Origin: a virus
Virus record (IMG/VR): IMGVR_UViG_3300040809_001127
Coordinates: 5,977-69,976 of that record
Strand: one strand, 5' to 3'
DNA length: 64,000 nucleotides
Shown: positions 1 through 64,000 of the stretch, piece by piece
Layout: each line of letters begins with the position of its first letter
Numbering within the stretch: position 1 is the first letter of the stretch
Translations under genes and position numbers: made by a program
Notes under the pieces: generated by a model
What the model saw: the letters and a program-made list of their open reading frames with translations, nothing else
Told to the model about the DNA's origin: nothing
Databases searched by the model: none

Positions 1-372
1 ATGGATGATGACAATCCAGCTGCATATAAAAAAGCTCCTGGAGATGCTGAAGCCGAAACCAAACCATCAAAGCATACAAAAAAATTCAAACAAATGTATG
101 GTGAATGGGCAGATCATTTAAACGAAGAAGACTTAAAAGTAGAAGCTAAAGGAACAGACGCAGCACTAAAGAAAAAAGCTGACAAGTCTGGTATGCCATT
201 AGGTATCTTGCGACAAGTATTTAATCGTGGAGTTGCAGCATGGAGAACAGGTCATAGGCCTGGAACTACTGCTGTTCAATGGGGATTGGCAAGAGTTAAT
301 TCATTTGTAACTAAATCAAAAGGAACATGGGGCAAAGCAGATAAAGACTTAGCCGCTAAAGTAAGGGGATAA
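1..372 (+). CDS. Hypothetical virion-associated protein, probably 5'-truncated by the window
   Basis: ORF open from base 1; block KSGMPLGILRQVFNRGVAAWRTGHRPG...WGLARVNSF resembles a domain common in aquatic viruses. Confidence 0.6.
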   Translation: MDDDNPAAYKKAPGDAEAETKPSKHTKKFKQMYGEWADHLNEEDLKVEAKGTDAALKKKADKSGMPLGILRQVFNRGVAAWRTGHRPGTTAVQWGLARVNSFVTKSKGTWGKADKDLAAKVRG

Positions 373-373
373 A

Positions 374-730
374 ATGACTATTAAGTTTAAAGAACTAAGA
401 GAAAAATACAAGGGTAAGTATCCGCCAGAAATGGTTGCGGCTGCAGTAAAAATTGCTCTTGATATGGCAGGTGCTATGACACCAGCAACAAAGAAGATTG
501 AAGCAATGAGACGTGGATTATCTAACGATCCTATTGTTAAAGATGCTTTAAGACAAGCTAATGAATCAGTAAATGAAGCAACCTTTATGATTACTGTACC
601 AAAAGGTGGACCTGGTGGTAAAGATCTTAATGTGAAGGTCATGGGTAAAGATAAAAATGATGCTGTAAAACAATGGCGCATGAAGAATCGTAAGTATAAA
701 AACGACGAAGTAGAAATTAAAGAACTATGA
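374..730 (+). CDS. Hypothetical protein, candidate internal head protein
   Basis: AGGGG RBS; N-terminus MTIKFKELRE resembles the T4 capsid-targeting sequence. Confidence 0.6.
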   Translation: MTIKFKELREKYKGKYPPEMVAAAVKIALDMAGAMTPATKKIEAMRRGLSNDPIVKDALRQANESVNEATFMITVPKGGPGGKDLNVKVMGKDKNDAVKQWRMKNRKYKNDEVEIKEL

Positions 731-1161
731 AAAAGTTTACAGAGTTTAGAAATCTAAAAGAAGACGGTCATGTTGATATTGACAATGTCAAAAATCAATT
801 GACTTCATTGCAGCGTAATGCTAAAGCAATAGAAGGACAATTAAATCCTAATACTGAATATCCTTCTTGGTGGATTAATAAACTCGTAAAAGCTGCAGAT
901 TATGTAGATACTGCAGCTGACTTTTTACAAACAAAAAAAGATCAAGGTGAAATAGACGAGGCACTTGTAGCTCGTGACATTGATATAGTACGTGGTATCC
1001 TTAAAGATCTTGAACCATATTTTTATAAAGGTTTACAAAAGGGCGATGAAAAGGTAATGGCACAATTAAATTCTATTGCTAAGTATGTAAATCAAGGTAT
1101 TACAAAATCAGGTCAAGCACAGAATAAGACCTTTTTATACAAACTAAAGAGAAAGTTATGA
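727..1161 (+). CDS. Hypothetical protein, candidate internal head protein
   Basis: ATGA overlap with upstream gene; N-terminus MKKFTEFRNLKE. Confidence 0.6.
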   Translation: MKKFTEFRNLKEDGHVDIDNVKNQLTSLQRNAKAIEGQLNPNTEYPSWWINKLVKAADYVDTAADFLQTKKDQGEIDEALVARDIDIVRGILKDLEPYFYKGLQKGDEKVMAQLNSIAKYVNQGITKSGQAQNKTFLYKLKRKL

Positions 1162-1487
1162 TTAGTTTTAAAGATTTTTTAGTAGGCAATCCTGCACAAA
1201 ACAAAGACGATTGGCTTGCTTATCGTAATCAGAGACGCAAAAAGTCAGATGGTGTTGGTGTAAATACAGAAGGCGAAGGCAAGTATAAAGGAGAGACTTG
1301 GGAAGATGGTTATAAGCGTAGAGTTGTAAAGACCACAGACGCTGAACATAAAGAACAAGGATTTAATTGGAGAATTAAAGGTAAAGAAAGAGACGAGATT
1401 TCTATTAAGTTATATAAAGAAAAACCTTCCTTCGATGAATATAAGAAACAAATGAAAAGAGTTGCCGGCCATGAGTTTGGTGGTTAG
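1158..1487 (+). CDS. Hypothetical protein, candidate internal head protein
   Basis: ATGA overlap; N-terminus MISFKDFL. Confidence 0.55.
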   Translation: MISFKDFLVGNPAQNKDDWLAYRNQRRKKSDGVGVNTEGEGKYKGETWEDGYKRRVVKTTDAEHKEQGFNWRIKGKERDEISIKLYKEKPSFDEYKKQMKRVAGHEFGG

Positions 1488-2148
1488 TTTTAATGATTAC
1501 ATACGTGAAGGGGCTGAAGATCCTGCAATTTTTAAAGCAGTTTTTCTAGCAGGTGGACCTGGTTCAGGTAAATCATTTGTTGTAGGTAAAACTTCTTTAT
1601 TAGCATTGGGATTTAAATTAATTAATTCTGATGAATTATTTGAAAAAGGATTAAAGAAAGCTGGAATGACTATGAACCCTGATGATATTTTTTCAGTTCG
1701 TGGTCAAGAAGTAAGAGCAAAGGCAAAGGCTCTTACTAAATTAAAAATGGACATGCATTTAAAAGGTAGACTAGGACTTGTTATTGATGGCACTGGTAAA
1801 GACTATGCCAAAATTAAAAAGCAAGTTGATATGCTTAGAAGTATTGGATATGCAGTTCATATGATTTTTGTAAATACAGATCTAGATACAGCATTAAATA
1901 GAAATAAAATGAGAAATAGATCTTTACCAGATGATGAAGTAAAAAGAATGTGGTCAGATGTACAAAATAATATTGGTAAATTTCAAGGATTATTTAGAAA
2001 TAGAATGACAATTGTAGATAATTCAAGCGGTTCTGATGTAAGTAGATCTACATTAGAAGCATATAAAGATATAGCTGCTTGGGCAAAAAGACCACCAGAA
2101 AATAGTCTGGCTCAAAAGTGGTTAAAGCAAGCAAGAGGTAGTAAGTGA
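1462..2148 (+). CDS. Zeta-toxin/AAA_33-like P-loop kinase (start probably GTG 1480)
   Basis: Walker A AVFLAGGPGSGKS, INSDE, LVIDGTG, lid motif RNKMRNRS. Confidence 0.75.
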   Translation: MPAMSLVVSFNDYIREGAEDPAIFKAVFLAGGPGSGKSFVVGKTSLLALGFKLINSDELFEKGLKKAGMTMNPDDIFSVRGQEVRAKAKALTKLKMDMHLKGRLGLVIDGTGKDYAKIKKQVDMLRSIGYAVHMIFVNTDLDTALNRNKMRNRSLPDDEVKRMWSDVQNNIGKFQGLFRNRMTIVDNSSGSDVSRSTLEAYKDIAAWAKRPPENSLAQKWLKQARGSK

Positions 2149-2588
2149 ACATAAAAGAAAGAAATAAAATCGTATCTTCATTTAATCGTAAATGGAAATA
2201 TAGAAAAGATAAAGAACAATATGGCATGCTCGATGCATGGAAAGTAATTTATTCAGAGAATGCTGAAGGTAAATACGTAGGAGACTGCGAAGACTATGCA
2301 CTATCTATTCTATATAGACTTTGTGGTGAAAGCCATTTAAAAATGTGGTGGATGCTTATTACTCATCAAGCAGGTATTTGTTTAGTGGGTCCAAGTAAAT
2401 GGAAAGTATCTCATGCAGTACTAAGATATAAAGGCGAATATGTAGATAACTGGACTAAAAAGTTTGGCCCTAAATCTGCAATCGAAAAGAATCATACATT
2501 TCATATTGTATATGGATATGGATTAGCATATATTACAGCAATTAAAATGATTGTTAGTAAAGTTGTAAGAACTATAAAGGGGTCATAA
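2145..2588 (+). CDS. Transglutaminase-like cysteine proteinase (BTLCP/LapG-like)
   Basis: GDCEDYA (Cys), HAVL (His), VDN (Asp) catalytic triad pattern. Confidence 0.7.
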   Translation: MNIKERNKIVSSFNRKWKYRKDKEQYGMLDAWKVIYSENAEGKYVGDCEDYALSILYRLCGESHLKMWWMLITHQAGICLVGPSKWKVSHAVLRYKGEYVDNWTKKFGPKSAIEKNHTFHIVYGYGLAYITAIKMIVSKVVRTIKGS

Positions 2589-2890
2589 TGAAAACTTTTA
2601 AAGAAATGAGAGATGAAGTTATTGTTGAAAGATTAAAACCACACGATGGTAGAAAATCAAAATATTATGGTAAGCAATTTGATAGAAAGCTTGAAGTTAA
2701 AAAGATTAAAAATTTAATTAAAGGTATTCAAAAACTTGATAAAGAACTTCAACAATTTCAAAATAATGGCGGATTTTATGGACCAAGCAAAATATTAGAT
2801 GGTCTTGCTGATGCAGAAAATCAACTATATAATTACCAATGGGAAATTGAAAAAGGTAGATGGGATGGCGAAATAGAGTTGGATAGTTAA
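2588..2890 (+). CDS. Hypothetical protein, candidate internal head protein
   Basis: TAATG coupling; N-terminus MKTFKEMRDE. Confidence 0.6.
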   Translation: MKTFKEMRDEVIVERLKPHDGRKSKYYGKQFDRKLEVKKIKNLIKGIQKLDKELQQFQNNGGFYGPSKILDGLADAENQLYNYQWEIEKGRWDGEIELDS

Positions 2891-3249
2891 TGAAATCATT
2901 TAAAGAACATTTAGAAGGTTTTGGTTTATACGAAGGCGTGACTGTACCATTGGAAAGTCCAATGATTGAAGAGCCTGAGTTAAATAAACCTAAGCGTTCT
3001 AGTGGTGATAAGAAATATGTAGTGTATGTAAAAAATCCCAAGACAGGTAATGTAAAGAAAATAGAGTTTGGGGATGAGAAAGGTGGACTTACATCTAAAA
3101 TTAATGATCGTGATGCAGCAAGAAACTTTGCATCAAGACATAATTGCGATATGAAAAATGATAAAATGAAAGCGGGCTATTGGGCATGTAGATTACCAAA
3201 GTATGCAAAAGAATTAGGATTAAAAGGTGGCGGCAACTATTTCTGGTAG
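2890..3249 (+). CDS. Hypothetical protein, candidate internal head protein
   Basis: N-terminus MKSFKEHLE; KKYVVYVKNPKTGNVKKIEFGD...FASRHNC...AGYWAC block typical of marine T4-like phages. Confidence 0.65.
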   Translation: MKSFKEHLEGFGLYEGVTVPLESPMIEEPELNKPKRSSGDKKYVVYVKNPKTGNVKKIEFGDEKGGLTSKINDRDAARNFASRHNCDMKNDKMKAGYWACRLPKYAKELGLKGGGNYFW

Positions 3250-3517
3250 ACACGACTTTCCATTCCTTGAAGAATACGAGGTTAATGGAGAAGTTAGAGA
3301 GTTTGATGTATATCGTGAAGATGACGAATACGTTTGGCATCGCGACCATGAAGATAGAGAAGTAGAAGTTATGGAAGGAGATGGTTGGCAATTTCAATAT
3401 GAAAATTGCTTACCGTTATTATTACAAAAAGGTATGATTTTTGATATTCCTAAAGGCGAATACCATAGATTAATCAGGGGTGTTAATAATCTTAAATGTA
3501 GGATTATAAAAAAATGA
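3227..3517 (+). CDS. Small cupin-like protein
   Basis: WHRDHEDREVEVMEG and IPKGEYHRL cupin-type His motifs. Confidence 0.55.
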   Translation: MAATISGRHDFPFLEEYEVNGEVREFDVYREDDEYVWHRDHEDREVEVMEGDGWQFQYENCLPLLLQKGMIFDIPKGEYHRLIRGVNNLKCRIIKK

Positions 3518-3825
3518 GCAATCAAGAAGAAAGAGTATATACAATCCAATCATCTAGAATTGATCGTCTAGAAGAGAAAATAGATCAAATGGCAGATGCT
3601 ATTGTTGCTCTTGCTCGTGCAGAGGAAAAAATTCATACTTTGTCAGAATTTAATAGACAACAATCAGAACAGATGCAAACTGTTATAAATAGATTAGATC
3701 GAGTTGAAGCACTAGTTAACAGCAATGCTAACACGGTCAATGTTATTAATAAAGTATTCTGGATTGTAGTAGTAGGTTTAATATCTGCAATTACATATGA
3801 ATACATTACACATTTAGGGAGCTAA
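3514..3825 (+). CDS. Coiled-coil protein with C-terminal membrane anchor
   Basis: Heptad-rich N-terminal part; hydrophobic VFWIVVVGLISAI. Confidence 0.6.
   Translation: MSNQEERVYTIQSSRIDRLEEKIDQMADAIVALARAEEKIHTLSEFNRQQSEQMQTVINRLDRVEALVNSNANTVNVINKVFWIVVVGLISAITYEYITHLGS
3684..3691 (+). promoter_or_regulatory. Possible T4-type late promoter
   Basis: TATAAATA inside a CDS, 135 nt upstream of ORF 3827. Confidence 0.4.
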
Positions 3826-3826
3826 A

Positions 3827-4333
3827 ATGAAATTTAAAGATGACGAAACTATAAGCATTGCTTCTACCGTAAAAGACGTGTTAGAAGGCAAAGCTGTTAA
3901 AAAAGAAGAAGAGGGTGAAGTAAAATATCCTCATATGATGTATGATCCGAAAACAGGTAAAGGCGTCGAGGCTAAGAACAAAGAAGACCACGAAGCACTT
4001 GCTAAAAAAGGTTATACTCATGAAAAGCCAAAGCTTGACGAAGTTGAAGAGCCTAGAGCAAAGGGTGAAAAAGACTTTAAGGCTAAACATCCAATCAAGA
4101 AGTCTGGAGAAAAAGAAGACGGAACAGTCGTAAAGGAATCTGAAAAAGAGGAAGACGACGAAGAAGAAGTCGAAGAAGAGTCTCCTAAGCAAGCAAAATA
4201 TAAAAAAGTATTCAATGCAGCTTTAAAAAAGTTTGGTGTTAATTCTCCAGCTGAATTAAAAGGTGATAAGAAAAAAGAATTCTTTGATTACGTAGATAAG
4301 AACTACGATGCTGGTGAAAACGAAGAAGACTAA
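3827..4333 (+). CDS. Highly charged hypothetical protein (possible prohead core-like)
   Basis: GGGAG RBS; E/K-rich; C-terminal ALKKFGVNSPAEL...KKEFFDYVD. Confidence 0.6.
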   Translation: MKFKDDETISIASTVKDVLEGKAVKKEEEGEVKYPHMMYDPKTGKGVEAKNKEDHEALAKKGYTHEKPKLDEVEEPRAKGEKDFKAKHPIKKSGEKEDGTVVKESEKEEDDEEEVEEESPKQAKYKKVFNAALKKFGVNSPAELKGDKKKEFFDYVDKNYDAGENEED

Positions 4334-4368
4334 AATTAGTTAGTCTTCGGACTCACTATATATAATAT

Positions 4369-4740
4369 ATGATGAAATTATTTGATAAACTGACTAATAA
4401 GAACTTTAAGCTATATGCTTCACAACATTATAATAATCCTGAATGTGTAGACATTGAGGAGTTTAATGAAGATCTAAGTAGATTTAAATATCTCAAAAGA
4501 TTGTTGAGAAGATACGAAGTTGATGATGATTTACAAGAAAGACTGATATTAAATCATCTTATAGTTCTATATAATGTGTTTGGTATAGAAGCTTGCAATC
4601 GTATGATTTGGTTTAAAATTGAACCAGAACATTGGCACTATATCAAACCATTTTTAGTTTATCTACATTACCTACCAGAAAATGAAAAGGTAGATGTAAT
4701 AATGGATCCGTATATTGTACAAGTGTTGAGAGAGCTATAA
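4369..4740 (+). CDS. Conserved hypothetical protein of marine T4-like phages
   Basis: YASQHYNNPEC..IEEFNEDLSRFKYLKRLL..LILNHLIVLYNVFG motif. Confidence 0.7.
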   Translation: MMKLFDKLTNKNFKLYASQHYNNPECVDIEEFNEDLSRFKYLKRLLRRYEVDDDLQERLILNHLIVLYNVFGIEACNRMIWFKIEPEHWHYIKPFLVYLHYLPENEKVDVIMDPYIVQVLREL

Positions 4741-5306
4741 TGGGATTATTATCAAAAGCAGCAGATACAATTTATGCCTTTAGATTTCTAAAGCTTTTGA
4801 CCACGCCTTTCAATAAGACTAAAGCATTTGAGCTTGGTATTATTGACGAAAAAGGCAAAGTTCTTAAAAAGTCTCGTGAGTTAAAAACAGCCGAAGAAAA
4901 ATCAGCATATACACACTTTCATAGACTTGTTTTTAACATTAAAAAGATTATTCCTGGTTCTACATTAGGTAGTTATGCAGCTGCTTTATTTTTATTAAAG
5001 GAACATACAGGAATGTCAGAGAAACAAATACTCGAAATATTAGATAATACCTTTAGTGAAGAAATGGATTTACACGGCTCTCAATGGTTTCTATCTGAGA
5101 CGAGACTTATACCTGGCAATTTTAAATTAGTAAGAGATATTGCTCATCCTCAAACTGGAGAGCTTATCGGATTAAAAGGCACATTCGTAGAAAATGTAAA
5201 TTTTAGAGAACCAGTTGGAAGCTTTTCTAATATAAATATATACGAAGTAAATCATAAGTTAACAAACCAAACATTATTGGTTACAAACCACGATATTACA
5301 AGATGA
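4740..5306 (+). CDS. Conserved hypothetical protein
   Basis: TAATG coupling; FRFLKLLTTPFNKTKAFELGIIDEKG motif. Confidence 0.65.
   Translation: MGLLSKAADTIYAFRFLKLLTTPFNKTKAFELGIIDEKGKVLKKSRELKTAEEKSAYTHFHRLVFNIKKIIPGSTLGSYAAALFLLKEHTGMSEKQILEILDNTFSEEMDLHGSQWFLSETRLIPGNFKLVRDIAHPQTGELIGLKGTFVENVNFREPVGSFSNINIYEVNHKLTNQTLLVTNHDITR
5231..5238 (+). promoter_or_regulatory. Possible T4-type late promoter
   Basis: TATAAATA 64 nt upstream of ORF 5303. Confidence 0.45.
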
Positions 5307-5551
5307 AACATTTAGACTTTAAAACATATATGAAACAATGGGAAGACGCTGCTGCTAATTCTGCCGGTGGAGGTGGAGTTGCAGGTATTGGTGTTGGTCC
5401 ACAAGGTGAACCTGGTCTAACTCCTGATCAAATCAAAAAACATAAAAAGAAAGTACGTTTATATGATGGCAGAACTAAGGAGGGTAAAAAGTTCGTACAA
5501 CGTATCCTCGCTAGGAGAGCAGCACGTGAAGCAAATCGTAAAGTGGATTAA
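5303..5551 (+). CDS. Hypothetical protein, candidate internal head protein
   Basis: ATGA overlap; DFKTYMKQWE followed by Gly-rich and basic segments. Confidence 0.6.
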   Translation: MKHLDFKTYMKQWEDAAANSAGGGGVAGIGVGPQGEPGLTPDQIKKHKKKVRLYDGRTKEGKKFVQRILARRAAREANRKVD

Positions 5552-5747
5552 AAACCTCTTCACCGGTCCTCGGTGGGATCTCACTGTAAGTTACAATACT
5601 ACATGGGGAGATAAAGACGATAAATCTTATACCGTTAAAAAGTTTAAAAAATTATCAGATAAACATATAAAGTTTATAGATAATAATGGTAAGTCAGTAG
5701 AGATACGTTCTACAGCTGGATTACATTATCGTATTGAGGAATTATAG
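5526..5747 (+). CDS. Hypothetical protein (start taken as GTG 5526)
   Basis: In frame with ORF 5463-5747; AGGAGAG RBS upstream of GTG. Confidence 0.5.
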   Translation: MKQIVKWIKNLFTGPRWDLTVSYNTTWGDKDDKSYTVKKFKKLSDKHIKFIDNNGKSVEIRSTAGLHYRIEEL

Positions 5748-6127
5748 TGTATCAATTTTTTATAGCAATTATTTTAATTTTAGGTGGTAGTAGTTATTGG
5801 TTATATAATGAAAACCAAATACTTATTGCAAATAATCAAAAATTAGAATATGCTGTGGAAGAACAAAAAGCTGCAATCGCAGCAATTCAAGAATCTTATG
5901 AAGCTCAGGGCAAAGCAATGCAAAATCTGCAAAGAGCAAATGCTCGTATAGAAGCTGAAAAAGATAGATACCTAGATATTTTTCGTAGACATAATTTAGA
6001 TAAATTGGCTATAGCAAAACCAGGCCTAATTGAAAATAGAGTTAATGGTGCAACAAAGTCAGTATTTGAGGACATTGAGAATGATAGCAAGAACATTGCT
6101 GATCTTGATAGCAACAGCTCTAATTAG
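5747..6127 (+). CDS. Putative inner-membrane spanin (Rz-like)
   Basis: N-terminal transmembrane helix then long coiled coil; overlaps a lipoprotein gene. Confidence 0.65.
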   Translation: MYQFFIAIILILGGSSYWLYNENQILIANNQKLEYAVEEQKAAIAAIQESYEAQGKAMQNLQRANARIEAEKDRYLDIFRRHNLDKLAIAKPGLIENRVNGATKSVFEDIENDSKNIADLDSNSSN

Positions 6128-6590
6128 TGGTTGTAGTCTATTAGGAACTAAAGAAGTAGAAATAGTAACTAAGCCTGTAAAGATTGAAATTATTCAACCA
6201 ACAATGCCAAGGGAAATTAAGCTGGATGTTCCCACTTGGTATGTAGTATCAGAAGCTGTAATTACCAATCCTTGTATTGAAAGATTGCAAGACGATGGTT
6301 CTATGAAAAGACCAAAGACTTGTATTTTAGAGGATAGAGAAAATCCAGATTGGCCTGAGGGTTATACGTATCTAGATAGGTTTCTAGATGATATGAAGAA
6401 AATTAACGGTGGTGATGTTGTATTTGTCGCTACTACAATAAAAGATTATGAAAAAATGTCTGCAAATGTTCAAGAACTACGCAGATATATTCGTGAACTC
6501 GGTGAAGTGATCGTATACTATAGAAACGTAACATTACCTGATGGTGAAAAAGCAGTTGGTATAGCAATTGAAGCCGAGGATAACAAATAA
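6081..6590 (+). CDS. Putative outer-membrane spanin lipoprotein (Rz1-like)
   Basis: ATG 6081 with GAGGA RBS; signal peptide ending in lipobox LISG-C; Pro-containing segment after Cys. Confidence 0.65.
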   Translation: MIARTLLILIATALISGCSLLGTKEVEIVTKPVKIEIIQPTMPREIKLDVPTWYVVSEAVITNPCIERLQDDGSMKRPKTCILEDRENPDWPEGYTYLDRFLDDMKKINGGDVVFVATTIKDYEKMSANVQELRRYIRELGEVIVYYRNVTLPDGEKAVGIAIEAEDNK

Positions 6591-6880
6591 TGTGGGGTTT
6601 AGTACTTTCAATTTTAAAATCTATTATTACAGCAGCAGCCAAAAATACTGCTCTTAAATTTCTTCATCCACACTTACTTAAACTCGATAAATGGTGCGAA
6701 GATAAACTTGGCATTGATATTATCAAACAAGATAAAAAGTTTAAAGATAAGTGGCCACTCGTAAATCAGAGACTAGAAGACTTAGAAGCTGATTCACACC
6801 CTCCAAAATGTCTCAAAGAGTTTGATGACTTTGAAGAGATAAATCGTCGATTGACTGAGATCGAAAATAAGTTAAAATAA
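6590..6880 (+). CDS. Hypothetical protein
   Basis: TAATG coupling, GAGGA RBS. Confidence 0.6.
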   Translation: MWGLVLSILKSIITAAAKNTALKFLHPHLLKLDKWCEDKLGIDIIKQDKKFKDKWPLVNQRLEDLEADSHPPKCLKEFDDFEEINRRLTEIENKLK

Positions 6881-6883
6881 CTA

Positions 6884-6912
6884 TTTACTTTTTGGCGTAA
6901 ATAGTATATAAT
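6884..6912 (+). promoter_or_regulatory. Sigma70-type (T4 early-like) promoter for nrdA
   Basis: TTTACT-N17-TATAAT in intergenic gap. Confidence 0.65.
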
Positions 6913-6923
6913 AGTATCTGTAT

Positions 6924-9236
6924 ATGAATGGGAACAACATAATGTCTATAAATGTCACTAAACGAGATGGTAGTCTCCAGCCATTTAATTTGGAGAAAGT
7001 ACACAAAGTTTTAGAATGGGCCGTTGAAGGTATCAGCGGCGTATCAATGTCTGAAATCGAACTAAAATCAAATATTCAATTGTTTGATAAGATTGCAGCA
7101 TACGATATTCATGAGCTATTGATTAAATCTGCTTCTGAACTTATTTCTGAACAAACACCTAATTATCAGTTTGTTGCAGCAAGACTTGTAAGTTATAAAT
7201 TACGTAAAGAAGTTTATGGTGATTATAAACCTTGGTCACTAAAACAACTTATTGTAGAGAATGTCAGCCGAGGCGTATATGATGGAGAAATCATGGAAAA
7301 GTATTCTCCTGACGAGATTGATGAGCTAGGTAATTATATTAAACATGAACGTGATGATACTTTTACTTATGCCGGCATGGAACAGTTTCGTGGAAAGTAC
7401 TTAGTGCAAGATCGCAGATCTAAGACTCCGTATGAAACTCCTCAAATGTTATATATGATGATTGCTGCAACTTTATTTAGTAATTATAAAGAAAACAGAA
7501 TCAAATTTGTTAAGGATTATTACGATGCAATTTCTCAATTTTATATCTCATTACCTACGCCAATCATGGCTGGAGTTCGTACGCCAACGAGACAGTTTTC
7601 ATCCTGTGTACTTATTGAGTCTGGCGACAGTCTTGATAGTATTAATGCTACTTCTACAAGCATTGTCAAGTATATAAGTAAAAAAGCAGGTATTGGTATT
7701 GGTGCTGGTTCTATTCGTGCTCTTGGCTCAAAGATTGGAGATGGTTCAGTTGTACATACAGGACTTATTCCTTTTCTCAAGTATTTTCAGTCTGCTGTTA
7801 AGTCATGTTCTCAAGGTGGAGTTCGTGGTGGTGCAGCAACTGTATATCTACCTGTATGGCATTACGAATTTGAAGATCTTATTGTACTAAAAAATAATAA
7901 AGGTACAGAAGAAACTCGTGTACGTCATATGGACTATGCATTTCAATTTAATAAACTTATGTATGAACGACTTTTAGAAGGTGGTAATATTACATTCTTT
8001 GATCCGAATGATGTGCCTGGATTATATGATGCGTTCTTTGCTGATCAAGATAAATTCAAAGAGTTATACGAAAAATACGAAAGAGCTCATAGTGTACGTA
8101 AAAAGTCTTTACCTGCAATAGAAGTATTTTCCATGTTCTTACAAGAACGTAAAGATACTGGTAGAATCTATATGATGAATGTAGACCACGCAAACGATCA
8201 TGGTGCTTTCGATCCAAAGGTTGCTCCAATTAAAATGAGTAATCTTTGTTGTGAAATTGATTTACCTACAACTCCATTAGAATCATATGATGATACTGCT
8301 GGTGAGATTTCTTTATGTACTCTTTCTGCAATTAACTGGGGTCTTATTAATGAGCCAAAAGAATTCGAAAAGTATTGTAATCTTGCAGTAAGAGGATTGG
8401 ATAATCTTCTCGATTATCAAAGTTATCCGATCAATGCTGCTCATGTAGGTACAATGAATCGTAGACCACTAGGCATTGGTATTATTAACCTTGCTTATTT
8501 CTTAGCAAAGCGTGGTCTAAAATACGACGAAAGCGCATATGATATTATTGATGAATATGCAGAAGCTTGGTCTTATTATTTAATCAAGGCTTCTGCTGAT
8601 TTAGCAAAAGAAATTTCACCTTGTATTAAAAATAATGACACAAAATATGCCCGTGGAGTTCTCCCAATTGATACATATAAAAGAGCGATAGATAATCTAA
8701 CAGAGTCAACAGAGCGTCTACCGTGGACAGAGTTACGTAAGCAACTCACAGAAACTGGTATTCGGAACAGTACTCTCATGGCATTAATGCCTGCTGAAAC
8801 GAGCGCTCAAATTAGTAACAGTACGAATGGTATTGAACCTCCAAGAGCTTTAGTATCATACAAACAGAGTAAGGATGGAGTCATGGCTCAAGTTGTCCCT
8901 GGGTACCATCACCTCAAAAATAAGTACGATTTACTATGGGATCAAAAAAGCCCAGAAGGTTATTTAGCAATTTGTGGAATTTTACAGAAGTATATCGATC
9001 AAGGTATTTCTGTTAATACGTCTTATAATCCTGAACATTACGAGGATAATAAGATTCCAATGTCTGTTATGTTAAAAGATCTCGTTACAGCATATAAGTA
9101 TGGTTTGAAGCAATTATACTATTTTAACACTTATGATGGTTCAGGTGAAATTGACGATCATCACACTTATGATACAGGAACTACTGAAACACAAACAGTG
9201 GTTGAAGAAGAAGACTGCGAAAGCTGCAAAATTTGA
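6924..9236 (+). CDS. nrdA: Ribonucleotide reductase class Ia alpha subunit
   Basis: ATP-cone (VTKRDG), QFSSCVLIE, SNLCCEI, LMPAETSAQISNSTNGIEP, C-terminal CESC. Confidence 0.97.
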   Translation: MNGNNIMSINVTKRDGSLQPFNLEKVHKVLEWAVEGISGVSMSEIELKSNIQLFDKIAAYDIHELLIKSASELISEQTPNYQFVAARLVSYKLRKEVYGDYKPWSLKQLIVENVSRGVYDGEIMEKYSPDEIDELGNYIKHERDDTFTYAGMEQFRGKYLVQDRRSKTPYETPQMLYMMIAATLFSNYKENRIKFVKDYYDAISQFYISLPTPIMAGVRTPTRQFSSCVLIESGDSLDSINATSTSIVKYISKKAGIGIGAGSIRALGSKIGDGSVVHTGLIPFLKYFQSAVKSCSQGGVRGGAATVYLPVWHYEFEDLIVLKNNKGTEETRVRHMDYAFQFNKLMYERLLEGGNITFFDPNDVPGLYDAFFADQDKFKELYEKYERAHSVRKKSLPAIEVFSMFLQERKDTGRIYMMNVDHANDHGAFDPKVAPIKMSNLCCEIDLPTTPLESYDDTAGEISLCTLSAINWGLINEPKEFEKYCNLAVRGLDNLLDYQSYPINAAHVGTMNRRPLGIGIINLAYFLAKRGLKYDESAYDIIDEYAEAWSYYLIKASADLAKEISPCIKNNDTKYARGVLPIDTYKRAIDNLTESTERLPWTELRKQLTETGIRNSTLMALMPAETSAQISNSTNGIEPPRALVSYKQSKDGVMAQVVPGYHHLKNKYDLLWDQKSPEGYLAICGILQKYIDQGISVNTSYNPEHYEDNKIPMSVMLKDLVTAYKYGLKQLYYFNTYDGSGEIDDHHTYDTGTTETQTVVEEEDCESCKI

Positions 9237-9244
9237 GGATATAA

Positions 9245-10294
9245 ATGAGCGTATTAAAAAGAAATAAAAAGTCACATTTAGAAAGAAACATGTTTTTCGA
9301 TCAAGGCGTAGATATCGCTCGATATGATCAAGTAAAATTTCCAGCAATTGAAAAAATTACTGATAAGCAGCTGGGTTTCTTTTGGAGACCTGAAGAGGTT
9401 GATGTAACTAAAGACAAAAAAGATTTTAACGAGTTAACAGAACACGAAAAGCATATCTTTACGAGTAATCTAAAAAGACAAATTCTATTAGATTCTGTAC
9501 AAGGACGTGCTCCTAACTTAGCGTTTCTTCCTATTGTGTCTCTACCTGAAGTAGAAACTTGGATTGAAACTTGGTCATTCTTTGAAACAATTCATAGTAG
9601 ATCTTATACACATATTATCAGAAATATCTATCCTGATCCAGGCTCTGTTTTCGATAACATGCTTGATATAAAAGAAATTGCAAATTGTGGTACTGACATC
9701 GCAAAATATTATGACGATTTGATTGATAATCCTACAAAAGAAAATCTTTATATGTGTCTGATGTGCGCTAATGCACTGGAAGGCATTAGGTTTTATGTAT
9801 CGTTTGCATGTAGTTGGGCGTTTGCAGAGCTTAAAAAGATGGAAGGTAATGCTAAGATTATCAAGTTTATTGCAAGAGATGAGAATACACATTTAGCTGC
9901 TTCTACTTCTATGATTAAATCATTGTGGAAAGAAGGCGATGAATGGACTAAAATGCATGCAAAGAAAGAACAAGAAATAGTAGACCTATTTGTAAATGTG
10001 ATTGAACAAGAAAAACAATGGGCCGAATATCTTTTTAAAAATGGATCGATGATTGGACTTAACGAGACAATTCTAAAAGAATATATAGAATGGATTGGCT
10101 GTAAAAGAATGAGAGCAGTTGGTCTACCTTGTCCATATACGATTCCAAAAATGAATCCATTACCTTGGACAGAAAAGTGGATTACTGGGGGAAGTGTACA
10201 AGTTGCTCCACAAGAAACAGAAATTACTTCCTATGTAGTTGGTGGAGTAAAACAAGATGTGTCTGAAGATACATTAAGTGGATTAAGCTTATAA
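9245..10294 (+). CDS. nrdB: Ribonucleotide reductase class Ia beta subunit
   Basis: FFWRPEEVD, LDSVQGR, FETIHSRSY (radical Tyr), EGIRFYVSF, RDENTH, VAPQETEITSY. Confidence 0.97.
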   Translation: MSVLKRNKKSHLERNMFFDQGVDIARYDQVKFPAIEKITDKQLGFFWRPEEVDVTKDKKDFNELTEHEKHIFTSNLKRQILLDSVQGRAPNLAFLPIVSLPEVETWIETWSFFETIHSRSYTHIIRNIYPDPGSVFDNMLDIKEIANCGTDIAKYYDDLIDNPTKENLYMCLMCANALEGIRFYVSFACSWAFAELKKMEGNAKIIKFIARDENTHLAASTSMIKSLWKEGDEWTKMHAKKEQEIVDLFVNVIEQEKQWAEYLFKNGSMIGLNETILKEYIEWIGCKRMRAVGLPCPYTIPKMNPLPWTEKWITGGSVQVAPQETEITSYVVGGVKQDVSEDTLSGLSL

Positions 10295-10494
10295 TGCCAA
10301 CACAACTTAAATTTAATTTTGATAAGCCGCGAGATTGTACTCCAAAAGAACAAAAAGAGTGGATTGGCGGTGAACTTAAATATTGGGCTGATGTACAAGG
10401 AAAACTTATTATAGGTCTCTCTATTTTACAAGTAAGTTTAATAGGTTTTATGATAAGTATGATGTATATAATACAAAACATTTTAGGAGAATAA
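10294..10494 (+). CDS. Small membrane protein
   Basis: TAATG coupling; one hydrophobic segment. Confidence 0.5.
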   Translation: MPTQLKFNFDKPRDCTPKEQKEWIGGELKYWADVQGKLIIGLSILQVSLIGFMISMMYIIQNILGE

Positions 10495-10737
10495 ATGAAT
10501 ATAGATATTGAAATTTATGGTAAAGACCATTGTCCGTATTGCGATATGGCTGTGCAGCATGCACAAAATATTATTGCTAATAGAGGTGCTGGCAAATATG
10601 AATATAAAAAACTTGGAAAAGATTTTCAAAAAGAAGAACTATTTGAAAAGTTTCCAGGCGCAAGAACATTTCCACAAGTAAGAATTGATGGCCGGGCAAT
10701 TGGTGGATATACAGAATTTAAGGAAAAATATCAATGA
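10495..10737 (+). CDS. Glutaredoxin (T4 NrdC/NrdH-like)
   Basis: CPYC active site, TFPQV, IGGY; next to nrdAB. Confidence 0.92.
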   Translation: MNIDIEIYGKDHCPYCDMAVQHAQNIIANRGAGKYEYKKLGKDFQKEELFEKFPGARTFPQVRIDGRAIGGYTEFKEKYQ

Positions 10738-10868
10738 TCTTATCATGCGAATATTGTTACAATAGGTTTGTAATTAAAGCTGATGAGAAAGATGTAGAAA
10801 TAAATTTTTGTCCTCATTGTGGAGAACCACCTGAAGAAGAAATGCAAGAATTGGATTTCGATGAGTGA
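10734..10868 (+). CDS. 44-aa zinc-ribbon protein (not in ORF track)
   Basis: MILSCEYC...FCPHCGE; ATGA overlap with glutaredoxin stop, AAGGA RBS. Confidence 0.65.
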   Translation: MILSCEYCYNRFVIKADEKDVEINFCPHCGEPPEEEMQELDFDE

Positions 10869-11313
10869 TTGGATATATCAAGGCATGGCTTTTACGCCTG
10901 ACGAGCCTTTTACATACGAAAAATACGGCGACGATTGGTATGGTTTTGTTTATTGCATTACAAACAGAGCTACAAATCAAAAATACATCGGAAAGAAATT
11001 CTTTTGGAAATCCAAAACTTTACCGGTTACGAAAACACGTAAAAGAAGAAAACGTACACTGGTTGAATCTGACTGGAGAACATATTACGGGTCTAGCACG
11101 CATCTAAACGAAGATGTCAACTCTATGGGAAGCGACTTCTTTTATAGAGAAATAATACATTTGTGTAAAACTAAAGGAGAATGCGCATATATGGAAGCAA
11201 AAGAGCAGTTTGATAGAGATGTATTACTCACAGACGAATACTATAATGGTATTATTAATTGCAGAATCGGCGCAAAAAGTGTAAAAAACTTGTTTACAAA
11301 TGACCAAAAATAG
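10861..11313 (+). CDS. GIY-YIG endonuclease
   Basis: GFVYCITN...KYIGKK, WRTYYGSS, YYNGII; start taken as ATG 10861. Confidence 0.85.
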   Translation: MSDWIYQGMAFTPDEPFTYEKYGDDWYGFVYCITNRATNQKYIGKKFFWKSKTLPVTKTRKRRKRTLVESDWRTYYGSSTHLNEDVNSMGSDFFYREIIHLCKTKGECAYMEAKEQFDRDVLLTDEYYNGIINCRIGAKSVKNLFTNDQK

Positions 11314-11321
11314 ATTATAAT
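11293..11321 (+). promoter_or_regulatory. T4 early-like promoter
   Basis: (G)TTTACA-N17-TATAAT. Confidence 0.7.
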
Positions 11322-11331
11322 ATATACTATT

Positions 11332-11685
11332 ATGGCTAAAATATACAAGTTTCCTTCTGGGAAACTATTACAAGATACTACTGAGGATGATCAAATAGCT
11401 GAATTATCCGACGAATGTGTTTCTATAGCTCAGTTTTTAATGGAAGTAATGGAAACTGTAGTACAAAATGGTGATGCATCTGATTACTCAGATTTTGTTC
11501 ATATGAACTTTAGAGAAGAATCATTTGCTGAATCCCGTGACATGTTTGTTGTTGTAAATTTTTTAAATGCCATGTTTAACAGATATATTGGTATTCCACA
11601 TGTCTTGCATAAACAATTAGACAAACAATACGTAAATATTAACTATATTATTAACAAAAAAGCGAAGGAAGATGATATTACTTGA
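11332..11685 (+). CDS. Hypothetical protein
   Basis: ORF directly downstream of promoter. Confidence 0.6.
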   Translation: MAKIYKFPSGKLLQDTTEDDQIAELSDECVSIAQFLMEVMETVVQNGDASDYSDFVHMNFREESFAESRDMFVVVNFLNAMFNRYIGIPHVLHKQLDKQYVNINYIINKKAKEDDIT

Positions 11686-12529
11686 TTATAGTCAAATTGC
11701 AATAAGCAACATTATTGTACAAAAATTAAACGATGAAAGCATGATACGACATATGATACTTAATAGTATTAGAATGTATAACAAAAAGTATCGAAACGAG
11801 TACGGACAAATGGTAATCTGTGCTGATGGAATGAACACCTGGAGAAAAGAGTTTTATCCATATTACAAAGCATCACGTAAAAAAGGTCGTGATGAATCCT
11901 CTCAAGATTGGCATGAAATATTTAGAATCCTGCATCTCGTACGCGACGAAATTAAAGCAAATCTACCATACAAAGTATTACACATGGAAGGCATTGAGGC
12001 TGATGATATCATCGGTACTCTTACTATGCAAACACAAGAGTTTGGCAAACATGAACCAATCATGATTGTATCTTCAGACAAAGACTTTATTCAATTACAA
12101 AAGTTTTCTAATGTAAAACAGTTTAGCCCTATTCAGAAAAAAATGGTAACTGACTCTAATCCTCGTCAATATTTATGGAATCATATATTACGTGGAGATA
12201 GTGGTGATGGTATACCTAATGTACTTTCTGATGATGATACCTTTATCGAAGAAGGTAAGTCACAGTCTCCATTGAGACAACAAAAAATCGATACGTGGAT
12301 TGAGAATGCTGATAATCTCAAAGAGCATATGGATGAAACTACTTATCGTAATTTTCAAAGGAATAAAAAGTTAATCGATCTTACTGATATTCCTGAACAT
12401 TTGCAGCAGCTGATTATAAATACCTATGATGAACAATCACTTGCTCCAAAGATGAAAGTTTTGAACTATTTAATTAAGAAAAGATGTAATCAACTGATTG
12501 AAGTTGTGGAGGAATTTTATAATGTCTAG
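11672..12529 (+). CDS. rnh: T4-type RNase H (5'-3' exonuclease)
   Basis: MILLDYSQI, IRHMILNSIR, EADDIIGTL, SSDKDFIQLQ, GDSGDGIPNVLS. Confidence 0.92.
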   Translation: MILLDYSQIAISNIIVQKLNDESMIRHMILNSIRMYNKKYRNEYGQMVICADGMNTWRKEFYPYYKASRKKGRDESSQDWHEIFRILHLVRDEIKANLPYKVLHMEGIEADDIIGTLTMQTQEFGKHEPIMIVSSDKDFIQLQKFSNVKQFSPIQKKMVTDSNPRQYLWNHILRGDSGDGIPNVLSDDDTFIEEGKSQSPLRQQKIDTWIENADNLKEHMDETTYRNFQRNKKLIDLTDIPEHLQQLIINTYDEQSLAPKMKVLNYLIKKRCNQLIEVVEEFYNV

Positions 12530-12950
12530 CTTATTAATTCATGAAGTGTTAAAAAATGCTTCTAAACTAAAAACAAGAGAAGAAAGAATTGAGTACTTGC
12601 AAAAGAATCAAACTGTCGCTCTTAAAGATATTTTTCGTATAAATTTTGACGAAGATATTGTTTCACTATTACCTGCAGGAGAACCGCCTTATCAAGCTGA
12701 TGATGCGCCTGAAGGTTATCAATATACAACCCTCAATAAAGAATATACTAAATTTAAATTCTTTTTTAAAGGTCCTGTAGCTTTAGATACAGTAGCACCT
12801 AAGAGAGAAAGTATGTTTTTAAAACTTATAGAGTCTCTGCACTCTGGTGAAGCAAAAGTATTAATTCAAGCCAAAGATAAACGGCTTAAAGTAGCAGGTA
12901 TCACAAAGAAATTAGTGAGTGATGCCTTTCCTGGGTTAATTAAAGTATAG
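12522..12950 (+). CDS. Conserved hypothetical protein of T4-like phages
   Basis: GGAGG RBS; LPAGEPPY...KRESMFLKLIESLH..EAKVL motif; TATAAATA at 12415. Confidence 0.7.
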   Translation: MSSLLIHEVLKNASKLKTREERIEYLQKNQTVALKDIFRINFDEDIVSLLPAGEPPYQADDAPEGYQYTTLNKEYTKFKFFFKGPVALDTVAPKRESMFLKLIESLHSGEAKVLIQAKDKRLKVAGITKKLVSDAFPGLIKV

Positions 12951-13007
12951 GAGGTTAATAAGTAAATCCAGCCTTTGTTATGAAAATTTAACATTAGGAG
13001 ATTACTT

Positions 13008-13184
13008 ATGAGTATTACTCAAATTGAACGCCTCAGAAAAGATGTAAGAGAGGCTACTTTTTATCAAAAAAGATTGACAAAGAAAGGTAAACATACCTTA
13101 GCGTATAAAATGGAAAAGAAAATACAGTACATGTCAAATTTGTTAGATGACACAGTGGAGGAAATACTTAGGGAGACGCATTAG
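13008..13184 (+). CDS. 58-aa hypothetical protein (not in ORF track)
   Basis: AGGAG RBS; MSITQIERLRKD...ILRETH. Confidence 0.6.
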   Translation: MSITQIERLRKDVREATFYQKRLTKKGKHTLAYKMEKKIQYMSNLLDDTVEEILRETH

Positions 13185-13194
13185 CGTCTCCTTT
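13172..13194 (+). terminator. Hairpin, probable intrinsic terminator overlapping the next promoter
   Basis: GGAGACGC-ATTA-GCGTCTCC followed by TTT. Confidence 0.55.
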
Positions 13195-13220
13195 ACAAAT
13201 CATTGAAAATGTGGTATAAT
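13192..13220 (+). promoter_or_regulatory. T4 early-like promoter
   Basis: TTTACA-N17-TATAAT with extended TGTGG before the -10. Confidence 0.75.
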
Positions 13221-13227
13221 ATATATT

Positions 13228-13785
13228 ATGAATTTATTTATTTTAGACAATGACCCCGTAATCGCAGCGCAAAGCCAATGCGATATACATGTTAATAAAA
13301 TGATTGTTGAGTCTGGTCAAATGCTATCAACTGTTCATAGAATGCTTGATGGTACTATGGAACGTAGACTCTCAAAATCAGGCAAGGTTCGAGTTCAGTA
13401 CTGGAAACTTGCTGATGAAAGAGAAGATATACTTTACAAGGCATGCCATTTTAATCATCCTTGCACTATATGGACTCGTGAAAACTGTTGTAATTATAGT
13501 TGGCACTACAAACATTTTATTGCATTATGCGATGAATATACTTATCGTACTGGTAAAGTTCATATGACTTATGAAAAGCTTGGAAAGATTCTACAAAGAA
13601 AGCCAAACAATATACCACACGAAGATCAAATGACTCCATTCAAACTTGCAATGAAGTCAAATCCAGAATGTATGTTTGAATCAGCAGTCGATTCATATAG
13701 AGCGTTCTATCAAACAAAACAAAAACGATTTAAAATGAAGTGGACAAAGAGAGAAAAGCCACAATGGTTTAAATATGCAGTATAA
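13228..13785 (+). CDS. Pyrimidine-dimer DNA glycosylase-like protein (DenV/Pyr_excise family)
   Basis: MNLFILD..P..AAQ..CD.HVNKMIVESGQMLST, HFNHPCTIW, EYTYRTGKVH. Confidence 0.7.
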   Translation: MNLFILDNDPVIAAQSQCDIHVNKMIVESGQMLSTVHRMLDGTMERRLSKSGKVRVQYWKLADEREDILYKACHFNHPCTIWTRENCCNYSWHYKHFIALCDEYTYRTGKVHMTYEKLGKILQRKPNNIPHEDQMTPFKLAMKSNPECMFESAVDSYRAFYQTKQKRFKMKWTKREKPQWFKYAV

Positions 13786-14701
13786 AATTTATGAACATAG
13801 ATATACATTCAGAGGTAACTTTGCTTACGCTGCTGATTGTATTAGACACTCATTAGATTTAATGGGATATACACAAACTGAAGATTCAGATGCAGCAGAC
13901 TTGCATGTATACAATCATACATGTAGAGATTTAGAACCTGATATGCCTGAAAATTCTATTATATTTAAACCCACCGCTCCTACAAGTAAACACTTTTCTA
14001 TTGATAGGTTAGGTTATGCGAATAGTTCTTCGATCACATTTGAAGAACCTTTTGAATATGAATGGCGAAAAGAAGATCCTTTAGAGTGGAAAGAAATCAA
14101 TGACATGATTCAGCGTAGAGCTAATAAATGGGATGATTCCATTATGGCAAACTGGAAAGAAGCTGGTGAAGTCAAAAAAGATCATGTATTAATCATTGGC
14201 CAAATGCCTGAAGACGAAACAGTGAATGGTTTTTCTTTTGGCGATCATTGGAAAAAGTTTACAATGATTATCGATAAACTTAAAGATGAAAATCTTGTAA
14301 TTAAACTGCATCCAAATATTGGAAGAGCAAGTCATATTATTAAGAAAATTAATAAGCAAGTAGAACAATGGGAAGAGCTTGGTCATCAAGTAATTAGAGA
14401 TTATAAATCTATTCACGGTGTATTACCTTATACAAGAGTTGCTATACTTGAGAATAGTACTGCAGGTATTGAGTGTATGATGCATAATGTTCCTATTATT
14501 TCATATGGATATCCTGAATACCATTGGGTAACTTATGATTTAAGAATTCTTACAGAACTAAGAAATGTAGTACAGAATCTAGATTGGTTTGATGAAAAAA
14601 GATCTAGAAAATTCGTTGCATGGTATATAAATGATTATCTTTGTAGCGATATAGATACTACAACTAAAAGACTTACGGAAGTATTACATGGCAATTTATG
14701 A
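13775..14701 (+). CDS. KpsS/capsule-synthesis-like glycosyltransferase
   Basis: IIGQMPED, VIKLHP, ENSTAGIECMMHNVPIISYGYPEY motifs. Confidence 0.6.
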   Translation: MQYKIYEHRYTFRGNFAYAADCIRHSLDLMGYTQTEDSDAADLHVYNHTCRDLEPDMPENSIIFKPTAPTSKHFSIDRLGYANSSSITFEEPFEYEWRKEDPLEWKEINDMIQRRANKWDDSIMANWKEAGEVKKDHVLIIGQMPEDETVNGFSFGDHWKKFTMIIDKLKDENLVIKLHPNIGRASHIIKKINKQVEQWEELGHQVIRDYKSIHGVLPYTRVAILENSTAGIECMMHNVPIISYGYPEYHWVTYDLRILTELRNVVQNLDWFDEKRSRKFVAWYINDYLCSDIDTTTKRLTEVLHGNL

Positions 14702-14936
14702 TTTTAGAAATAAAACAACTGGTGAAATAACTGAAGTGTCAATGCCAATATCGCAATATGATCAGTTTATTAAAGACAATCCAGATTTAGAAAGATACTA
14801 TTCATCTGCTCCTGCAGTAAGTTATGCTGGAGGAACAAGCACGCTTCAAAGAGCTGGTGATGGTTGGAAAGATGTACAAAACAAAATTAAAAAAGGTTTA
14901 CCACCAAGACTTAGGGATAACATTAAAACAAAATGA
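14688..14936 (+). CDS. FmdB-like small protein lacking the zinc cysteines
   Basis: MAIYDFRNKTTGE N-terminus; position upstream of phoH. Confidence 0.55.
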   Translation: MAIYDFRNKTTGEITEVSMPISQYDQFIKDNPDLERYYSSAPAVSYAGGTSTLQRAGDGWKDVQNKIKKGLPPRLRDNIKTK

Positions 14937-15625
14937 ATGTACAAAGACCAAGTAGATTAAGACTTGAACATTTAAACACGTTAGATCTTCTTACTAAAAA
15001 TCAAGAATTTGCATATACTTCGTTTAGAGAAGGATATAATCTTGTATTAGATGGAGCAGCTGGAACTGGTAAAACATACTTAGGTTGTTACCTTGGTATC
15101 TCAGATGTTCTTGATAAAGAAAGCCCCAGGGATAAAGTAGTGATTGTAAGATCAGCACTACCTACAAGAGACATGGGTTATCTACCAGGATCTAAAGAAG
15201 AAAAAGAAGCTGCATATACTGATCCTTATGTTGCTCTTTTCAAAGATTTATTTTCTGATAAAGAGGCTTGGAGTAAACTGTTACAAGCAGGTAACGTTGA
15301 GTTTTTAACAACATCATTTATACGAGGATTGACAATTGATGACGCAGTGGTTATTATCGATGAAGCACAGAATTGTACCTTTCATGAGCTATGTAGTATT
15401 ATTACAAGACTGGGCACTACTTGCCGTATTATTATTTGCGGTGATTATTACCAATCTGATTTAAAAACTAAAGGCGATCAAAAAGGTATTTTAGATTTTA
15501 TTAACATTCTAAATCATATGAAGTATTTTGATCATATAGAATTTACATGGGAAGACATTGTAAGATCTGGTATGGTTCGTGACTTTATCATGACAAAGGA
15601 ACTAATTGACAAAGGCGAACTATGA
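14933..15625 (+). CDS. phoH: PhoH-family ATPase
   Basis: GAAGTGKT, RDMGYLPG, SFIRGLT, IIDEAQN, CGDYYQSD, DIVRSG. Confidence 0.93.
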   Translation: MNVQRPSRLRLEHLNTLDLLTKNQEFAYTSFREGYNLVLDGAAGTGKTYLGCYLGISDVLDKESPRDKVVIVRSALPTRDMGYLPGSKEEKEAAYTDPYVALFKDLFSDKEAWSKLLQAGNVEFLTTSFIRGLTIDDAVVIIDEAQNCTFHELCSIITRLGTTCRIIICGDYYQSDLKTKGDQKGILDFINILNHMKYFDHIEFTWEDIVRSGMVRDFIMTKELIDKGEL

Positions 15626-16296
15626 GATTTGAACATGAAGCAGTAGATCTTGGCTATAACGATCTAGTTGCAGTAACAGGTAAAAAAGGTAGACATTATG
15701 AAGATCCAGAAGGAAATAAGTATCCTTCGATTACAACTGTTCTATCGATTTTATCAGAAGATGCTATTGCTGCATGGAGAGCAAGAGTAGGAGAAGAAGA
15801 AGCAAATCGTATTTCTACTCAAGCGAGTACTCGTGGTACAAAGGTTCATAACATTATTGAAAAGTATCTACAAAATGATAATGACTTTTTAGAAGGCGAA
15901 ATGCCGCATAACGTTCAAACATTTAAAGATATACAACCCATCTTAGATGACTGTGTTACTAAGATCTATCAACAAGAAGCTCCACTATATTCTAAACATC
16001 TTGGAGTAGCTGGTAGAGTAGACTTAGTTGGTCAATGGAATGGAATAAATTCAATCATTGATTGGAAGACGTCACGTAAACTGAAGAAGAAAGAATGGAT
16101 TAAGTCTTACTTTATGCAATGCGCAGCGTATGCAATTATGTGGGAAGAAAGAACAGGCATGCCGATTAAACAATTGGTAGTTTGTATTGCAGGAGATGAA
16201 GGCCCTCAGGTTTTTATTGAAGATCGTGATAATTGGACTAAAGAATTAATTAATACAATTACTGAATATAAAAGGAGAAAATTTTTCCATGGCTAG
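15622..16296 (+). CDS. PD-(D/E)XK exonuclease
   Basis: YPSITTVL, RGTKVH, AGRVD, IIDWKTS, YFMQCAAYA. Confidence 0.88.
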   Translation: MRFEHEAVDLGYNDLVAVTGKKGRHYEDPEGNKYPSITTVLSILSEDAIAAWRARVGEEEANRISTQASTRGTKVHNIIEKYLQNDNDFLEGEMPHNVQTFKDIQPILDDCVTKIYQQEAPLYSKHLGVAGRVDLVGQWNGINSIIDWKTSRKLKKKEWIKSYFMQCAAYAIMWEERTGMPIKQLVVCIAGDEGPQVFIEDRDNWTKELINTITEYKRRKFFHG

Positions 16297-16501
16297 TAAC
16301 TATAAAGACGAGATCGTAAAGGTAACTAAACTTCATTTAGAAGGACATATTGAGAAGCATAGAATGAATGTTAAGATTCTATTAGGCTCTCATGTGGGAG
16401 TTGCTGAACATCCTGATCTCATGGAAACGATTGAAAAAGAACTTGCAATGATGGCTGATTACAGTGATAAGCTTGAAATGCTCGAAAAATATTTCAATTA
16501 A
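16289..16501 (+). CDS. Conserved small hypothetical protein
   Basis: AGGAG RBS; VGVAEHPDLMETIEKEL motif. Confidence 0.7.
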   Translation: MASNYKDEIVKVTKLHLEGHIEKHRMNVKILLGSHVGVAEHPDLMETIEKELAMMADYSDKLEMLEKYFN

Positions 16502-16515
16502 TTTCACAAAAACCG

Positions 16516-16544
16516 TTTACAAAGCTCCATTTATGTGTTATAAT
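16516..16544 (+). promoter_or_regulatory. T4 early-like promoter
   Basis: TTTCACAAAAACCG-TTTACA-N17-TATAAT. Confidence 0.8.
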
Positions 16545-16566
16545 AGTACTATAAATGGAGTAGAGA

Positions 16567-17160
16567 ATGAAGAAAATGAAAGATAATATAATCCTAGTAG
16601 ACTGCGATGGTGTCCTATGTGATTGGGCATATTCGTTTACTGCTTGGATGGAACATACTAAAAAGATACCAACCCTAGATTTCAATGAATATAATGTAGG
16701 AAAAAGATTTGGTATTACAATGCAAGAAGGTAGAAAGCTTGTAGCAGAATTTAATGATTCAGCGGCAATTGCTTTCTTACCACCATTAAGAGATGCAGTA
16801 TATTATGTCAAAAGACTCAATATGTTACATGGATATAGATTCCATTGTATCACATCTTTGAGTGATAACAAATACGCTCAAAGATTAAGAACTCAAAATC
16901 TAGAGTTACTCTTTGGTAAAGAGATTTTTGATGAGTTTGTATATCTACCTTGTGGTGCAGATAAAGATGAAGCTCTTGCAAAATATAAAGGCACTGAATG
17001 TTTTTGGGTAGAAGATAAACCTGAAAACGCAGAGGAAGGTCTCAAGAATGGACTTAATTCTATTCTTGTAGCTCACGACCACAATACTGATGCAGATCCA
17101 AATATCCCAAGATTTTGGAAATGGAAAGAAATTTATAAACATATAACCGGAGAAGTATAA
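16567..17160 (+). CDS. HAD-family 5'(3')-deoxyribonucleotidase-like protein
   Basis: DCDGVL, CITS, WVEDKPEN motifs. Confidence 0.8.
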   Translation: MKKMKDNIILVDCDGVLCDWAYSFTAWMEHTKKIPTLDFNEYNVGKRFGITMQEGRKLVAEFNDSAAIAFLPPLRDAVYYVKRLNMLHGYRFHCITSLSDNKYAQRLRTQNLELLFGKEIFDEFVYLPCGADKDEALAKYKGTECFWVEDKPENAEEGLKNGLNSILVAHDHNTDADPNIPRFWKWKEIYKHITGEV

Positions 17161-17172
17161 ATACTTTACTAA

Positions 17173-17316
17173 ATGGCAAAAACTAAAACAGGATTCGTTA
17201 GCACACATGTAGGTATTAAAAAAGGTACCTCCATTGGCAGACGTCCTAAGTCGATGTCAACAATGAATAAAGTTAAAAAGAGGAACTTTAAAAAATACCG
17301 TGGGCAAGGCAAGTAA
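17173..17316 (+). CDS. 47-aa very basic protein (not in ORF track)
   Basis: MAKTKTG...MNKVKKRNFKKYRGQGK. Confidence 0.6.
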   Translation: MAKTKTGFVSTHVGIKKGTSIGRRPKSMSTMNKVKKRNFKKYRGQGK

Positions 17317-17548
17317 AAACGATATTACAGGAGATTCTATTCAAAGTAAAACAACAAGTCAAGCATACTTGGATAACTATGATAGAATCTTCAACCAAAA
17401 AGTAAAACAAAAATCCATGACAGAACTTAACTGGGATGGAAATGAAGACAGAGGCAGATATGGAGAAGACGAAACGCAACAAAACGCGCTATCACAAGAT
17501 CTTGTTCGCGCAAGACACTCTGTATCGTCAAAAAGTAATCGCAAATAA
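17300..17548 (+). CDS. Hypothetical protein
   Basis: SKNDITGDSIQSK..SQAYLDNYDRIF motif seen in small phage proteins. Confidence 0.55.
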   Translation: MGKASKNDITGDSIQSKTTSQAYLDNYDRIFNQKVKQKSMTELNWDGNEDRGRYGEDETQQNALSQDLVRARHSVSSKSNRK

Positions 17549-17584
17549 AAAGAAAAAAATTCCCCGAGATCAAAAGAATAATCG

Positions 17585-17592
17585 TATAAATA
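17585..17592 (+). promoter_or_regulatory. T4-type late promoter
   Basis: Intergenic TATAAATA followed by GAGGA RBS and ATG 17611. Confidence 0.75.
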
Positions 17593-17610
17593 CTCATATA
17601 GAGGATTAAC

Positions 17611-17865
17611 ATGAGTATAGATATCGATCAATTTGATTTTGGATTTACTGCTGTTGACGAAAAAGAGTTAGATGCAGTCCAAAAATTAGAAACAACTTCA
17701 AGCAAAGCAGATGAGTTAGAAGATAAGTTAAATAAACTTTATAACTCAATTTTGCCGCTTTTAAGTAACCTTAAAAAGAATCCCGAAAAAGAATATATTC
17801 TTTGGCCGAATCGAACTGAAAAGATCGAAGAGTTCGAAGCGCATATTGCGAGGATTATTAAATGA
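17611..17865 (+). CDS. Conserved hypothetical protein
   Basis: FDFGFTAVDE...PLLSNLKKNPEKEYILWPNR. Confidence 0.7.
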   Translation: MSIDIDQFDFGFTAVDEKELDAVQKLETTSSKADELEDKLNKLYNSILPLLSNLKKNPEKEYILWPNRTEKIEEFEAHIARIIK

Positions 17866-19169
17866 CATTAATTTCAAGTGGGGCATTGGCATTAAAGGAC
17901 GCGGGAACTAATCCTACTTCTATTGTTCTTTTAGATACTGGGTATAATTCACTATCGTTTGGCTCTGATTTGACGTGGTTTCAAGCCCGATTAACAGTTG
18001 AATCAGAACCAGGATTTACTTTTTATGATGCAATTGAGGTTACTGATGGAACTGCTTATTATTACAGAAGAAGTACTAGTGCAGCTGCAAGAAAAACATA
18101 TGTAAATAATTTTTCAACTAGTGGTTATACATCTCCAATTCATCCAGAAGCTGTAGATAACATAGGGAATCCTCCTTATGGAAATTGGTATCCCTCATCC
18201 CTCTTAGCGCTTAATTCAAGTACTGCTTCTACAGTTGGAAGTTTAGGAACTAGTACATTTACAGACGCAAGTGGAGTATCAAGAACTATTAATGATATAG
18301 GTTATTTAAAAAATACATCTAATTTTTCTAGTACTCCGTGGTCTCAAAATTATGGTAATCAATTTTGGTTTTCTTTAGCTGGTAATGTCCCTAATTCGGA
18401 TAATACTTTTTATCAGCTTACAACTTACGATAATAGTGGCAATGGCCTTATTCATACACGTAGTGGAGCAGATTATTATTATGATGGGACTCAAAGTGTT
18501 TGGACTTGGTGGAATATTTCAGACGCAAATATGGATTTTGGTAATGTAGGGACTGCATCGACTAGAATTTATATCACTCGATCTAGTGCAGCAAGTTTTA
18601 ATAATGGCATATCGGAAGAAATGTCAGCTGGCACAGACACAAATCCTATTGAATTTAGTGATTATTATAAAGGTGGAATATATCACAATACTACTGGTAT
18701 ACCTACCTCTGGCCAAATGGCGTTTTCAGACTTTTATGGAAAAACTAGAGTGCCTTTAAATGTATACTCTAATTCTGGAACTTATGGTTATTCCGCTGGT
18801 GGCCAATATGTACCATCTTATAGCGGGTTTTTAACTGGATTTATAGGAAGCCTAAATGGCAATAGTTTTATTTTTCAAGGAACAACATCTAAGATTGTTT
18901 CTATTAATGTTTCATATACACAATTAAGTTTTGGTATACAAAACAATAGTGGCACAAGTAAACAATATAATAATTCGGGATGGACAACATTAAAAATTTG
19001 GTTAAACCAAACTAATAATTCTGGCACACCAGATAGAACATATTATAGAACAGCTGCTAATAGTACAAACTTCAGTGCCGCTTCAACCACCTCAACGGCA
19101 TATTGGTATTTTTCAAGTCAAGCTAATTTTCCTACATCTGGTGGCAATTGGTATATTGAGGTAGATTAA
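17862..19169 (+). CDS. Ser/Thr/Gly/aromatic-rich putative adhesin or fibre-tip protein
   Basis: Composition; FSDYYKGG...IPTSGQMAFSDFYG motif; downstream of late promoter. Confidence 0.5.
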   Translation: MTLISSGALALKDAGTNPTSIVLLDTGYNSLSFGSDLTWFQARLTVESEPGFTFYDAIEVTDGTAYYYRRSTSAAARKTYVNNFSTSGYTSPIHPEAVDNIGNPPYGNWYPSSLLALNSSTASTVGSLGTSTFTDASGVSRTINDIGYLKNTSNFSSTPWSQNYGNQFWFSLAGNVPNSDNTFYQLTTYDNSGNGLIHTRSGADYYYDGTQSVWTWWNISDANMDFGNVGTASTRIYITRSSAASFNNGISEEMSAGTDTNPIEFSDYYKGGIYHNTTGIPTSGQMAFSDFYGKTRVPLNVYSNSGTYGYSAGGQYVPSYSGFLTGFIGSLNGNSFIFQGTTSKIVSINVSYTQLSFGIQNNSGTSKQYNNSGWTTLKIWLNQTNNSGTPDRTYYRTAANSTNFSAASTTSTAYWYFSSQANFPTSGGNWYIEVD

Positions 19170-20054
19170 ATGACAATTAGAGTATATGAAGAAAATAATA
19201 CATCAAGAACTATTGACTCAAGTGGTAATATATCACCTTATTTAGATTCAAAAGTATACGTCACTGATGGTGAAAACACTGTAAGTCATATTGCTGTATA
19301 TACTGATGGCAATATTGACTGGGGTTTAACTCAAAAACTTGCAATGTATGAATACGAAAGACTACATGGACAAGAAAAAACAAGATCAGAATACCATATA
19401 GCTAATGCAGATAAATTAGTACGTGACGATGTTTATATGAATGATAGTTTGGTAAGAGTTGATTATTCTATAGGTACACCAGAAGGAAGCGCATTAGTCG
19501 ATGAATTAGAAACTACTTGGCCAAACTTTATTTCAGATTATAGAAGAAGCAATAAAAATTTAGTGTCACAGTTTTCACCTATGAGATTACCATATCAAAA
19601 CGATAGTATATCATATTATGATATGCAAAAACCGTCTCAAGAATTAATTAATTATTTCAATATACCTGATATAGAATATCTGCCGTTTTATGGTCTTAAA
19701 TTCGATAAAACAAATTTAGATGTTCATATAAAGACAATGTTATTTTCTAATGAGATGAATAATCTTAATTTAGATTTAGCAAAGGCAATAAATAAAACAA
19801 TACCAGTAATTGGTGGCCAATTCTATGGAGTTATGTATAACTCAGAAGGAACTATAAGTCCATTAGTAGATGTTTATTTTACTGCAAGTTACGAAGTAGT
19901 TTCTCAATGGTGTAATAAAACAGGTTTAAATATGCCGTATACTGATGATACATTAAATTCTAAATTATCATATTGGGGCGCTGTATATAATTCAGATTTT
20001 AATAAAATAACTCATCTAAAAGCTTATATAACACATTATTTAGAAGAGGAATAA
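19170..20054 (+). CDS. Hypothetical protein
   Basis: 294-aa ORF, GAGG RBS, no motif recognised. Confidence 0.65.
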   Translation: MTIRVYEENNTSRTIDSSGNISPYLDSKVYVTDGENTVSHIAVYTDGNIDWGLTQKLAMYEYERLHGQEKTRSEYHIANADKLVRDDVYMNDSLVRVDYSIGTPEGSALVDELETTWPNFISDYRRSNKNLVSQFSPMRLPYQNDSISYYDMQKPSQELINYFNIPDIEYLPFYGLKFDKTNLDVHIKTMLFSNEMNNLNLDLAKAINKTIPVIGGQFYGVMYNSEGTISPLVDVYFTASYEVVSQWCNKTGLNMPYTDDTLNSKLSYWGAVYNSDFNKITHLKAYITHYLEEE

Positions 20055-20055
20055 T

Positions 20056-20529
20056 ATGTTTTTTAAAAAGGAAAAGAATAATATGAATAGAGAAAAAGTA
20101 TTTGAACAATTAAAAATCGATGAAGGAGTAGTCTATGAAGTCTATAAAGACCATCTTGGCTATCCTACATTTGGGGTGGGACACCTGGTACTCGAGTCTG
20201 ATCCAGAATATGGACTTGAAGTTGGCAGTGTGGTTTCCGAAGAGCGAGTCAAAGAATGTTTCGAACGCGATCTCGATATCGCCATCGAAGAATGTAATCA
20301 GCTATACGAGGACGGGAGATTTGGAGACCTCCCTTCCGAAGTCCAGCAGATATTGGTCAACATGATGTTTAACATGGGTAGGACTAGACTAAGTAAATTT
20401 AAAAAGATGCATGCAGCAATCCTTGAAGGTAACTGGGTTGAAGCAGCAAAAGAGGGAAGAGATTCCCGTTGGTACGATCAAGTAACAAATCGAGCTGAAA
20501 GGCTCATGACCCGCCTAGAAAACGTTTAA
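20056..20529 (+). CDS. Phage lysozyme (GH24) endolysin; start possibly 20083
   Basis: DEG-x6-KDHLGYPTFGVGH catalytic motif, NMMFNMG, SRWYDQVTNRA. Confidence 0.9.
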   Translation: MFFKKEKNNMNREKVFEQLKIDEGVVYEVYKDHLGYPTFGVGHLVLESDPEYGLEVGSVVSEERVKECFERDLDIAIEECNQLYEDGRFGDLPSEVQQILVNMMFNMGRTRLSKFKKMHAAILEGNWVEAAKEGRDSRWYDQVTNRAERLMTRLENV

Positions 20530-20553
20530 TTTCTAAACCAAGACTTCTTCTTT

Positions 20554-20561
20554 TATAAATA
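20554..20561 (+). promoter_or_regulatory. T4-type late promoter heading the curli cassette
   Basis: Intergenic TATAAATA, 5 nt before ATG 20567. Confidence 0.75.
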
Positions 20562-20566
20562 ACATA

Positions 20567-20863
20567 ATGGAAGAAGTCTTTTCTCTTATTAGTGATGTAG
20601 GATTACCTATTGCTGGTGCAATGGTATCTGGCTTCTTTATATTTGTTATCATGAAACAAATACTCGAAGGAGTAATTGACGATATAAAAGTTCTTACTAT
20701 GTTTAGTGAAGGCCTAGAAAATAGAGCTAGAACTATGAGTAATGAGTTAACCAAAATTGATTTGTTAGTAAGTTCAGCTTTAGAATTGCGACCAGATATT
20801 GAAAGGGTTGCAAGAGCTGAAAACTTTATTGAGGATGGAAAACTAGACGTAAGAAGAGACTAA
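20567..20863 (+). CDS. Small single-TM membrane protein (holin-like architecture)
   Basis: LISDVGLPIAG + TM helix, then coiled-coil C-terminus. Confidence 0.6.
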   Translation: MEEVFSLISDVGLPIAGAMVSGFFIFVIMKQILEGVIDDIKVLTMFSEGLENRARTMSNELTKIDLLVSSALELRPDIERVARAENFIEDGKLDVRRD

Positions 20864-20864
20864 T

Positions 20865-21152
20865 ATGGACATAGCAAATTTAATATCCGAATACGGATTT
20901 CCAACGGTGATGCTTGTAGGTTTAGGATATTATGTTTACTTTGTTTATAATTTTATAAAGTCAGAGTTGGAACCGGAAATAGAAAAGCATCACATGCAAG
21001 TAATAAAAGTAATAGATCAAATGCGAATGCTAGATCAAGACTTAATAAGGCTGCAACAAAAAGTAAATGTTGTTTTGGAATACAGAGCTAGGCAAGAATT
21101 ATTACAGCATTTCGATGAAAAATTAAGAGATGAAAAGAATGAAAATATTTAA
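20865..21152 (+). CDS. Small single-TM membrane protein, apparent paralogue of the previous gene
   Basis: LISEYGFPTVM + TM helix, then coiled coil. Confidence 0.6.
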   Translation: MDIANLISEYGFPTVMLVGLGYYVYFVYNFIKSELEPEIEKHHMQVIKVIDQMRMLDQDLIRLQQKVNVVLEYRARQELLQHFDEKLRDEKNENI

Positions 21153-21633
21153 TAAAACTTTACTAGGCACACTTGTTATTGTAATATATTTTACTGCTCA
21201 AATCGCATATGCAGATATTGTTCATCAATTTAAGAATCCATCATTTAGTGGTGTAGGAACTGGTGCGCATTATCTTACAATAGAAAATCAAGAAAACTCA
21301 CGTAAAAAAGCAATTGAAGACGCTCTAGAAGCTGCTCGAAAAGCTGCTGAAAGAGAAGCAGAAAACAGTACATTAGCAAAATTTATTCGTAATTTAGAAT
21401 CAAGAATTTATGCTCAAATGTCGAAACAACTCGTTGAATCGATGTTTTCAAATGATAATCCTGTACGCTTTGGTTCATTCGTATTAGAAGGTAATACAGT
21501 TACATATGAAGTAATTACTTCAGATGATGGAACTGAAATAATAAAAATGACAATAGTATCTTCTGATGGAACAGAAACAATTATAGAAATACCTATAGGA
21601 ACAGGTAATTATGCTCAAGATGTCGACGGTTAA
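21130..21633 (+). CDS. csgF: Curli assembly protein CsgF-like
   Basis: Signal peptide (AYA|D) then IVHQFKNPSFSG; FIRNLESRIYAQMSKQL; adjacent to csgG. Confidence 0.75.
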   Translation: MKRMKIFNKTLLGTLVIVIYFTAQIAYADIVHQFKNPSFSGVGTGAHYLTIENQENSRKKAIEDALEAARKAAEREAENSTLAKFIRNLESRIYAQMSKQLVESMFSNDNPVRFGSFVLEGNTVTYEVITSDDGTEIIKMTIVSSDGTETIIEIPIGTGNYAQDVDG

Positions 21634-22519
21634 ACTATGTAGTATATTTCTACTTACATTCTTGACTGGATGCGCGGCATTTCCTAAATGGAGTCCTGAA
21701 CCTGCTGATTGTAGTTATGGAGAAGGCAGATGGTCTGAAGGATTTAACAAAGATGTAGTCACAGGAGTAGGTCGACAAATTACAAGAAAATATATTTGTG
21801 TAGATAAGCCAGAAGTAGTAAAGCTACCAGCATATATTGAATTATTAGAATTACCTCCCGCAAAAGAAAAACCCGTTGTTGCAGTATATAATTTTGTAGA
21901 CAAAACTGGCCAAAGAAAAGCAAGAGATGGAATTGCAGATTTCTCAAATGCTGTTACTCAAGGCGGTACTGAAATGCTAATTGATGCATTAAAAACTGCT
22001 GGTAATGGAACTTGGTTCAGAGTAGTTGAAAGACAAGGCCTTGATAATTTAGTAAGAGAAAGACAAATTATTAGAAGTGCACGACAAGAATTTCCAGGAC
22101 CTGATGGTCCTCAACCAATAAATCCCTTACTTTTTGCGGGTATGATAATTGAAGGTGGTATTATTGGTTATGATACTAATATTCAAACTGGAGGAAGAGG
22201 CGCACGAACTCTAGGTATTGGATTTAGTAGACAATATCGTAAAGACGTTGTTACAGTTTCAGTGAGAGCTGTTTCTGTTTTAACGGGTGAAGTATTATTA
22301 AACGTCCAAGCACGTAAGACTATATTATCTTACGGTTCAGGTGGTGATGTATTCCGATTTATTGAACAGGGTACACAACTAGTAGAGTATGAGGACGGAG
22401 TGGGAAATAATGAGTCAGTGACATACGCGGTACGAACAGCAATTGAAGCTGCCGTACTTGAATTAATTAACCAAGGGCACGATAGAGGCTTTTGGGCTAT
22501 AGGGGAAGAAAATGAATAG
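21611..22519 (+). CDS. csgG: Curli secretion channel CsgG (CsgG/HfaB family lipoprotein)
   Basis: Lipobox LTG-C; VAVYNFVDKTGQ, FSNAVTQG, WFRVVERQGLDNLVRERQIIR, EGGIIGYDTN..TGGRGARTLGIG. Confidence 0.92.
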   Translation: MLKMSTVKLCSIFLLTFLTGCAAFPKWSPEPADCSYGEGRWSEGFNKDVVTGVGRQITRKYICVDKPEVVKLPAYIELLELPPAKEKPVVAVYNFVDKTGQRKARDGIADFSNAVTQGGTEMLIDALKTAGNGTWFRVVERQGLDNLVRERQIIRSARQEFPGPDGPQPINPLLFAGMIIEGGIIGYDTNIQTGGRGARTLGIGFSRQYRKDVVTVSVRAVSVLTGEVLLNVQARKTILSYGSGGDVFRFIEQGTQLVEYEDGVGNNESVTYAVRTAIEAAVLELINQGHDRGFWAIGEENE

Positions 22520-23249
22520 AAAAATTTTAAGCTTAGCTATTATGTTGTCGACACCATTCGTTTTCGCACAATCCACTGATGATAACGAAATTAAGATTAC
22601 TCAAACAGGTGATACTCTTAAACTATATGTAGACCAAGTTGGTTTTGGTAACAAAGTAGGTGGTGATGACGCTTCAAGCGGTACATTATCAGCTATGAGT
22701 ATTACAGGTAGTTCACTTGAGTTTGATCTTGATTTTACAGGTAATCAAAATATATTCTTTGGACCTGTTGTTGCTGATAGCTCATACTATGAAATGAGTT
22801 TTACAGGTGATAATAACCAGGTTGATTGGAATATCGGTTACATCGGTAGTGCTGATAGCTCTAACTTTAACTTTGATATTACAGGTGATTTAAATACCTT
22901 TGATATCGATCAAGGTTATGTGTTTAGTGCAGAAAGATTAGATGCGGATTTAATATTGATTGGTAGTTCAAATGTATTTGATATAGACTTTGAAAGTGAT
23001 GATAATGTTTGGAACTTCGATATTACTGGAGATTCAAATAATATCAATACGCTTCAAAATGATGGTTCACAGAATTTAGAATTTACATTGATAGGCGATA
23101 GTGCTGATGTAGACATTAATCAAGTGTCTGGTACTTGTGCAAGTAACAATGTATCTTGTGTATCACCAAATGCAAATATTGTTTTGGATGTAACATCAGA
23201 TAATGCGATCATTCAGCTTAATCAAAAAGACTCAGCTAACGATTCTTAG
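22512..23249 (+). CDS. Secreted curlin-like beta-repeat protein (CsgA/CsgB-like)
   Basis: Signal peptide; repeated x-I/F-x-I/Q-x-G-x-x-N units (ITQTGDT, VDQVGFGN, FTGDNN, ITGDSNN). Confidence 0.65.
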   Translation: MNRKILSLAIMLSTPFVFAQSTDDNEIKITQTGDTLKLYVDQVGFGNKVGGDDASSGTLSAMSITGSSLEFDLDFTGNQNIFFGPVVADSSYYEMSFTGDNNQVDWNIGYIGSADSSNFNFDITGDLNTFDIDQGYVFSAERLDADLILIGSSNVFDIDFESDDNVWNFDITGDSNNINTLQNDGSQNLEFTLIGDSADVDINQVSGTCASNNVSCVSPNANIVLDVTSDNAIIQLNQKDSANDS

Positions 23250-24312
23250 TTTTTTCATTAGTGGGGTTAGTTTCGCGGCTGACCCCATAGGTGATATAAG
23301 AGAAGTTAAAGGAGTCACATCAATTGTACGGGATAAAGAAGTTATAAAGACTTCTGAAAATCTTGGAGTACAATTGTATGACGAAGCACAGACTGGAAAT
23401 GGTCGAATGCTTATAGAATTTTTAGATAAAGCTGAATTATCTCTCAAAGAACATTCACAAGTTTTTATTGACGAAATATATTATGACCCAGACCCTTCAT
23501 TATCTAAAATGTCAATGAAAATGGTTATGGGTACAGCAAGATTTGCTTCAGGTTCTCTGGGGCTCGTAAACAAAGCAAACATAGACATATCAACGCCAAC
23601 AGCAACAATTGCAGTTCGTGGTACTGATTTTACTACAACAATCGATGAACTCGGTCGATCGTTAATTATATTATTGCCAGATCAATTTGGTAATCCTTCT
23701 GGTGAAATAGAAGTATCTAATGATGGTGGTACTATTACTTTAAATGAAGCATACGCAACTACTTTAGTTTCTAGTTTTGATAATCCACCAATGAAACAAG
23801 TTGTATTAAACGGCATCACACCAGCTGTAATTGATAATATGTTTATTGTTAATCCTCCTGAAGAAGTAAAACGTCAAGTAGAGCAAGAATTACAAGATGA
23901 AAAAAATGAAGACCAAGGCATATTAGATATAGACTTTCTAGATTTTACAGAATTAGAAGAAGATGAATTAGAAGAAGATCAATTAGATGATACAACTGAA
24001 TTAGATATTAATGAATTAGATGTAGAATTTTTAGTTGATGTATTAGATCAAATAGATTCAGGAGATTTATTTGATACATTAGGTGAGTTTGATTTAAAAG
24101 GCGCATCAAGAGGATTAAATAAAGAATCGCAATACAACGTATTTCTCAGAGATGGAGATTTAGTATTGTATAGAAATATTAATGGTGTAATTGAAGTACA
24201 AATAGGTGCTGGTGGAAACTTTACATTATATACTACAACTCCTACATGGGACGGTGTTATAACCGGTAATGATGGAGAAGATATTGAAATAGTTATAAGA
24301 CAACTAAATTAA
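23203..24312 (+). CDS. FecR-domain periplasmic protein
   Basis: Signal peptide; LYDEAQTGNGRMLIEFLD, ISTPTATIAVRGTDF; acidic linker. Confidence 0.8.
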   Translation: MRSFSLIKKTQLTILSFFISGVSFAADPIGDIREVKGVTSIVRDKEVIKTSENLGVQLYDEAQTGNGRMLIEFLDKAELSLKEHSQVFIDEIYYDPDPSLSKMSMKMVMGTARFASGSLGLVNKANIDISTPTATIAVRGTDFTTTIDELGRSLIILLPDQFGNPSGEIEVSNDGGTITLNEAYATTLVSSFDNPPMKQVVLNGITPAVIDNMFIVNPPEEVKRQVEQELQDEKNEDQGILDIDFLDFTELEEDELEEDQLDDTTELDINELDVEFLVDVLDQIDSGDLFDTLGEFDLKGASRGLNKESQYNVFLRDGDLVLYRNINGVIEVQIGAGGNFTLYTTTPTWDGVITGNDGEDIEIVIRQLN

Positions 24313-24327
24313 TGGGATATATATTAT

Positions 24328-24996
24328 ATGAATAAATTTTTTAAATACTGGATACAACCTTGGCATCCTAATAAGTACATTGAAGCAGAAGATAGAGCAT
24401 GGGAAATGCTTAAAAAATCTCAAGGTGGTCATATATGGACAGGTAAAGATCTAATAAAAGCATGGGTGTTTGGATTTATATTAGGTTGTATTTTATTTGC
24501 TCCTTTAGCATTTGCTGATGATAATAGTATTTCAATTGAACAAATAGGTTCTAGTAATCAAGTCTATGTCAGAATTACTCAAGAAGGATTTAATAATATC
24601 ATCAATACTCAATATGATGGAAGTGGTATGTACATTGACTTTAATCAGTTTGGTAATGGCAATGAAATGAATGCTTCAATTATAGGCAATAATAATCAAG
24701 TCATAGGTCAACAGTTAGGTGGTGACACTCATACAATCAACATTAATGGTAATTATAATCTAGCAGGAACTTGGTATGGAACTAGTCAAGATAATGATAT
24801 TACTATTAATCTTTTAGGAGATAATAATTTTGGCGCAATAGAAGCAAGAGGAAGTGGCGGCCACACAGGAACATTAAATTTAGAAAATGGAGCTAGAATT
24901 CAAGTATTTGTTGATACATTAGTTCCAGATACTTTTACTATCACACAATACTGCGCATCTCCTCCTTGTGCTACTTCAACTATAACTAGAGAGTAA
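24328..24996 (+). CDS. Second curlin-like repeat protein
   Basis: Hydrophobic segment ending AFA|D; NSISIEQIGSSN, ITQEGFNN, FNQFGNGN, IIGNNN repeats. Confidence 0.6.
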   Translation: MNKFFKYWIQPWHPNKYIEAEDRAWEMLKKSQGGHIWTGKDLIKAWVFGFILGCILFAPLAFADDNSISIEQIGSSNQVYVRITQEGFNNIINTQYDGSGMYIDFNQFGNGNEMNASIIGNNNQVIGQQLGGDTHTININGNYNLAGTWYGTSQDNDITINLLGDNNFGAIEARGSGGHTGTLNLENGARIQVFVDTLVPDTFTITQYCASPPCATSTITRE

Positions 24997-24997
24997 T

Positions 24998-26833
24998 ATG
25001 AAATATCTTACGTCAATATGGGCAACCTTTGCACTTATTGCTCTCTTATGTTTCATAAGATTAACAGATGGTTCATATGTGGAACAAATCAGACTAATAG
25101 GGTTTGATTCATACATTAAAACTTTACCTGAACAAAAATCAGAACGAATTGTTCTACTTAATATCAGTGAAGAATCACTAGAAGCTTATGGTCAATTCCC
25201 TTGGCCAAGACAATACTATGCTCAATTAATATCTGATCTTCGTAATAAAAATGCAGGAATGATAGCATTTACAATTATGTTTCCGGAAGACGATCGATTT
25301 GGTGGTGATGAAACATTTGCATCATGGATTAAAGACAATGGTATTATATTATCTCAAGATGCTGATGAGTATGGTAGATCGACTAAAGCACCTTATGTTG
25401 GTTATGCAACATTTGGTACAGCTGATCCTATGGATTGGATATATCGATACAAAGGTTTAGTAACAAATATTGAATCATTAGAATCTAATGCTTGGGGAGT
25501 AGGATTAATAAATGGCTCTCCTGAAGTAGACGGTGTGACACGACGTGTCCCGCTGATGTCACAAATTAATAATGAGGTATATCCATCCCTGTCACTTGAG
25601 GTACTGAGGGCAATCAATAGGAAGAAATCTTATACTATTAAGACAACAGATAATGGAATCGAAAGTGTAGTACTAAGGCCATTTGAAATCAATACTGATT
25701 CAGACGGAAGTGTATGGTTACAATGGAATACTGTTTTTGAAGAAGTAAGTTATACTGGTGCAAGTTCTATACCAGATTTAGAAGGTAAGACTGTAGTAGT
25801 AGGAGTAACAGCAAAGGGATTGGCTAATCAGATATCTACACCTGATGGATTAAAATATCCACATCAATTGCAAGCAACTGCATTACAAACTTTACTTTCA
25901 GATAAGCCAATATCAAGACCGATATGGGCTGATGCTGTTGAGATTATGGTTGCTTCTTTTGGTGCTCTTCTGATTGCTCTATCGATTTATTATTTACCGA
26001 TCTATGCAGGAATTGCAGTCTTCGTCGCCGCTGCAGCTGGATCTGCTTACGCTTCATGGTACGCCTGGTACGAATTTCAGATACTCCTCGACTTATCAGC
26101 TACTCTAATATTATATATACTTTCACTCACCTCAGCGAGTTTCAATAATTTCTATATACAATTTAAATTACGACAACAAATTAAGAAACAGTTTGAGACA
26201 TATCTCGATCCAAGACAAGTATACCTATTACAAAAGAATCCTGAATTACTGAGACTTGGTGGTGAAAGAAAAGATATGTCATTTATGTTTATGGATATCG
26301 TAGGCTTTACTCCTATATCAGAACACTATAAGAATAATGATGACCCAGAAGGCTTAGTGAAACTTATAAATAATTATTTAGATACCATGTCAAAAATTAT
26401 TTTGAAAAATGGTGGAACAATCGACAAGTATATGGGTGATTGTATTATGGCGTTTTGGAATGCGCCATTAGAATGTCCTAATCATGCAGATGCAGCAGTT
26501 AATACTGCGGTCGAGATACTAGAAGCAGCTGATGAGCTTATACAAGAACTTGAAGATCAAGGTTTACCTAGGATTGATATTGGCATTGGTATCAACACCG
26601 GTGCATGCATTGTCGGAAATATGGGATCAGAATCTCGATTTGACTATTCCGTCATTGGAGACGCCGTCAACCTTGGCGCTCGACTCGAAGGCCAAACTCG
26701 CAATTATGATGGGGTACGAGTGCTGTTATCACAGTTCACTGCGGGAGCAAGTTCAGAGAGAAGCTACAGAAAAGTCGATAGCATTAAAGTTAAAGGAAAG
26801 ACAGAACTTATCGACATTTACACTGTCGACTGA
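24998..26833 (+). CDS. CHASE2-domain class III adenylate cyclase
   Basis: GQFPWPR and DGVTRRVPL (CHASE2), three TM helices, FMDIVGFT, DKYMGD, DYSVIGDAVNLGARLE. Confidence 0.92.
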   Translation: MKYLTSIWATFALIALLCFIRLTDGSYVEQIRLIGFDSYIKTLPEQKSERIVLLNISEESLEAYGQFPWPRQYYAQLISDLRNKNAGMIAFTIMFPEDDRFGGDETFASWIKDNGIILSQDADEYGRSTKAPYVGYATFGTADPMDWIYRYKGLVTNIESLESNAWGVGLINGSPEVDGVTRRVPLMSQINNEVYPSLSLEVLRAINRKKSYTIKTTDNGIESVVLRPFEINTDSDGSVWLQWNTVFEEVSYTGASSIPDLEGKTVVVGVTAKGLANQISTPDGLKYPHQLQATALQTLLSDKPISRPIWADAVEIMVASFGALLIALSIYYLPIYAGIAVFVAAAAGSAYASWYAWYEFQILLDLSATLILYILSLTSASFNNFYIQFKLRQQIKKQFETYLDPRQVYLLQKNPELLRLGGERKDMSFMFMDIVGFTPISEHYKNNDDPEGLVKLINNYLDTMSKIILKNGGTIDKYMGDCIMAFWNAPLECPNHADAAVNTAVEILEAADELIQELEDQGLPRIDIGIGINTGACIVGNMGSESRFDYSVIGDAVNLGARLEGQTRNYDGVRVLLSQFTAGASSERSYRKVDSIKVKGKTELIDIYTVD

Positions 26834-27137
26834 GAAAAAACTACATCCTACAATATGGTATACCTTTTGGGTCCTACAAGCAGCAGATGTATGGACAACA
26901 AAAGAAGGCATTAAGTATGATTGTGTATATGAAGCAAATCCATTACTTCCTAAAGTTCCTCACGTTGATAGATTACTCATACATAAGACACTATTTCTAC
27001 ATCCATTTGCTATCTTAAAAAACGAAGATACGTTAGATAATACACAAATGATTTTTCCTATATTATTGACAGCTTGGGTGGTAAATAATAACCTTAAAGT
27101 AATTGATAGAGCTGAAAGTCGCTGTAACCTCAGATAA
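26532..27137 (+). CDS. Hypothetical protein overlapping the cyclase 3' end (start uncertain)
   Basis: Non-overlapping part has ADVWTT..G....EANPLL and hydrophobic helices and fills the gap up to the next promoter. Confidence 0.55.
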   Translation: MSLYKNLKIKVYLGLILALVSTPVHALSEIWDQNLDLTIPSLETPSTLALDSKAKLAIMMGYECCYHSSLREQVQREATEKSIALKLKERQNLSTFTLSTEKKLHPTIWYTFWVLQAADVWTTKEGIKYDCVYEANPLLPKVPHVDRLLIHKTLFLHPFAILKNEDTLDNTQMIFPILLTAWVVNNNLKVIDRAESRCNLR

Positions 27138-27184
27138 GAACAACACTTTTTCACAAGTTTTTTCACTTTTTTTTAAAAAAACCG

Positions 27185-27213
27185 TTTACAAAGACTCCAA
27201 ACTGTGGTATAAT
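27185..27213 (+). promoter_or_regulatory. T4 early-like promoter with T/A-tract upstream element
   Basis: AAAACCG-TTTACA-N17-TATAAT with TGTGG extension. Confidence 0.8.
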
Positions 27214-27219
27214 ATACCC

Positions 27220-27681
27220 ATGATAAGGAAAAACGTAATATTCGATGTAGATGGAACAATCGCTGATTGTAACCACAGACGTAAATTTGTAGATGGATCT
27301 CAGAAAAAAGACTGGGATGCATTTAAAGATGCCACACACTTAGACACACCGATTCAACACGTATGCGATATGGCTAAACAGCATTATGCTGACGAAGATA
27401 CTGTTATCTTTGTATCTGCCAGAAACAATTCACAAAGACAAATAACTGAAAAACAAATAACTGAATGGATAGGCATAGAGAATCCTATATTGTTTCTTAG
27501 ACCTGATGGTGACTACAGATCAGACGATGTATTTAAGAAAGACGTATTAGAAGTAATTAGAGATATGCTTGGTCAAGATCCAGATGTTGTATACGACGAC
27601 AGAAATCAAGTTGTTGACATGTGGAGAGCCAATGGTATCAATTGTATACAAGTTGTTCCAAGAAATGAAGGTGATTTTTAA
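27220..27681 (+). CDS. HAD phosphatase (polynucleotide 3'-phosphatase domain, PseT C-terminal-like)
   Basis: IFDVDGTIAD, FVSAR, LFLRPDGDYRSDDVFK, YDDRNQVVDMWR; start ATG 27220. Confidence 0.85.
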   Translation: MIRKNVIFDVDGTIADCNHRRKFVDGSQKKDWDAFKDATHLDTPIQHVCDMAKQHYADEDTVIFVSARNNSQRQITEKQITEWIGIENPILFLRPDGDYRSDDVFKKDVLEVIRDMLGQDPDVVYDDRNQVVDMWRANGINCIQVVPRNEGDF

Positions 27682-27998
27682 TGCAAACGACTAATGAGTT
27701 ATATTATTCAGCAGATATCCAAGTAATCAAAGAGACTACTGACTGGGATATTCCTAATCATACGTATTATATCAATCGTTCTGAAAAGATGGTTGCATAT
27801 ATCTCTCGTACTGGTGAAAAGAAAGTTTTTATAAAGCCATTATCTTTCAGCCGTTCTGGCCGCAAGTTTCATGTGATGAAAGATTTTGGCTATCCCCGTT
27901 CCGGTAAGTATAAGACAACCGCCACAAGCTGTACATGCTTAGGGTTCTTATATCGTAAACAGTGTAAACATGTCAAGGCTTATAACAAAAAAGTCTAA
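27681..27998 (+). CDS. SWIM zinc-finger protein
   Basis: CTC-x7-CKH at C-terminus. Confidence 0.7.
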   Translation: MQTTNELYYSADIQVIKETTDWDIPNHTYYINRSEKMVAYISRTGEKKVFIKPLSFSRSGRKFHVMKDFGYPRSGKYKTTATSCTCLGFLYRKQCKHVKAYNKKV

Positions 27999-28026
27999 AA
28001 AAAGTGAATTTTTTTTCACAAAACCG

Positions 28027-28054
28027 TTTACATTTACCGAGAATGTGGTATAAT
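28027..28054 (+). promoter_or_regulatory. T4 early-like promoter
   Basis: TTTCACAAAACCG-TTTACA-N16-TATAAT with TGTGG extension. Confidence 0.78.
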
Positions 28055-28083
28055 AGTCATATAAATTGATAAGGAGTTAAATT

Positions 28084-28356
28084 ATGAAAAAATCTATTAT
28101 GAATGCAATCAATGGAATCTCTTCTATTGAGGAAATGAACGAAGTGATCGGTCTGATCAAAATCAAGCAAAAGCAACTGAAGTCTATTCAAGTGGCTATG
28201 AACAAAAACGCAATTAGCGTTGGTTCAAAGGTCAAAGTAACTTCAAGAGCCGGCGTTGAATACGGTAAAGTTCTTGAAATCAAAAGGACTAAAGCCATCG
28301 TAATGATCGATGGTATGAGATACAATTGCCCTATCTCAATCATGGAGGCAGCGTAA
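28084..28356 (+). CDS. Early hypothetical protein (possible SH3/KOW-like C-terminus)
   Basis: Strong TAAGGAG RBS; ISVGSKVKV...GKVLEIKRTKAIV. Confidence 0.75.
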   Translation: MKKSIMNAINGISSIEEMNEVIGLIKIKQKQLKSIQVAMNKNAISVGSKVKVTSRAGVEYGKVLEIKRTKAIVMIDGMRYNCPISIMEAA

Positions 28357-28580
28357 TGAATCCTCAACTTAAAAAGATTTTTGATTACACACTTTCTATC
28401 ATGATCGTGTGTAGTCTTATTATTGGTCTGGCTTGGGCAATGTCATCTGTTGCTCAAATGCCTGATGTTTATGTAAGTAATTCAACTGGAGAATGTGTAA
28501 AGGTAATCAACTATGACGAAAGGTTTGATTACACTTGCGAAAATCTTCCTGAAAAATATAATCATATGTGGGTGAAATAA
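28356..28580 (+). CDS. Small membrane-anchored protein
   Basis: GGAGG RBS, TAATG coupling; TM then PDVYVSNSTGECVKV. Confidence 0.65.
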   Translation: MNPQLKKIFDYTLSIMIVCSLIIGLAWAMSSVAQMPDVYVSNSTGECVKVINYDERFDYTCENLPEKYNHMWVK

Positions 28581-28978
28581 TGGAAAAAATTATTTATAGT
28601 GCAAGCGATTCTGGTGGCGATGGAACTTCTCTTAAAGGTTACATCCTTGCTTCGTATCGCGAATTAGTAGATATGTTTGGCGATCCTGCATATGGAGAGT
28701 CAGGCGATAGTAAATGTACATTTACCTTTGTAGTTAACTACGAAATTAGTTATAATGGCGATTGCGAGTATGGTACATTTACTCTATACGATTGGAAAGG
28801 AAATCGTCCTTATGATGACAATGAACGATTTGAAGTTCATGTTGGTGGTTCTTGTATTACCGATAGCTTAGCAGCTGAAAATGCAATTCGAATTTTTAAT
28901 AAAACCGATGCTCGATATACAGCAGATAAAGACTGTATGTCTGGTGTCTCATTTGATATGGGAGTAGAATATGTCTAA
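28580..28978 (+). CDS. Hypothetical protein
   Basis: GTSLKGYI.ASY.ELV..FGDP...FTLYDWK..HVGG motif of early phage proteins. Confidence 0.65.
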   Translation: MEKIIYSASDSGGDGTSLKGYILASYRELVDMFGDPAYGESGDSKCTFTFVVNYEISYNGDCEYGTFTLYDWKGNRPYDDNERFEVHVGGSCITDSLAAENAIRIFNKTDARYTADKDCMSGVSFDMGVEYV

Positions 28979-29246
28979 TTTTGATGAAATAAAAAGAATC
29001 CTTCAAGAAGAAAAGGAAAAAATGGAGTTTGAGAAAACTGTAAAAAAGGTTTACTCAAAGCCTAAAAATTATTATAATAAACTCAGTGCGCAAGTAAAGA
29101 AGGCTGGTAAACAGTCTCCTGGTGGCTTGGATTGTTTCAAAGAAGAAAATATGTACTATACCGAAAAAGAAACTAATGATTATCTTTCAGGGTCAAGCTA
29201 TATGGAAACATACAACGCAATGAAAGGACAAGATGACTGGGATTAA
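28971..29246 (+). CDS. Hypothetical protein
   Basis: GGGAG RBS. Confidence 0.6.
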   Translation: MSNFDEIKRILQEEKEKMEFEKTVKKVYSKPKNYYNKLSAQVKKAGKQSPGGLDCFKEENMYYTEKETNDYLSGSSYMETYNAMKGQDDWD

Positions 29247-29538
29247 TATGACTGAGTTTTCTGATATTGTAGATAAGCAACGTATTATTTTAAAGGCTGA
29301 AGAGCTGAGAGATAGTATTGAAAATATGCATGTCCATGGATTAAGTTCTATGTGGTATGATAATCGTCCGCAAGATACTGAAGGTAACAAAATGGTTACT
29401 GATATTACTTACATTGACAATAGGATTGAACGTACTTTACCTGATGGCACTCTTATTCTAATGCAACAAGGTCTTAAAGGTAAACAGTGGTTAGATAAAG
29501 TAGAACGCATTATGTTGAATGAAGAAAAAAAGTTTTAA
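29233..29538 (+). CDS. Hypothetical protein
   Basis: AAGGA RBS; fills gap to next promoter. Confidence 0.6.
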   Translation: MTGINMTEFSDIVDKQRIILKAEELRDSIENMHVHGLSSMWYDNRPQDTEGNKMVTDITYIDNRIERTLPDGTLILMQQGLKGKQWLDKVERIMLNEEKKF

Positions 29539-29545
29539 AAAAACG

Positions 29546-29574
29546 TTTACTTTTACTTCTAACTGTGGTATAAT
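29546..29574 (+). promoter_or_regulatory. T4 early-like promoter
   Basis: AAAACG-TTTACT-N17-TATAAT with TGTGG extension. Confidence 0.78.
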
Positions 29575-29583
29575 ATATCTATT

Positions 29584-29943
29584 ATGGGAATGACAAACTT
29601 TTATCAAGGTAGTTTACGATATGACATTCATGGTCGTAAGCGTAAAACTACTGCTTTAAAAAAGGCTCGTAAACCAAACGTTGTGTTTAAGCCTATGGAA
29701 AAAAAATCAAATCAGCTTGATGAGCTTAGGCGTCAACAGGCTGCACAATACAAATCATTGATGGAAGAGTCTATCAAGAATGGTACCTTTACTGAGAATG
29801 GTGGCTCTGGTACCGCAAAAGAAACCATCAAGTATACTGGCGATCTTATTGTAGGTATTGCCACTATGCACAAATCGAATGCTGTGCCTGTTATGAAAGG
29901 CACTAAGCAAGCTGAAGAAATTGCTAAGATGAGGAGAGGCTAA
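29584..29943 (+). CDS. Conserved hypothetical protein
   Basis: YTGDLIVGIATMHKSNAVPV..A.EIAKMRR motif. Confidence 0.7.
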   Translation: MGMTNFYQGSLRYDIHGRKRKTTALKKARKPNVVFKPMEKKSNQLDELRRQQAAQYKSLMEESIKNGTFTENGGSGTAKETIKYTGDLIVGIATMHKSNAVPVMKGTKQAEEIAKMRRG

Positions 29944-30107
29944 TGGAATATATTTTTATAATCATAGCTGGTTATTTTGCTTTTATGAGTAGTCATATTG
30001 TTTCAGAACAAAAAGCAGGTAAACATATTCCTCTCCCTTGGGAAAAAGAGAGTAACGAAATATTTGATAAGTCTAAAATCAAATATACAGATGGAGATAA
30101 TACATGA
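29943..30107 (+). CDS. 54-aa membrane protein (not in ORF track)
   Basis: AGGAG RBS, TAATG and ATGA overlaps; MEYIFIIIAGYFAF...IPLPWEK. Confidence 0.6.
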   Translation: MEYIFIIIAGYFAFMSSHIVSEQKAGKHIPLPWEKESNEIFDKSKIKYTDGDNT

Positions 30108-30286
30108 AATATAGTACTTATGTTGACGATGATAGAACCGCTCATGTAGTAAGAGATGCCGATGGAAATTGGGGAATTGCAATGTACGAAAATAACGAAC
30201 ATGTTCGTACTGAAGTTTATAAAGGACATAGTGAAATTTATGCTGAGAACGCGGCAGAAAATTATGTCATGAAGATAAAAAATTAG
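30104..30286 (+). CDS. Hypothetical protein
   Basis: GGAG RBS; HSEIYAENAAENYV. Confidence 0.65.
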   Translation: MKYSTYVDDDRTAHVVRDADGNWGIAMYENNEHVRTEVYKGHSEIYAENAAENYVMKIKN

Positions 30287-30291
30287 TTTAT

Positions 30292-30337
30292 GGCTGGCGC
30301 AGAATTCTACTCCTTATCAATTGACTCTGCGTCGGCC
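30292..30337 (+). ncRNA. Intergenic stem-loop with anti-Shine-Dalgarno loop; candidate antisense regulatory RNA
   Basis: 12-bp stem GGCTGGCGCAGA/TCTGCGTCGGCC (two G-U pairs); 22-nt loop containing ACTCCTTATCAATT, reverse complement of 28064-28077. Confidence 0.6.
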
Positions 30338-30356
30338 TTCTATTGTGGAGAGTTAA

Positions 30357-31511
30357 ATGGCTAAAAAGAAAAATGCCGGAATGTCAAGGCAGACACTTGA
30401 CGATAAAATGATGGGTCCTGAACCTGCATGGGTTGAAGGCGATATCACTGAAGAAAATTATAAAAGAGAACTAAATGCAGGTTTGCGTTGGTATAACTAT
30501 TTCTGGAAACCTAAGCAGTATGTTAAACCTGCTCTTACCTATGCAAAAGATGTATTAAAGTTTTCTAAGAAAGATATTGATTCTCTTAAAAAGCTGAAAG
30601 ATTATCAATTATCACTTACGCCTGGACCTGGTCGTTTAGCACAGCTTGCTCTACGAGGGTTTCCTACAGAACAATTTGATGATTACCTTAAGGCTAAATA
30701 TGACGAGTGCTTAAAGGTTGCCAAAGAAATTATTGTTGAACAAAAACAAGAACAAAAAGAAAAATCTAAAAAGCCTGTTATTACACCAGCTGATCGTATG
30801 AAAATAAAAGTCATAGAAACCATCATGGGAGACTTTGATGAAATCTTAATAGATGCTTGGATGGAAGATAACTTTGATGTTAAATTTGACACTTACAATC
30901 TACTTAAAAAACATGACATCAAAGGAACGGGTCTTAATATCTTTAAGCAAAGAGTGGAAGAATATCATTTAGAAATAAGTGATGCATACGACAAAAAATG
31001 TGACCAAGCTGTAGAAGCTTATTCACATGTTAAACGTACTAACCTACGTAAAATGAAAAAAGAACTTGAAAATATTTTAAGTGATATTGAAAAAATTCGT
31101 ACAGCTCAAAAGCAAACTCGTAAGCCAAGAGCTCATAAAGCAAAAGCTTCTGATAAGCAAGTCGAAAAGCTACAATATTGCAAAGAAAATAATGAAGCAA
31201 AGCTTGCTTCGATTAATCCGGTTACAATTCCAGGCGCTCAACGTCTTTACATGTTTAACATAAAGAATAAAAAGCTTACTGAATTTATATCCGACAGCGC
31301 ATCAGGATTTGAGGTGAGTGGTACATCAATCAAAAATTATGATCCAGCACAATCACGCTGCGTCACTCTACGAAAACCTGATGATGTAATCCCTGGGGTC
31401 ATGACAAAGACAGTGAAACAGATTGACAATATTTGGAAGACTCTAACAACAAAAACTACTAAACCTACAGCTCGTATTAACAACGACTGTATTTTATTAA
31501 GAGTATTATAG
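30357..31511 (+). CDS. Conserved hypothetical protein of T4-like phages
   Basis: 384-aa ORF, GGAG RBS; SINPVTIPGA..L..FNIK..KL, GFEVSGTSI, TLRKP, ARINNDCILLRV. Confidence 0.75.
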   Translation: MAKKKNAGMSRQTLDDKMMGPEPAWVEGDITEENYKRELNAGLRWYNYFWKPKQYVKPALTYAKDVLKFSKKDIDSLKKLKDYQLSLTPGPGRLAQLALRGFPTEQFDDYLKAKYDECLKVAKEIIVEQKQEQKEKSKKPVITPADRMKIKVIETIMGDFDEILIDAWMEDNFDVKFDTYNLLKKHDIKGTGLNIFKQRVEEYHLEISDAYDKKCDQAVEAYSHVKRTNLRKMKKELENILSDIEKIRTAQKQTRKPRAHKAKASDKQVEKLQYCKENNEAKLASINPVTIPGAQRLYMFNIKNKKLTEFISDSASGFEVSGTSIKNYDPAQSRCVTLRKPDDVIPGVMTKTVKQIDNIWKTLTTKTTKPTARINNDCILLRVL

Positions 31512-31519
31512 GAGGTACT

Positions 31520-32041
31520 ATGTATACAGTAGGAGATACTTTTCCCGCTTTCTCACTGCAGGGAATTGATTCAAACAATGAATTTGTGAGAGTAGAGATT
31601 GAAGAAGGTTATACACCACATAAAAAGGATTGGTCTGTAATCTACTTTTATCCAAAAGATTTTACCTTTATCTGTCCAACAGAAATTGCTGGTATGGACG
31701 TTTTGGTAGATCATGCAAATGTAATTGGCATTAGTGGAGATAATGAATTTTGTAAGTTAGCTTGGAAAAAAGACAACGAACTTATTGGCTCTATTAATCA
31801 TACACTGGCTGCTGATTGTGGTCTTGGTTTGTCGCATCAACTTGGAATCGTAAATGAAAAAGAAGGAGTTTGTTATAGAGCAACGTTTATCTTCGATAAA
31901 CATAGAACGATTCAACATGTTTCTGTGAACGCATTAGATACTGGTAGAAATGCAAATGAAGTATTAAGGACTTTAAAAGCATTACAAGCTGGTGGACTTA
32001 CTGGTTGCTCTTGGGATGACGGAGATGAATTTGTTGGGTGA
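31520..32041 (+). CDS. ahpC: Peroxiredoxin (AhpC/TSA family)
   Basis: YFYPKDFTFICPTE peroxidatic motif, RATFI, GRNANEVLR, C-terminal Cys. Confidence 0.9.
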   Translation: MYTVGDTFPAFSLQGIDSNNEFVRVEIEEGYTPHKKDWSVIYFYPKDFTFICPTEIAGMDVLVDHANVIGISGDNEFCKLAWKKDNELIGSINHTLAADCGLGLSHQLGIVNEKEGVCYRATFIFDKHRTIQHVSVNALDTGRNANEVLRTLKALQAGGLTGCSWDDGDEFVG

Positions 32042-32276
32042 TGCCCTAGAGCAAAAGATAATGACTCGCAAGAGATTCTCTACTGCGGTAGAAACTCTTG
32101 TGTCTCAAAATAACATGTCTTATATTGATGCTGCAACTTATGTTGTAGAGAAAAGAGGACTTGATTATAAAAACCTGAAGAAGTTACTTACCGATTCTTT
32201 AAAACAAAAGATCGAAGAAGAAGCTGCTTCACTACACCTGGTTAGAATTAAGCAGGGAAATAAACTACCAATCTAG
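32025..32276 (+). CDS. gp33: Late-transcription coactivator gp33
   Basis: FSTAVETLV..NMSYIDA...LKQKIEEEA..KLPI; synteny with dsbA, gp59, gp32; exact start uncertain. Confidence 0.8.
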   Translation: MNLLGDALEQKIMTRKRFSTAVETLVSQNNMSYIDAATYVVEKRGLDYKNLKKLLTDSLKQKIEEEAASLHLVRIKQGNKLPI

Positions 32277-32284
32277 GAGAAAAA

Positions 32285-32545
32285 ATGAGTAATGTAATTA
32301 TTCCAACATCGGATGAAGATAAAAAGCGTATTAAAGGATGTATTGAAGAGATTAGTAATTCACTAACTCGTATTGCAGCAGAACGTGACTTCATTAAAGA
32401 AGCAATTGCTGAATGCTGTGATGACGTTGAAGTAGATAAAAAGTATCTACGTAAAATGGCAAACATTCATTTTAAGCAAAATCTATCTGAGGTTGTAACT
32501 GAAGTAGATGATATTGAAACATTATACGAATCAGTAATGCAATGA
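32285..32545 (+). CDS. dsbA: T4-type double-stranded DNA-binding protein
   Basis: EISNSLTRIAAERDFIKE..KYLRKMANIHFKQN; synteny. Confidence 0.75.
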   Translation: MSNVIIPTSDEDKKRIKGCIEEISNSLTRIAAERDFIKEAIAECCDDVEVDKKYLRKMANIHFKQNLSEVVTEVDDIETLYESVMQ

Positions 32546-32703
32546 CACGTATTTGGACTATATGGAAATACGCATTAGGAGGATTTTCCGATGACAAGAC
32601 AGAGCCGTATGATGATTATGTGGCTTTACTTCGTACTATTATCGTCGGGGTTAATTTTGCTACATGCTTTTTTATCATGGCAAACGTAATACATAATTGG
32701 TAA
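32542..32703 (+). CDS. 53-aa membrane protein (not in ORF track)
   Basis: ATGA overlap; WTIWKYALGGFSD..YDDYVALLRT...IMANVIHNW. Confidence 0.65.
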   Translation: MTRIWTIWKYALGGFSDDKTEPYDDYVALLRTIIVGVNFATCFFIMANVIHNW

Positions 32704-32705
32704 CT

Positions 32706-33299
32706 ATGAGAGATCCATTCGAATCATATAAAATGTACAACGCTTTAAAGCTACACTTTGAAAGCGATTCTTACAATGCGTTAAAATATAACTTTAAGAC
32801 TTCAGTTACTCCTAAGTCTTTCTTTAATCGTAAGGATAAGTACTTTTTTGCAAAGCTTGCAAACACATATGAAGATAATCTTAGAGATTTCTATGTTGCA
32901 AACTTTAAGAATGATGTCAAATATGTTGGTGATATGCTTAATGAAGACGGAGCACGTCACTACAAAAGTCATTTAAAAATTGCACAAAGTCTTCATCGAC
33001 AGTTTGAAGTTGATATAAATAAACTAGCTGAAGAAAATGTACCATTTGATCGTATGTTCATAAGTGAAGATGGTCAGTTTCCTTTAGTGGTTAGAATATG
33101 GATGCAAGAAGAAATCTGTTTAGAAACTCTTGTTATCCTTAATTCTATATTGGGTTTTATACCTCGGGAGTCCGAAAAGATATCAGACACGATTATGTGG
33201 CCAGATATCAAGAGGAAGATTGAGAAGTATACGCCTTTTGTAAGCTTTAGATCAGATCTATGTAAAAATATTTTGAAAAAAAGGTTTACAACAAAGTGA
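32706..33299 (+). CDS. gp59: Helicase loader gp59
   Basis: YKMYNALKLHF...YN..KYN.K, RKDKYFFAKLA, LETLVIL, KYTPF; precedes gp32. Confidence 0.88.
   Translation: MRDPFESYKMYNALKLHFESDSYNALKYNFKTSVTPKSFFNRKDKYFFAKLANTYEDNLRDFYVANFKNDVKYVGDMLNEDGARHYKSHLKIAQSLHRQFEVDINKLAEENVPFDRMFISEDGQFPLVVRIWMQEEICLETLVILNSILGFIPRESEKISDTIMWPDIKRKIEKYTPFVSFRSDLCKNILKKRFTTK
33014..33021 (+). promoter_or_regulatory. Possible late promoter for gp32 inside gp59
   Basis: TATAAATA. Confidence 0.4.
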
Positions 33300-33313
33300 T
33301 ATTATGTTATAAT
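33285..33313 (+). promoter_or_regulatory. T4 early-like promoter for gp32
   Basis: G-TTTACA-N17-TATAAT. Confidence 0.72.
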
Positions 33314-33363
33314 ATAGATTATATTATGTATAAAGTGGATAATTCAGATATACGGAGAAAAAT

Positions 33364-34266
33364 ATGTCGTTAGAAAACCTAAAGAGCATGCGAGGCTCGT
33401 CAATTGACAAACTCGTAAAAGCAGCCGAAGCTGTATCCACAGCAAAACCAGAAACTAATTCATATGATGATACTAGATTCTGGAAACCTACCAGAGATAA
33501 AGCAGGAAATGGTTATGCCGTTATTCGTTTCTTACCTGCCAAAGATGGTGAAGACCTTCCTTGGGTAAGATATTGGGATCATGGCTTTAAGGGTCCTACT
33601 GGTCTATGGTATATAGAAAACTCTTTAACCTCAATTGGTCAAGATGATCCAGTATCAGAGCACAACTCTGTACTGTGGAATTCTGGTAGAGACGAGGATA
33701 AAGCTTTAGCAAGGGAACAAAAACGTAGACTACATTATGTAAGTAATGTGCTTGTCGTTTCTGATCCGTCTAATCCAGAAAATGAAGGGAAGGTATTCCT
33801 TTACAAATTTGGTAAAAAGATCTTTGATAAAATCATGGATGTAATGCAACCACAATTTGCAGATGAAGAACCTGTTAATCCTTATGACTTCTGGGAAGGT
33901 GCTGACTTTAAATTAAAGATTAGAAAAGTAGAAGGTTGGGTGAACTATGATAAGTCAGAGTTCAGTGCTCCAGCTCCTCTTTTCAGCGGTGATGAAGGTC
34001 AGTTACAAGAAGTCTATGATAAGCTATACAGTTTGCAAGATTTTCTTGATCCGAAAAACTATAAGTCTTACGACGAATTGAAAGCTAAACTTAATAAAGT
34101 ACTTGGCGTATCTGCTGGTGTATCGATGGAAGCTCCGTCTCCTGCACCTGTAGTTGAAGCACCAGTTATGAGGAGTGAGGAATCAACCTTTGTAGAGCCT
34201 GTTGCTGAATCTTCTGATGAAGATGATACTCTAAGCTATTTTGCTAAACTAGCTCAAGATGACTAA
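33364..34266 (+). CDS. gp32: Single-stranded DNA-binding protein gp32
   Basis: DKAGNGYAVIRFLP, HGFKGPTGLWYIENSLT, FGKKIFDKI, NYDKSEF, acidic tail DDTLSYFAKLA. Confidence 0.95.
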   Translation: MSLENLKSMRGSSIDKLVKAAEAVSTAKPETNSYDDTRFWKPTRDKAGNGYAVIRFLPAKDGEDLPWVRYWDHGFKGPTGLWYIENSLTSIGQDDPVSEHNSVLWNSGRDEDKALAREQKRRLHYVSNVLVVSDPSNPENEGKVFLYKFGKKIFDKIMDVMQPQFADEEPVNPYDFWEGADFKLKIRKVEGWVNYDKSEFSAPAPLFSGDEGQLQEVYDKLYSLQDFLDPKNYKSYDELKAKLNKVLGVSAGVSMEAPSPAPVVEAPVMRSEESTFVEPVAESSDEDDTLSYFAKLAQDD

Positions 34267-34270
34267 AACG

Positions 34271-34354
34271 TACCTAGTGGAATCGTATAGGTAAAGCAGA
34301 GTCGATTGGCGTCCTTCCGCTGGTTAAGGGTAAGTCCACATAAACCTTAATCAG
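34271..34354 (+). ncRNA. Structured 3' UTR / candidate ncRNA downstream of gp32
   Basis: Two hairpins (34271-34293, 34320-34354) with complementary loops GTGGA/TCCAC. Confidence 0.4.
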
Positions 34355-34368
34355 TAAATTGCCCGAAG

Positions 34369-34392
34369 AGCCCAGTTGCAACTGGGCTTTTT
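34369..34392 (+). terminator. Intrinsic terminator between convergent units
   Basis: AGCCCAGT-TGCA-ACTGGGCT followed by TTTT. Confidence 0.85.
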
Positions 34393-34393
34393 G

Positions 34394-36112
34394 TTATCTA
34401 GCGAAAGATAATCCAGAAAGAACTCCCATACCAGGACTGGTTGGTTGTTCAATGATTGTAGTATTTGTTGTTTTTCTATTACTTGGTGAATTGTTTTGTA
34501 CAACACTTGTAAGACTTGGAGCTGATTGTCCTTCAAGAGCTAGGTCAAAGTTTTCACCCATGAGATTATCTAAGTTAAATCCTGAGTTGTTGAGAGTAGC
34601 ATCAAATGTACCATCACCTTCCAATGCTTGATCAAATGTAGGTAATGGCGGATCTTGTACTGGCTCTTCTGCAGCTCTTGCTTCATTTGCTTCTCTCATT
34701 TCAGCAGCCGCTGTAGCTCCTCGATCAGTACGTAAACCTCGAGAAATAGAATCTAGAGCAGATGTGTCAAAATCATCTCCAAATAACCATTTAGCAGCTC
34801 TTGCTCCAAGGAATCCAATAATCTTTCTTGGTACAAATGTAATACCATTTACGAGCATCGATAAAAAGTCTACAAGATATAATGCAGCAACTTTAAGTGT
34901 ATCGATAATTCCAGCACCAGGCCCTAAGCTTTCTCTTAGTTTTTGGAAGCCATAATATAATCCACCAATGACTGCAATGACTCCAGCTGCAATTGCGATA
35001 ATTGGAGCAAATGGAGCGACCATAGCCATAAAGGATGTTGCCATACCACTTAAAGCAGCAACCATACCTGGTACCCATTGTAATAATACAAATCCTCTTA
35101 CGACTCTTGCTACCTTAAGTACCATACTTAAACCTTTAAGTAATGGACCACCAAGGAATAATAATAAACCACCAAGCAATGCTGCAAATGTACCAAGGTT
35201 ATCTTTTATAAGTCCAAGTCCACCTTCTATATCTCCAGTAAAGATTTGATAAATTCCAGAGAATACATTTGTAATATTTTCGATTACCTTACCAATGAGT
35301 TCGGCGAATTTTTGAGGATCTAAAAATAATAAAGCTAAACCTGCAAGTGTAGCAAGGAATCCTATACCACCAGCTGCAGTTGATGCAAAGTCATCAAACT
35401 TATTACCTAATCCTTCAACGCCATTAGCCGTTTTTAAGAGAGCATCATTTTGTTCGTCTAATGCTTTTTGAGCTTCTCTTCTTTTTTCTTCAGATTCAGC
35501 ACCTTCTTGAATTGCTTGTAATTGTTGTAAAGCGATCGCTCTTGCTTGCTCATCTCCAGCAGCGTCTGCTGCAGCAAGATCAGCAGTTGCTTGTTGATAT
35601 GCTTCTTGTAACTTTTGAGATGTTTCATTTTGTGAAGCACCAAAAAATCCTTGTAAATTTTCTAGTGATTTCTCTATACTTGTTGTATCTTCTAATCTTT
35701 CGGTCTGCGATTTTAGAGAATCATTTAAGTCTCTTAAACTTCGAGTTGTTTCATCTCTTGCAAGTTGTTGTTCTAAAATCTTTTGTTGATTTTCTTCTCT
35801 TTCGGCAGCCTTTTCTAAGTTAGCATTTATTGCGTCTAGTTCTTCCATACGCTTATTGAGCGTTGCAAGATTCATAGGACCACGTTCTAATGCTTCACGT
35901 ACTCCACTAAGCTGATCACGTATAGCAGCTGCTCGAGCATCATCACCTGCCTGCTCGGCTTCAAAAAGTTTTGTTTCAATTGATTCAGCTTTTACTTGAG
36001 CTTTTATAAACTCATCTTTACCAATACCAGTATCAGACGATTTATTAATATCATCTCTTAACTTTTTAATAGTATCGGATAAACCTTTTGTACCTAACTT
36101 TTCATCAGCCAT
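34394..36112 (-). CDS. Putative tape measure protein (gp29-like)
   Basis: Long coiled-coil N-terminus, Gly/Ala-rich hydrophobic middle; position after gp26/gp51. Confidence 0.6.
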   Translation of the reverse strand: MADEKLGTKGLSDTIKKLRDDINKSSDTGIGKDEFIKAQVKAESIETKLFEAEQAGDDARAAAIRDQLSGVREALERGPMNLATLNKRMEELDAINANLEKAAEREENQQKILEQQLARDETTRSLRDLNDSLKSQTERLEDTTSIEKSLENLQGFFGASQNETSQKLQEAYQQATADLAAADAAGDEQARAIALQQLQAIQEGAESEEKRREAQKALDEQNDALLKTANGVEGLGNKFDDFASTAAGGIGFLATLAGLALLFLDPQKFAELIGKVIENITNVFSGIYQIFTGDIEGGLGLIKDNLGTFAALLGGLLLFLGGPLLKGLSMVLKVARVVRGFVLLQWVPGMVAALSGMATSFMAMVAPFAPIIAIAAGVIAVIGGLYYGFQKLRESLGPGAGIIDTLKVAALYLVDFLSMLVNGITFVPRKIIGFLGARAAKWLFGDDFDTSALDSISRGLRTDRGATAAAEMREANEARAAEEPVQDPPLPTFDQALEGDGTFDATLNNSGFNLDNLMGENFDLALEGQSAPSLTSVVQNNSPSNRKTTNTTIIEQPTSPGMGVLSGLSFAR

Positions 36113-36122
36113 TTTCTAGTTC

Positions 36123-36494
36123 CTATTTGCCGAAAGCTTTACCAGCTTCACTGATACCAAAACAACCTAATGTTACTACAACAAAAGATGTATAAATGGT
36201 ATCTGAAATTTCTAAAGGCGTACCGTCCATTGCTGTGATCAGATCAAATATACCAAATGCTACCATCATAGCAAATGATATAAATCCAACGATTGCTTTT
36301 TCATTTACATCATTATCATCAAGGAAGATGTCTAATACTCTTCTCTTTTTCTTAGGTGCAATCGATTTTTTCTGAGCTTCAGCATCTGCTTTAAGCCTTG
36401 CAATTTCTTTTTCTTTGTCATGTAAGCTATTAATGAGCTTATCATATTTTTCTAAGTCTAATTCGACTTCATTTCTACTATCTACTTCAGCCAT
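36123..36494 (-). CDS. Two-TM membrane protein
   Basis: DNDVNEKAIVGFISF...SFVVVTLGCFGI; coiled-coil N-terminus. Confidence 0.65.
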   Translation of the reverse strand: MAEVDSRNEVELDLEKYDKLINSLHDKEKEIARLKADAEAQKKSIAPKKKRRVLDIFLDDNDVNEKAIVGFISFAMMVAFGIFDLITAMDGTPLEISDTIYTSFVVVTLGCFGISEAGKAFGK

Positions 36495-36637
36495 TATTTT
36501 TTCATTCTCCTCTGCATGTTTGCCATCTTTTCATTTTCTTTTTTGATATGTTCTTGTAGCAGAGCTATGTAAATCTCCCTCTCCCACGGTACCATATCAT
36601 CTAGTTCTGTTAAACTATAGTTATGATGTTGCATCAT
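36494..36637 (-). CDS. gp51: Baseplate hub assembly protein gp51-like (not in ORF track; possibly expressed via frameshift)
   Basis: MMQHHNYSLTELDDMVPWEREIYIALLQEHI; frame stays open upstream to 36691. Confidence 0.75.
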   Translation of the reverse strand: MMQHHNYSLTELDDMVPWEREIYIALLQEHIKKENEKMANMQRRMKK

Positions 36638-36684
36638 TGCAAAGTTAGTCTTGTAATGGTTTACCAGACTATCATGCGAGAGGC

Positions 36685-37398
36685 CTACGTAAAAAAACTT
36701 TGGATACCCCTTAGCTCAAGTTCTTGTTTCTTTCCACATGCCATGCAGCTATACTCTACAACATCTGCAACTGTTGGCATTGATTGAAACCAATCCGCAA
36801 TTCTTTTAAATTGCGTTGAACTTAAACTTTCTAAGAAGTCTACCACGTCCTCTCGTTTTTCATCTTTTGTATCATATACATTTTCATCATCATAAATTGT
36901 ATCGATACAATCAACAATCATTTCTACAGCTCCTTGGAAAGTATTCAACTTCTTAGTATCATACTTGGCCAAATCATCAACGGATGGATACCTAACAGTA
37001 ACACCCATATCATCTGTAATTTTAATTACTTTATCTTTATCAAAATCACCATCAACTTTTACTGATTCTAAATCAATATCAACATCAGTGACTCCATTAC
37101 ATTCTTCTTCAAGGCATTTAAGTTTTACAACTGCCTTTTCACCAACTGATTTAGAACGTAATTTTAAAAACATCCATTCTAAATCAAATGCTGTAAGTTT
37201 ACGTATATCAATATCATCAAATACACAAGCCTTTACAACATCTTTCATGGCTCTTACTATTTGCTTTTGATCTTGAGATTCTAAAGCAATCATAAGAATT
37301 TTTTCTTCTTTGACCACGTATGGTCTATATTCTATTGTTTGACCCGTTGACGGTAGCGTAGTGCTATATCTCGAGCTCATCACTTTTGGCAAAGCCAT
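36685..37398 (-). CDS. gp26: Baseplate hub assembly chaperone gp26-like
   Basis: MALPK, YRPYVVKEEKILMIA, FLKLRSKSVGE, two Cys pairs, GIQSFF. Confidence 0.85.
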   Translation of the reverse strand: MALPKVMSSRYSTTLPSTGQTIEYRPYVVKEEKILMIALESQDQKQIVRAMKDVVKACVFDDIDIRKLTAFDLEWMFLKLRSKSVGEKAVVKLKCLEEECNGVTDVDIDLESVKVDGDFDKDKVIKITDDMGVTVRYPSVDDLAKYDTKKLNTFQGAVEMIVDCIDTIYDDENVYDTKDEKREDVVDFLESLSSTQFKRIADWFQSMPTVADVVEYSCMACGKKQELELRGIQSFFT

Positions 37399-37412
37399 AA
37401 TATTCTCCTATA

Positions 37413-38048
37413 TTATATAAATGAACCTGGTATCGAATTAACTATAGCCGAAGCTGTACTAGATAATGGACCTTCAGGTACATATTTATCATACGCAAAG
37501 GTAACACTCATTTGTAATACCGTTTGCGAATCTTGATTCAATTCAATTGAATTCATTGTTATGGGAAAAGCCTTTTCGAGCTTTACACCATATACTGGAA
37601 CATCCTCTTGATTTAACTGTTGTATAATTACATCAACAGAATAATCTTTTTTGTAACCCACTCTATATGATTGAGTATCAAATATGCCTGACATCCAGTT
37701 GTCAAACATTTGTCTCATATAATAATCATTGGTAACTAAGAACGTAAATGTAATATCATCATCAATGAATGTATATGGAAACTTATTAACTTGGTTAACA
37801 TCACTATGTTCAAATGTAGATATATTTCTGCCTGGAATCGAAACTGATTGGCAAAGTATTGATATATCTCTTGGGTCATTAATTAAATTACCTGCTGAAA
37901 AATTACCAGATAATAATGACCCTACAATTGATTCACTATTTAAATTAAGTAATGCCTGAGAAGGCGGAGTAAAAAATACATTAAATTTATTACTCGGTGC
38001 TAATCCACCTTTTTTAGAAATTGTTGCTTTTAAGTTATCTATGCTCAT
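37413..38048 (-). CDS. Tail-tube-fold protein (gp54-like tube initiator)
   Basis: GLAPSNKF, LCQSVSIPGRNI, KFPY, FDNWM, LEKAFP, SVTFAY. Confidence 0.7.
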   Translation of the reverse strand: MSIDNLKATISKKGGLAPSNKFNVFFTPPSQALLNLNSESIVGSLLSGNFSAGNLINDPRDISILCQSVSIPGRNISTFEHSDVNQVNKFPYTFIDDDITFTFLVTNDYYMRQMFDNWMSGIFDTQSYRVGYKKDYSVDVIIQQLNQEDVPVYGVKLEKAFPITMNSIELNQDSQTVLQMSVTFAYDKYVPEGPLSSTASAIVNSIPGSFI

Positions 38049-38641
38049 GATCCACTCTGATATTGTTTTCTAGAGTATCTCCAGACTGATTCTTTCTTAA
38101 CCTTAGCAAACTGCTCAACAGGTAAGAAGATTGCAATTTCCCATTCAGTCATAGGCACTCTTCTAATAGGTGATTTAACGTGATCCATTAAGTAATGTTT
38201 AAAACATGGTTGAAACTCTTTATATTTACGTACACCACTTAATAGATTATATCTTAGTCTTGCAAGCCTTGTTGTATCTGTTACCTTTTTAGGAGCTAAT
38301 GACATTAACTCATCAAGAAATCTTGCTCTTACTGCAGGGCTCAAATAGTGTAAATTAAGTCCATGGAAACCACCCGGAGCCGGCTGTACTAAAATAGTCA
38401 GAGGGAATCTATCATAATAAGGTAACTCATTTTTTAATTTAGGATCGTAAAAATACATACACATATCGCCAACCTTTGGATTAGCTTGTGTTTTAAGATT
38501 AGGATCTTTTAATACTGTTCTACGATTTACTCTACCAAGATCTCGCACAGCTTTTTGGAACCATCTCATTGATTCCTTTGATCTTGGTTGTACGCCAGCT
38601 CTAAAAGCATTGGCATTTAATGTATCAAATAGACTTGCCAT
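38045..38641 (-). CDS. gp2: DNA end protector protein gp2
   Basis: YFYDPKLKNELPYYDRFPL, GLNLHYL, PCFKHYL, AIFLPVEQF. Confidence 0.9.
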   Translation of the reverse strand: MASLFDTLNANAFRAGVQPRSKESMRWFQKAVRDLGRVNRRTVLKDPNLKTQANPKVGDMCMYFYDPKLKNELPYYDRFPLTILVQPAPGGFHGLNLHYLSPAVRARFLDELMSLAPKKVTDTTRLARLRYNLLSGVRKYKEFQPCFKHYLMDHVKSPIRRVPMTEWEIAIFLPVEQFAKVKKESVWRYSRKQYQSGS

Positions 38642-38646
38642 ATAAC

Positions 38647-38654
38647 TATTTATA
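38647..38654 (-). promoter_or_regulatory. T4-type late promoter for gp2
   Basis: Minus strand TATAAATA-GTTAT-ATG. Confidence 0.75.
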
Positions 38655-38659
38655 TGTTC

Positions 38660-39100
38660 TTAAAGTATCTTTATACCAAGATTTTTAAGAGTATCTTCAG
38701 TCCAGACTTGAAATTTCCATCCATTATGTTGAGCAAATTTATTAGCAGCATTCCATTTATCGGTATTTTTGATATATGTAAGCTGTTCATTTATATAACG
38801 TTTGCTTTTACGTTTAGGAGTCTTGGGAGGAGCTGTTTCTTTTTTAGGTTTAATCTCAATGAGATATGTTTTACCATTCTTCATTTGTATTAATAAATCA
38901 ACATAATATCGATGTAATGATTTATCTACGCTATAAACATATGGTACAACTACATCTTCGCTATTCCATAATTTAACATCTGGATTGTTTTCACACCATC
39001 TAAATGCATTACGCTCCCAGAGAGATCGATATACGACCTTCGTTGGATCACCAGCATACTTTTCTGGTTTTTTAATTGTATATCTACCTTTATAAGCCAT
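38660..39100 (-). CDS. gp4: Head completion nuclease gp4 (TnsA-like)
   Basis: MAYKGRY..KPEKYAGDP, YRSLWER, HRYYVD, IEIKPKKE; start ATG 39100 with AGGA RBS. Confidence 0.9.
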   Translation of the reverse strand: MAYKGRYTIKKPEKYAGDPTKVVYRSLWERNAFRWCENNPDVKLWNSEDVVVPYVYSVDKSLHRYYVDLLIQMKNGKTYLIEIKPKKETAPPKTPKRKSKRYINEQLTYIKNTDKWNAANKFAQHNGWKFQVWTEDTLKNLGIKIL

Positions 39101-39131
39101 ATAAATAATCCTATAGAAATATTTATTTATA
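39100..39131. promoter_or_regulatory. Pair of opposed late promoters between gp4 and gp48
   Basis: TATAAATA on + at 39100-39107 and on - at 39124-39131. Confidence 0.75.
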
Positions 39132-39143
39132 CAGGAATTAAGC

Positions 39144-39950
39144 ATGTCTATTATTGTCTTTCCAAGAGCATTAAGGGAAAAAATAGGAGAGGGTAAGTAT
39201 CCTCACATTTGTTTTTCGCCTACAACAAAAAATTTAGATTATGAGAAAGTACATTTATATTGTCCACAAGGAATATCAGTAGGCGACGGTGCGAATTATA
39301 ATGGTATTGAGTTAGGCGAAATAAAAGCTGCTCAAAGCTTTGCTAATAATATTACAGCTGGAGCATCTGGATTTGAATTATCTGACAATCAACAGCTTGT
39401 GGGTTCTCTTAAGTTATTGGATAAGATGGGTGTTGATGCAAATAAAACAGCAGCAGTTGCTTTATCTCAAGGTGTAGCATTTAACCCACAAACCGCATTG
39501 GCATTTGAGTCAATGAACTTAAGAACATTTGAATTTTCATTTACATTAGTACCTGAATCAATGGATGAAAGTAATGATATTAAAAACATTGAAAACTTTT
39601 TTAGAAAGTATATGTATCCAGAGGTTGAAAACTTTGTAGCGAGATATCCTGAAAAATTTAAAATACAATTCTTTGATGGCGAAGAAGAAAATCCGTATAT
39701 GCCATTTATACATGAATGTTTTCTTGCAGGTATGAATGTTACTATTAATAATGAAGGTAATAGTTTCTTTAAGGGTGACGGTGGTTTTGGTGCTCCTACA
39801 TCTGTTCAAATGAATTTACAATTTAGCGAAGGTAGAATGCTTTCAAGACAAGACATTTATAAAGATAAAAAAGGTTTTGATTATAATACTGCAAGACCTC
39901 AAACTATGGCCGGTACTACAAGTACTACTGGCGAAGGAGGTAATGGTTAA
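39144..39950 (+). CDS. gp48: Baseplate tail-tube cap gp48-like
   Basis: FNPQTALAFESMNLRTFEFSFTLVPES..ES..I..I..FFRKYMYP. Confidence 0.8.
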   Translation: MSIIVFPRALREKIGEGKYPHICFSPTTKNLDYEKVHLYCPQGISVGDGANYNGIELGEIKAAQSFANNITAGASGFELSDNQQLVGSLKLLDKMGVDANKTAAVALSQGVAFNPQTALAFESMNLRTFEFSFTLVPESMDESNDIKNIENFFRKYMYPEVENFVARYPEKFKIQFFDGEEENPYMPFIHECFLAGMNVTINNEGNSFFKGDGGFGAPTSVQMNLQFSEGRMLSRQDIYKDKKGFDYNTARPQTMAGTTSTTGEGGNG

Positions 39951-40834
39951 TGAGTAACTTTTTTAAACTATTTCCAACAAGATCATATGACTTTTTAGGT
40001 ACGGGCATATCTCAAAATATGGTTGACATATTTAGAAATGTAAGACCTGTAGAAGAGTTTTTAGATAATCCATCAGTATATAGATTTTATGAAATCAAAA
40101 ATGGTGAAAGACCTGATATCGTATCGCAAAGAATATATGGTACACCAGAATTTTATTGGACCTTTTTTGTTGTTAATAAATTTTTACATGATGGTTATCG
40201 CGCATGGCCAATGAGTCAAGAAGATTTATTTGAGTATATACAAAAAGAATATAATGGATATGTAATTACCACAAGGCCAAGTATTGTACGTAATACTGAT
40301 CAAATTATTACAGAGTTTAGAAATAGTATCGCTGGTAAATTTGATGTAGGGCAAACGATATATGGTACAAAGAGTGGAGCAAAGGGTAGACTTACAGCAA
40401 AGAATATTGATATGAATCAATTAATCGTACAGGATGTAACGCTGGGCACGTCTGGTGTTAATGGTATTACCGGTGATCCAGATCCAAGTGTAATTGGTGG
40501 AGCATTTATTGGCGATCCTCAAAGTATTAACTTTGCTACAGAAACAGTAAAACAAATTGAATTTGGAGATCAGGCAGAAGAGTTTGTAGATACATATCGT
40601 GTATTTAAATATGCAGATGCTCCATATTACTATTATAAGCAAGATGATCCCGATAAAAAACCAGTAACAAATGCAATCTTTATACAAGGTGGTATTGCAG
40701 AATCTGATTTAAAATATGTTACTAATCGTGAACATGTAAATGAAGTAAATGAAGAACAATCAAGAATAAGATATGTCTTACCAGAATATATCAATCAATT
40801 TGTCGATCAGTACGAAGAATTATTAAATGTCTAA
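39950..40834 (+). CDS. gp53: Baseplate wedge subunit gp53
   Basis: FFKLFP, YEIKNGERPDIVSQRIYG..FYW, WPMS, EVNEEQSRI. Confidence 0.85.
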   Translation: MSNFFKLFPTRSYDFLGTGISQNMVDIFRNVRPVEEFLDNPSVYRFYEIKNGERPDIVSQRIYGTPEFYWTFFVVNKFLHDGYRAWPMSQEDLFEYIQKEYNGYVITTRPSIVRNTDQIITEFRNSIAGKFDVGQTIYGTKSGAKGRLTAKNIDMNQLIVQDVTLGTSGVNGITGDPDPSVIGGAFIGDPQSINFATETVKQIEFGDQAEEFVDTYRVFKYADAPYYYYKQDDPDKKPVTNAIFIQGGIAESDLKYVTNREHVNEVNEEQSRIRYVLPEYINQFVDQYEELLNV

Positions 40835-42125
40835 TAAAGGTACATCAAGAGCATTACCTGGAAGTAATGACTCACTTACACCATCAAGTTATTCTATTCG
40901 CGCAATAGAAATGACCACTAATGCTGGATTGACTTTAGATATATCAAATCTTGTTAATAAATTTGAAATTCAAGAGTCAATTGATAGTCCATTTTTAAAT
41001 GTAGTATTAGTAATTGTTGATGCAACAAACTTTTTAGAAGAACATAAAATTTCAGGCAATGAGAAGATTTATATACATATAAGTCGATCGCCGAACTCTA
41101 ATTTACAAGATCCTCAAGCATTTAAATTAAAACTTAAAATTGCTGAAGTGTTTGGTTATACAAGACTTGAACCTACAAAACAATTTTATAGATTTAGATG
41201 TGTATCTGAACATGTATATAATGATCAAGCTAAAATACTTAAAACATCTTTTAGAGGTACGATTGGAGACTTAGTACATCGTATTACAAGAGATTTAGGT
41301 ATTATTAATAAAGACATTGAGACATCAAGTAAGAGTATTATTAAGGGTATATACCCATCGATTAAACCATTACAAGCAATTAGATGGTTAATGAGAAGTG
41401 CATATGATAATGGCATGCCATATTACTTTTATGAAACAGCAAAAGATCAAGAAATAAAATTTGTATCATATAATACTTTAATTGCATTAGATCCTTATGA
41501 CTTTTATGAGTTTAGACCTGGATTTAAAAATTCAATTGGTACAAAAGAATATTATGATGAAGTGCGAAGAAGAATTAAGTCAATTGATGGTGATTTAAAT
41601 ATGGGTCAATTATATCCTATTGCAAGAGGTGCTTATTCAAGTACATTACATACATTAGATATTGCTACAAAAACTTTTAAGAAACAAACATATAATTACA
41701 AAGGTCAAAAGATTAATAAGAATAAACCCTTTCCACAGGATAAAATATTTGATAAAACATATGATACATTAGACGAATCAGCTAATTATTATATCTCATT
41801 AAATTCAAAAGCGTTTGATAGTGTTGATAACTATCATGCGCCAACTGATATATCTCTTAATAAATATGAATCTCATTTAAGAACAGTTGATTTTCAATCT
41901 CTTAATATATTATTATCTGGAGACTTTGAATTATCTGTAGGTAAATTAATCGATCTAAAATTCATTAAGGCTACAGATCCTCAGCATTTAGACACTGATA
42001 ATTTAAGAGATAAATATTTATCAGGCAAATATATTATATCAAGAATCACACATGTATTTGATGAAGAGTTTACACAAAGAGTGACAATAAAGAGAGATTC
42101 GTTAGGAGTGAGTTTAGATGCGTAG
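40827..42125 (+). CDS. Baseplate hub protein (gp27-like)
   Basis: IQESIDSPF, YYFYET, LSGKYIISRITHVF; lies between gp53 and gp5. Confidence 0.65.
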   Translation: MSNKGTSRALPGSNDSLTPSSYSIRAIEMTTNAGLTLDISNLVNKFEIQESIDSPFLNVVLVIVDATNFLEEHKISGNEKIYIHISRSPNSNLQDPQAFKLKLKIAEVFGYTRLEPTKQFYRFRCVSEHVYNDQAKILKTSFRGTIGDLVHRITRDLGIINKDIETSSKSIIKGIYPSIKPLQAIRWLMRSAYDNGMPYYFYETAKDQEIKFVSYNTLIALDPYDFYEFRPGFKNSIGTKEYYDEVRRRIKSIDGDLNMGQLYPIARGAYSSTLHTLDIATKTFKKQTYNYKGQKINKNKPFPQDKIFDKTYDTLDESANYYISLNSKAFDSVDNYHAPTDISLNKYESHLRTVDFQSLNILLSGDFELSVGKLIDLKFIKATDPQHLDTDNLRDKYLSGKYIISRITHVFDEEFTQRVTIKRDSLGVSLDA

Positions 42126-43470
42126 TCAAGATGGTTTTGTTGATGGTCAGTTTTCATGGTTTACTGGAGTAGTAGAAGATCGATTTGATCCTGAAGAACT
42201 GAATCGTGTAAGAGTACGATGCTTTGGATATCATAGTGAAAATAGAGCTGATTTAGAAACTGAAGATCTTCCTTGGGCTACTGTAATGATGCCAACAACT
42301 TCAAGTGGTACATCAGGTATTGGTGACACACCACATGGATTAATGGAAGGTTCATGGGTCGTAGGATTTTTTAGAGATGGACCATCAGCTCAAGATCCTA
42401 TTATCATGGGTACAATTGCGTCTCAAGCTTCTTCAAGAGATAAGGCTTTAGGATTTACTGGAGATAATTTACCTAAAGGAGAATATGTAGGTCAAAGCGA
42501 TGTTAATTTCTCTGCAAGAAATTCTAAATATCAAAATGGCGCGTCTGTTTTAGAAAGAAATAAAGAAGATTATCCTGCAATTAATACTGCAAGTCCTGCT
42601 AAAATATCGACAGTGGCTGATGATAAATCAGATAGTTATTATGAAACTCAAACATGGACTGAATTAAAGGCTTTAAATGGCCATGAACCTGATTATCCTT
42701 ATAATAAAGTATATGAATCTGAAGGTGGTCATATTACAGAAATAGATGATACACCAGGATTTGAAAGAACTCATCGCATGCATACATCTGGTTCATATGA
42801 AGAAATATACAATAATGGTACAAGACAAGTAAAAATAGTTGGTGACGATTATGAAATCATTGTAAATAATAAAAATATTCATATCAAAGGTAATATGAAT
42901 ATGACAATTGATGGTGATTTAAGACAATTAGTATATGGTAACTATCATTTAGAAGTAGAAAAAGATATGACTATGAATATTAAAGGTTCATTACAACAAG
43001 GTATTCAAGGTAACCATGAAGCTGAAATCGCAAGAAATCGTAGTGTCAATATAGGTAATAATGATAATCTTTTAATTAATAATGATTTAATTACTAATGT
43101 TGTTAATGATAATCTTATGACTATATCAAATGATTATGTTATTAATACAGCAAAGAATTATTCTAACACATCATATGAAAATATGAATCTTTTTGCTGGT
43201 GGTAAATATTCACAAAGTTCAGTAGGTGATTATGCAGTCGCATCAAATGGTAATATGAAGTTTGGTACAACAGGTAATTTAACTGAAGAGATTGATGGTA
43301 CACATACATTAACTTGTGCAGAGGCAGATATAACATATGATGCTGGTGAATTAACTGTTAATACAATTACTCATACACAGCATACACACGTTGAAGTACC
43401 AGGAACTGGTGGAGCAAGTTCGCCTACTCCAGGAACTCAATCAACAACACCTCCGGAGGCTAATACATAA
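42118..43470 (+). CDS. gp5: Baseplate central spike gp5 (no lysozyme domain)
   Basis: OB-fold WFTGVVEDRFDP..RVRVRCFGYH, YPYNKVYESEGGH..EIDDTPG, beta-helix repeats. Confidence 0.9.
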   Translation: MRSQDGFVDGQFSWFTGVVEDRFDPEELNRVRVRCFGYHSENRADLETEDLPWATVMMPTTSSGTSGIGDTPHGLMEGSWVVGFFRDGPSAQDPIIMGTIASQASSRDKALGFTGDNLPKGEYVGQSDVNFSARNSKYQNGASVLERNKEDYPAINTASPAKISTVADDKSDSYYETQTWTELKALNGHEPDYPYNKVYESEGGHITEIDDTPGFERTHRMHTSGSYEEIYNNGTRQVKIVGDDYEIIVNNKNIHIKGNMNMTIDGDLRQLVYGNYHLEVEKDMTMNIKGSLQQGIQGNHEAEIARNRSVNIGNNDNLLINNDLITNVVNDNLMTISNDYVINTAKNYSNTSYENMNLFAGGKYSQSSVGDYAVASNGNMKFGTTGNLTEEIDGTHTLTCAEADITYDAGELTVNTITHTQHTHVEVPGTGGASSPTPGTQSTTPPEANT

Positions 43471-44375
43471 TGTCTTTATGCGCTGATAATCAAACTCTTA
43501 CTGATATAAAAGATAAACAAAAAGAGTTAAATAATATTTTAGAAGCTGGTAAAGAACAGTTAGCTGCAATGCAATCTAAAATGAATGAGCTTAAAGGCAA
43601 ATTAGAATCCTTTAAGCCTGAAATACCTGAGATTGATGGTATACAAAAAGACTTATTATCTTTAACTAGTGTTACTACACCAGAAGAACTTAGTTCTAAA
43701 CTTACAGAGTTAAATAGTAAATATGGTACAAATTTTCCTGCAGATAAAATAAGTGAACTTGGATTAGATTCGTTTCCGCCTACAATAAATAAGTCTGCTA
43801 TATGTGACCAAATACCTAACCTTGAAGTAAAACCTGATGGAACAGTAAAAGAAGAACCAAAAGAGTCTAAGCCGGCTGAAGAGAAACCACCAGAGCCTAC
43901 ACCTGAAAAGAAAACAGCTCCAGTTGCTCCAGTGGAATTAGATAAGTATGAGTTAAATAAAGATTTAATTAAAGTCGCAAGAAAGCTTTCATATAGAGAT
44001 AATCAAGTACAGATTACTAAAATAGGTTTGAGAGGAAAAAAGAATAGACAAAAACTATTTGACCTTACTTGGCCAGAAGGTATAATTGAAATTGTCGAAG
44101 CTGGTGGTGGTGATACAGACGCATTAAAGTTTTTTGATTATACTGTAAGTGATTTAAGAAGTAGACAAGCAGCATTTAAGGCTAAACATAAAAAACTTTC
44201 AAGCTGGGATTTTAAAGCAGAAGGGCAAGGTGTTGAAAAGCAATATAATAAAGAGAAAGAATTTGCTCTTGGATATGGACTTAAAATAGGATTTGCCGAA
44301 TCCTTTACTATTGCTGCTACACAGGCTGTGGCGAGAAAACAAAAATCTCTCACTGAACAAGAAGAAACATCGTAA
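43470..44375 (+). CDS. Hypothetical protein
   Basis: GGAGG RBS, TAATG coupling; coiled coil plus Pro/Glu-rich linker. Confidence 0.6.
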   Translation: MSLCADNQTLTDIKDKQKELNNILEAGKEQLAAMQSKMNELKGKLESFKPEIPEIDGIQKDLLSLTSVTTPEELSSKLTELNSKYGTNFPADKISELGLDSFPPTINKSAICDQIPNLEVKPDGTVKEEPKESKPAEEKPPEPTPEKKTAPVAPVELDKYELNKDLIKVARKLSYRDNQVQITKIGLRGKKNRQKLFDLTWPEGIIEIVEAGGGDTDALKFFDYTVSDLRSRQAAFKAKHKKLSSWDFKAEGQGVEKQYNKEKEFALGYGLKIGFAESFTIAATQAVARKQKSLTEQEETS

Positions 44376-44382
44376 TATAGGA

Positions 44383-44390
44383 TATAAATA
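44383..44390 (+). promoter_or_regulatory. T4-type late promoter for gp25
   Basis: TATAAATA-GTTAT-ATG. Confidence 0.78.
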
Positions 44391-44395
44391 GTTAT

Positions 44396-44845
44396 ATGTC
44401 AACTTTACTTACAGGCGATAAAAGAATATCAGGAGATCTTCAAAGATCGAAGGTTGTTTCTCGTAGAAAACAGCATCGTGATTTAGATTTATCTCTGAAA
44501 ATACATCCAATTCGTAAGGATATTATACCTTTGAAGGATGACGCTGCAGTAAAGAATGCAATTAAAACATTATTACAAACAAATGCTTTTGAAAGGCCGT
44601 TTCAGCCAGGTCTAGGAGCAAATCTCAGAGGTTTATTATTTGAGCCTGCTGATGCAATTACAAGAATTGCAATAAAAGAAAACATTAAAAATGTAATTAC
44701 TCGACACGAACCAAGAGCTGAAGTATTAAGTGTTGATGTAAAAGATAATTCAGACGAAAATGCATATAATATATTAGTAAAGTTTTTATTGAAGGAAATA
44801 GAAACAGAACAGTCTGTTGAAATCATACTAAGAAGGTTAAGATAA
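44396..44845 (+). CDS. gp25: Baseplate wedge subunit gp25
   Basis: DLDLS, AVKNAIKTLLQT..ERPFQPGLGANLRGLLFE, HEPR. Confidence 0.9.
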   Translation: MSTLLTGDKRISGDLQRSKVVSRRKQHRDLDLSLKIHPIRKDIIPLKDDAAVKNAIKTLLQTNAFERPFQPGLGANLRGLLFEPADAITRIAIKENIKNVITRHEPRAEVLSVDVKDNSDENAYNILVKFLLKEIETEQSVEIILRRLR

Positions 44846-44846
44846 A

Positions 44847-46706
44847 ATGGCGACAAATTTAAATGTAACAGAATTAGACTTCGATCAAATTAAAAAGAAT
44901 CTTAAAAACTTTTTAAAGCAACAAAGTGAGTTTAATGATTATGATTTTGATGGCTCTGGTCTGAGTGTATTACTTGATGTATTAGCTTATAATACACATT
45001 ATAACGCAATGAATGCTCATTATTCCTTGAATGAAGCTTTTTTAGATTCAGCTCAAATTAGAGGTAATGTTGTTACAAGAGCAAAGTTACTTGGTTATAT
45101 ACCAAGATCTATTCTTTGCCCAAGAGCTACAGTAACTATTACTGTGGATGTATCTGATGTTGTGGGTACTAAGCCTGCTACAATTAATTTAAAGCGTGGT
45201 ACAAAATTAAAGTCAAATGTCGATGGTGAAGAATATAACTACCTTGTATTAAATACACAATCGGCTGAGTTATCTAATAACCAATATGTATTTAGCAATG
45301 TAACTCTTGTTGAAGGCGAATTAAGAGAATTAAAATTTAGAGTTGATAATGATATTGAGAATCAGAAATTTCAATTATCAGATTTTAATGCCGATACTTC
45401 TACATTAAGAGTAAGAGTACAAGAAAATGAAGAGTCTACATCATTTGATATTTACACGCAGTTTGAATCATTAAAAGATGTAACATCAACAACAAAGGTT
45501 TTCTATTTACAAGAAAATTCATCTGAATATTATGAAGTATATTTTGGTGATGGTATTACAGGTTTAAAGCCTTCCAATAATAATATTGTAACTTTAGATT
45601 ATATTATTACTGAAGGCTCAGAGTCTAATGGTGCTAGTGTATTTACAATGAATGATACTATTAATGGATATAGTAATATTGTAGTTACTACAAGTACTAA
45701 TTCACAGGGTGGTGATGATAGAGAAACAACTGAATCAATTAGATTTAACGCTCCTCTATCATTCGCATCTCAGAATCGTGCTGTTACTTCAGATGATTAT
45801 GCAACTATTATTAAAAATAGCTTTAGTAATATCGATTCTATTTCAACATGGGGTGGTGAAGATAATGATCCGCCTGATTATGGTAAGGCATACATTTCTG
45901 TCAAACCAATTACTGCTGATAAATTAACTGATGCTGAAAAGAATACAATTAAAGCATCAGTTTTACGTGGTAAGAATGTAGTATCAATTACACCTGAAAT
46001 TGTAGATCCGAGTTTTACAAATCTTGAATTAGATGTATTTGTAAAATATAATCCTAACCTTACTGATAGAGGTCCTGCTGAAATTACATCTGTAATTAGA
46101 GATACAATTTCGGATTATAACTTTAATAACCTGAATAAATTTGATGGTGTATTTAGGCATTCTCAACTTACGAGAAAGATTGATTCAGCCGACCCATCTA
46201 TTCAGAATAGTACTGTACGACCAAGAATGTTTCAAACAATTAATGCAAAAACAGATGTGAATCAAAATAATTTTACATTAAACTATGTTGAACCATTTTA
46301 TCAATCAGGTCAATCCACTGCGTTTGTATTAACAAGTACAGCATTTAAACTCAATACAAATGCTACTGAAGATCATTACATTGGTGATATACCAATTACT
46401 GGAGAATCTGAAAAAAGAAGATTAATTGTATATAAAATTGTTGCAGGTAGTAATATTACAGTATTAAATGATGTAGGTGAAATGGATGTGAGCAATGGTA
46501 AGTTAACATTACATTCATTTGCTGTAAATACAAATACAGATATTAGATTAACTGTTGTACCTAATTCATTAGACTTAGCACCAAGTAGAAATCAGTTATT
46601 ATCAATTGACTCTCAAAGAGTTAATATCACTCCTGAAATCGATACTATTTCGGTTGCTGGATCTGCTGGAGCAATTAACTATAACACGACAGCGAGAATT
46701 AAGTAA
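44847..46706 (+). CDS. gp6: Baseplate wedge subunit gp6
   Basis: LDFDQIK, FNDYDFDGSGLSVLLDVLAYNTHYNA, NEAFLDSA, QNRAVTSDDY, WGGEDNDPPDYGK. Confidence 0.93.
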   Translation: MATNLNVTELDFDQIKKNLKNFLKQQSEFNDYDFDGSGLSVLLDVLAYNTHYNAMNAHYSLNEAFLDSAQIRGNVVTRAKLLGYIPRSILCPRATVTITVDVSDVVGTKPATINLKRGTKLKSNVDGEEYNYLVLNTQSAELSNNQYVFSNVTLVEGELRELKFRVDNDIENQKFQLSDFNADTSTLRVRVQENEESTSFDIYTQFESLKDVTSTTKVFYLQENSSEYYEVYFGDGITGLKPSNNNIVTLDYIITEGSESNGASVFTMNDTINGYSNIVVTTSTNSQGGDDRETTESIRFNAPLSFASQNRAVTSDDYATIIKNSFSNIDSISTWGGEDNDPPDYGKAYISVKPITADKLTDAEKNTIKASVLRGKNVVSITPEIVDPSFTNLELDVFVKYNPNLTDRGPAEITSVIRDTISDYNFNNLNKFDGVFRHSQLTRKIDSADPSIQNSTVRPRMFQTINAKTDVNQNNFTLNYVEPFYQSGQSTAFVLTSTAFKLNTNATEDHYIGDIPITGESEKRRLIVYKIVAGSNITVLNDVGEMDVSNGKLTLHSFAVNTNTDIRLTVVPNSLDLAPSRNQLLSIDSQRVNITPEIDTISVAGSAGAINYNTTARIK

Positions 46707-48838
46707 TGTCTCATCAAAAGAGTTTTTCACACGGTCATATTGAGGAAGATAAAAGTACTCTCAGGCAGACGAAAGAAGATATTCGTCTTGACTCTCTTAT
46801 ACCTAGTGAAATCTTTGATGATAAAGAACAACTTAAATTATTTTTAGAAAAATATTATCAATACATGAACCAAGATGAGTTTCAGTATCTTGAAACTGAA
46901 ACATTTACGGATATTGTATTAGATGATAAAGCAACTTTTAGAGTATCAGATCCTGAAAATAATAATGACCATTTTTTTACTGATGAAACTGGTGGTAGTT
47001 CTACATTAGTTGTAACAGATGCAGATAATATATCGACAACAATACCTTTATCTGCAACTAATATTACGATTTCTAATGGTAATGAATTACCTGGTAGTTT
47101 AGCAGATAGTACATCAGATATTGGTAAGACATTAACTGTATCTGGACTTTCAGCACATAATACAAAGAGTGCTAAACTTACAACACCTATTACATATTGG
47201 GTAGGTCCTGGTCCATCATATGTTTTAAATGAAATTGAAAGACATTTAGATATTGATGAGAACGATCAAAACTACTTGGAGTTAATGCAAAAAGAAATTG
47301 CTCCTATTGTACCAAGAAATATATTAGTTAATAAAAGAACATTGTATAAGCAGTTTATTGATTTCTATAAATTGCGTGGTACATCAGACTCAATTGAAAT
47401 TTTCTTTAGAATTCTTTTTAATGATGATGTTGAAGTAAGTTATCCTTATGACAAAACACTTATACCTTCATCTGGTAATTGGGAAGTCGATGCTGCATTA
47501 CCTAAGGGTGGTATCTATTTGGATAAAAAAGGTTTTTTATCTGATGATATTAAAGTACAAGACAGTTTAAGATATCAAAAATTTAGTTATGTAATTAAAT
47601 CTGGTACTAATATTTCTGATTGGGATTTAGTATTTAATCGATTAGTTCACCCGGCTGGATTTAAATATTTTGCAGAAATCTTATTGTTAATACAACTTAT
47701 TAATGTTGAAACTGTTAACAATAGAAAAACATTACCTCAGGTAATCCCAGGGACGACGTTAGAATTATTATCGGCAATGCCATTCCAAGTACCTGGTGTG
47801 ATTGGTGTAGAAGACTTACCTGTACTTGTTGAAGCATTTGCTTCTTCATTTACACCTGGTGTTACAGCAAATAGAGGAAGACCAGCCAGATTCTCAATTA
47901 CACTTAATAATACAGGTGGAGTAGAGAGTATAGATATTATTGATAAAGGTTTTGGTTATCTTACTGCTCCAACACTTACATTTAATGGAGAAGGTTCAAG
48001 TATTGTAGAACCAGTTATTGATTTAGGTACGTTGACTTCAGACGGTGAAATTGAAGTTGATAATATTTCTATTACAAGTGCTGGTTCAGGATATACACAG
48101 TTATTTGTAACTGCTTCTAATCCAGTTGATGCTCAAAATAATTCAGTTGTTGGTAAAATTGTAAGTCTTAAATTGCATGGTTTAGCAAATAAGATATTCA
48201 ATACTGCACCTACAATTAGATTTGCTGAACCAGAAGAAGTAGACGCATTAGGTAATCTTATTGGTACTGACGCTGCAGCAACTTTTTCAATTGCTCCTAA
48301 TGATGTATTATATACAGCTCAAGAAGAAGCAGATGATTTATTATTACCAGAAGGACTAAGAGTTGGAGCAATTGAAGGTCAAGTTAAAATAAATGAAGGA
48401 GAAATAACAGGGGTAAATATAGATAATGCTGGTTCAGGATATATTCGAGATCCTCAATTATTCTTTACAACAGGATCGCAAAACGAGCAGAGAGTAAAAG
48501 AACAAAAATTAAAGAGAATTTTAAGTTTAAATCATACCGAAGTAGAAGATATTATTACTGAGGTAAAGGTAAATCCAGTACAAGCAACAGGAAGTATATT
48601 AACAAGTACTGGTAATCCAGATAAATTTTTACAAGAACATAGAGTCAAAGTAGTCAATCCAGCATATAGGACAATTGAAGACAATGGCTACTATGAAAGA
48701 AAAGGAGACGAGTTTTTTAATAGTCAACGCCTATATAATATAGGTTACTCAATTGACTTTTTTGGGTCACAAGAGTTACAAAACGTCGAGTCAGCTGTTA
48801 TAAATAACTATAACACTAATTCGTTTATAGGCACATAA
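46706..48838 (+). CDS. gp7: Baseplate wedge initiator gp7-like
   Basis: FLEKYYQYM, FYKLRGT..SIEIFFRILF, QDSLRYQKFSYVI, VHPAGF; between gp6 and gp8. Confidence 0.78.
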   Translation: MSHQKSFSHGHIEEDKSTLRQTKEDIRLDSLIPSEIFDDKEQLKLFLEKYYQYMNQDEFQYLETETFTDIVLDDKATFRVSDPENNNDHFFTDETGGSSTLVVTDADNISTTIPLSATNITISNGNELPGSLADSTSDIGKTLTVSGLSAHNTKSAKLTTPITYWVGPGPSYVLNEIERHLDIDENDQNYLELMQKEIAPIVPRNILVNKRTLYKQFIDFYKLRGTSDSIEIFFRILFNDDVEVSYPYDKTLIPSSGNWEVDAALPKGGIYLDKKGFLSDDIKVQDSLRYQKFSYVIKSGTNISDWDLVFNRLVHPAGFKYFAEILLLIQLINVETVNNRKTLPQVIPGTTLELLSAMPFQVPGVIGVEDLPVLVEAFASSFTPGVTANRGRPARFSITLNNTGGVESIDIIDKGFGYLTAPTLTFNGEGSSIVEPVIDLGTLTSDGEIEVDNISITSAGSGYTQLFVTASNPVDAQNNSVVGKIVSLKLHGLANKIFNTAPTIRFAEPEEVDALGNLIGTDAAATFSIAPNDVLYTAQEEADDLLLPEGLRVGAIEGQVKINEGEITGVNIDNAGSGYIRDPQLFFTTGSQNEQRVKEQKLKRILSLNHTEVEDIITEVKVNPVQATGSILTSTGNPDKFLQEHRVKVVNPAYRTIEDNGYYERKGDEFFNSQRLYNIGYSIDFFGSQELQNVESAVINNYNTNSFIGT
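48799..48806 (+). promoter_or_regulatory. T4-type late promoter
   Basis: TATAAATA 44 nt upstream of gp8. Confidence 0.6.
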
Positions 48839-48850
48839 CGGGAAAATAAT

Positions 48851-50449
48851 ATGACAGCAATAGTAAGTTCAAATTTCAGAGTTCTGAACGCAGAAAATTT
48901 TAGAGAAGACGTTCAAGAATCAAGTGTGTATGTGAGTGTTGGTAAATCCGATGCATGGTCTAATACGATCAGCGATACAACAGATACAACACCCTTTAAT
49001 CCACTTGATACATTAGACGCTCTTGGAGAAGCAAGGCAGAATATGTTAGGTCTTAAAAAGATCTCTTCTGCTGAGGTATCTCATATCGTACCAAGACATA
49101 ACTGGACATCAGGTAGAAGCTACGTGGCTTGGGATTCCAACGATCCAGATATTTTTGATAAACAATTTTATATTATCACAACAGAGTTTAAAGTTTATAA
49201 GTGTATCATTGCTGGTACAGGTGGTTCTATTATTCAACCAACACAAACTTTAACAGCTCCTACAGCAGAATCTGATGGATACACATGGAAATACATGTAT
49301 ACAGTTTCTGTTGCTGATTCTGAAAAGTTCCTAACAAATAGTTATATGCCCGTTAAAACTGTTTCTCTTGGAGCTTCTGCTATTGTTGCAGCTGGAGTAT
49401 CTAGTAGCACAGAAGTAGTTCTTACAGAATCAAATGTAAATATATTAACAGGGATGGAAGTATCAGGATCTGGTATTTCGGGAACACCGACTGTATCTAG
49501 TATTTCTGGATCTGTACTTACTCTTTCTACAGCTCAAACACTATCAAGTAATACTGTTTTAAGTTTTTCATTCCCTAATGATGCTGCTGCTGAAGCTGTT
49601 TTATCAGAAGCAGATTATGCTCAATATCTAAACCAAAAAGCTTCTAAAGATTTTAACAAAGCTGCAGGTATTGAAAGAATTGAAGTAACAGCTGGCGGAT
49701 CTGGTTATGATGCTGCTGATAACTTCACAGTAACAATTACTGGTGATGGTACTGGTGCTACAGTTGTAGATGCTGGTGTTACTGTTTCTGGTGGAGCTAT
49801 TTCTACTATTGTACTTAATGACAAAGGAACAGATTATACAGTCGCTGATATTGTAATTTCTTCTGATGGATCTGGTCAAGATGCTACAGCAAGAGCTGTT
49901 ATTTCTCCAAGAAATGGTCATGGTGTTGACCCAGTAAAAGAACTTGGCGCATTCTTTGTTGCATTGAATACACAATTAGATGGTTCAGTAAACGGTGACA
50001 TTACAGTAGGTAATGATTTTAGACAAGTTATGTTATTAAAAGAACCAAGAGAATACAATGCAACTCCAGATGGTGGTAAGGTTGCAACCGCTGATTCTCT
50101 TAAAGCATTAGGCTATTTAGATGTTACTGGTAGTATTGCTTCTTTCCAAGTTGATGAAGTAATTACTGGTGGAACATCTGGAGCTAAAGCATTTATTGCT
50201 GAAAAGGATGCAGGTACAGGTTACATTTACTATTATCAAAATGCAAAAACTGGTTATGGTACTTTTGTAAATAACGAAACAATTACTGGTGGAACATCAA
50301 ACGCAACAACTCAAACTGAGGCTGCAAATGGTGTAAATGATCCAGAAGTAGAAAAACAAAGTGGTACAGTTTTATTCTTAGAAAATAGAACACCTATTGA
50401 TAGAACTGCAACTCAGATTGAAGATATTAAATTAATATTAGAATTCTAA
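48851..50449 (+). CDS. gp8: Baseplate wedge subunit gp8
   Basis: FRVLNAENF, VPRHNWTSG, FKVYKCI, DGYTWKYMY, NDFRQV, ENRTPIDR..QIEDIKLILEF. Confidence 0.88.
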   Translation: MTAIVSSNFRVLNAENFREDVQESSVYVSVGKSDAWSNTISDTTDTTPFNPLDTLDALGEARQNMLGLKKISSAEVSHIVPRHNWTSGRSYVAWDSNDPDIFDKQFYIITTEFKVYKCIIAGTGGSIIQPTQTLTAPTAESDGYTWKYMYTVSVADSEKFLTNSYMPVKTVSLGASAIVAAGVSSSTEVVLTESNVNILTGMEVSGSGISGTPTVSSISGSVLTLSTAQTLSSNTVLSFSFPNDAAAEAVLSEADYAQYLNQKASKDFNKAAGIERIEVTAGGSGYDAADNFTVTITGDGTGATVVDAGVTVSGGAISTIVLNDKGTDYTVADIVISSDGSGQDATARAVISPRNGHGVDPVKELGAFFVALNTQLDGSVNGDITVGNDFRQVMLLKEPREYNATPDGGKVATADSLKALGYLDVTGSIASFQVDEVITGGTSGAKAFIAEKDAGTGYIYYYQNAKTGYGTFVNNETITGGTSNATTQTEAANGVNDPEVEKQSGTVLFLENRTPIDRTATQIEDIKLILEF

Positions 50450-50478
50450 TATAGATAGAATATTAGGTAAAAAAATTT

Positions 50479-53400
50479 ATGGCTACTACAATTATTAAGA
50501 ATTATTCGAATGCACCTTACTATGATGATTTTGATGAAACAAAAAACTTTCATCGAATTCTTTTTAGACCAGGTTATTCTGTACAGGCAAGAGAGTTAAC
50601 TCAGATACAAACTCTTTTACAAGCTCAAATAGACAGATTTGGTCAATATAACTTTAAAGATGGATCTCGAGTTGTAAATGGTAAGGCAACGGTAGATGTT
50701 GAATTTGATTTTGTAAAAATTGAATCTGCATTTACTCATAGTGTTGGTGGTGCTTTAAACACTGACACATATCTTAATAGTTTAGTTGGCACAACAATTA
50801 CAGGTGCTACAAGTGGAGTAAAAGCAAAGGTTCTTTCCGTAGTTGCTGCTGAAGGTAGCGATCCTAATACACTTTACGTAAAATATACTGACTCAGGAAA
50901 TAATAACAATAATCAAACATTTACTGGAGCTGAAGAATTATCTAATGATGGTTCTCCTACTCTATATGCAAAAGTAAAACCAACTTCAGATGTTCCTACA
51001 GGTCAAGGATCTGCTGTTCATATTGAAGAAGGTGTATATTTTATTGCAGGTAATTTTATTTTTGTACCTGCTGGAACACTAGTATTAGACAAATACACTA
51101 ACACACCTAATTATATCGTAGGTTTAAAAGTAACAGAAGAAGTTATTGATTCTGCATCTGATACTTCATTATTAGATAACGCTCAAGGCGTACCTAATAC
51201 TGCAGCTCCTGGAGCAACAAGATATAAGATAGGTACTCAATTAGTAAAAGGACCATTAGAATTAGGTTCTAGAACTGAAGCAAGTTTTATTACATTACTT
51301 GTAATTACTGAAGGTAAAACACAAGTTGATAAGACTGATAAAACTCTTGGAACAGAATTATCTGATAGATTAGCTCGAAGAACTTATGAAGAAAGTGGTG
51401 ATTACACAGTTGAACCATTTGTTGTAAATGTAAAAGAATATTTTAATAATGGTTCTAACAATGGTTTTAAAACGGCAAGTGAAATTGTAGCTGATGGAGA
51501 CGCTGCAAATACTTCAGATGCTGAAACATTTGGTAAGGATAGATTATTAGTATCTATCGAGCCTGGTGTTGCTTATGTTAAAGGTTATCGTATACAAAAC
51601 TTTGCAAGTAAGCAAGTAATTGTAGAAAAACCTCGTGGAGCCGATGCTACTAACTCAGAAAATGGTGCACAAAGAACTCTTAATGTAGGTAACTATGTAA
51701 AAGTTAATTCAGCAAGCATGCAAGGTGTTCCTGACGTTAATGACTTTTCTACTGTAACTCTTTATACAAATACAATTGCTCAAGGACAATCAACTAATGT
51801 TGGTACTGCAAGAGTAAGAAACATTTTAGACGATGCTGCGTCTGGCGTAAAGAGATTATATCTTTTCGATATTGAAATGACTAGTGGTTCGTTTAGTGCA
51901 GTAAAATCTGTAAAACAAACTGTAGCTTTACCTGGTGAAACACAATTTAGAGCAGATATTAATGGTGTAGCACAATTATTTGATGTAGGTAATAATGGAC
52001 TTATATTTAAATTACCTTACAACGCTGTAAAATCTACAAGATCTATTGGTAACCCTGCAGCTTCGGATATTGTATATGAAGTAAAACAAAAATTTGTTGC
52101 TGATGGTTCTTCTGGTACTGCAACAATTACTCTTGCTGTAGGTTCAGGAGCGTTCACTGATTTTAATAATGCATTTGTATATGCAAATGTCGGTGGAACA
52201 CCTCAAACAGTACAAATTGGATCTAATACAAATTACTATTCATTAATTGATAATAACAGAACAGTACAATTAAATGTAACTACTATTTTTGGTGGTGGTA
52301 GTACTGATGTTCAATTAATTGCAACCGTACAAAAATCTGGTATTTTAGAAAAAACAAAATCAGTAAATGGCGGTGCAGCTTCTGGTACAGTAAGCGTAAC
52401 GGGATCTTTAACAAGCGGCGAATTATCATTAGAGAAAGCTGATATTAAAGAGTTAATTTCTATTACTGATGCTAATGGTACAGATATTACTTCAAGATTT
52501 ATTCTTGACAATGGCCAACGTGATAACTTTTACGATGTTGGTAAAGTAATTCTTAAACCTGGATTTACAGTATCTGGTAATATTACAGTAACCTTTGACT
52601 ATTATGGTCATGGCGCTGGTGATTACTTTACAGTTGATTCATATCCTCAAGAAGATTATGATACCATTTATAGTTTTGGTAGTTTACAAGGATTAGTTAA
52701 TTTAAGAGATTGTATTGACTTTAGACCGAGAAAAGATGACACTGGCGCAAACTTTACAGGGACTGGTTCTTCTAGTCCACAAGCACCAGCAAATGGTCAA
52801 GTGTTAGCAACAGATATCGAATATTACATGCCTCGTATTGATAAGTTAATCATTACGAGAAAAGGAGAATACACAACAGAAATTGGTGTACCTGATGAAA
52901 ATCCTCAGGCTCCTAAAACACCTGATGACGCAATGGCAATCTATAATTTAAGATTAAGTCCTTATGTCTTTGGTGTATCTGAAGTAAAACCACAGATTCT
53001 AGATAATCGCAGATATACAATGAGAGATATTGGCGATTTAGATAATAGAATTAAGAATTTAGAGTATTATACTTCTTTATCATTATTAGAACAATCTGCA
53101 GCTGACGTAGAATTGTTTGATAGTGGCGGTTTCTCTAGATTAAAAAATGGATTTATTGTTGATGGTTTCCATGGACATAATGTAGGTAATCCTGCAGATC
53201 CAGAATACGCTGTTTCTATTGATAAACAAGCAGGTCTGTTAAGACCTAAGTTTGATGAAAGAAATGTTAACTTAATTAGAAAGGCTGGTGATGTAGGTGC
53301 TGGTTCTAGTATTGTAAATAATGCTGGTATGGTAACATTGCCATTTACACAAACTAATTATATTAATCAACCATATGCGTCTACTTCAATTAATGTTAAT

Positions 53401-55812
53401 CCTTACAATGTATTTAGTTGGGGTGGTACAGTTGAACTTTCTCCAGATAGTGATGAGTGGAAAGATGTAGATGTAAGACCTACAGTTACTATTGATGATT
53501 CTTCTAGTTATGATCAGTTTGCGTCAATGGCTGAAGAAACTGGTATATTAGGTACAGTTTGGAACGAGTGGGAAACTAACTGGACTGGTAGAGATGTTGA
53601 TGTTCAAACTAATACTGTGCGCGCAGTAGGTAGGAGAGATAACGATTTTTGGTGGGATGTAAACGAATTTGGAGATCGTGATGCATTCCCTCTAGGTAGA
53701 GGAGGTAGGATTGGAAGAACAACGACTACTACAACTACTACAACTACAAACCAATCTAGAACAGGTTTAAGAACAGATATTGCATTTGATACAGTAACAA
53801 GATCGAATGGAAAGAGAGTGGTTGAAGTTAACTTTGTACCATTTATCAGATCTAGGAAAATATTCTTTAAAGCAGAATTATTAAAGCCTAATACAAGAGT
53901 ATATGCATTCTTTGATGGTGTTGATGTATCTTCATTTGTAAGAGAAGAAGCGTTTGTAGAATTTAGTTCTAGAAGTGGAGTTACAACTTATGAAAATCAA
54001 AGTAGTCACCCAGATGGAGCTGCTAACTTAGTAAGTGATGCATCAGGATCTATTGAAGGTTCGTTTGTTATACCAAGAACAAGCGCATTAAAGTTTGCTA
54101 CTGGTGTAAGAGAATTTAGACTTTCTGATAGTTCAACAAATAATAAGTCTTCAGAAACTACATTTGCTGAAGCCTCTTATCATGCTCAAGGATTAAAAGA
54201 GTCTGTTGAAGAAACAGTTGTATCAACTAAAGTTCCAAGATTAGTAAGATCTGAATTAAACGACGATAGAACATTACTTGATACTAATGTTTCTCAAACA
54301 ACTACATGGATTGACCCAGTTGCTGAAACTATTCTTATCGATCAAGAAGGTGGACTCTTTGTAAAATCTGCTGATATATATTTTGCAACTAAAGATGCAA
54401 ATATACCTGTAAGACTTACAATTAGAACAACTGAAAATGGTATACCTACTCAGAAAATTGTACCTGGTGCTGATAAAATTTTATATCCAGCTAATGTAAA
54501 TGTATCTAGTGATTCTACTTCAGCTACAAATTTTGAATTTGATTACCCAGTATATTTAGCGCAAGATCAAGAATACGCAATTGTACTTACATCTCAATCT
54601 GATGGTTATGAAGTATATATCGCTGAAATGGGTGGATTTGATTTAGCAAATACTACATTTAGAATTATTAAGCAACCTTATGGTGGTGTATTCTTTACTT
54701 CTCAAAATGCTTCTACATGGACTCCTGAGCAAAGTAAAGATCTTAAGTTTAAATTAAATAGATGTCAATTTACAATTAATGGTAGCTCATCTGCAAGATC
54801 TATTAATTTCTCAAATGATACATTACCGGCAATAAGATTAATTGATAATCCATTCACAACAACAAGTGGTTCTGGTGTAATTACTATTACTCATAAAAAT
54901 CATGGTATGTATGATTCAGTTTCTAGAGTAACAATTAGCAACGCATTAGATACTAATGGAATTTCAGCTGCCAATATAAATGGTACTCATACAATAGGTA
55001 ATATCAAACATGACAGTTATACGATTACTGCAAGTAACTCTGATACTGCTTCTGCTACTGGTGCTGGCGGCGGGCAAAATGTAAAAGCTACTGAAAATAG
55101 ACATGTCGATGTTATGTATCCTGTAGTAAGTGAAGTGCAAGTACCTGGTACATCTGCATCTTATTTTGCTACAATGAGAACAACTCAAAGTTTTAGTGGA
55201 ACAGAATCAGCCTATCAAGTTACAGATGAATTCCAAGTTTTACCAAATAAAAACTATACGTTCACAGCGCCAAAAATGATTGGTTCTGAAACTCAAGAAA
55301 CAGCTCACATGGGTGGTAATAAATCGTTTAATCTAAGAGCAGTCTTAAGTAGTACAAGCGATTTCTTATCTCCTGTAATAGATATGACTAACTTAAGTGT
55401 ACACACTATTCAAAATATTATTACTTCGGAAACTAATACATCTACAAGTGAAGAAGTAATTAGAGGTGGCTTAGGTGTTGCAAGATATATTACAAAGAAA
55501 GTTGAATTAAATGAAGAAGCAGATATTGCAAATGTTTATCTCAATGTAAATAGACCTGGACCATCAAATGTGTTCTTATATTATAGAGCGTTGCCTGGTG
55601 GATCTGGACAAAATATTGAAGATATTGCCTTTACTATCGCATTACCTGAAGGTGGTTCAATACCAGTTAATGAAAGAACGTTTGAAGAAGTTAAATATGA
55701 AATTGATCCTGCAGGTACATTTGGTACCATACAGTTTAAGATTGTATTAACATCAACAAACTCTTCAGCTGTACCGAAAGTAAAAGATTTTAGAGCAATA
55801 TGTGCAACATAG
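50479..55812 (+). CDS. Large virion structural protein (VrlC/DUF4815-like)
   Basis: APYYDDFD..FHRILFRPGYSVQARELTQIQ, LARRTYEESGDY, LEYYTSLSLLE, DPVAET. Confidence 0.8.
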   Translation: MATTIIKNYSNAPYYDDFDETKNFHRILFRPGYSVQARELTQIQTLLQAQIDRFGQYNFKDGSRVVNGKATVDVEFDFVKIESAFTHSVGGALNTDTYLNSLVGTTITGATSGVKAKVLSVVAAEGSDPNTLYVKYTDSGNNNNNQTFTGAEELSNDGSPTLYAKVKPTSDVPTGQGSAVHIEEGVYFIAGNFIFVPAGTLVLDKYTNTPNYIVGLKVTEEVIDSASDTSLLDNAQGVPNTAAPGATRYKIGTQLVKGPLELGSRTEASFITLLVITEGKTQVDKTDKTLGTELSDRLARRTYEESGDYTVEPFVVNVKEYFNNGSNNGFKTASEIVADGDAANTSDAETFGKDRLLVSIEPGVAYVKGYRIQNFASKQVIVEKPRGADATNSENGAQRTLNVGNYVKVNSASMQGVPDVNDFSTVTLYTNTIAQGQSTNVGTARVRNILDDAASGVKRLYLFDIEMTSGSFSAVKSVKQTVALPGETQFRADINGVAQLFDVGNNGLIFKLPYNAVKSTRSIGNPAASDIVYEVKQKFVADGSSGTATITLAVGSGAFTDFNNAFVYANVGGTPQTVQIGSNTNYYSLIDNNRTVQLNVTTIFGGGSTDVQLIATVQKSGILEKTKSVNGGAASGTVSVTGSLTSGELSLEKADIKELISITDANGTDITSRFILDNGQRDNFYDVGKVILKPGFTVSGNITVTFDYYGHGAGDYFTVDSYPQEDYDTIYSFGSLQGLVNLRDCIDFRPRKDDTGANFTGTGSSSPQAPANGQVLATDIEYYMPRIDKLIITRKGEYTTEIGVPDENPQAPKTPDDAMAIYNLRLSPYVFGVSEVKPQILDNRRYTMRDIGDLDNRIKNLEYYTSLSLLEQSAADVELFDSGGFSRLKNGFIVDGFHGHNVGNPADPEYAVSIDKQAGLLRPKFDERNVNLIRKAGDVGAGSSIVNNAGMVTLPFTQTNYINQPYASTSINVNPYNVFSWGGTVELSPDSDEWKDVDVRPTVTIDDSSSYDQFASMAEETGILGTVWNEWETNWTGRDVDVQTNTVRAVGRRDNDFWWDVNEFGDRDAFPLGRGGRIGRTTTTTTTTTTNQSRTGLRTDIAFDTVTRSNGKRVVEVNFVPFIRSRKIFFKAELLKPNTRVYAFFDGVDVSSFVREEAFVEFSSRSGVTTYENQSSHPDGAANLVSDASGSIEGSFVIPRTSALKFATGVREFRLSDSSTNNKSSETTFAEASYHAQGLKESVEETVVSTKVPRLVRSELNDDRTLLDTNVSQTTTWIDPVAETILIDQEGGLFVKSADIYFATKDANIPVRLTIRTTENGIPTQKIVPGADKILYPANVNVSSDSTSATNFEFDYPVYLAQDQEYAIVLTSQSDGYEVYIAEMGGFDLANTTFRIIKQPYGGVFFTSQNASTWTPEQSKDLKFKLNRCQFTINGSSSARSINFSNDTLPAIRLIDNPFTTTSGSGVITITHKNHGMYDSVSRVTISNALDTNGISAANINGTHTIGNIKHDSYTITASNSDTASATGAGGGQNVKATENRHVDVMYPVVSEVQVPGTSASYFATMRTTQSFSGTESAYQVTDEFQVLPNKNYTFTAPKMIGSETQETAHMGGNKSFNLRAVLSSTSDFLSPVIDMTNLSVHTIQNIITSETNTSTSEEVIRGGLGVARYITKKVELNEEADIANVYLNVNRPGPSNVFLYYRALPGGSGQNIEDIAFTIALPEGGSIPVNERTFEEVKYEIDPAGTFGTIQFKIVLTSTNSSAVPKVKDFRAICAT

Positions 55813-55821
55813 GAAATTAAA

Positions 55822-56022
55822 ATGCCGAGAAGAAAAAAAGTTGATGATTTACCTGATTTCGAAAAAGATTCAGTTACTCAAGCTGTTATAAATACTAATA
55901 GTACAGCATTTATAAATCGTAGAGAGCAAATGGCTAAGTTAGCTGATAAAGACGCTCGAATTGATAGATTAGAAAATGATATTGCTGAACTTAAAAAACT
56001 AGTAAAAGGGTTAACTAAATAA
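55822..56022 (+). CDS. Small conserved virion-associated protein
   Basis: AGGA RBS; KDSVTQAVINTN then coiled coil; TATAAATA at 55887. Confidence 0.65.
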   Translation: MPRRKKVDDLPDFEKDSVTQAVINTNSTAFINRREQMAKLADKDARIDRLENDIAELKKLVKGLTK

Positions 56023-59000
56023 TGGCAATTAATAAAGAAACAAGAATTAATAAGTCTAATACTTTAGAAGAGTTAAGACAAAAGACTAATAAAATTTCTC
56101 TGCATCTTGGTGATACAGATCAATTAGACAGTAATCTATCTGATAAGACATATAACTATGTTGATGTTGCTGATGGTGCTAGCTTGTTTCATACCTCAGA
56201 TGACGATGCAAAATCTGTAAGATTTGAAATTTCTCCTGAGCATGTAATTGATAATACTGGTGGATATATTATTCTTAAAGATGTATCTTCCCTTACTGGA
56301 TTTTTAGAAAATAATACAGTTACTCAATCTGGTGGATTTACTGCTACTGTTGTTTCATCTTCTGTTGATAAAATTTTAGTTGTAAATACAAGTGGCGATT
56401 TTAGTTCTTCTGAAGATTTAACAGATGGAACAAATACAATTGCTGCTGCAAACATTGAAAGAATTGTTGTAGAATCTTATAATGTTGGTATTGTAAGAGT
56501 ATATAAAAATAATACTGAAATACCTCAAGATATGAGTGCAACTGGATTCCACGTTGTAAGTGTTGCTGGTACTGTACCAATATTAAATGCTCCGGATGTT
56601 AGTGATATTACTGAAGGATTAGTATTAAATCAAAGTAATGGATTTACCGGTACCGTTTTAAAAGCAACTTCAACTGAATTACTCTTTAAGAGTATGACAA
56701 ATGCCAGCAGTTTTAATGCTGGAGCAAATTTAAGATTCCCTGATAATAGTGCTGCAATTCAAGCGGCAAATCATGGAGCATTAACAGAAGTACCTACAGG
56801 TTATGGCGTAGGTATTGAACTTAATACACCAGCTGCAGTAAATGATGATATTAAACTTATCACAATGGATACAATTGCTGCGATTAACGAATTACAAGAT
56901 GATGTTGGTGTAACTGAAAACTTAACAACTTCTGCTACAAATCTAGTAAATGCAATAAATGAGCATGACGCCGAACTTGGTACAATTACACCAAGTGCAA
57001 TGGGTACAACTGCCTCAACTGTAGAAACAGCAATTAGAGAGCATGAAGATCAAATTGGTAACCAAGACATTTCAGCAATTGCTCCTGAAGATGATACACT
57101 TACAAGAGCGTTAAATCAATTACACGCAGAAGTAGGTACATTAAGTCTTAATACATCTGCCACTGATTTGACTGCTGCAGTAAATGAATTAGAAGCTGAT
57201 TTGTTTAATGCAGAAGGTGGAGATAAGCGAACAGTTGGAGATCTTTTAACTTCAGATAATACTTCAATTGTTGATGCAATTAACGAATTACATACAGAAC
57301 TATTTGATACTGGTGTATCATTTAGTGGTCTATCTGCTGATGATTTTAAATCTGCAGTTGTAGAATTAAGAACAGAACTTGGCGATCATACTGCTCTTGC
57401 TACTGATGCAACCTCTAACTTAGTATTAGGTATTAATGAATTAGAAGCTGCTGCAAGAGGTGCAAATGCCAATTACAATTTAAGTACTTCAGCTACAAAC
57501 TTTAGAGATGGTATCAACGAATTATATGATGATATTCACACCAATGGTTCTGTTACTCTTAACACTGATGCAAATTTCTTAGTTGGCGGTATTAATGAAT
57601 TAGAAACTGCTTTAAGAGGTACAAATACAGATTATACTCTTACAACAACTGCTCAAAACTTTAGAGATGCTATTAGAGAGCATGAAACAGATATTGGTAA
57701 TATGACCTTTACTGGACTTTCTGCTACTGATATTTCTGGAGCATTAAGAGAATTAAGAACAGAACTTGGTGATGTTGAAGCAATCAATAGTAGTTTTGTA
57801 AATGATTCAAACGTTGTTGTAGCACTAAATGAATTACAAACAGAAGTAGGTGCTAATGCTTATCCAAGTGGTGGACCAGCAGATACAGCAAATGCTACTA
57901 ATCTAACAAATGCCATTAATGCAATCGATGCAGAAATCGGCGATACTGCTTATGCTGGAACTGATATTACAACAGCATTAAGTACTGCTCAAACAAATAT
58001 TGGTACAATTGGTAACCTTACAACAACTGCTACAAATTTAGTTGCTGCTGTAAACGAACACGAACTACAAATTAATAGTAACGATACTGATATTGGTAAC
58101 TTGATGACTCTTATTGATGGTGCTTCTACCGTCGATTCAAGTATTTCATTTGGTGGAAACTTAGCAGCAACTGATTTAAAAGCAGCTATTATAGAATTAG
58201 ATTCAGAAAAATTAAATATTAGTTCTGGCACACAGCAAAGTATTACTTCAGAATTACAAATTACTGGTGATGTCAACTTTGTAGATGGTGGCTCAAATGC
58301 TGACACATTTACTTTTGGTACAGGTACAGTACTTGACGTAAGTAACGCATCTATCTTATTACCTGGTTCCGCATCTAATGTAAACATATTTAGTGTTTCA
58401 TTCCTTGAGGTTGATGGTAACCTTGAAACTCCAATGGGATTCAGTGTTGATAGAGCTCATGTTTCTACAATTGCTGATACGTCTGATGTAAGAATTCAAT
58501 GGAATGAAAACCATGCAGATGGAACATCTGCTACTAAGCCAGCAAGAGGCTGGCAATTACAAGGTTTAGATGATAGTTCATCTTCTCATACTACAGATAT
58601 TGTAACTTTCTATAATGCAAAAGAATTAATTACAAGTAATACCGAATCTGGTATTAATGTTACTTGGGATGCAACGAACGAAAACTTTGACTTTAATGTT
58701 AATGACTTTACAGTAACTCTTGGAACTGGTCCTATATCTGGATCGTTTAGTGTTACGGATTTAGGTAATGCTACATTTAATACTACACTAGACAATAATT
58801 CTGTTACATTAGGAACACATACAACTGGTTCATATGTAAGAAGAATTCTTGGAACCTCAAATGAAATCGAAGTATCTAGCAATGATGTAGAAAATGCTTC
58901 GGTAACAATTGGATTACCTAACTCAGTAGATATAGTAGATCTTGATGTAACAGGTACTACAAATTCTACATCTTCCACAACTGGTGCTTTAACAGTAGCC

Positions 59001-61697
59001 GGTGGATTGGGTGTAGCTGAAGATGTATACATTGGTGGCGATTTAGTTGTACAAGGTGATACAGTTACACTAAATACAGAAACATTAACAGTTGAAGATA
59101 CATTAGTATTGGCAGGTAACGGATTAAGTTCGGAACCAACATCTGGTGGATTTGGTTTAGAAGTTGGTCCAATTACAAGTCCAAGTGGTGTTGCTTCAGG
59201 AGTAACAGGTGCTCACTCAATTGTATATAACTATGCAAATGATAGATGGGAAGCTGATGGATCGCTTATTCTTTCTGAAGCTACATTAGGCTCTCCAACA
59301 ATTGAAGGTAATACATATGCACCAAGTAATAACCTAGATTTTATTGGTGGTACTGGTATTTCTGTAAGTACTGCAGTAAATGGTAACGATATCGATGTTA
59401 CAATTACAAACACATTAGACGGTTATTCGGGTTGGTTTCTCAGTACACAAGGTACTGATAGAGGAAACATTGCTGATGATGAAAGAGTAGATTTCCACGG
59501 TGGAACAGCTCTTACAGCAACCTATGATACTACAAATAATAATAGAGTAATATTTAATCATGATAATGTTGGAGCTGGCGCTGCAACTTATGGACAAACC
59601 GGTACAGAAGATGGTACCTATATTAAGTCAATTGTTGTAAATGCTCAAGGTCACGTAACTGCAGTAACTGCTGATGACTTTGATAACAGATATGATAATT
59701 ATTCTTCTTGGACTGCTAGAGATGCAGATGGTACAAGCTATACAGTAACATCTGGCGATATATTAACATTTGCCGAAGGTAATGGTATTGATGTTAACTT
59801 TAGTGGTGATGATAATCTTTTAATTACAAATACTAAGCCTTATGATTTCTGGATTTTAGAAGATGGAGATGGAACTGAGGTTTCTATTTCTAACCAAAAC
59901 GAAGTAAAATTTGTTGAAGGATCTGGCACCGGTGCTACAATTGATATTAACTGGACTGATACAAGTCCAGGCTCAGATGCTGATCCTTATGATCTTACAT
60001 TTACAGTAAATAATACTGATAGAGGATCAAGTCAAAACATATTTAAGAATGTAGCATCACAAAGTGGTACTGCCGTTGCTGATAATAACAATGATACATT
60101 AACAATTAATGGTAGTACTGGAATATCTACATCAGTAAGTGGAGATACTCTTTCTATTCTTAATACTGATAGAGGATCTTCACAAGCTATCTTTAAAAAC
60201 TTTACTGCAGATTCTGGTGGTACAGCAACTGCAAATATAAACAATGATACATTAGTAATTAGTGGTGGAAGTGGTCTTAATTCAGTAAGAAGTGGCGACA
60301 CTATTACAATTAATCACGATGACACATCATCTCAAGCTAGTGTTAATAATAGTGGTAATACATTTATTCAAGATATTACACTTGATACCTTTGGTCATAT
60401 TACAGGAATTTCATCTGGATCTGTAAGTGTTGGTAATGGAACACTTACCTTAAATACTAGTGGTAATGGTATTTCTGGATCGCAAACATTTACAGCAAAT
60501 CAGAGCTCTGGTGCTACATTTACTGTAACATCAAATGCAACAACTGCTTCTACTGCAAATACAATTGCTTATAGAGATAGTGGTGGAGATATTCACGCAA
60601 GATTATTTAGATCTGAATATGATACAACCAATTCAAATATTGGTTATATAATGACTCAGGTAAATACTGGCTCTGATAACTATATGAGACCTTCAACACC
60701 TGCTCAATTAAGATCAGCTCTTAATGTTGCAAACGGTGCTACAGCTACTACACAACCTAATAATGCAACGATTACAGTGAGTGCTGGTACTGCATTAAGT
60801 GGTGGAGGTTCATTTACAACTGACCAATCAGGTAATGCTACAATTACAATTGATCACGCAGATACTTCTTCGCAAGGTTCTGTAAATAATAGTGGTAGAA
60901 CTTATATTCAAGATATTACACTTGATACTCATGGTCATATTACTGGTATTACTTCAGCTACAGAAACTGTTGTTAACACAGACACTAATACTGTTACAAA
61001 CATTGGCGTAAATAACACTACTTATTCTAATGGTAATATTAACTTTGTAGCAAGTGGCGCAACATCAATTAGTAAATCTGGTAATACAGTAACAATTAGT
61101 TCAACTGATACTAACACTGATACAAATAACTATGTAAATGCTGGTACTTATTCTAATGGTACACTAAATCTTACTGGTCCAGGGCTAAACTTTAACGTAA
61201 CTGGATTTAATACCTTTGGTGGTAACACATATTCTAACAATATGAACCAATATGTTAGATCGACTGATAATGTACACTTTGAAGGTTTAATGGTTGGTCA
61301 AACCTCTGGAGTTGCTGCAAATACTATTAGATGTGTAGGCGATATTGTTGCTTATTATTCTGACGATAGATTAAAGAATAGAATTGGTAATATCGAAAGC
61401 GCGCTTGATAAAGTAAATCAACTTAATGGATTTACATTTACTGCAAACGAAAAGGCATTAGAGTTAGGCGTAGAAGCAGATGGTGAAAGAGTAAGAGTGG
61501 GTGTTAGTGCTCAGGAAGTTCAAGCAGTATTACCTGAAGCTGTAACTGATGCTCCAGTAGAAAATGATGAAGGTTATATGACAGTACAATATGAAAAAAT
61601 GGTACCGTTATTAATTGAAGCAATTAAAGAATTAACAGAACAAAATAAACAATTAAGATCTGATATTGAAGATCTAAAACGTATAAATAATAGGTAA
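56022..61697 (+). CDS. Long tail fibre with C-terminal intramolecular chaperone (peptidase S74)
   Basis: Fibre repeats; GDIVAYYSDDRLK, GVSAQEVQAVLPEAV, VQYEKMVPLLIEAIKEL. Confidence 0.88.
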   Translation: MAINKETRINKSNTLEELRQKTNKISLHLGDTDQLDSNLSDKTYNYVDVADGASLFHTSDDDAKSVRFEISPEHVIDNTGGYIILKDVSSLTGFLENNTVTQSGGFTATVVSSSVDKILVVNTSGDFSSSEDLTDGTNTIAAANIERIVVESYNVGIVRVYKNNTEIPQDMSATGFHVVSVAGTVPILNAPDVSDITEGLVLNQSNGFTGTVLKATSTELLFKSMTNASSFNAGANLRFPDNSAAIQAANHGALTEVPTGYGVGIELNTPAAVNDDIKLITMDTIAAINELQDDVGVTENLTTSATNLVNAINEHDAELGTITPSAMGTTASTVETAIREHEDQIGNQDISAIAPEDDTLTRALNQLHAEVGTLSLNTSATDLTAAVNELEADLFNAEGGDKRTVGDLLTSDNTSIVDAINELHTELFDTGVSFSGLSADDFKSAVVELRTELGDHTALATDATSNLVLGINELEAAARGANANYNLSTSATNFRDGINELYDDIHTNGSVTLNTDANFLVGGINELETALRGTNTDYTLTTTAQNFRDAIREHETDIGNMTFTGLSATDISGALRELRTELGDVEAINSSFVNDSNVVVALNELQTEVGANAYPSGGPADTANATNLTNAINAIDAEIGDTAYAGTDITTALSTAQTNIGTIGNLTTTATNLVAAVNEHELQINSNDTDIGNLMTLIDGASTVDSSISFGGNLAATDLKAAIIELDSEKLNISSGTQQSITSELQITGDVNFVDGGSNADTFTFGTGTVLDVSNASILLPGSASNVNIFSVSFLEVDGNLETPMGFSVDRAHVSTIADTSDVRIQWNENHADGTSATKPARGWQLQGLDDSSSSHTTDIVTFYNAKELITSNTESGINVTWDATNENFDFNVNDFTVTLGTGPISGSFSVTDLGNATFNTTLDNNSVTLGTHTTGSYVRRILGTSNEIEVSSNDVENASVTIGLPNSVDIVDLDVTGTTNSTSSTTGALTVAGGLGVAEDVYIGGDLVVQGDTVTLNTETLTVEDTLVLAGNGLSSEPTSGGFGLEVGPITSPSGVASGVTGAHSIVYNYANDRWEADGSLILSEATLGSPTIEGNTYAPSNNLDFIGGTGISVSTAVNGNDIDVTITNTLDGYSGWFLSTQGTDRGNIADDERVDFHGGTALTATYDTTNNNRVIFNHDNVGAGAATYGQTGTEDGTYIKSIVVNAQGHVTAVTADDFDNRYDNYSSWTARDADGTSYTVTSGDILTFAEGNGIDVNFSGDDNLLITNTKPYDFWILEDGDGTEVSISNQNEVKFVEGSGTGATIDINWTDTSPGSDADPYDLTFTVNNTDRGSSQNIFKNVASQSGTAVADNNNDTLTINGSTGISTSVSGDTLSILNTDRGSSQAIFKNFTADSGGTATANINNDTLVISGGSGLNSVRSGDTITINHDDTSSQASVNNSGNTFIQDITLDTFGHITGISSGSVSVGNGTLTLNTSGNGISGSQTFTANQSSGATFTVTSNATTASTANTIAYRDSGGDIHARLFRSEYDTTNSNIGYIMTQVNTGSDNYMRPSTPAQLRSALNVANGATATTQPNNATITVSAGTALSGGGSFTTDQSGNATITIDHADTSSQGSVNNSGRTYIQDITLDTHGHITGITSATETVVNTDTNTVTNIGVNNTTYSNGNINFVASGATSISKSGNTVTISSTDTNTDTNNYVNAGTYSNGTLNLTGPGLNFNVTGFNTFGGNTYSNNMNQYVRSTDNVHFEGLMVGQTSGVAANTIRCVGDIVAYYSDDRLKNRIGNIESALDKVNQLNGFTFTANEKALELGVEADGERVRVGVSAQEVQAVLPEAVTDAPVENDEGYMTVQYEKMVPLLIEAIKELTEQNKQLRSDIEDLKRINNR
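56860..58205 (+). repeat. Coding repeats of the L-x-T-x-A-T-N-L-V-x-A-I-N-E type in the fibre shaft
   Basis: Many degenerate copies (LTTSATNLVNAINE, LNTSATDLTAAVNE, LTTTATNLVAAVNE). Confidence 0.7.
60010..60950 (+). repeat. Two pairs of duplicated fibre modules
   Basis: NTDRGSSQ(N/A)IFKN at about 60012 and 60162; H(D/A)DTSSQ.SVNNSG.T(F/Y)IQDITLDT.GHITGI at about 60315 and 60855. Confidence 0.7.
61682..61689 (+). promoter_or_regulatory. T4-type late promoter
   Basis: TATAAATA followed by TAGG RBS and ATG 61705. Confidence 0.65.
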
Positions 61698-61704
61698 GAA
61701 TAAT

Positions 61705-62043
61705 ATGGCGATATATTCTAATCTTACAGTTGACCAAGGCTCTACATTTTCAGCTTTTGTAGATGTAACAGATGCCGATGGAGATGCATTAAATTTAGAT
61801 GGGTATACAGTTGCTGGCCAAATAAGAAAAACGTATACATCATCTACAGCAGTAAGTTTTAATGCTGCAGTATCAAGTGCCATTAATGGTACAATTCAAC
61901 TTACGTTGACTGATACGCAAACTAATGCAATGAAAGCTGGAAGATATTTATATGACATAGAAATTACTTCATCGGCCGGAGAAGTAACAAGAGTATTAGA
62001 AGGACAAGTAGAAGTTACACCAGGAGTTACAAGGGCAAGCTAA
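61705..62043 (+). CDS. Small structural/fibre adaptor protein (BppU N-terminal-like)
   Basis: NLTVDQGSTF, LNLDGYT..GQIRK, GRYLYDIEI, RVLEGQVEVTPGVT. Confidence 0.7.
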   Translation: MAIYSNLTVDQGSTFSAFVDVTDADGDALNLDGYTVAGQIRKTYTSSTAVSFNAAVSSAINGTIQLTLTDTQTNAMKAGRYLYDIEITSSAGEVTRVLEGQVEVTPGVTRAS

Positions 62044-62258
62044 TGGCAAGAGTAAAAGCTAAAATTAGAAAACCTCAAGAGATTGTAGCACAGACTGTAA
62101 AAATCAGTGGAACGTTAAGACTAGGTGACCTAGTAGACGTTAATACTGGTAACCAATCCGATGGTGCAATGATGATTTTTAACGAAAATACTGGTAGTTA
62201 CGAGGTTACGACACAACTTCAGAATGAGAATCTGAATATTATTGGAGGCACATACTAA
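62043..62258 (+). CDS. Small fibre-associated protein
   Basis: LGDLVDV...DGAMMIF...IIGGTY. Confidence 0.65.
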   Translation: MARVKAKIRKPQEIVAQTVKISGTLRLGDLVDVNTGNQSDGAMMIFNENTGSYEVTTQLQNENLNIIGGTY

Positions 62259-63850
62259 TGGCAAATTTAACAAGGATTAAAATCCTTACTACCGGTACTA
62301 CAACCACTGCACCGGCAAACTTAAAAACAGGTGAATTAGCGTATTCATATGTTGCTGGTACACAGGCAAATAATGGTGATAGATTATATGTTGGTACTGG
62401 TACAGAAACAAACGGAATTGCAGCATCGGTTGATCTTATTGGTGGTAAGTATTTTACTCAACTTTTAGATCACGTACATGGAACTGCAACAGCTAGTTCT
62501 GCAATTCTTCTAGATGCTAATAAACATGTTGATTATGTTTATACATCTAATCTTACTTTAGATTCTGCTGGTGATGGAGGTTCTGAACCCACTGTCACAA
62601 GAATTTTAAGTAATGCTGATTATACTGGTGATACCACGTTATCTGGTGCATTAGATACTGATTTAATTACAGCACTTGCTGTTAAAAACTATATTGATCA
62701 AGAAGTTACAGCTCAAGACTTAGACTTTGCTGGTGATTCTGGTACAAGTTCAGTCGATTTAGATTCTCAAACATTTACAATTGCAGGTGATACTGGTATT
62801 ACGACCTCTGCCTCCGGTCAAACTATCACTATCGATCTTGATGATACTGCAGTTACTCCAGCTCAATATGGTTCTCAAACAGCTATTCCAGTATTTACAG
62901 TCGATCAACAAGGTAGAATTACAGCAGCTTCTACAGTTGCAGTAGCTACAGCACTTACAGTTGATGGTGATACTGGTACGGGTGATGTTGATCTCTTAAC
63001 AGACGATTTAAGAATTGTTGGTACTACAAACGAAATTGAAACTGTTTCTTCTAAATCTGGTACTGATGTAACAGTACAGGTTGGATTACCTGATGATGTT
63101 ACAATTGGTAATGACTTAACAGTTACTAATGATGTTGCTGTTACTGGTAATACTACAATTACTGGTGACTTAACTGTTAATGGTACTAACGTAAACCTTG
63201 GTAATGGATTAACAGACAATGTTGTTATTGCTGGTAATCTTACAGTTCAAGGTACAACAACTACTGTTGAATCTACCACAGTAACATTAGACGATCCTGT
63301 CATTGCATTAGCAGATAATACTACATCTAATACTTCTGATGGTCTTGATCGTGGTGTAAGATTTAAGTGGGGAACAGGATCTGCAGTTGCTACAGGATTC
63401 TTTGGATTTGATATACAGTCCGAAAGATTTGTATTTAGAAAAGACGAAACAGTTACATCCGACGACTTCTCATCTCCTTGGAGTGATGTTGAGTTTGGTG
63501 ATATATATGCTACAGGTGCTGATTTAGGTAATATTCAAATTGGTATTACTGGCGATAATGAAATCGATACAGTATCTGGCAACTTAACAATTGATTCAGC
63601 TGGTGGTACAACTACCATTGATGACGATTTAAGTGTTACTGGTACAGTTACATTAACAAATGACCTGGCAGTAACAGAAGGTGGTACTGGTGTATCATCA
63701 TTTACAGGTGACGCTGTAATTATTTCTAATGGAGCAGGTACTGCATTAAGTTACCTTACAAGCACATTAGGAACAGTAGGAGACATTGTACAGTTTAATG
63801 CTTCAGGCGAACCTGTAGTTTCTAACATAATCGACGGCGGCACTTACTAA
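62258..63850 (+). CDS. Tail fibre protein
   Basis: LKTGELAYS N-terminal attachment motif, GNLTVQGTTTTVES repeats, C-terminal IDGGTY. Confidence 0.8.
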   Translation: MANLTRIKILTTGTTTTAPANLKTGELAYSYVAGTQANNGDRLYVGTGTETNGIAASVDLIGGKYFTQLLDHVHGTATASSAILLDANKHVDYVYTSNLTLDSAGDGGSEPTVTRILSNADYTGDTTLSGALDTDLITALAVKNYIDQEVTAQDLDFAGDSGTSSVDLDSQTFTIAGDTGITTSASGQTITIDLDDTAVTPAQYGSQTAIPVFTVDQQGRITAASTVAVATALTVDGDTGTGDVDLLTDDLRIVGTTNEIETVSSKSGTDVTVQVGLPDDVTIGNDLTVTNDVAVTGNTTITGDLTVNGTNVNLGNGLTDNVVIAGNLTVQGTTTTVESTTVTLDDPVIALADNTTSNTSDGLDRGVRFKWGTGSAVATGFFGFDIQSERFVFRKDETVTSDDFSSPWSDVEFGDIYATGADLGNIQIGITGDNEIDTVSGNLTIDSAGGTTTIDDDLSVTGTVTLTNDLAVTEGGTGVSSFTGDAVIISNGAGTALSYLTSTLGTVGDIVQFNASGEPVVSNIIDGGTY

Positions 63851-63853
63851 TTA

Positions 63854-63861
63854 TATAAATA
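63854..63861 (+). promoter_or_regulatory. T4-type late promoter
   Basis: Intergenic TATAAATA. Confidence 0.7.
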
Positions 63862-63941
63862 CATTATGTAGCCAGTATATACTGGTTTGAAAAAATTTTA
63901 TAAACTCTATATAGAGATTGAACAATTAGGAGAAGCCAAAA

Positions 63942-64000
63942 TTGGCCCGTAATACGAATATTAGATTAAGGCGTTCTGCGACTCAGGGTGCCATCCCGAC
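63942..64000 (+). CDS. Start of another fibre protein (truncated by window end)
   Basis: AGGAG RBS, TTG start, (M)ARNTNIRLRRSATQGAIP resembles fibre N-termini. Confidence 0.55.
   Translation, partial: MARNTNIRLRRSATQGAIP

Follow-up and report, generated by a model that had tools for sequence, protein, structure and literature searches.

The RNA hairpin at 30292–30337 of the window (the whole stretch of viral DNA analysed, 64,000 nucleotides) is a conserved, structured sense-strand RNA element of a large group of uncultured marine T4-like phages. Its stem is G+C-rich and free to change in sequence as long as the pairing is kept, and a single-stranded core of 9–11 nt is presented in a large loop. 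The invariant loop is antisense to early ribosome-binding leaders of the TGATAAGGAGT type, which suggests, from the comparison of sequences, an RNA-based control of early translation.

In the window, the hairpin has a 12-bp stem (8 G-C, 2 A-U and 2 internal G-U pairs) and a 22-nt loop. A cluster of ORFs of 54–136 aa lies upstream, and the hairpin directly follows the last of these small ORFs. The hairpin, its parts and the features next to it (SD, Shine-Dalgarno sequence) are as follows.

30104..30286, plus strand: 60-aa ORF, its stop codon 5 nt upstream of the stem; relatives have homologues of it ahead of the hairpin
30292..30303, plus strand: 5' arm of the hairpin, 12 nt, GGCTGGCGCAGA
30304..30325, plus strand: loop of the hairpin, 22 nt, ATTCTACTCCTTATCAATTGAC
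30309..30319, plus strand: invariant loop core, anti-leader/anti-SD, ACTCCTTATCA
30326..30337, plus strand: 3' arm of the hairpin, TCTGCGTCGGCC, with covariation in family alignments
30346..30359, plus strand: SD (GGAGAG) with the start codon ATG for the 384-aa gene, 8 nt downstream of the stem
30357..31511, plus strand: gene for a 384-aa protein of unknown function (phrog_11903), which anchors the hairpin family by synteny

The letters and the fold confirmed the GC-rich 12-bp stem and the 22-nt loop described in an earlier note on this DNA. The G-U pairs, which that note had placed at the closing end of the stem, are internal (30295–30334 and 30297–30332). The minimum free energy of 30280–30350 was −21.8 kcal/mol (z = −2.81; 2 of 200 shuffles were equally stable), and the hairpin ranked within the top five 56-nt local folds by stability when both strands of the whole window were considered. 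It was absent from the 25 longest of the 84 inverted repeats found in the window. The hairpin had also been described as lacking a U-tract. The tail, counted from the last stem base at 30337 (CTTCTATTGT), indeed has no run of at least four T, but five of its first nine bases (30337–30345, CTTCTATTG) are T, and the absence is therefore not clean. A terminator scan of the window did not call the hairpin. It resembles an intrinsic terminator in its G+C-rich stem (8 of 12 pairs are G-C) and in its position at the end of a gene cluster, but differs from one in having a 22-nt loop instead of 3–8 nt, in lacking a T run and in being bridged by RNA contigs; the two canonical hairpins in the fold list of the window have 4-nt loops.

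The hairpin was present in 50 of 80 homologue loci that had been fetched without regard to the loop. After a second fetch, 63 of 94 distinct related loci, sampled out of at least 526 relatives, had it at the same intergenic position, and the other 31 lacked it. The 40 distinct 5' arms fell into 31 clusters at 70% identity, i.e. about 31 types of unrelated stem. The core of the loop, ACUCCUUAU(CA), was invariant, with ACTCCTTAT exact in all 50 hairpins of the 80 homologue loci; a loop that is not conserved in relatives, which the earlier note had named as evidence against its proposal, was thus not what we found. Among 48 distinct contexts, an A preceded CTCC in every one, the C that follows in the core was present in 96% and the A in 92%, and the loop positions flanking the core carried 0–0.7 bits of information. 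In clade A, the flanks were altered (L002 at three positions, L003 with a rebuilt loop) and the 11-nt core was unchanged. The family loop, as closed by the innermost predicted pair, had a median length of 15 nt (range 9–36). The flanking proteins were 40–47% identical between lineages that share the invariant core, and the stems of these lineages share no sequence. On the tree, the presence of the hairpin changed state at least 10 times. Records G001–G003 had one copy of the core each and G005 had none; a second core copy or target in G004, located inside a PhoH-like ORF, was set aside as chance. One 4.1-kb contig with a clade-B hairpin was in a bin titled Rhodobacteraceae; the binning of short contigs is weak, and no host was drawn from it.

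Covariation of the stem in relatives, proposed earlier as a check, was observed. Compensatory changes occurred in 6 of the 11 pairs of the clade-B alignment. In an alignment of clades A and B, which was fitted to the model, all 160 cells were paired and 6 of 10 pairs had changed on both sides, with a covariation score of 0.556 vs. 0.244 (0 of 500 shuffles reached 0.556). Stem pair 4 is U-G in the window, U-A in L001 and C-G in L002. A covariance model built from clade B only recovered the window hairpin with 32 bits (E = 2.5e-5) as the sole full match in the window. MAFFT misaligned the unrelated stems (out of register), and model R2 reached other clades only at E-values of 0.0007–0.4; the evidence for pairing across clades therefore rests on per-sequence folds. 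On the plus strand, G-U pairs made up 89 of 844 pairs, and the fold of this strand was usually more stable than that of the minus strand. The possibility that the loop serves as the SD of a gene on the minus strand was rejected, since there was no conserved minus-strand start codon and the G-U pairs favour the plus strand. A small ORF running through the hairpin, or stop-codon read-through, was discarded because the core is in different frames in L014 and L018, and the palindromic CAATTG of the loop was dropped as a dimerisation site because it is not conserved (L002, L018-type). No Rfam family reached its gathering score anywhere in the window; for 30200–30420, with E-values up to 10 allowed, the best match was ncr1175 with 12 bits, compared with a gathering score of 60 (E = 10). 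The earlier statement that no such system had been described agrees with the lack of a matching Rfam family.

The loop was compared with the leaders of the phages. A set of 66 distinct promoter-proximal leaders, from which the 384-aa gene's own leader was excluded, gave the consensus ATTGATAAGGAGTA, whereas 244 internal ribosome-binding sites gave just a generic aGGAg. The complement of the core equals the consensus of the promoter-proximal early leaders, unlike that of the internal sites, so the loop is an anti-leader, and the antisense idea of the earlier note is partly supported. The selected sense-strand structure, the conserved loop and its anti-leader character speak for that idea. The co-variation of loop and target, which had been suggested as a further check, failed where it could be read: in L002 and the L018-type clade the loop has CATTTG and the leaders still have AATTG, so that a match of 14/12 nt is cut to 11/9 nt, and these flank changes are unmatched in the leaders. 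The core never varies and hence cannot show co-variation.

A leader with a complement of at least 9 nt was located upstream in 50 of 63 loci with the hairpin vs. 6 of 31 without it, as a raw co-occurrence. A phylogenetic sign test had five independent pairs on supported branches (2.2 in the same direction, 1.0 opposite, 1.8 without difference) and gave p of at least 0.625; in an earlier set of loci p was 0.375–0.625. The co-occurrence of hairpin and leader is not independent of ancestry. The exact 11-nt core complement was found nowhere in the records of three large relatives (113, 101 and 60 kb), which contained matches of 9–10 nt only. Pairing of the loop specifically with the leader of the nearest upstream promoter was rejected, as the best-matching leader often belonged to the second or third promoter upstream.

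In the phage itself, the loop has complementary sites in the following early leaders and start regions.

16557..16564, plus strand: 8-nt complement (GGAGTAGA) at the SD of gene 16567–17160, with a promoter at 16516; length at chance level
27221..27229, plus strand: 9-nt complement (TGATAAGGA) overlapping the start codon at 27220; length alone at chance level
28027..28054, plus strand: early promoter, sigma-70-like (TTTACA-16-TATAAT, TG extended), heading the small-ORF cluster that ends at the hairpin
28064..28077, plus strand: 14 nt exactly complementary to the loop and including the SD of gene 28084–28356, in its 5' leader
28961..28970, plus strand: 10-nt complement of the 5' part of the loop (GGAGTAGAAT) at the SD abutting the ATG of gene 28971–29246

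Loop bases 30309–30322 are the exact reverse complement of 28064–28077, as had been claimed, with an RNAduplex energy of −19.8 kcal/mol. The short matches at 16557 and 27221 that had been reported alongside were both present, the latter just behind a promoter at 27185–27213, and the promoter variant AAAACCGTTTACA, said to head the three genes concerned, had exactly three occurrences (16509, 27178 and 28020). The earlier caveat that the shorter matches might be due to chance was justified: the window contains 41 plus-strand matches of at least 8 nt to the loop, so that the two matches of 8 and 9 nt are at chance level. A reverse-complement match of at least 14 nt was obtained with 20 of 2000 shuffled loops, 9 of 2000 shuffles with AAGGAG fixed and 16 of 1500 random native 22-mers, i.e. 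a chance probability of about 0.005–0.01 (shuffled loops and native 22-mers). As for the gene labels, Pfam assigned a HAD_PNKP phosphatase domain to 27220–27681, in line with the name HAD phosphatase, and no family to the product of 16567–17160, so the name HAD nucleotidase was not borne out. Two matches had been missed earlier, namely that of 10 nt at 28961–28970 and one of 13 nt in a fourth leader of the homologous set. This leader is 4.9 kb upstream of the window, with its promoter at position 1083 of the 69,976-base contig. The phage's own contig thus has four homologous promoter-leader cassettes with complements of 13, 8, 9 and 14 nt, and its other early promoters are almost leaderless.

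With a confidence that falls a little short of even, we propose that the loop pairs with the Shine-Dalgarno region of stereotyped early leaders and represses their translation, as a putative mechanism. The loop would base-pair with the SD region in leaders that come from sigma-70-like early promoter cassettes and conform to ATTGATAAGGAGTA; candidate sites in this phage are those of 14 nt (28064–28077), 13 nt (the upstream leader), 10 nt (28961–28970), 9 nt (27221–27229) and 8 nt (16557–16564). Pairing would mask the ribosome-binding site and thereby repress translation, and the stability of the mRNA might change too. The first candidate target lies at the 5' end of an early transcript of roughly 2.25 kb, with the hairpin near the 3' part of the same transcript. 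The pairing may therefore occur within one molecule, with transcription setting a delay, as well as between molecules, and action in cis or in trans may both be possible.

The hairpin and its proposed targets share the early promoters from which they are transcribed, so the sequence offers no basis for a temporal switch. Contigs from two RNA libraries of one study span the hairpin (30202–30437 and 30216–30378); they are assembled contigs, which show neither ends nor abundance and may stem from DNA carry-over. Since they cross the hairpin, the element may never exist as a separate small RNA in this phage. Given the shared promoters and the RNA contigs running into the next gene, a discrete trans-acting RNA and the 'early-to-later switch' of the earlier note are things that we could only infer. 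We read the hairpin as belonging with known antisense or Shine-Dalgarno-masking RNAs, as a new form. More tentatively, and with somewhat less confidence than for the pairing itself, we suggest that it could be the first regulatory-RNA class for T4-like phages, in which an invariant loop would pair with early-cassette leaders, in trans or from 5' to 3' on the same transcript, so that early translation would be shut off as early RNA accumulates.

Most relatives have the hairpin as the stem-loop part of a terminator/promoter unit of the PeSL (promoter-early stem-loop) type, and its loop there also matches the SD of the next gene; the promoter of this unit has been lost in the window's clade. The order in the relatives is hairpin, −35/−10, SD and ATG, with a sigma-70-like promoter at most 150 nt after the stem in 27 of the 48 distinct contexts. 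This order would suit an insulation in cis only, in which read-through RNA has the SD of the 384-aa gene masked by the loop and transcripts from the internal promoter, being without the loop, escape; we consider this unlikely as the whole explanation. A cis reading of the loop against the SD of the gene just downstream was not considered in the earlier note. Among 30 distinct leaders with the hairpin, 18 had a downstream SD matching the core over at least 8 nt, the match reaching ATAAGGAGTA (10 nt) in four, and the mean longest match was 7.4 nt with the hairpin (n = 30) vs. 5.8 nt without it (n = 16; Mann-Whitney p = 0.0065), a test that is not corrected for ancestry. Promoter and match have both gone in the window's clade, where no promoter intervenes in the 19 nt from the stem to the ATG (30357) and the match to the downstream SD is down to 4 nt. 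Insulation in cis would make this clade a derived one, with the internal promoter deleted and the SD drifted from complementarity, but its core is still invariant though just GGAG of the SD of the 384-aa gene is left to pair. The L018-type clade, too, has AAGGAG alone (6 nt) at its downstream SD. Loci L119 and L129 lack the hairpin yet carry TAAGGAGTA at the downstream SD, so such an SD exists without the loop. In L123, L144 and L157, which have no internal promoter but still have core-SD matches of 7–8 nt, the sole transcripts would be blocked.

A precedent for masking in cis is found in T4 at genes e, soc, 49 and I-TevI, where an upstream segment masks the SD/AUG on read-through RNA and transcripts from a nearer promoter escape (PMC3014915). 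The relatives resemble these genes, as far as the cited passages describe them, in having the hairpin loop, a promoter and a complementary SD in this order. They differ in that the T4 SD is held in a simple local helix, whereas here it would face the loop of a very stable hairpin about 70 nt upstream, in a pseudoknot-like manner, and in that the promoter in between is an early and not a late one. In the window, the combination of SD pairing with a promoter in between was reduced to the 4-nt match, with no promoter.

The variable stem and invariant loop would also be expected of a hairpin recognised by a protein, such as the hairpin operators of T4. The element might then act as a terminator or stabilising hairpin with a loop that a protein binds (e.g. 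a translational operator or a processing signal), and the complementarity to the leaders would be incidental. A run of at least four T follows the stem in 12 of the 48 contexts, and the synteny beside two conserved genes of unknown function is strict. We nevertheless regard this explanation as improbable, because the conserved loop matches the independently derived leader consensus at 11 of 11 positions, which makes an incidental origin very unlikely. The neighbouring genes offered no candidate binder either: both the 60-aa and the 384-aa gene occur with and without the hairpin, so neither co-varies with it. The 384-aa protein has no recognisable RNA-binding fold, although its AlphaFold model was only moderate (pLDDT 71.6, pTM 0.35). 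A search of the model with Foldseek gave no match below E = 0.3 in the PDB, the ESM Atlas gave no usable match, and Pfam gave only a sub-threshold match to DUF4041. Among cultured phages, no near match was found, and the 384-aa protein had only matches below 34% identity, in 43 records. That the hairpin is a functionless relic, i.e. an inverted leader copy trapped between G+C-rich inverted repeats, for instance by cassette recombination, with the 14-nt match being historical, is highly improbable: the four promoter-leader cassettes are clearly homologous and look mobile, PeSL cassettes are reported to mediate shuffling (PMC4122927) and the hairpin comes and goes on the tree, but a neutral core would have decayed between lineages so divergent in flanking proteins and stems, and compensatory changes maintain the pairing of the stem.

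None of the papers listed in a literature search dealt with a conserved loop of the anti-SD or anti-leader kind in T4-like phages; the 38 uncharacterised sRNAs tabulated in PMC12197685 could include a relative. The term 'phage T4' had no occurrences in the text of a 2025 review of phage-derived small RNAs. T4-type phages are the model for timed gene expression. If repression by the loop is true, it would parallel, with RNA only, the inactivation of early mRNAs of the RegB type, and would be present in hundreds of uncultured marine myoviruses. The RegB family (PF10715) had no match in the 70-kb contig, estimated to be 42% of the genome, and control genomes were likewise matchless, so that the negative carries no weight. 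The loop offers a concrete candidate, short and easy to mutate, for control of early translation at the RNA level in abundant marine phages. Whatever the mechanism, the hairpin is a well-supported new structured-RNA motif suited to an Rfam entry.

Three known systems invite comparison. In the c4 antisense RNA of phages P1 and P7, complements borne in loops pair around the ribosome-binding site and block translation (PMC12197685). The hairpin resembles c4, as presented in that source, in being phage-encoded RNA with a complement of an SD region displayed in a loop (14 nt, gene 28084). It differs in that c4 comes from temperate phages and controls an immunity antirepressor, whereas here a single hairpin occurs in a lytic T4-like phage, has several stereotyped early leaders as candidate targets and is known from its sequence alone. 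The two have no sequence or Rfam relation, and the co-variation of regulator and target that would mark a c4-like RNA was not seen, the flank changes being unmatched and the core invariant. The c4 RNA is co-transcribed with its target.

The PeSL cassettes of T4-like phages consist of a stem-loop, a sigma-70-like early promoter, an SD and a start codon, and are located among small variable ORFs (PMC4122927; see also PMC2839356). The 27 promoter-bearing family contexts have the layout given there. The cited descriptions, in the passages used here, define PeSLs by their stems (e.g. G-rich, loop, C-rich) and mention no conserved loop, whereas in the present family the stem is free, and the large loop does not vary and is antisense to the leader of the cassette that carries it. 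This antisense relation within one cassette is an unexpected property for PeSL cassettes. The window retains the 3' SD and start codon among small early ORFs (GGAGAG at 30346, ATG at 30357), but its stem-loop is not immediately upstream of an early promoter, which is missing there.

RNAs of the RNAIII/Rsa type, with C-rich loops, are known from Gram-positive bacteria; they form stable hairpins in which a pyrimidine-rich loop pairs with the SDs of several mRNAs. These RNAs are host-encoded, have multiple hairpins and use a short C-rich motif, unlike the phage hairpin with its 11-nt core, which matches a specific leader consensus reaching beyond the SD.

Folding bore out the hairpin that an earlier note had proposed at 30292–30337, with a 12-bp stem (8 G-C, 2 A-U and 2 internal G-U pairs, the latter at 30295–30334 and 30297–30332) and a 22-nt loop. 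The minimum free energy of 30280–30350 was −21.8 kcal/mol (z = −2.81), equally good folds occurred in 2 of 200 dinucleotide shuffles, and the hairpin ranked among the five most stable of the window's 56-nt local folds on either strand. Two others of these five were canonical hairpins with 4-nt loops. A 60-aa ORF (30104–30286) terminates 5 nt ahead of the stem, and 19 nt separate the end of the hairpin from the ATG of a 384-aa gene (30357–31511, phrog_11903) of unknown function. The contig, a T4-like phage fragment, has a G+C content of 34%; no near relative was found among deposited phages. Upstream of the hairpin, early-type promoters at 28027 and 29546 serve a cluster of small ORFs.

30292–30337, plus strand: hairpin; 5' arm GGCTGGCGCAGA, loop ATTCTACTCCTTATCAATTGAC, 3' arm TCTGCGTCGGCC
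31992–32276: gp33, late-transcription coactivator, downstream of the hairpin
32285–32545: DsbA, downstream of the hairpin
32697–33299: gp59, helicase loader, downstream of the hairpin

A scan of viral contigs with 14 loop bases matched at least 114 loci. In 18 of them a G+C-rich hairpin surrounded the loop motif, the other 96 being unrelated contexts. The stems of the 18 were quite unlike that of the window, and all 18 hairpins were flanked by homologues of the 60-aa and the 384-aa gene, with a protein identity of only 42–46%. The bias of a loop search was avoided by fetching relatives through homology to the 384-aa gene and keeping the best 80 of 378; the hairpin was located upstream of the homologue in 50 of these 80 loci, with ACTCCTTAT exact in all 50. 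Five of the remaining 30 had less than 225 nt of upstream sequence (one of them with only the 3' half of the hairpin), and in six the hairpin was found 270–900 nt further upstream. A second fetch, centred on a hairpin-less clade, returned at least 526 relatives. After removal of duplicates, loci with <2 kb upstream and incomplete proteins, 94 distinct loci were left, with the hairpin present in 63 and absent from 31. No Rfam family matched the hairpin, and no description of such an element was found in the literature searched. We regard the element as a widespread, so far undescribed motif of structured RNA, characterised by its anti-leader loop. One copy of the clade-B type (L271, 300–355), followed by a TTTACA promoter, came from a 4.1-kb metagenomic contig whose bin bears the title Rhodobacteraceae; as an indication of the host this is weak and may be spurious.

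The hairpin is a selected RNA structure of the sense strand. The 48 distinct contexts contained 40 different 5' arms, forming 31 clusters at 70% identity. Among the clades of related loci, clade B showed both-sided changes in 6 of 11 pairs. In a 16-sequence alignment of clade A, which includes the window, and clade B, all 160 cells were paired, and in 6 of 10 pairs both partners had changed; with this alignment fitted to the model, the covariation score was 0.556 against 0.244 in shuffles (reached by 0 of 500) and 0.01–0.22 in slid controls. Pair 4, for example, was U-G in the window, U-A in the related locus L001 and C-G in L002. G-U pairs made up 89 of 844 plus-strand pairs, the minus-strand equivalents of which would be A-C mismatches, and the plus-strand fold was usually more stable than the minus-strand fold. 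Trained on clade B sequences only, a covariance model recovered the window hairpin (32 bits, E = 2.5e-5), the sole other match in the window being partial (E = 0.69). A broader covariance model gave no match at E ≤1 in 11 hairpin-less loci.

Loop length varied from 9 to 36 nt across the family, and some members nested an extra small hairpin in the loop. In L167 (2361–2426) and L227 (528 nt upstream of the 384-aa gene) this extra hairpin occupied the 5' part of the loop and the core remained single-stranded; an ORF separates the element from the 384-aa gene, which follows approximately 500 nt downstream. In the 48 contexts, aligned on the core with the positions of CTCCTTAT preset as required, A preceded CTCC in 48 of 48, and TTAT was followed by C in 96% and, at the next position, by A in 92%. 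All other loop positions held 0–0.7 bits. The invariance of the preset positions is known from the 80-locus scan, which tolerated up to 3 mismatches, none of which fell in ACTCCTTAT. The palindrome CAATTG (30318–30323) could permit loop–loop dimerisation; as a dimerisation site it was rejected, since it is not conserved and reads CATTTG in L002 and the L018-type clade.

Leaders were collected from the contig of the phage itself and from the fetched loci, as every sequence behind a sigma-70-like promoter. With that of the 384-aa gene itself excluded, 66 distinct leaders contained an SD; their consensus, ATTGATAAGGAGTA, is reverse-complementary to the loop core together with the flank it has in the window. 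In contrast, internal ribosome-binding sites (244 with GGA among 457 gene starts) gave only a generic aGGAg. Among promoter-proximal leaders, GGAG was followed by T in 66% (67% of the 66 above), compared with 27% at internal sites; for A ahead of GGA the values were 91% and 53%. Since the leader consensus complements the core and the internal sites are generic, the loop is antisense to early-cassette leaders specifically.

Complementary sites were also present in the phage itself, and the earlier note had overlooked the second and third of these:

28064–28077: 14-nt loop complement covering the SD of gene 28084–28356, behind a strong sigma-70-like promoter (28027–28054)
28961–28970: 10-nt loop complement at the SD of gene 28971
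Upstream of the window, same 69,976-base contig: 13-nt loop complement in a fourth homologous promoter-leader cassette

As the earlier note had stated, loop bases 30309–30322 are the exact 14-nt reverse complement of 28064–28077; its shorter matches GGAGTAGA (16557) and TGATAAGGA (27221) and three exact copies of AAAACCGTTTACA (16509, 27178 and 28020) were found as well. Three null models put the probability of a chance reverse-complement match of ≥14 nt at p ~0.005–0.01: such a match arose for 20 of 2000 shuffled loops, for 9 of 2000 when AAGGAG was held fixed during shuffling, and for 16 of 1500 native 22-mers drawn at random. Because the window contains 41 plus-strand matches of ≥8 nt to the loop, the two short matches are of no evidential value on their own. 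Four clearly homologous cassettes in the contig had complements of 13, 8, 9 and 14 nt (promoters at contig 1083 and window 16516, 27185 and 28027), and its other early-type promoters were almost without leader. The cassettes (contig 1038–1160, upstream of the window; window 16471–16590, 27140–27260 and 27982–28100) share a T-rich/CAC upstream element, AAAAC(C/A)GTTTACA, GTGGTATAAT and an ATAAAT... leader, and in sequence they look like mobile regulatory cassettes of the promoter-early stem-loop (PeSL) type.

From the observed structure, conservation and complementarity of the hairpin we infer, tentatively, that the loop may base-pair with the SD regions of cassette-type early leaders and so limit translation of their genes; the choice between cis and trans action, the latter having been put forward in the earlier note, is likewise inferential. 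Within one transcript, the first target would lie ~3 nt from the predicted 5' end and the hairpin 2.25 kb away in the 3' part, a layout that would permit intramolecular closure, delayed by transcription. The proposed action resembles that of the c4 RNA of P1/P7, whose loop sequences pair around a ribosome-binding site (PMC12197685), and that of the SD-masking structures of T4. Antisense pairing is favoured by the coincidence of two independently conserved sequences, the loop core and the leader consensus, and by the persistence of the core in the window clade despite altered flanks and stem. In raw counts, 50 of 63 hairpin loci versus 6 of 31 hairpin-less loci had, upstream, a leader complementary to the loop over ≥9 nt (33 of 39 versus 2 of 14 in a smaller, earlier set). 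However, the protein tree offered only 5 independent contrasts on supported branches (2.2 in the same direction, 1.0 opposite, 1.8 without difference; p ≥0.625; p 0.375–0.625 in an earlier phylogenetic test), and the association is confounded with ancestry. The loop/target co-variation proposed as a test did not appear, as the flank reads CATTTG in L002 and the L018-type clade, yet the leaders keep AATTG. The records of three large relatives lacked an exact complement of the 11-nt core. Also against antisense pairing, the hairpin and its candidate targets share their early promoters, and two RNA libraries of a single study yielded contigs that span the hairpin (30202–30437 and 30216–30378; zero or one difference), although these carry no end or strand information and DNA carry-over is possible. 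In this phage the hairpin is probably part of a longer RNA.

An unlikely alternative is that the hairpin only insulates the 384-aa gene in cis, the loop masking its SD on read-through transcripts while promoter-proximal ones escape, analogous to T4 e, soc, 49 and I-TevI (PMC3014915). Most relatives have a fitting order of stem, TTGACA/TTTACA, 16–18 nt, TATAAT, short leader and 384-aa gene, with the promoter ≤150 nt past the stem in 27 of 48 contexts. The downstream SD matched the loop over ≥8 nt in 18 of 30 distinct leaders (10 nt in four), and the mean match was 7.4 nt with the hairpin versus 5.8 nt without (p = 0.0065, uncorrected). This order is also the layout of PeSL cassettes of T4-like phages (stem-loop, early promoter, SD, ATG; PMC4122927), the hairpin taking the place of the stem-loop, but the window copy is without the cassette's promoter. 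The window clade has lost that promoter and retains only GGAG, with no longer SD match, and still keeps the core; cis masking alone is therefore insufficient here. We give as little credence to the idea that the hairpin is a terminator or stability element and its loop a protein-binding site. A T run followed the stem in 12 of 48 contexts. The window hairpin differs from intrinsic terminators in two defining features, its loop length and the missing T run. That the hairpin is a functionless relic is very improbable.

Other strong hairpins of the window were a canonical terminator near 34364–34393 (4-nt loop and U tract), a G+C-rich hairpin near 23260–23288, and one at 13170–13190 that abuts a TTTACA promoter at 13192, as in the PeSL layout. 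Between the 384-aa gene and gp33 there is an AhpC/TSA peroxiredoxin-like gene (31520–32041; Pfam E = 1.4e-22). The product of gene 27220–27681, only 153 aa long, has a HAD phosphatase domain of the polynucleotide-kinase type (HAD_PNKP, E = 1.9e-24) and apparently no kinase domain; the ATG of this gene is 7 nt past the −10 box. At many early-type promoters (those ending at 6912, 11321, 13220, 27213 and 29574 in the window) an ATG follows the −10 box by 5–12 nt without an SD, as in 35 of 163 distinct promoter-downstream sequences of the fetched loci; judging by this spacing, they look like sources of near-leaderless early mRNAs. A contig of the RNA library X4 joins leader position 28067 to 33317, just behind a promoter at 33285, and skips 5249 bases. 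The shorter side of this junction is only 26 letters, for which a relative or a repeat is a possible source, and the junction could be a cassette-mediated deletion variant.
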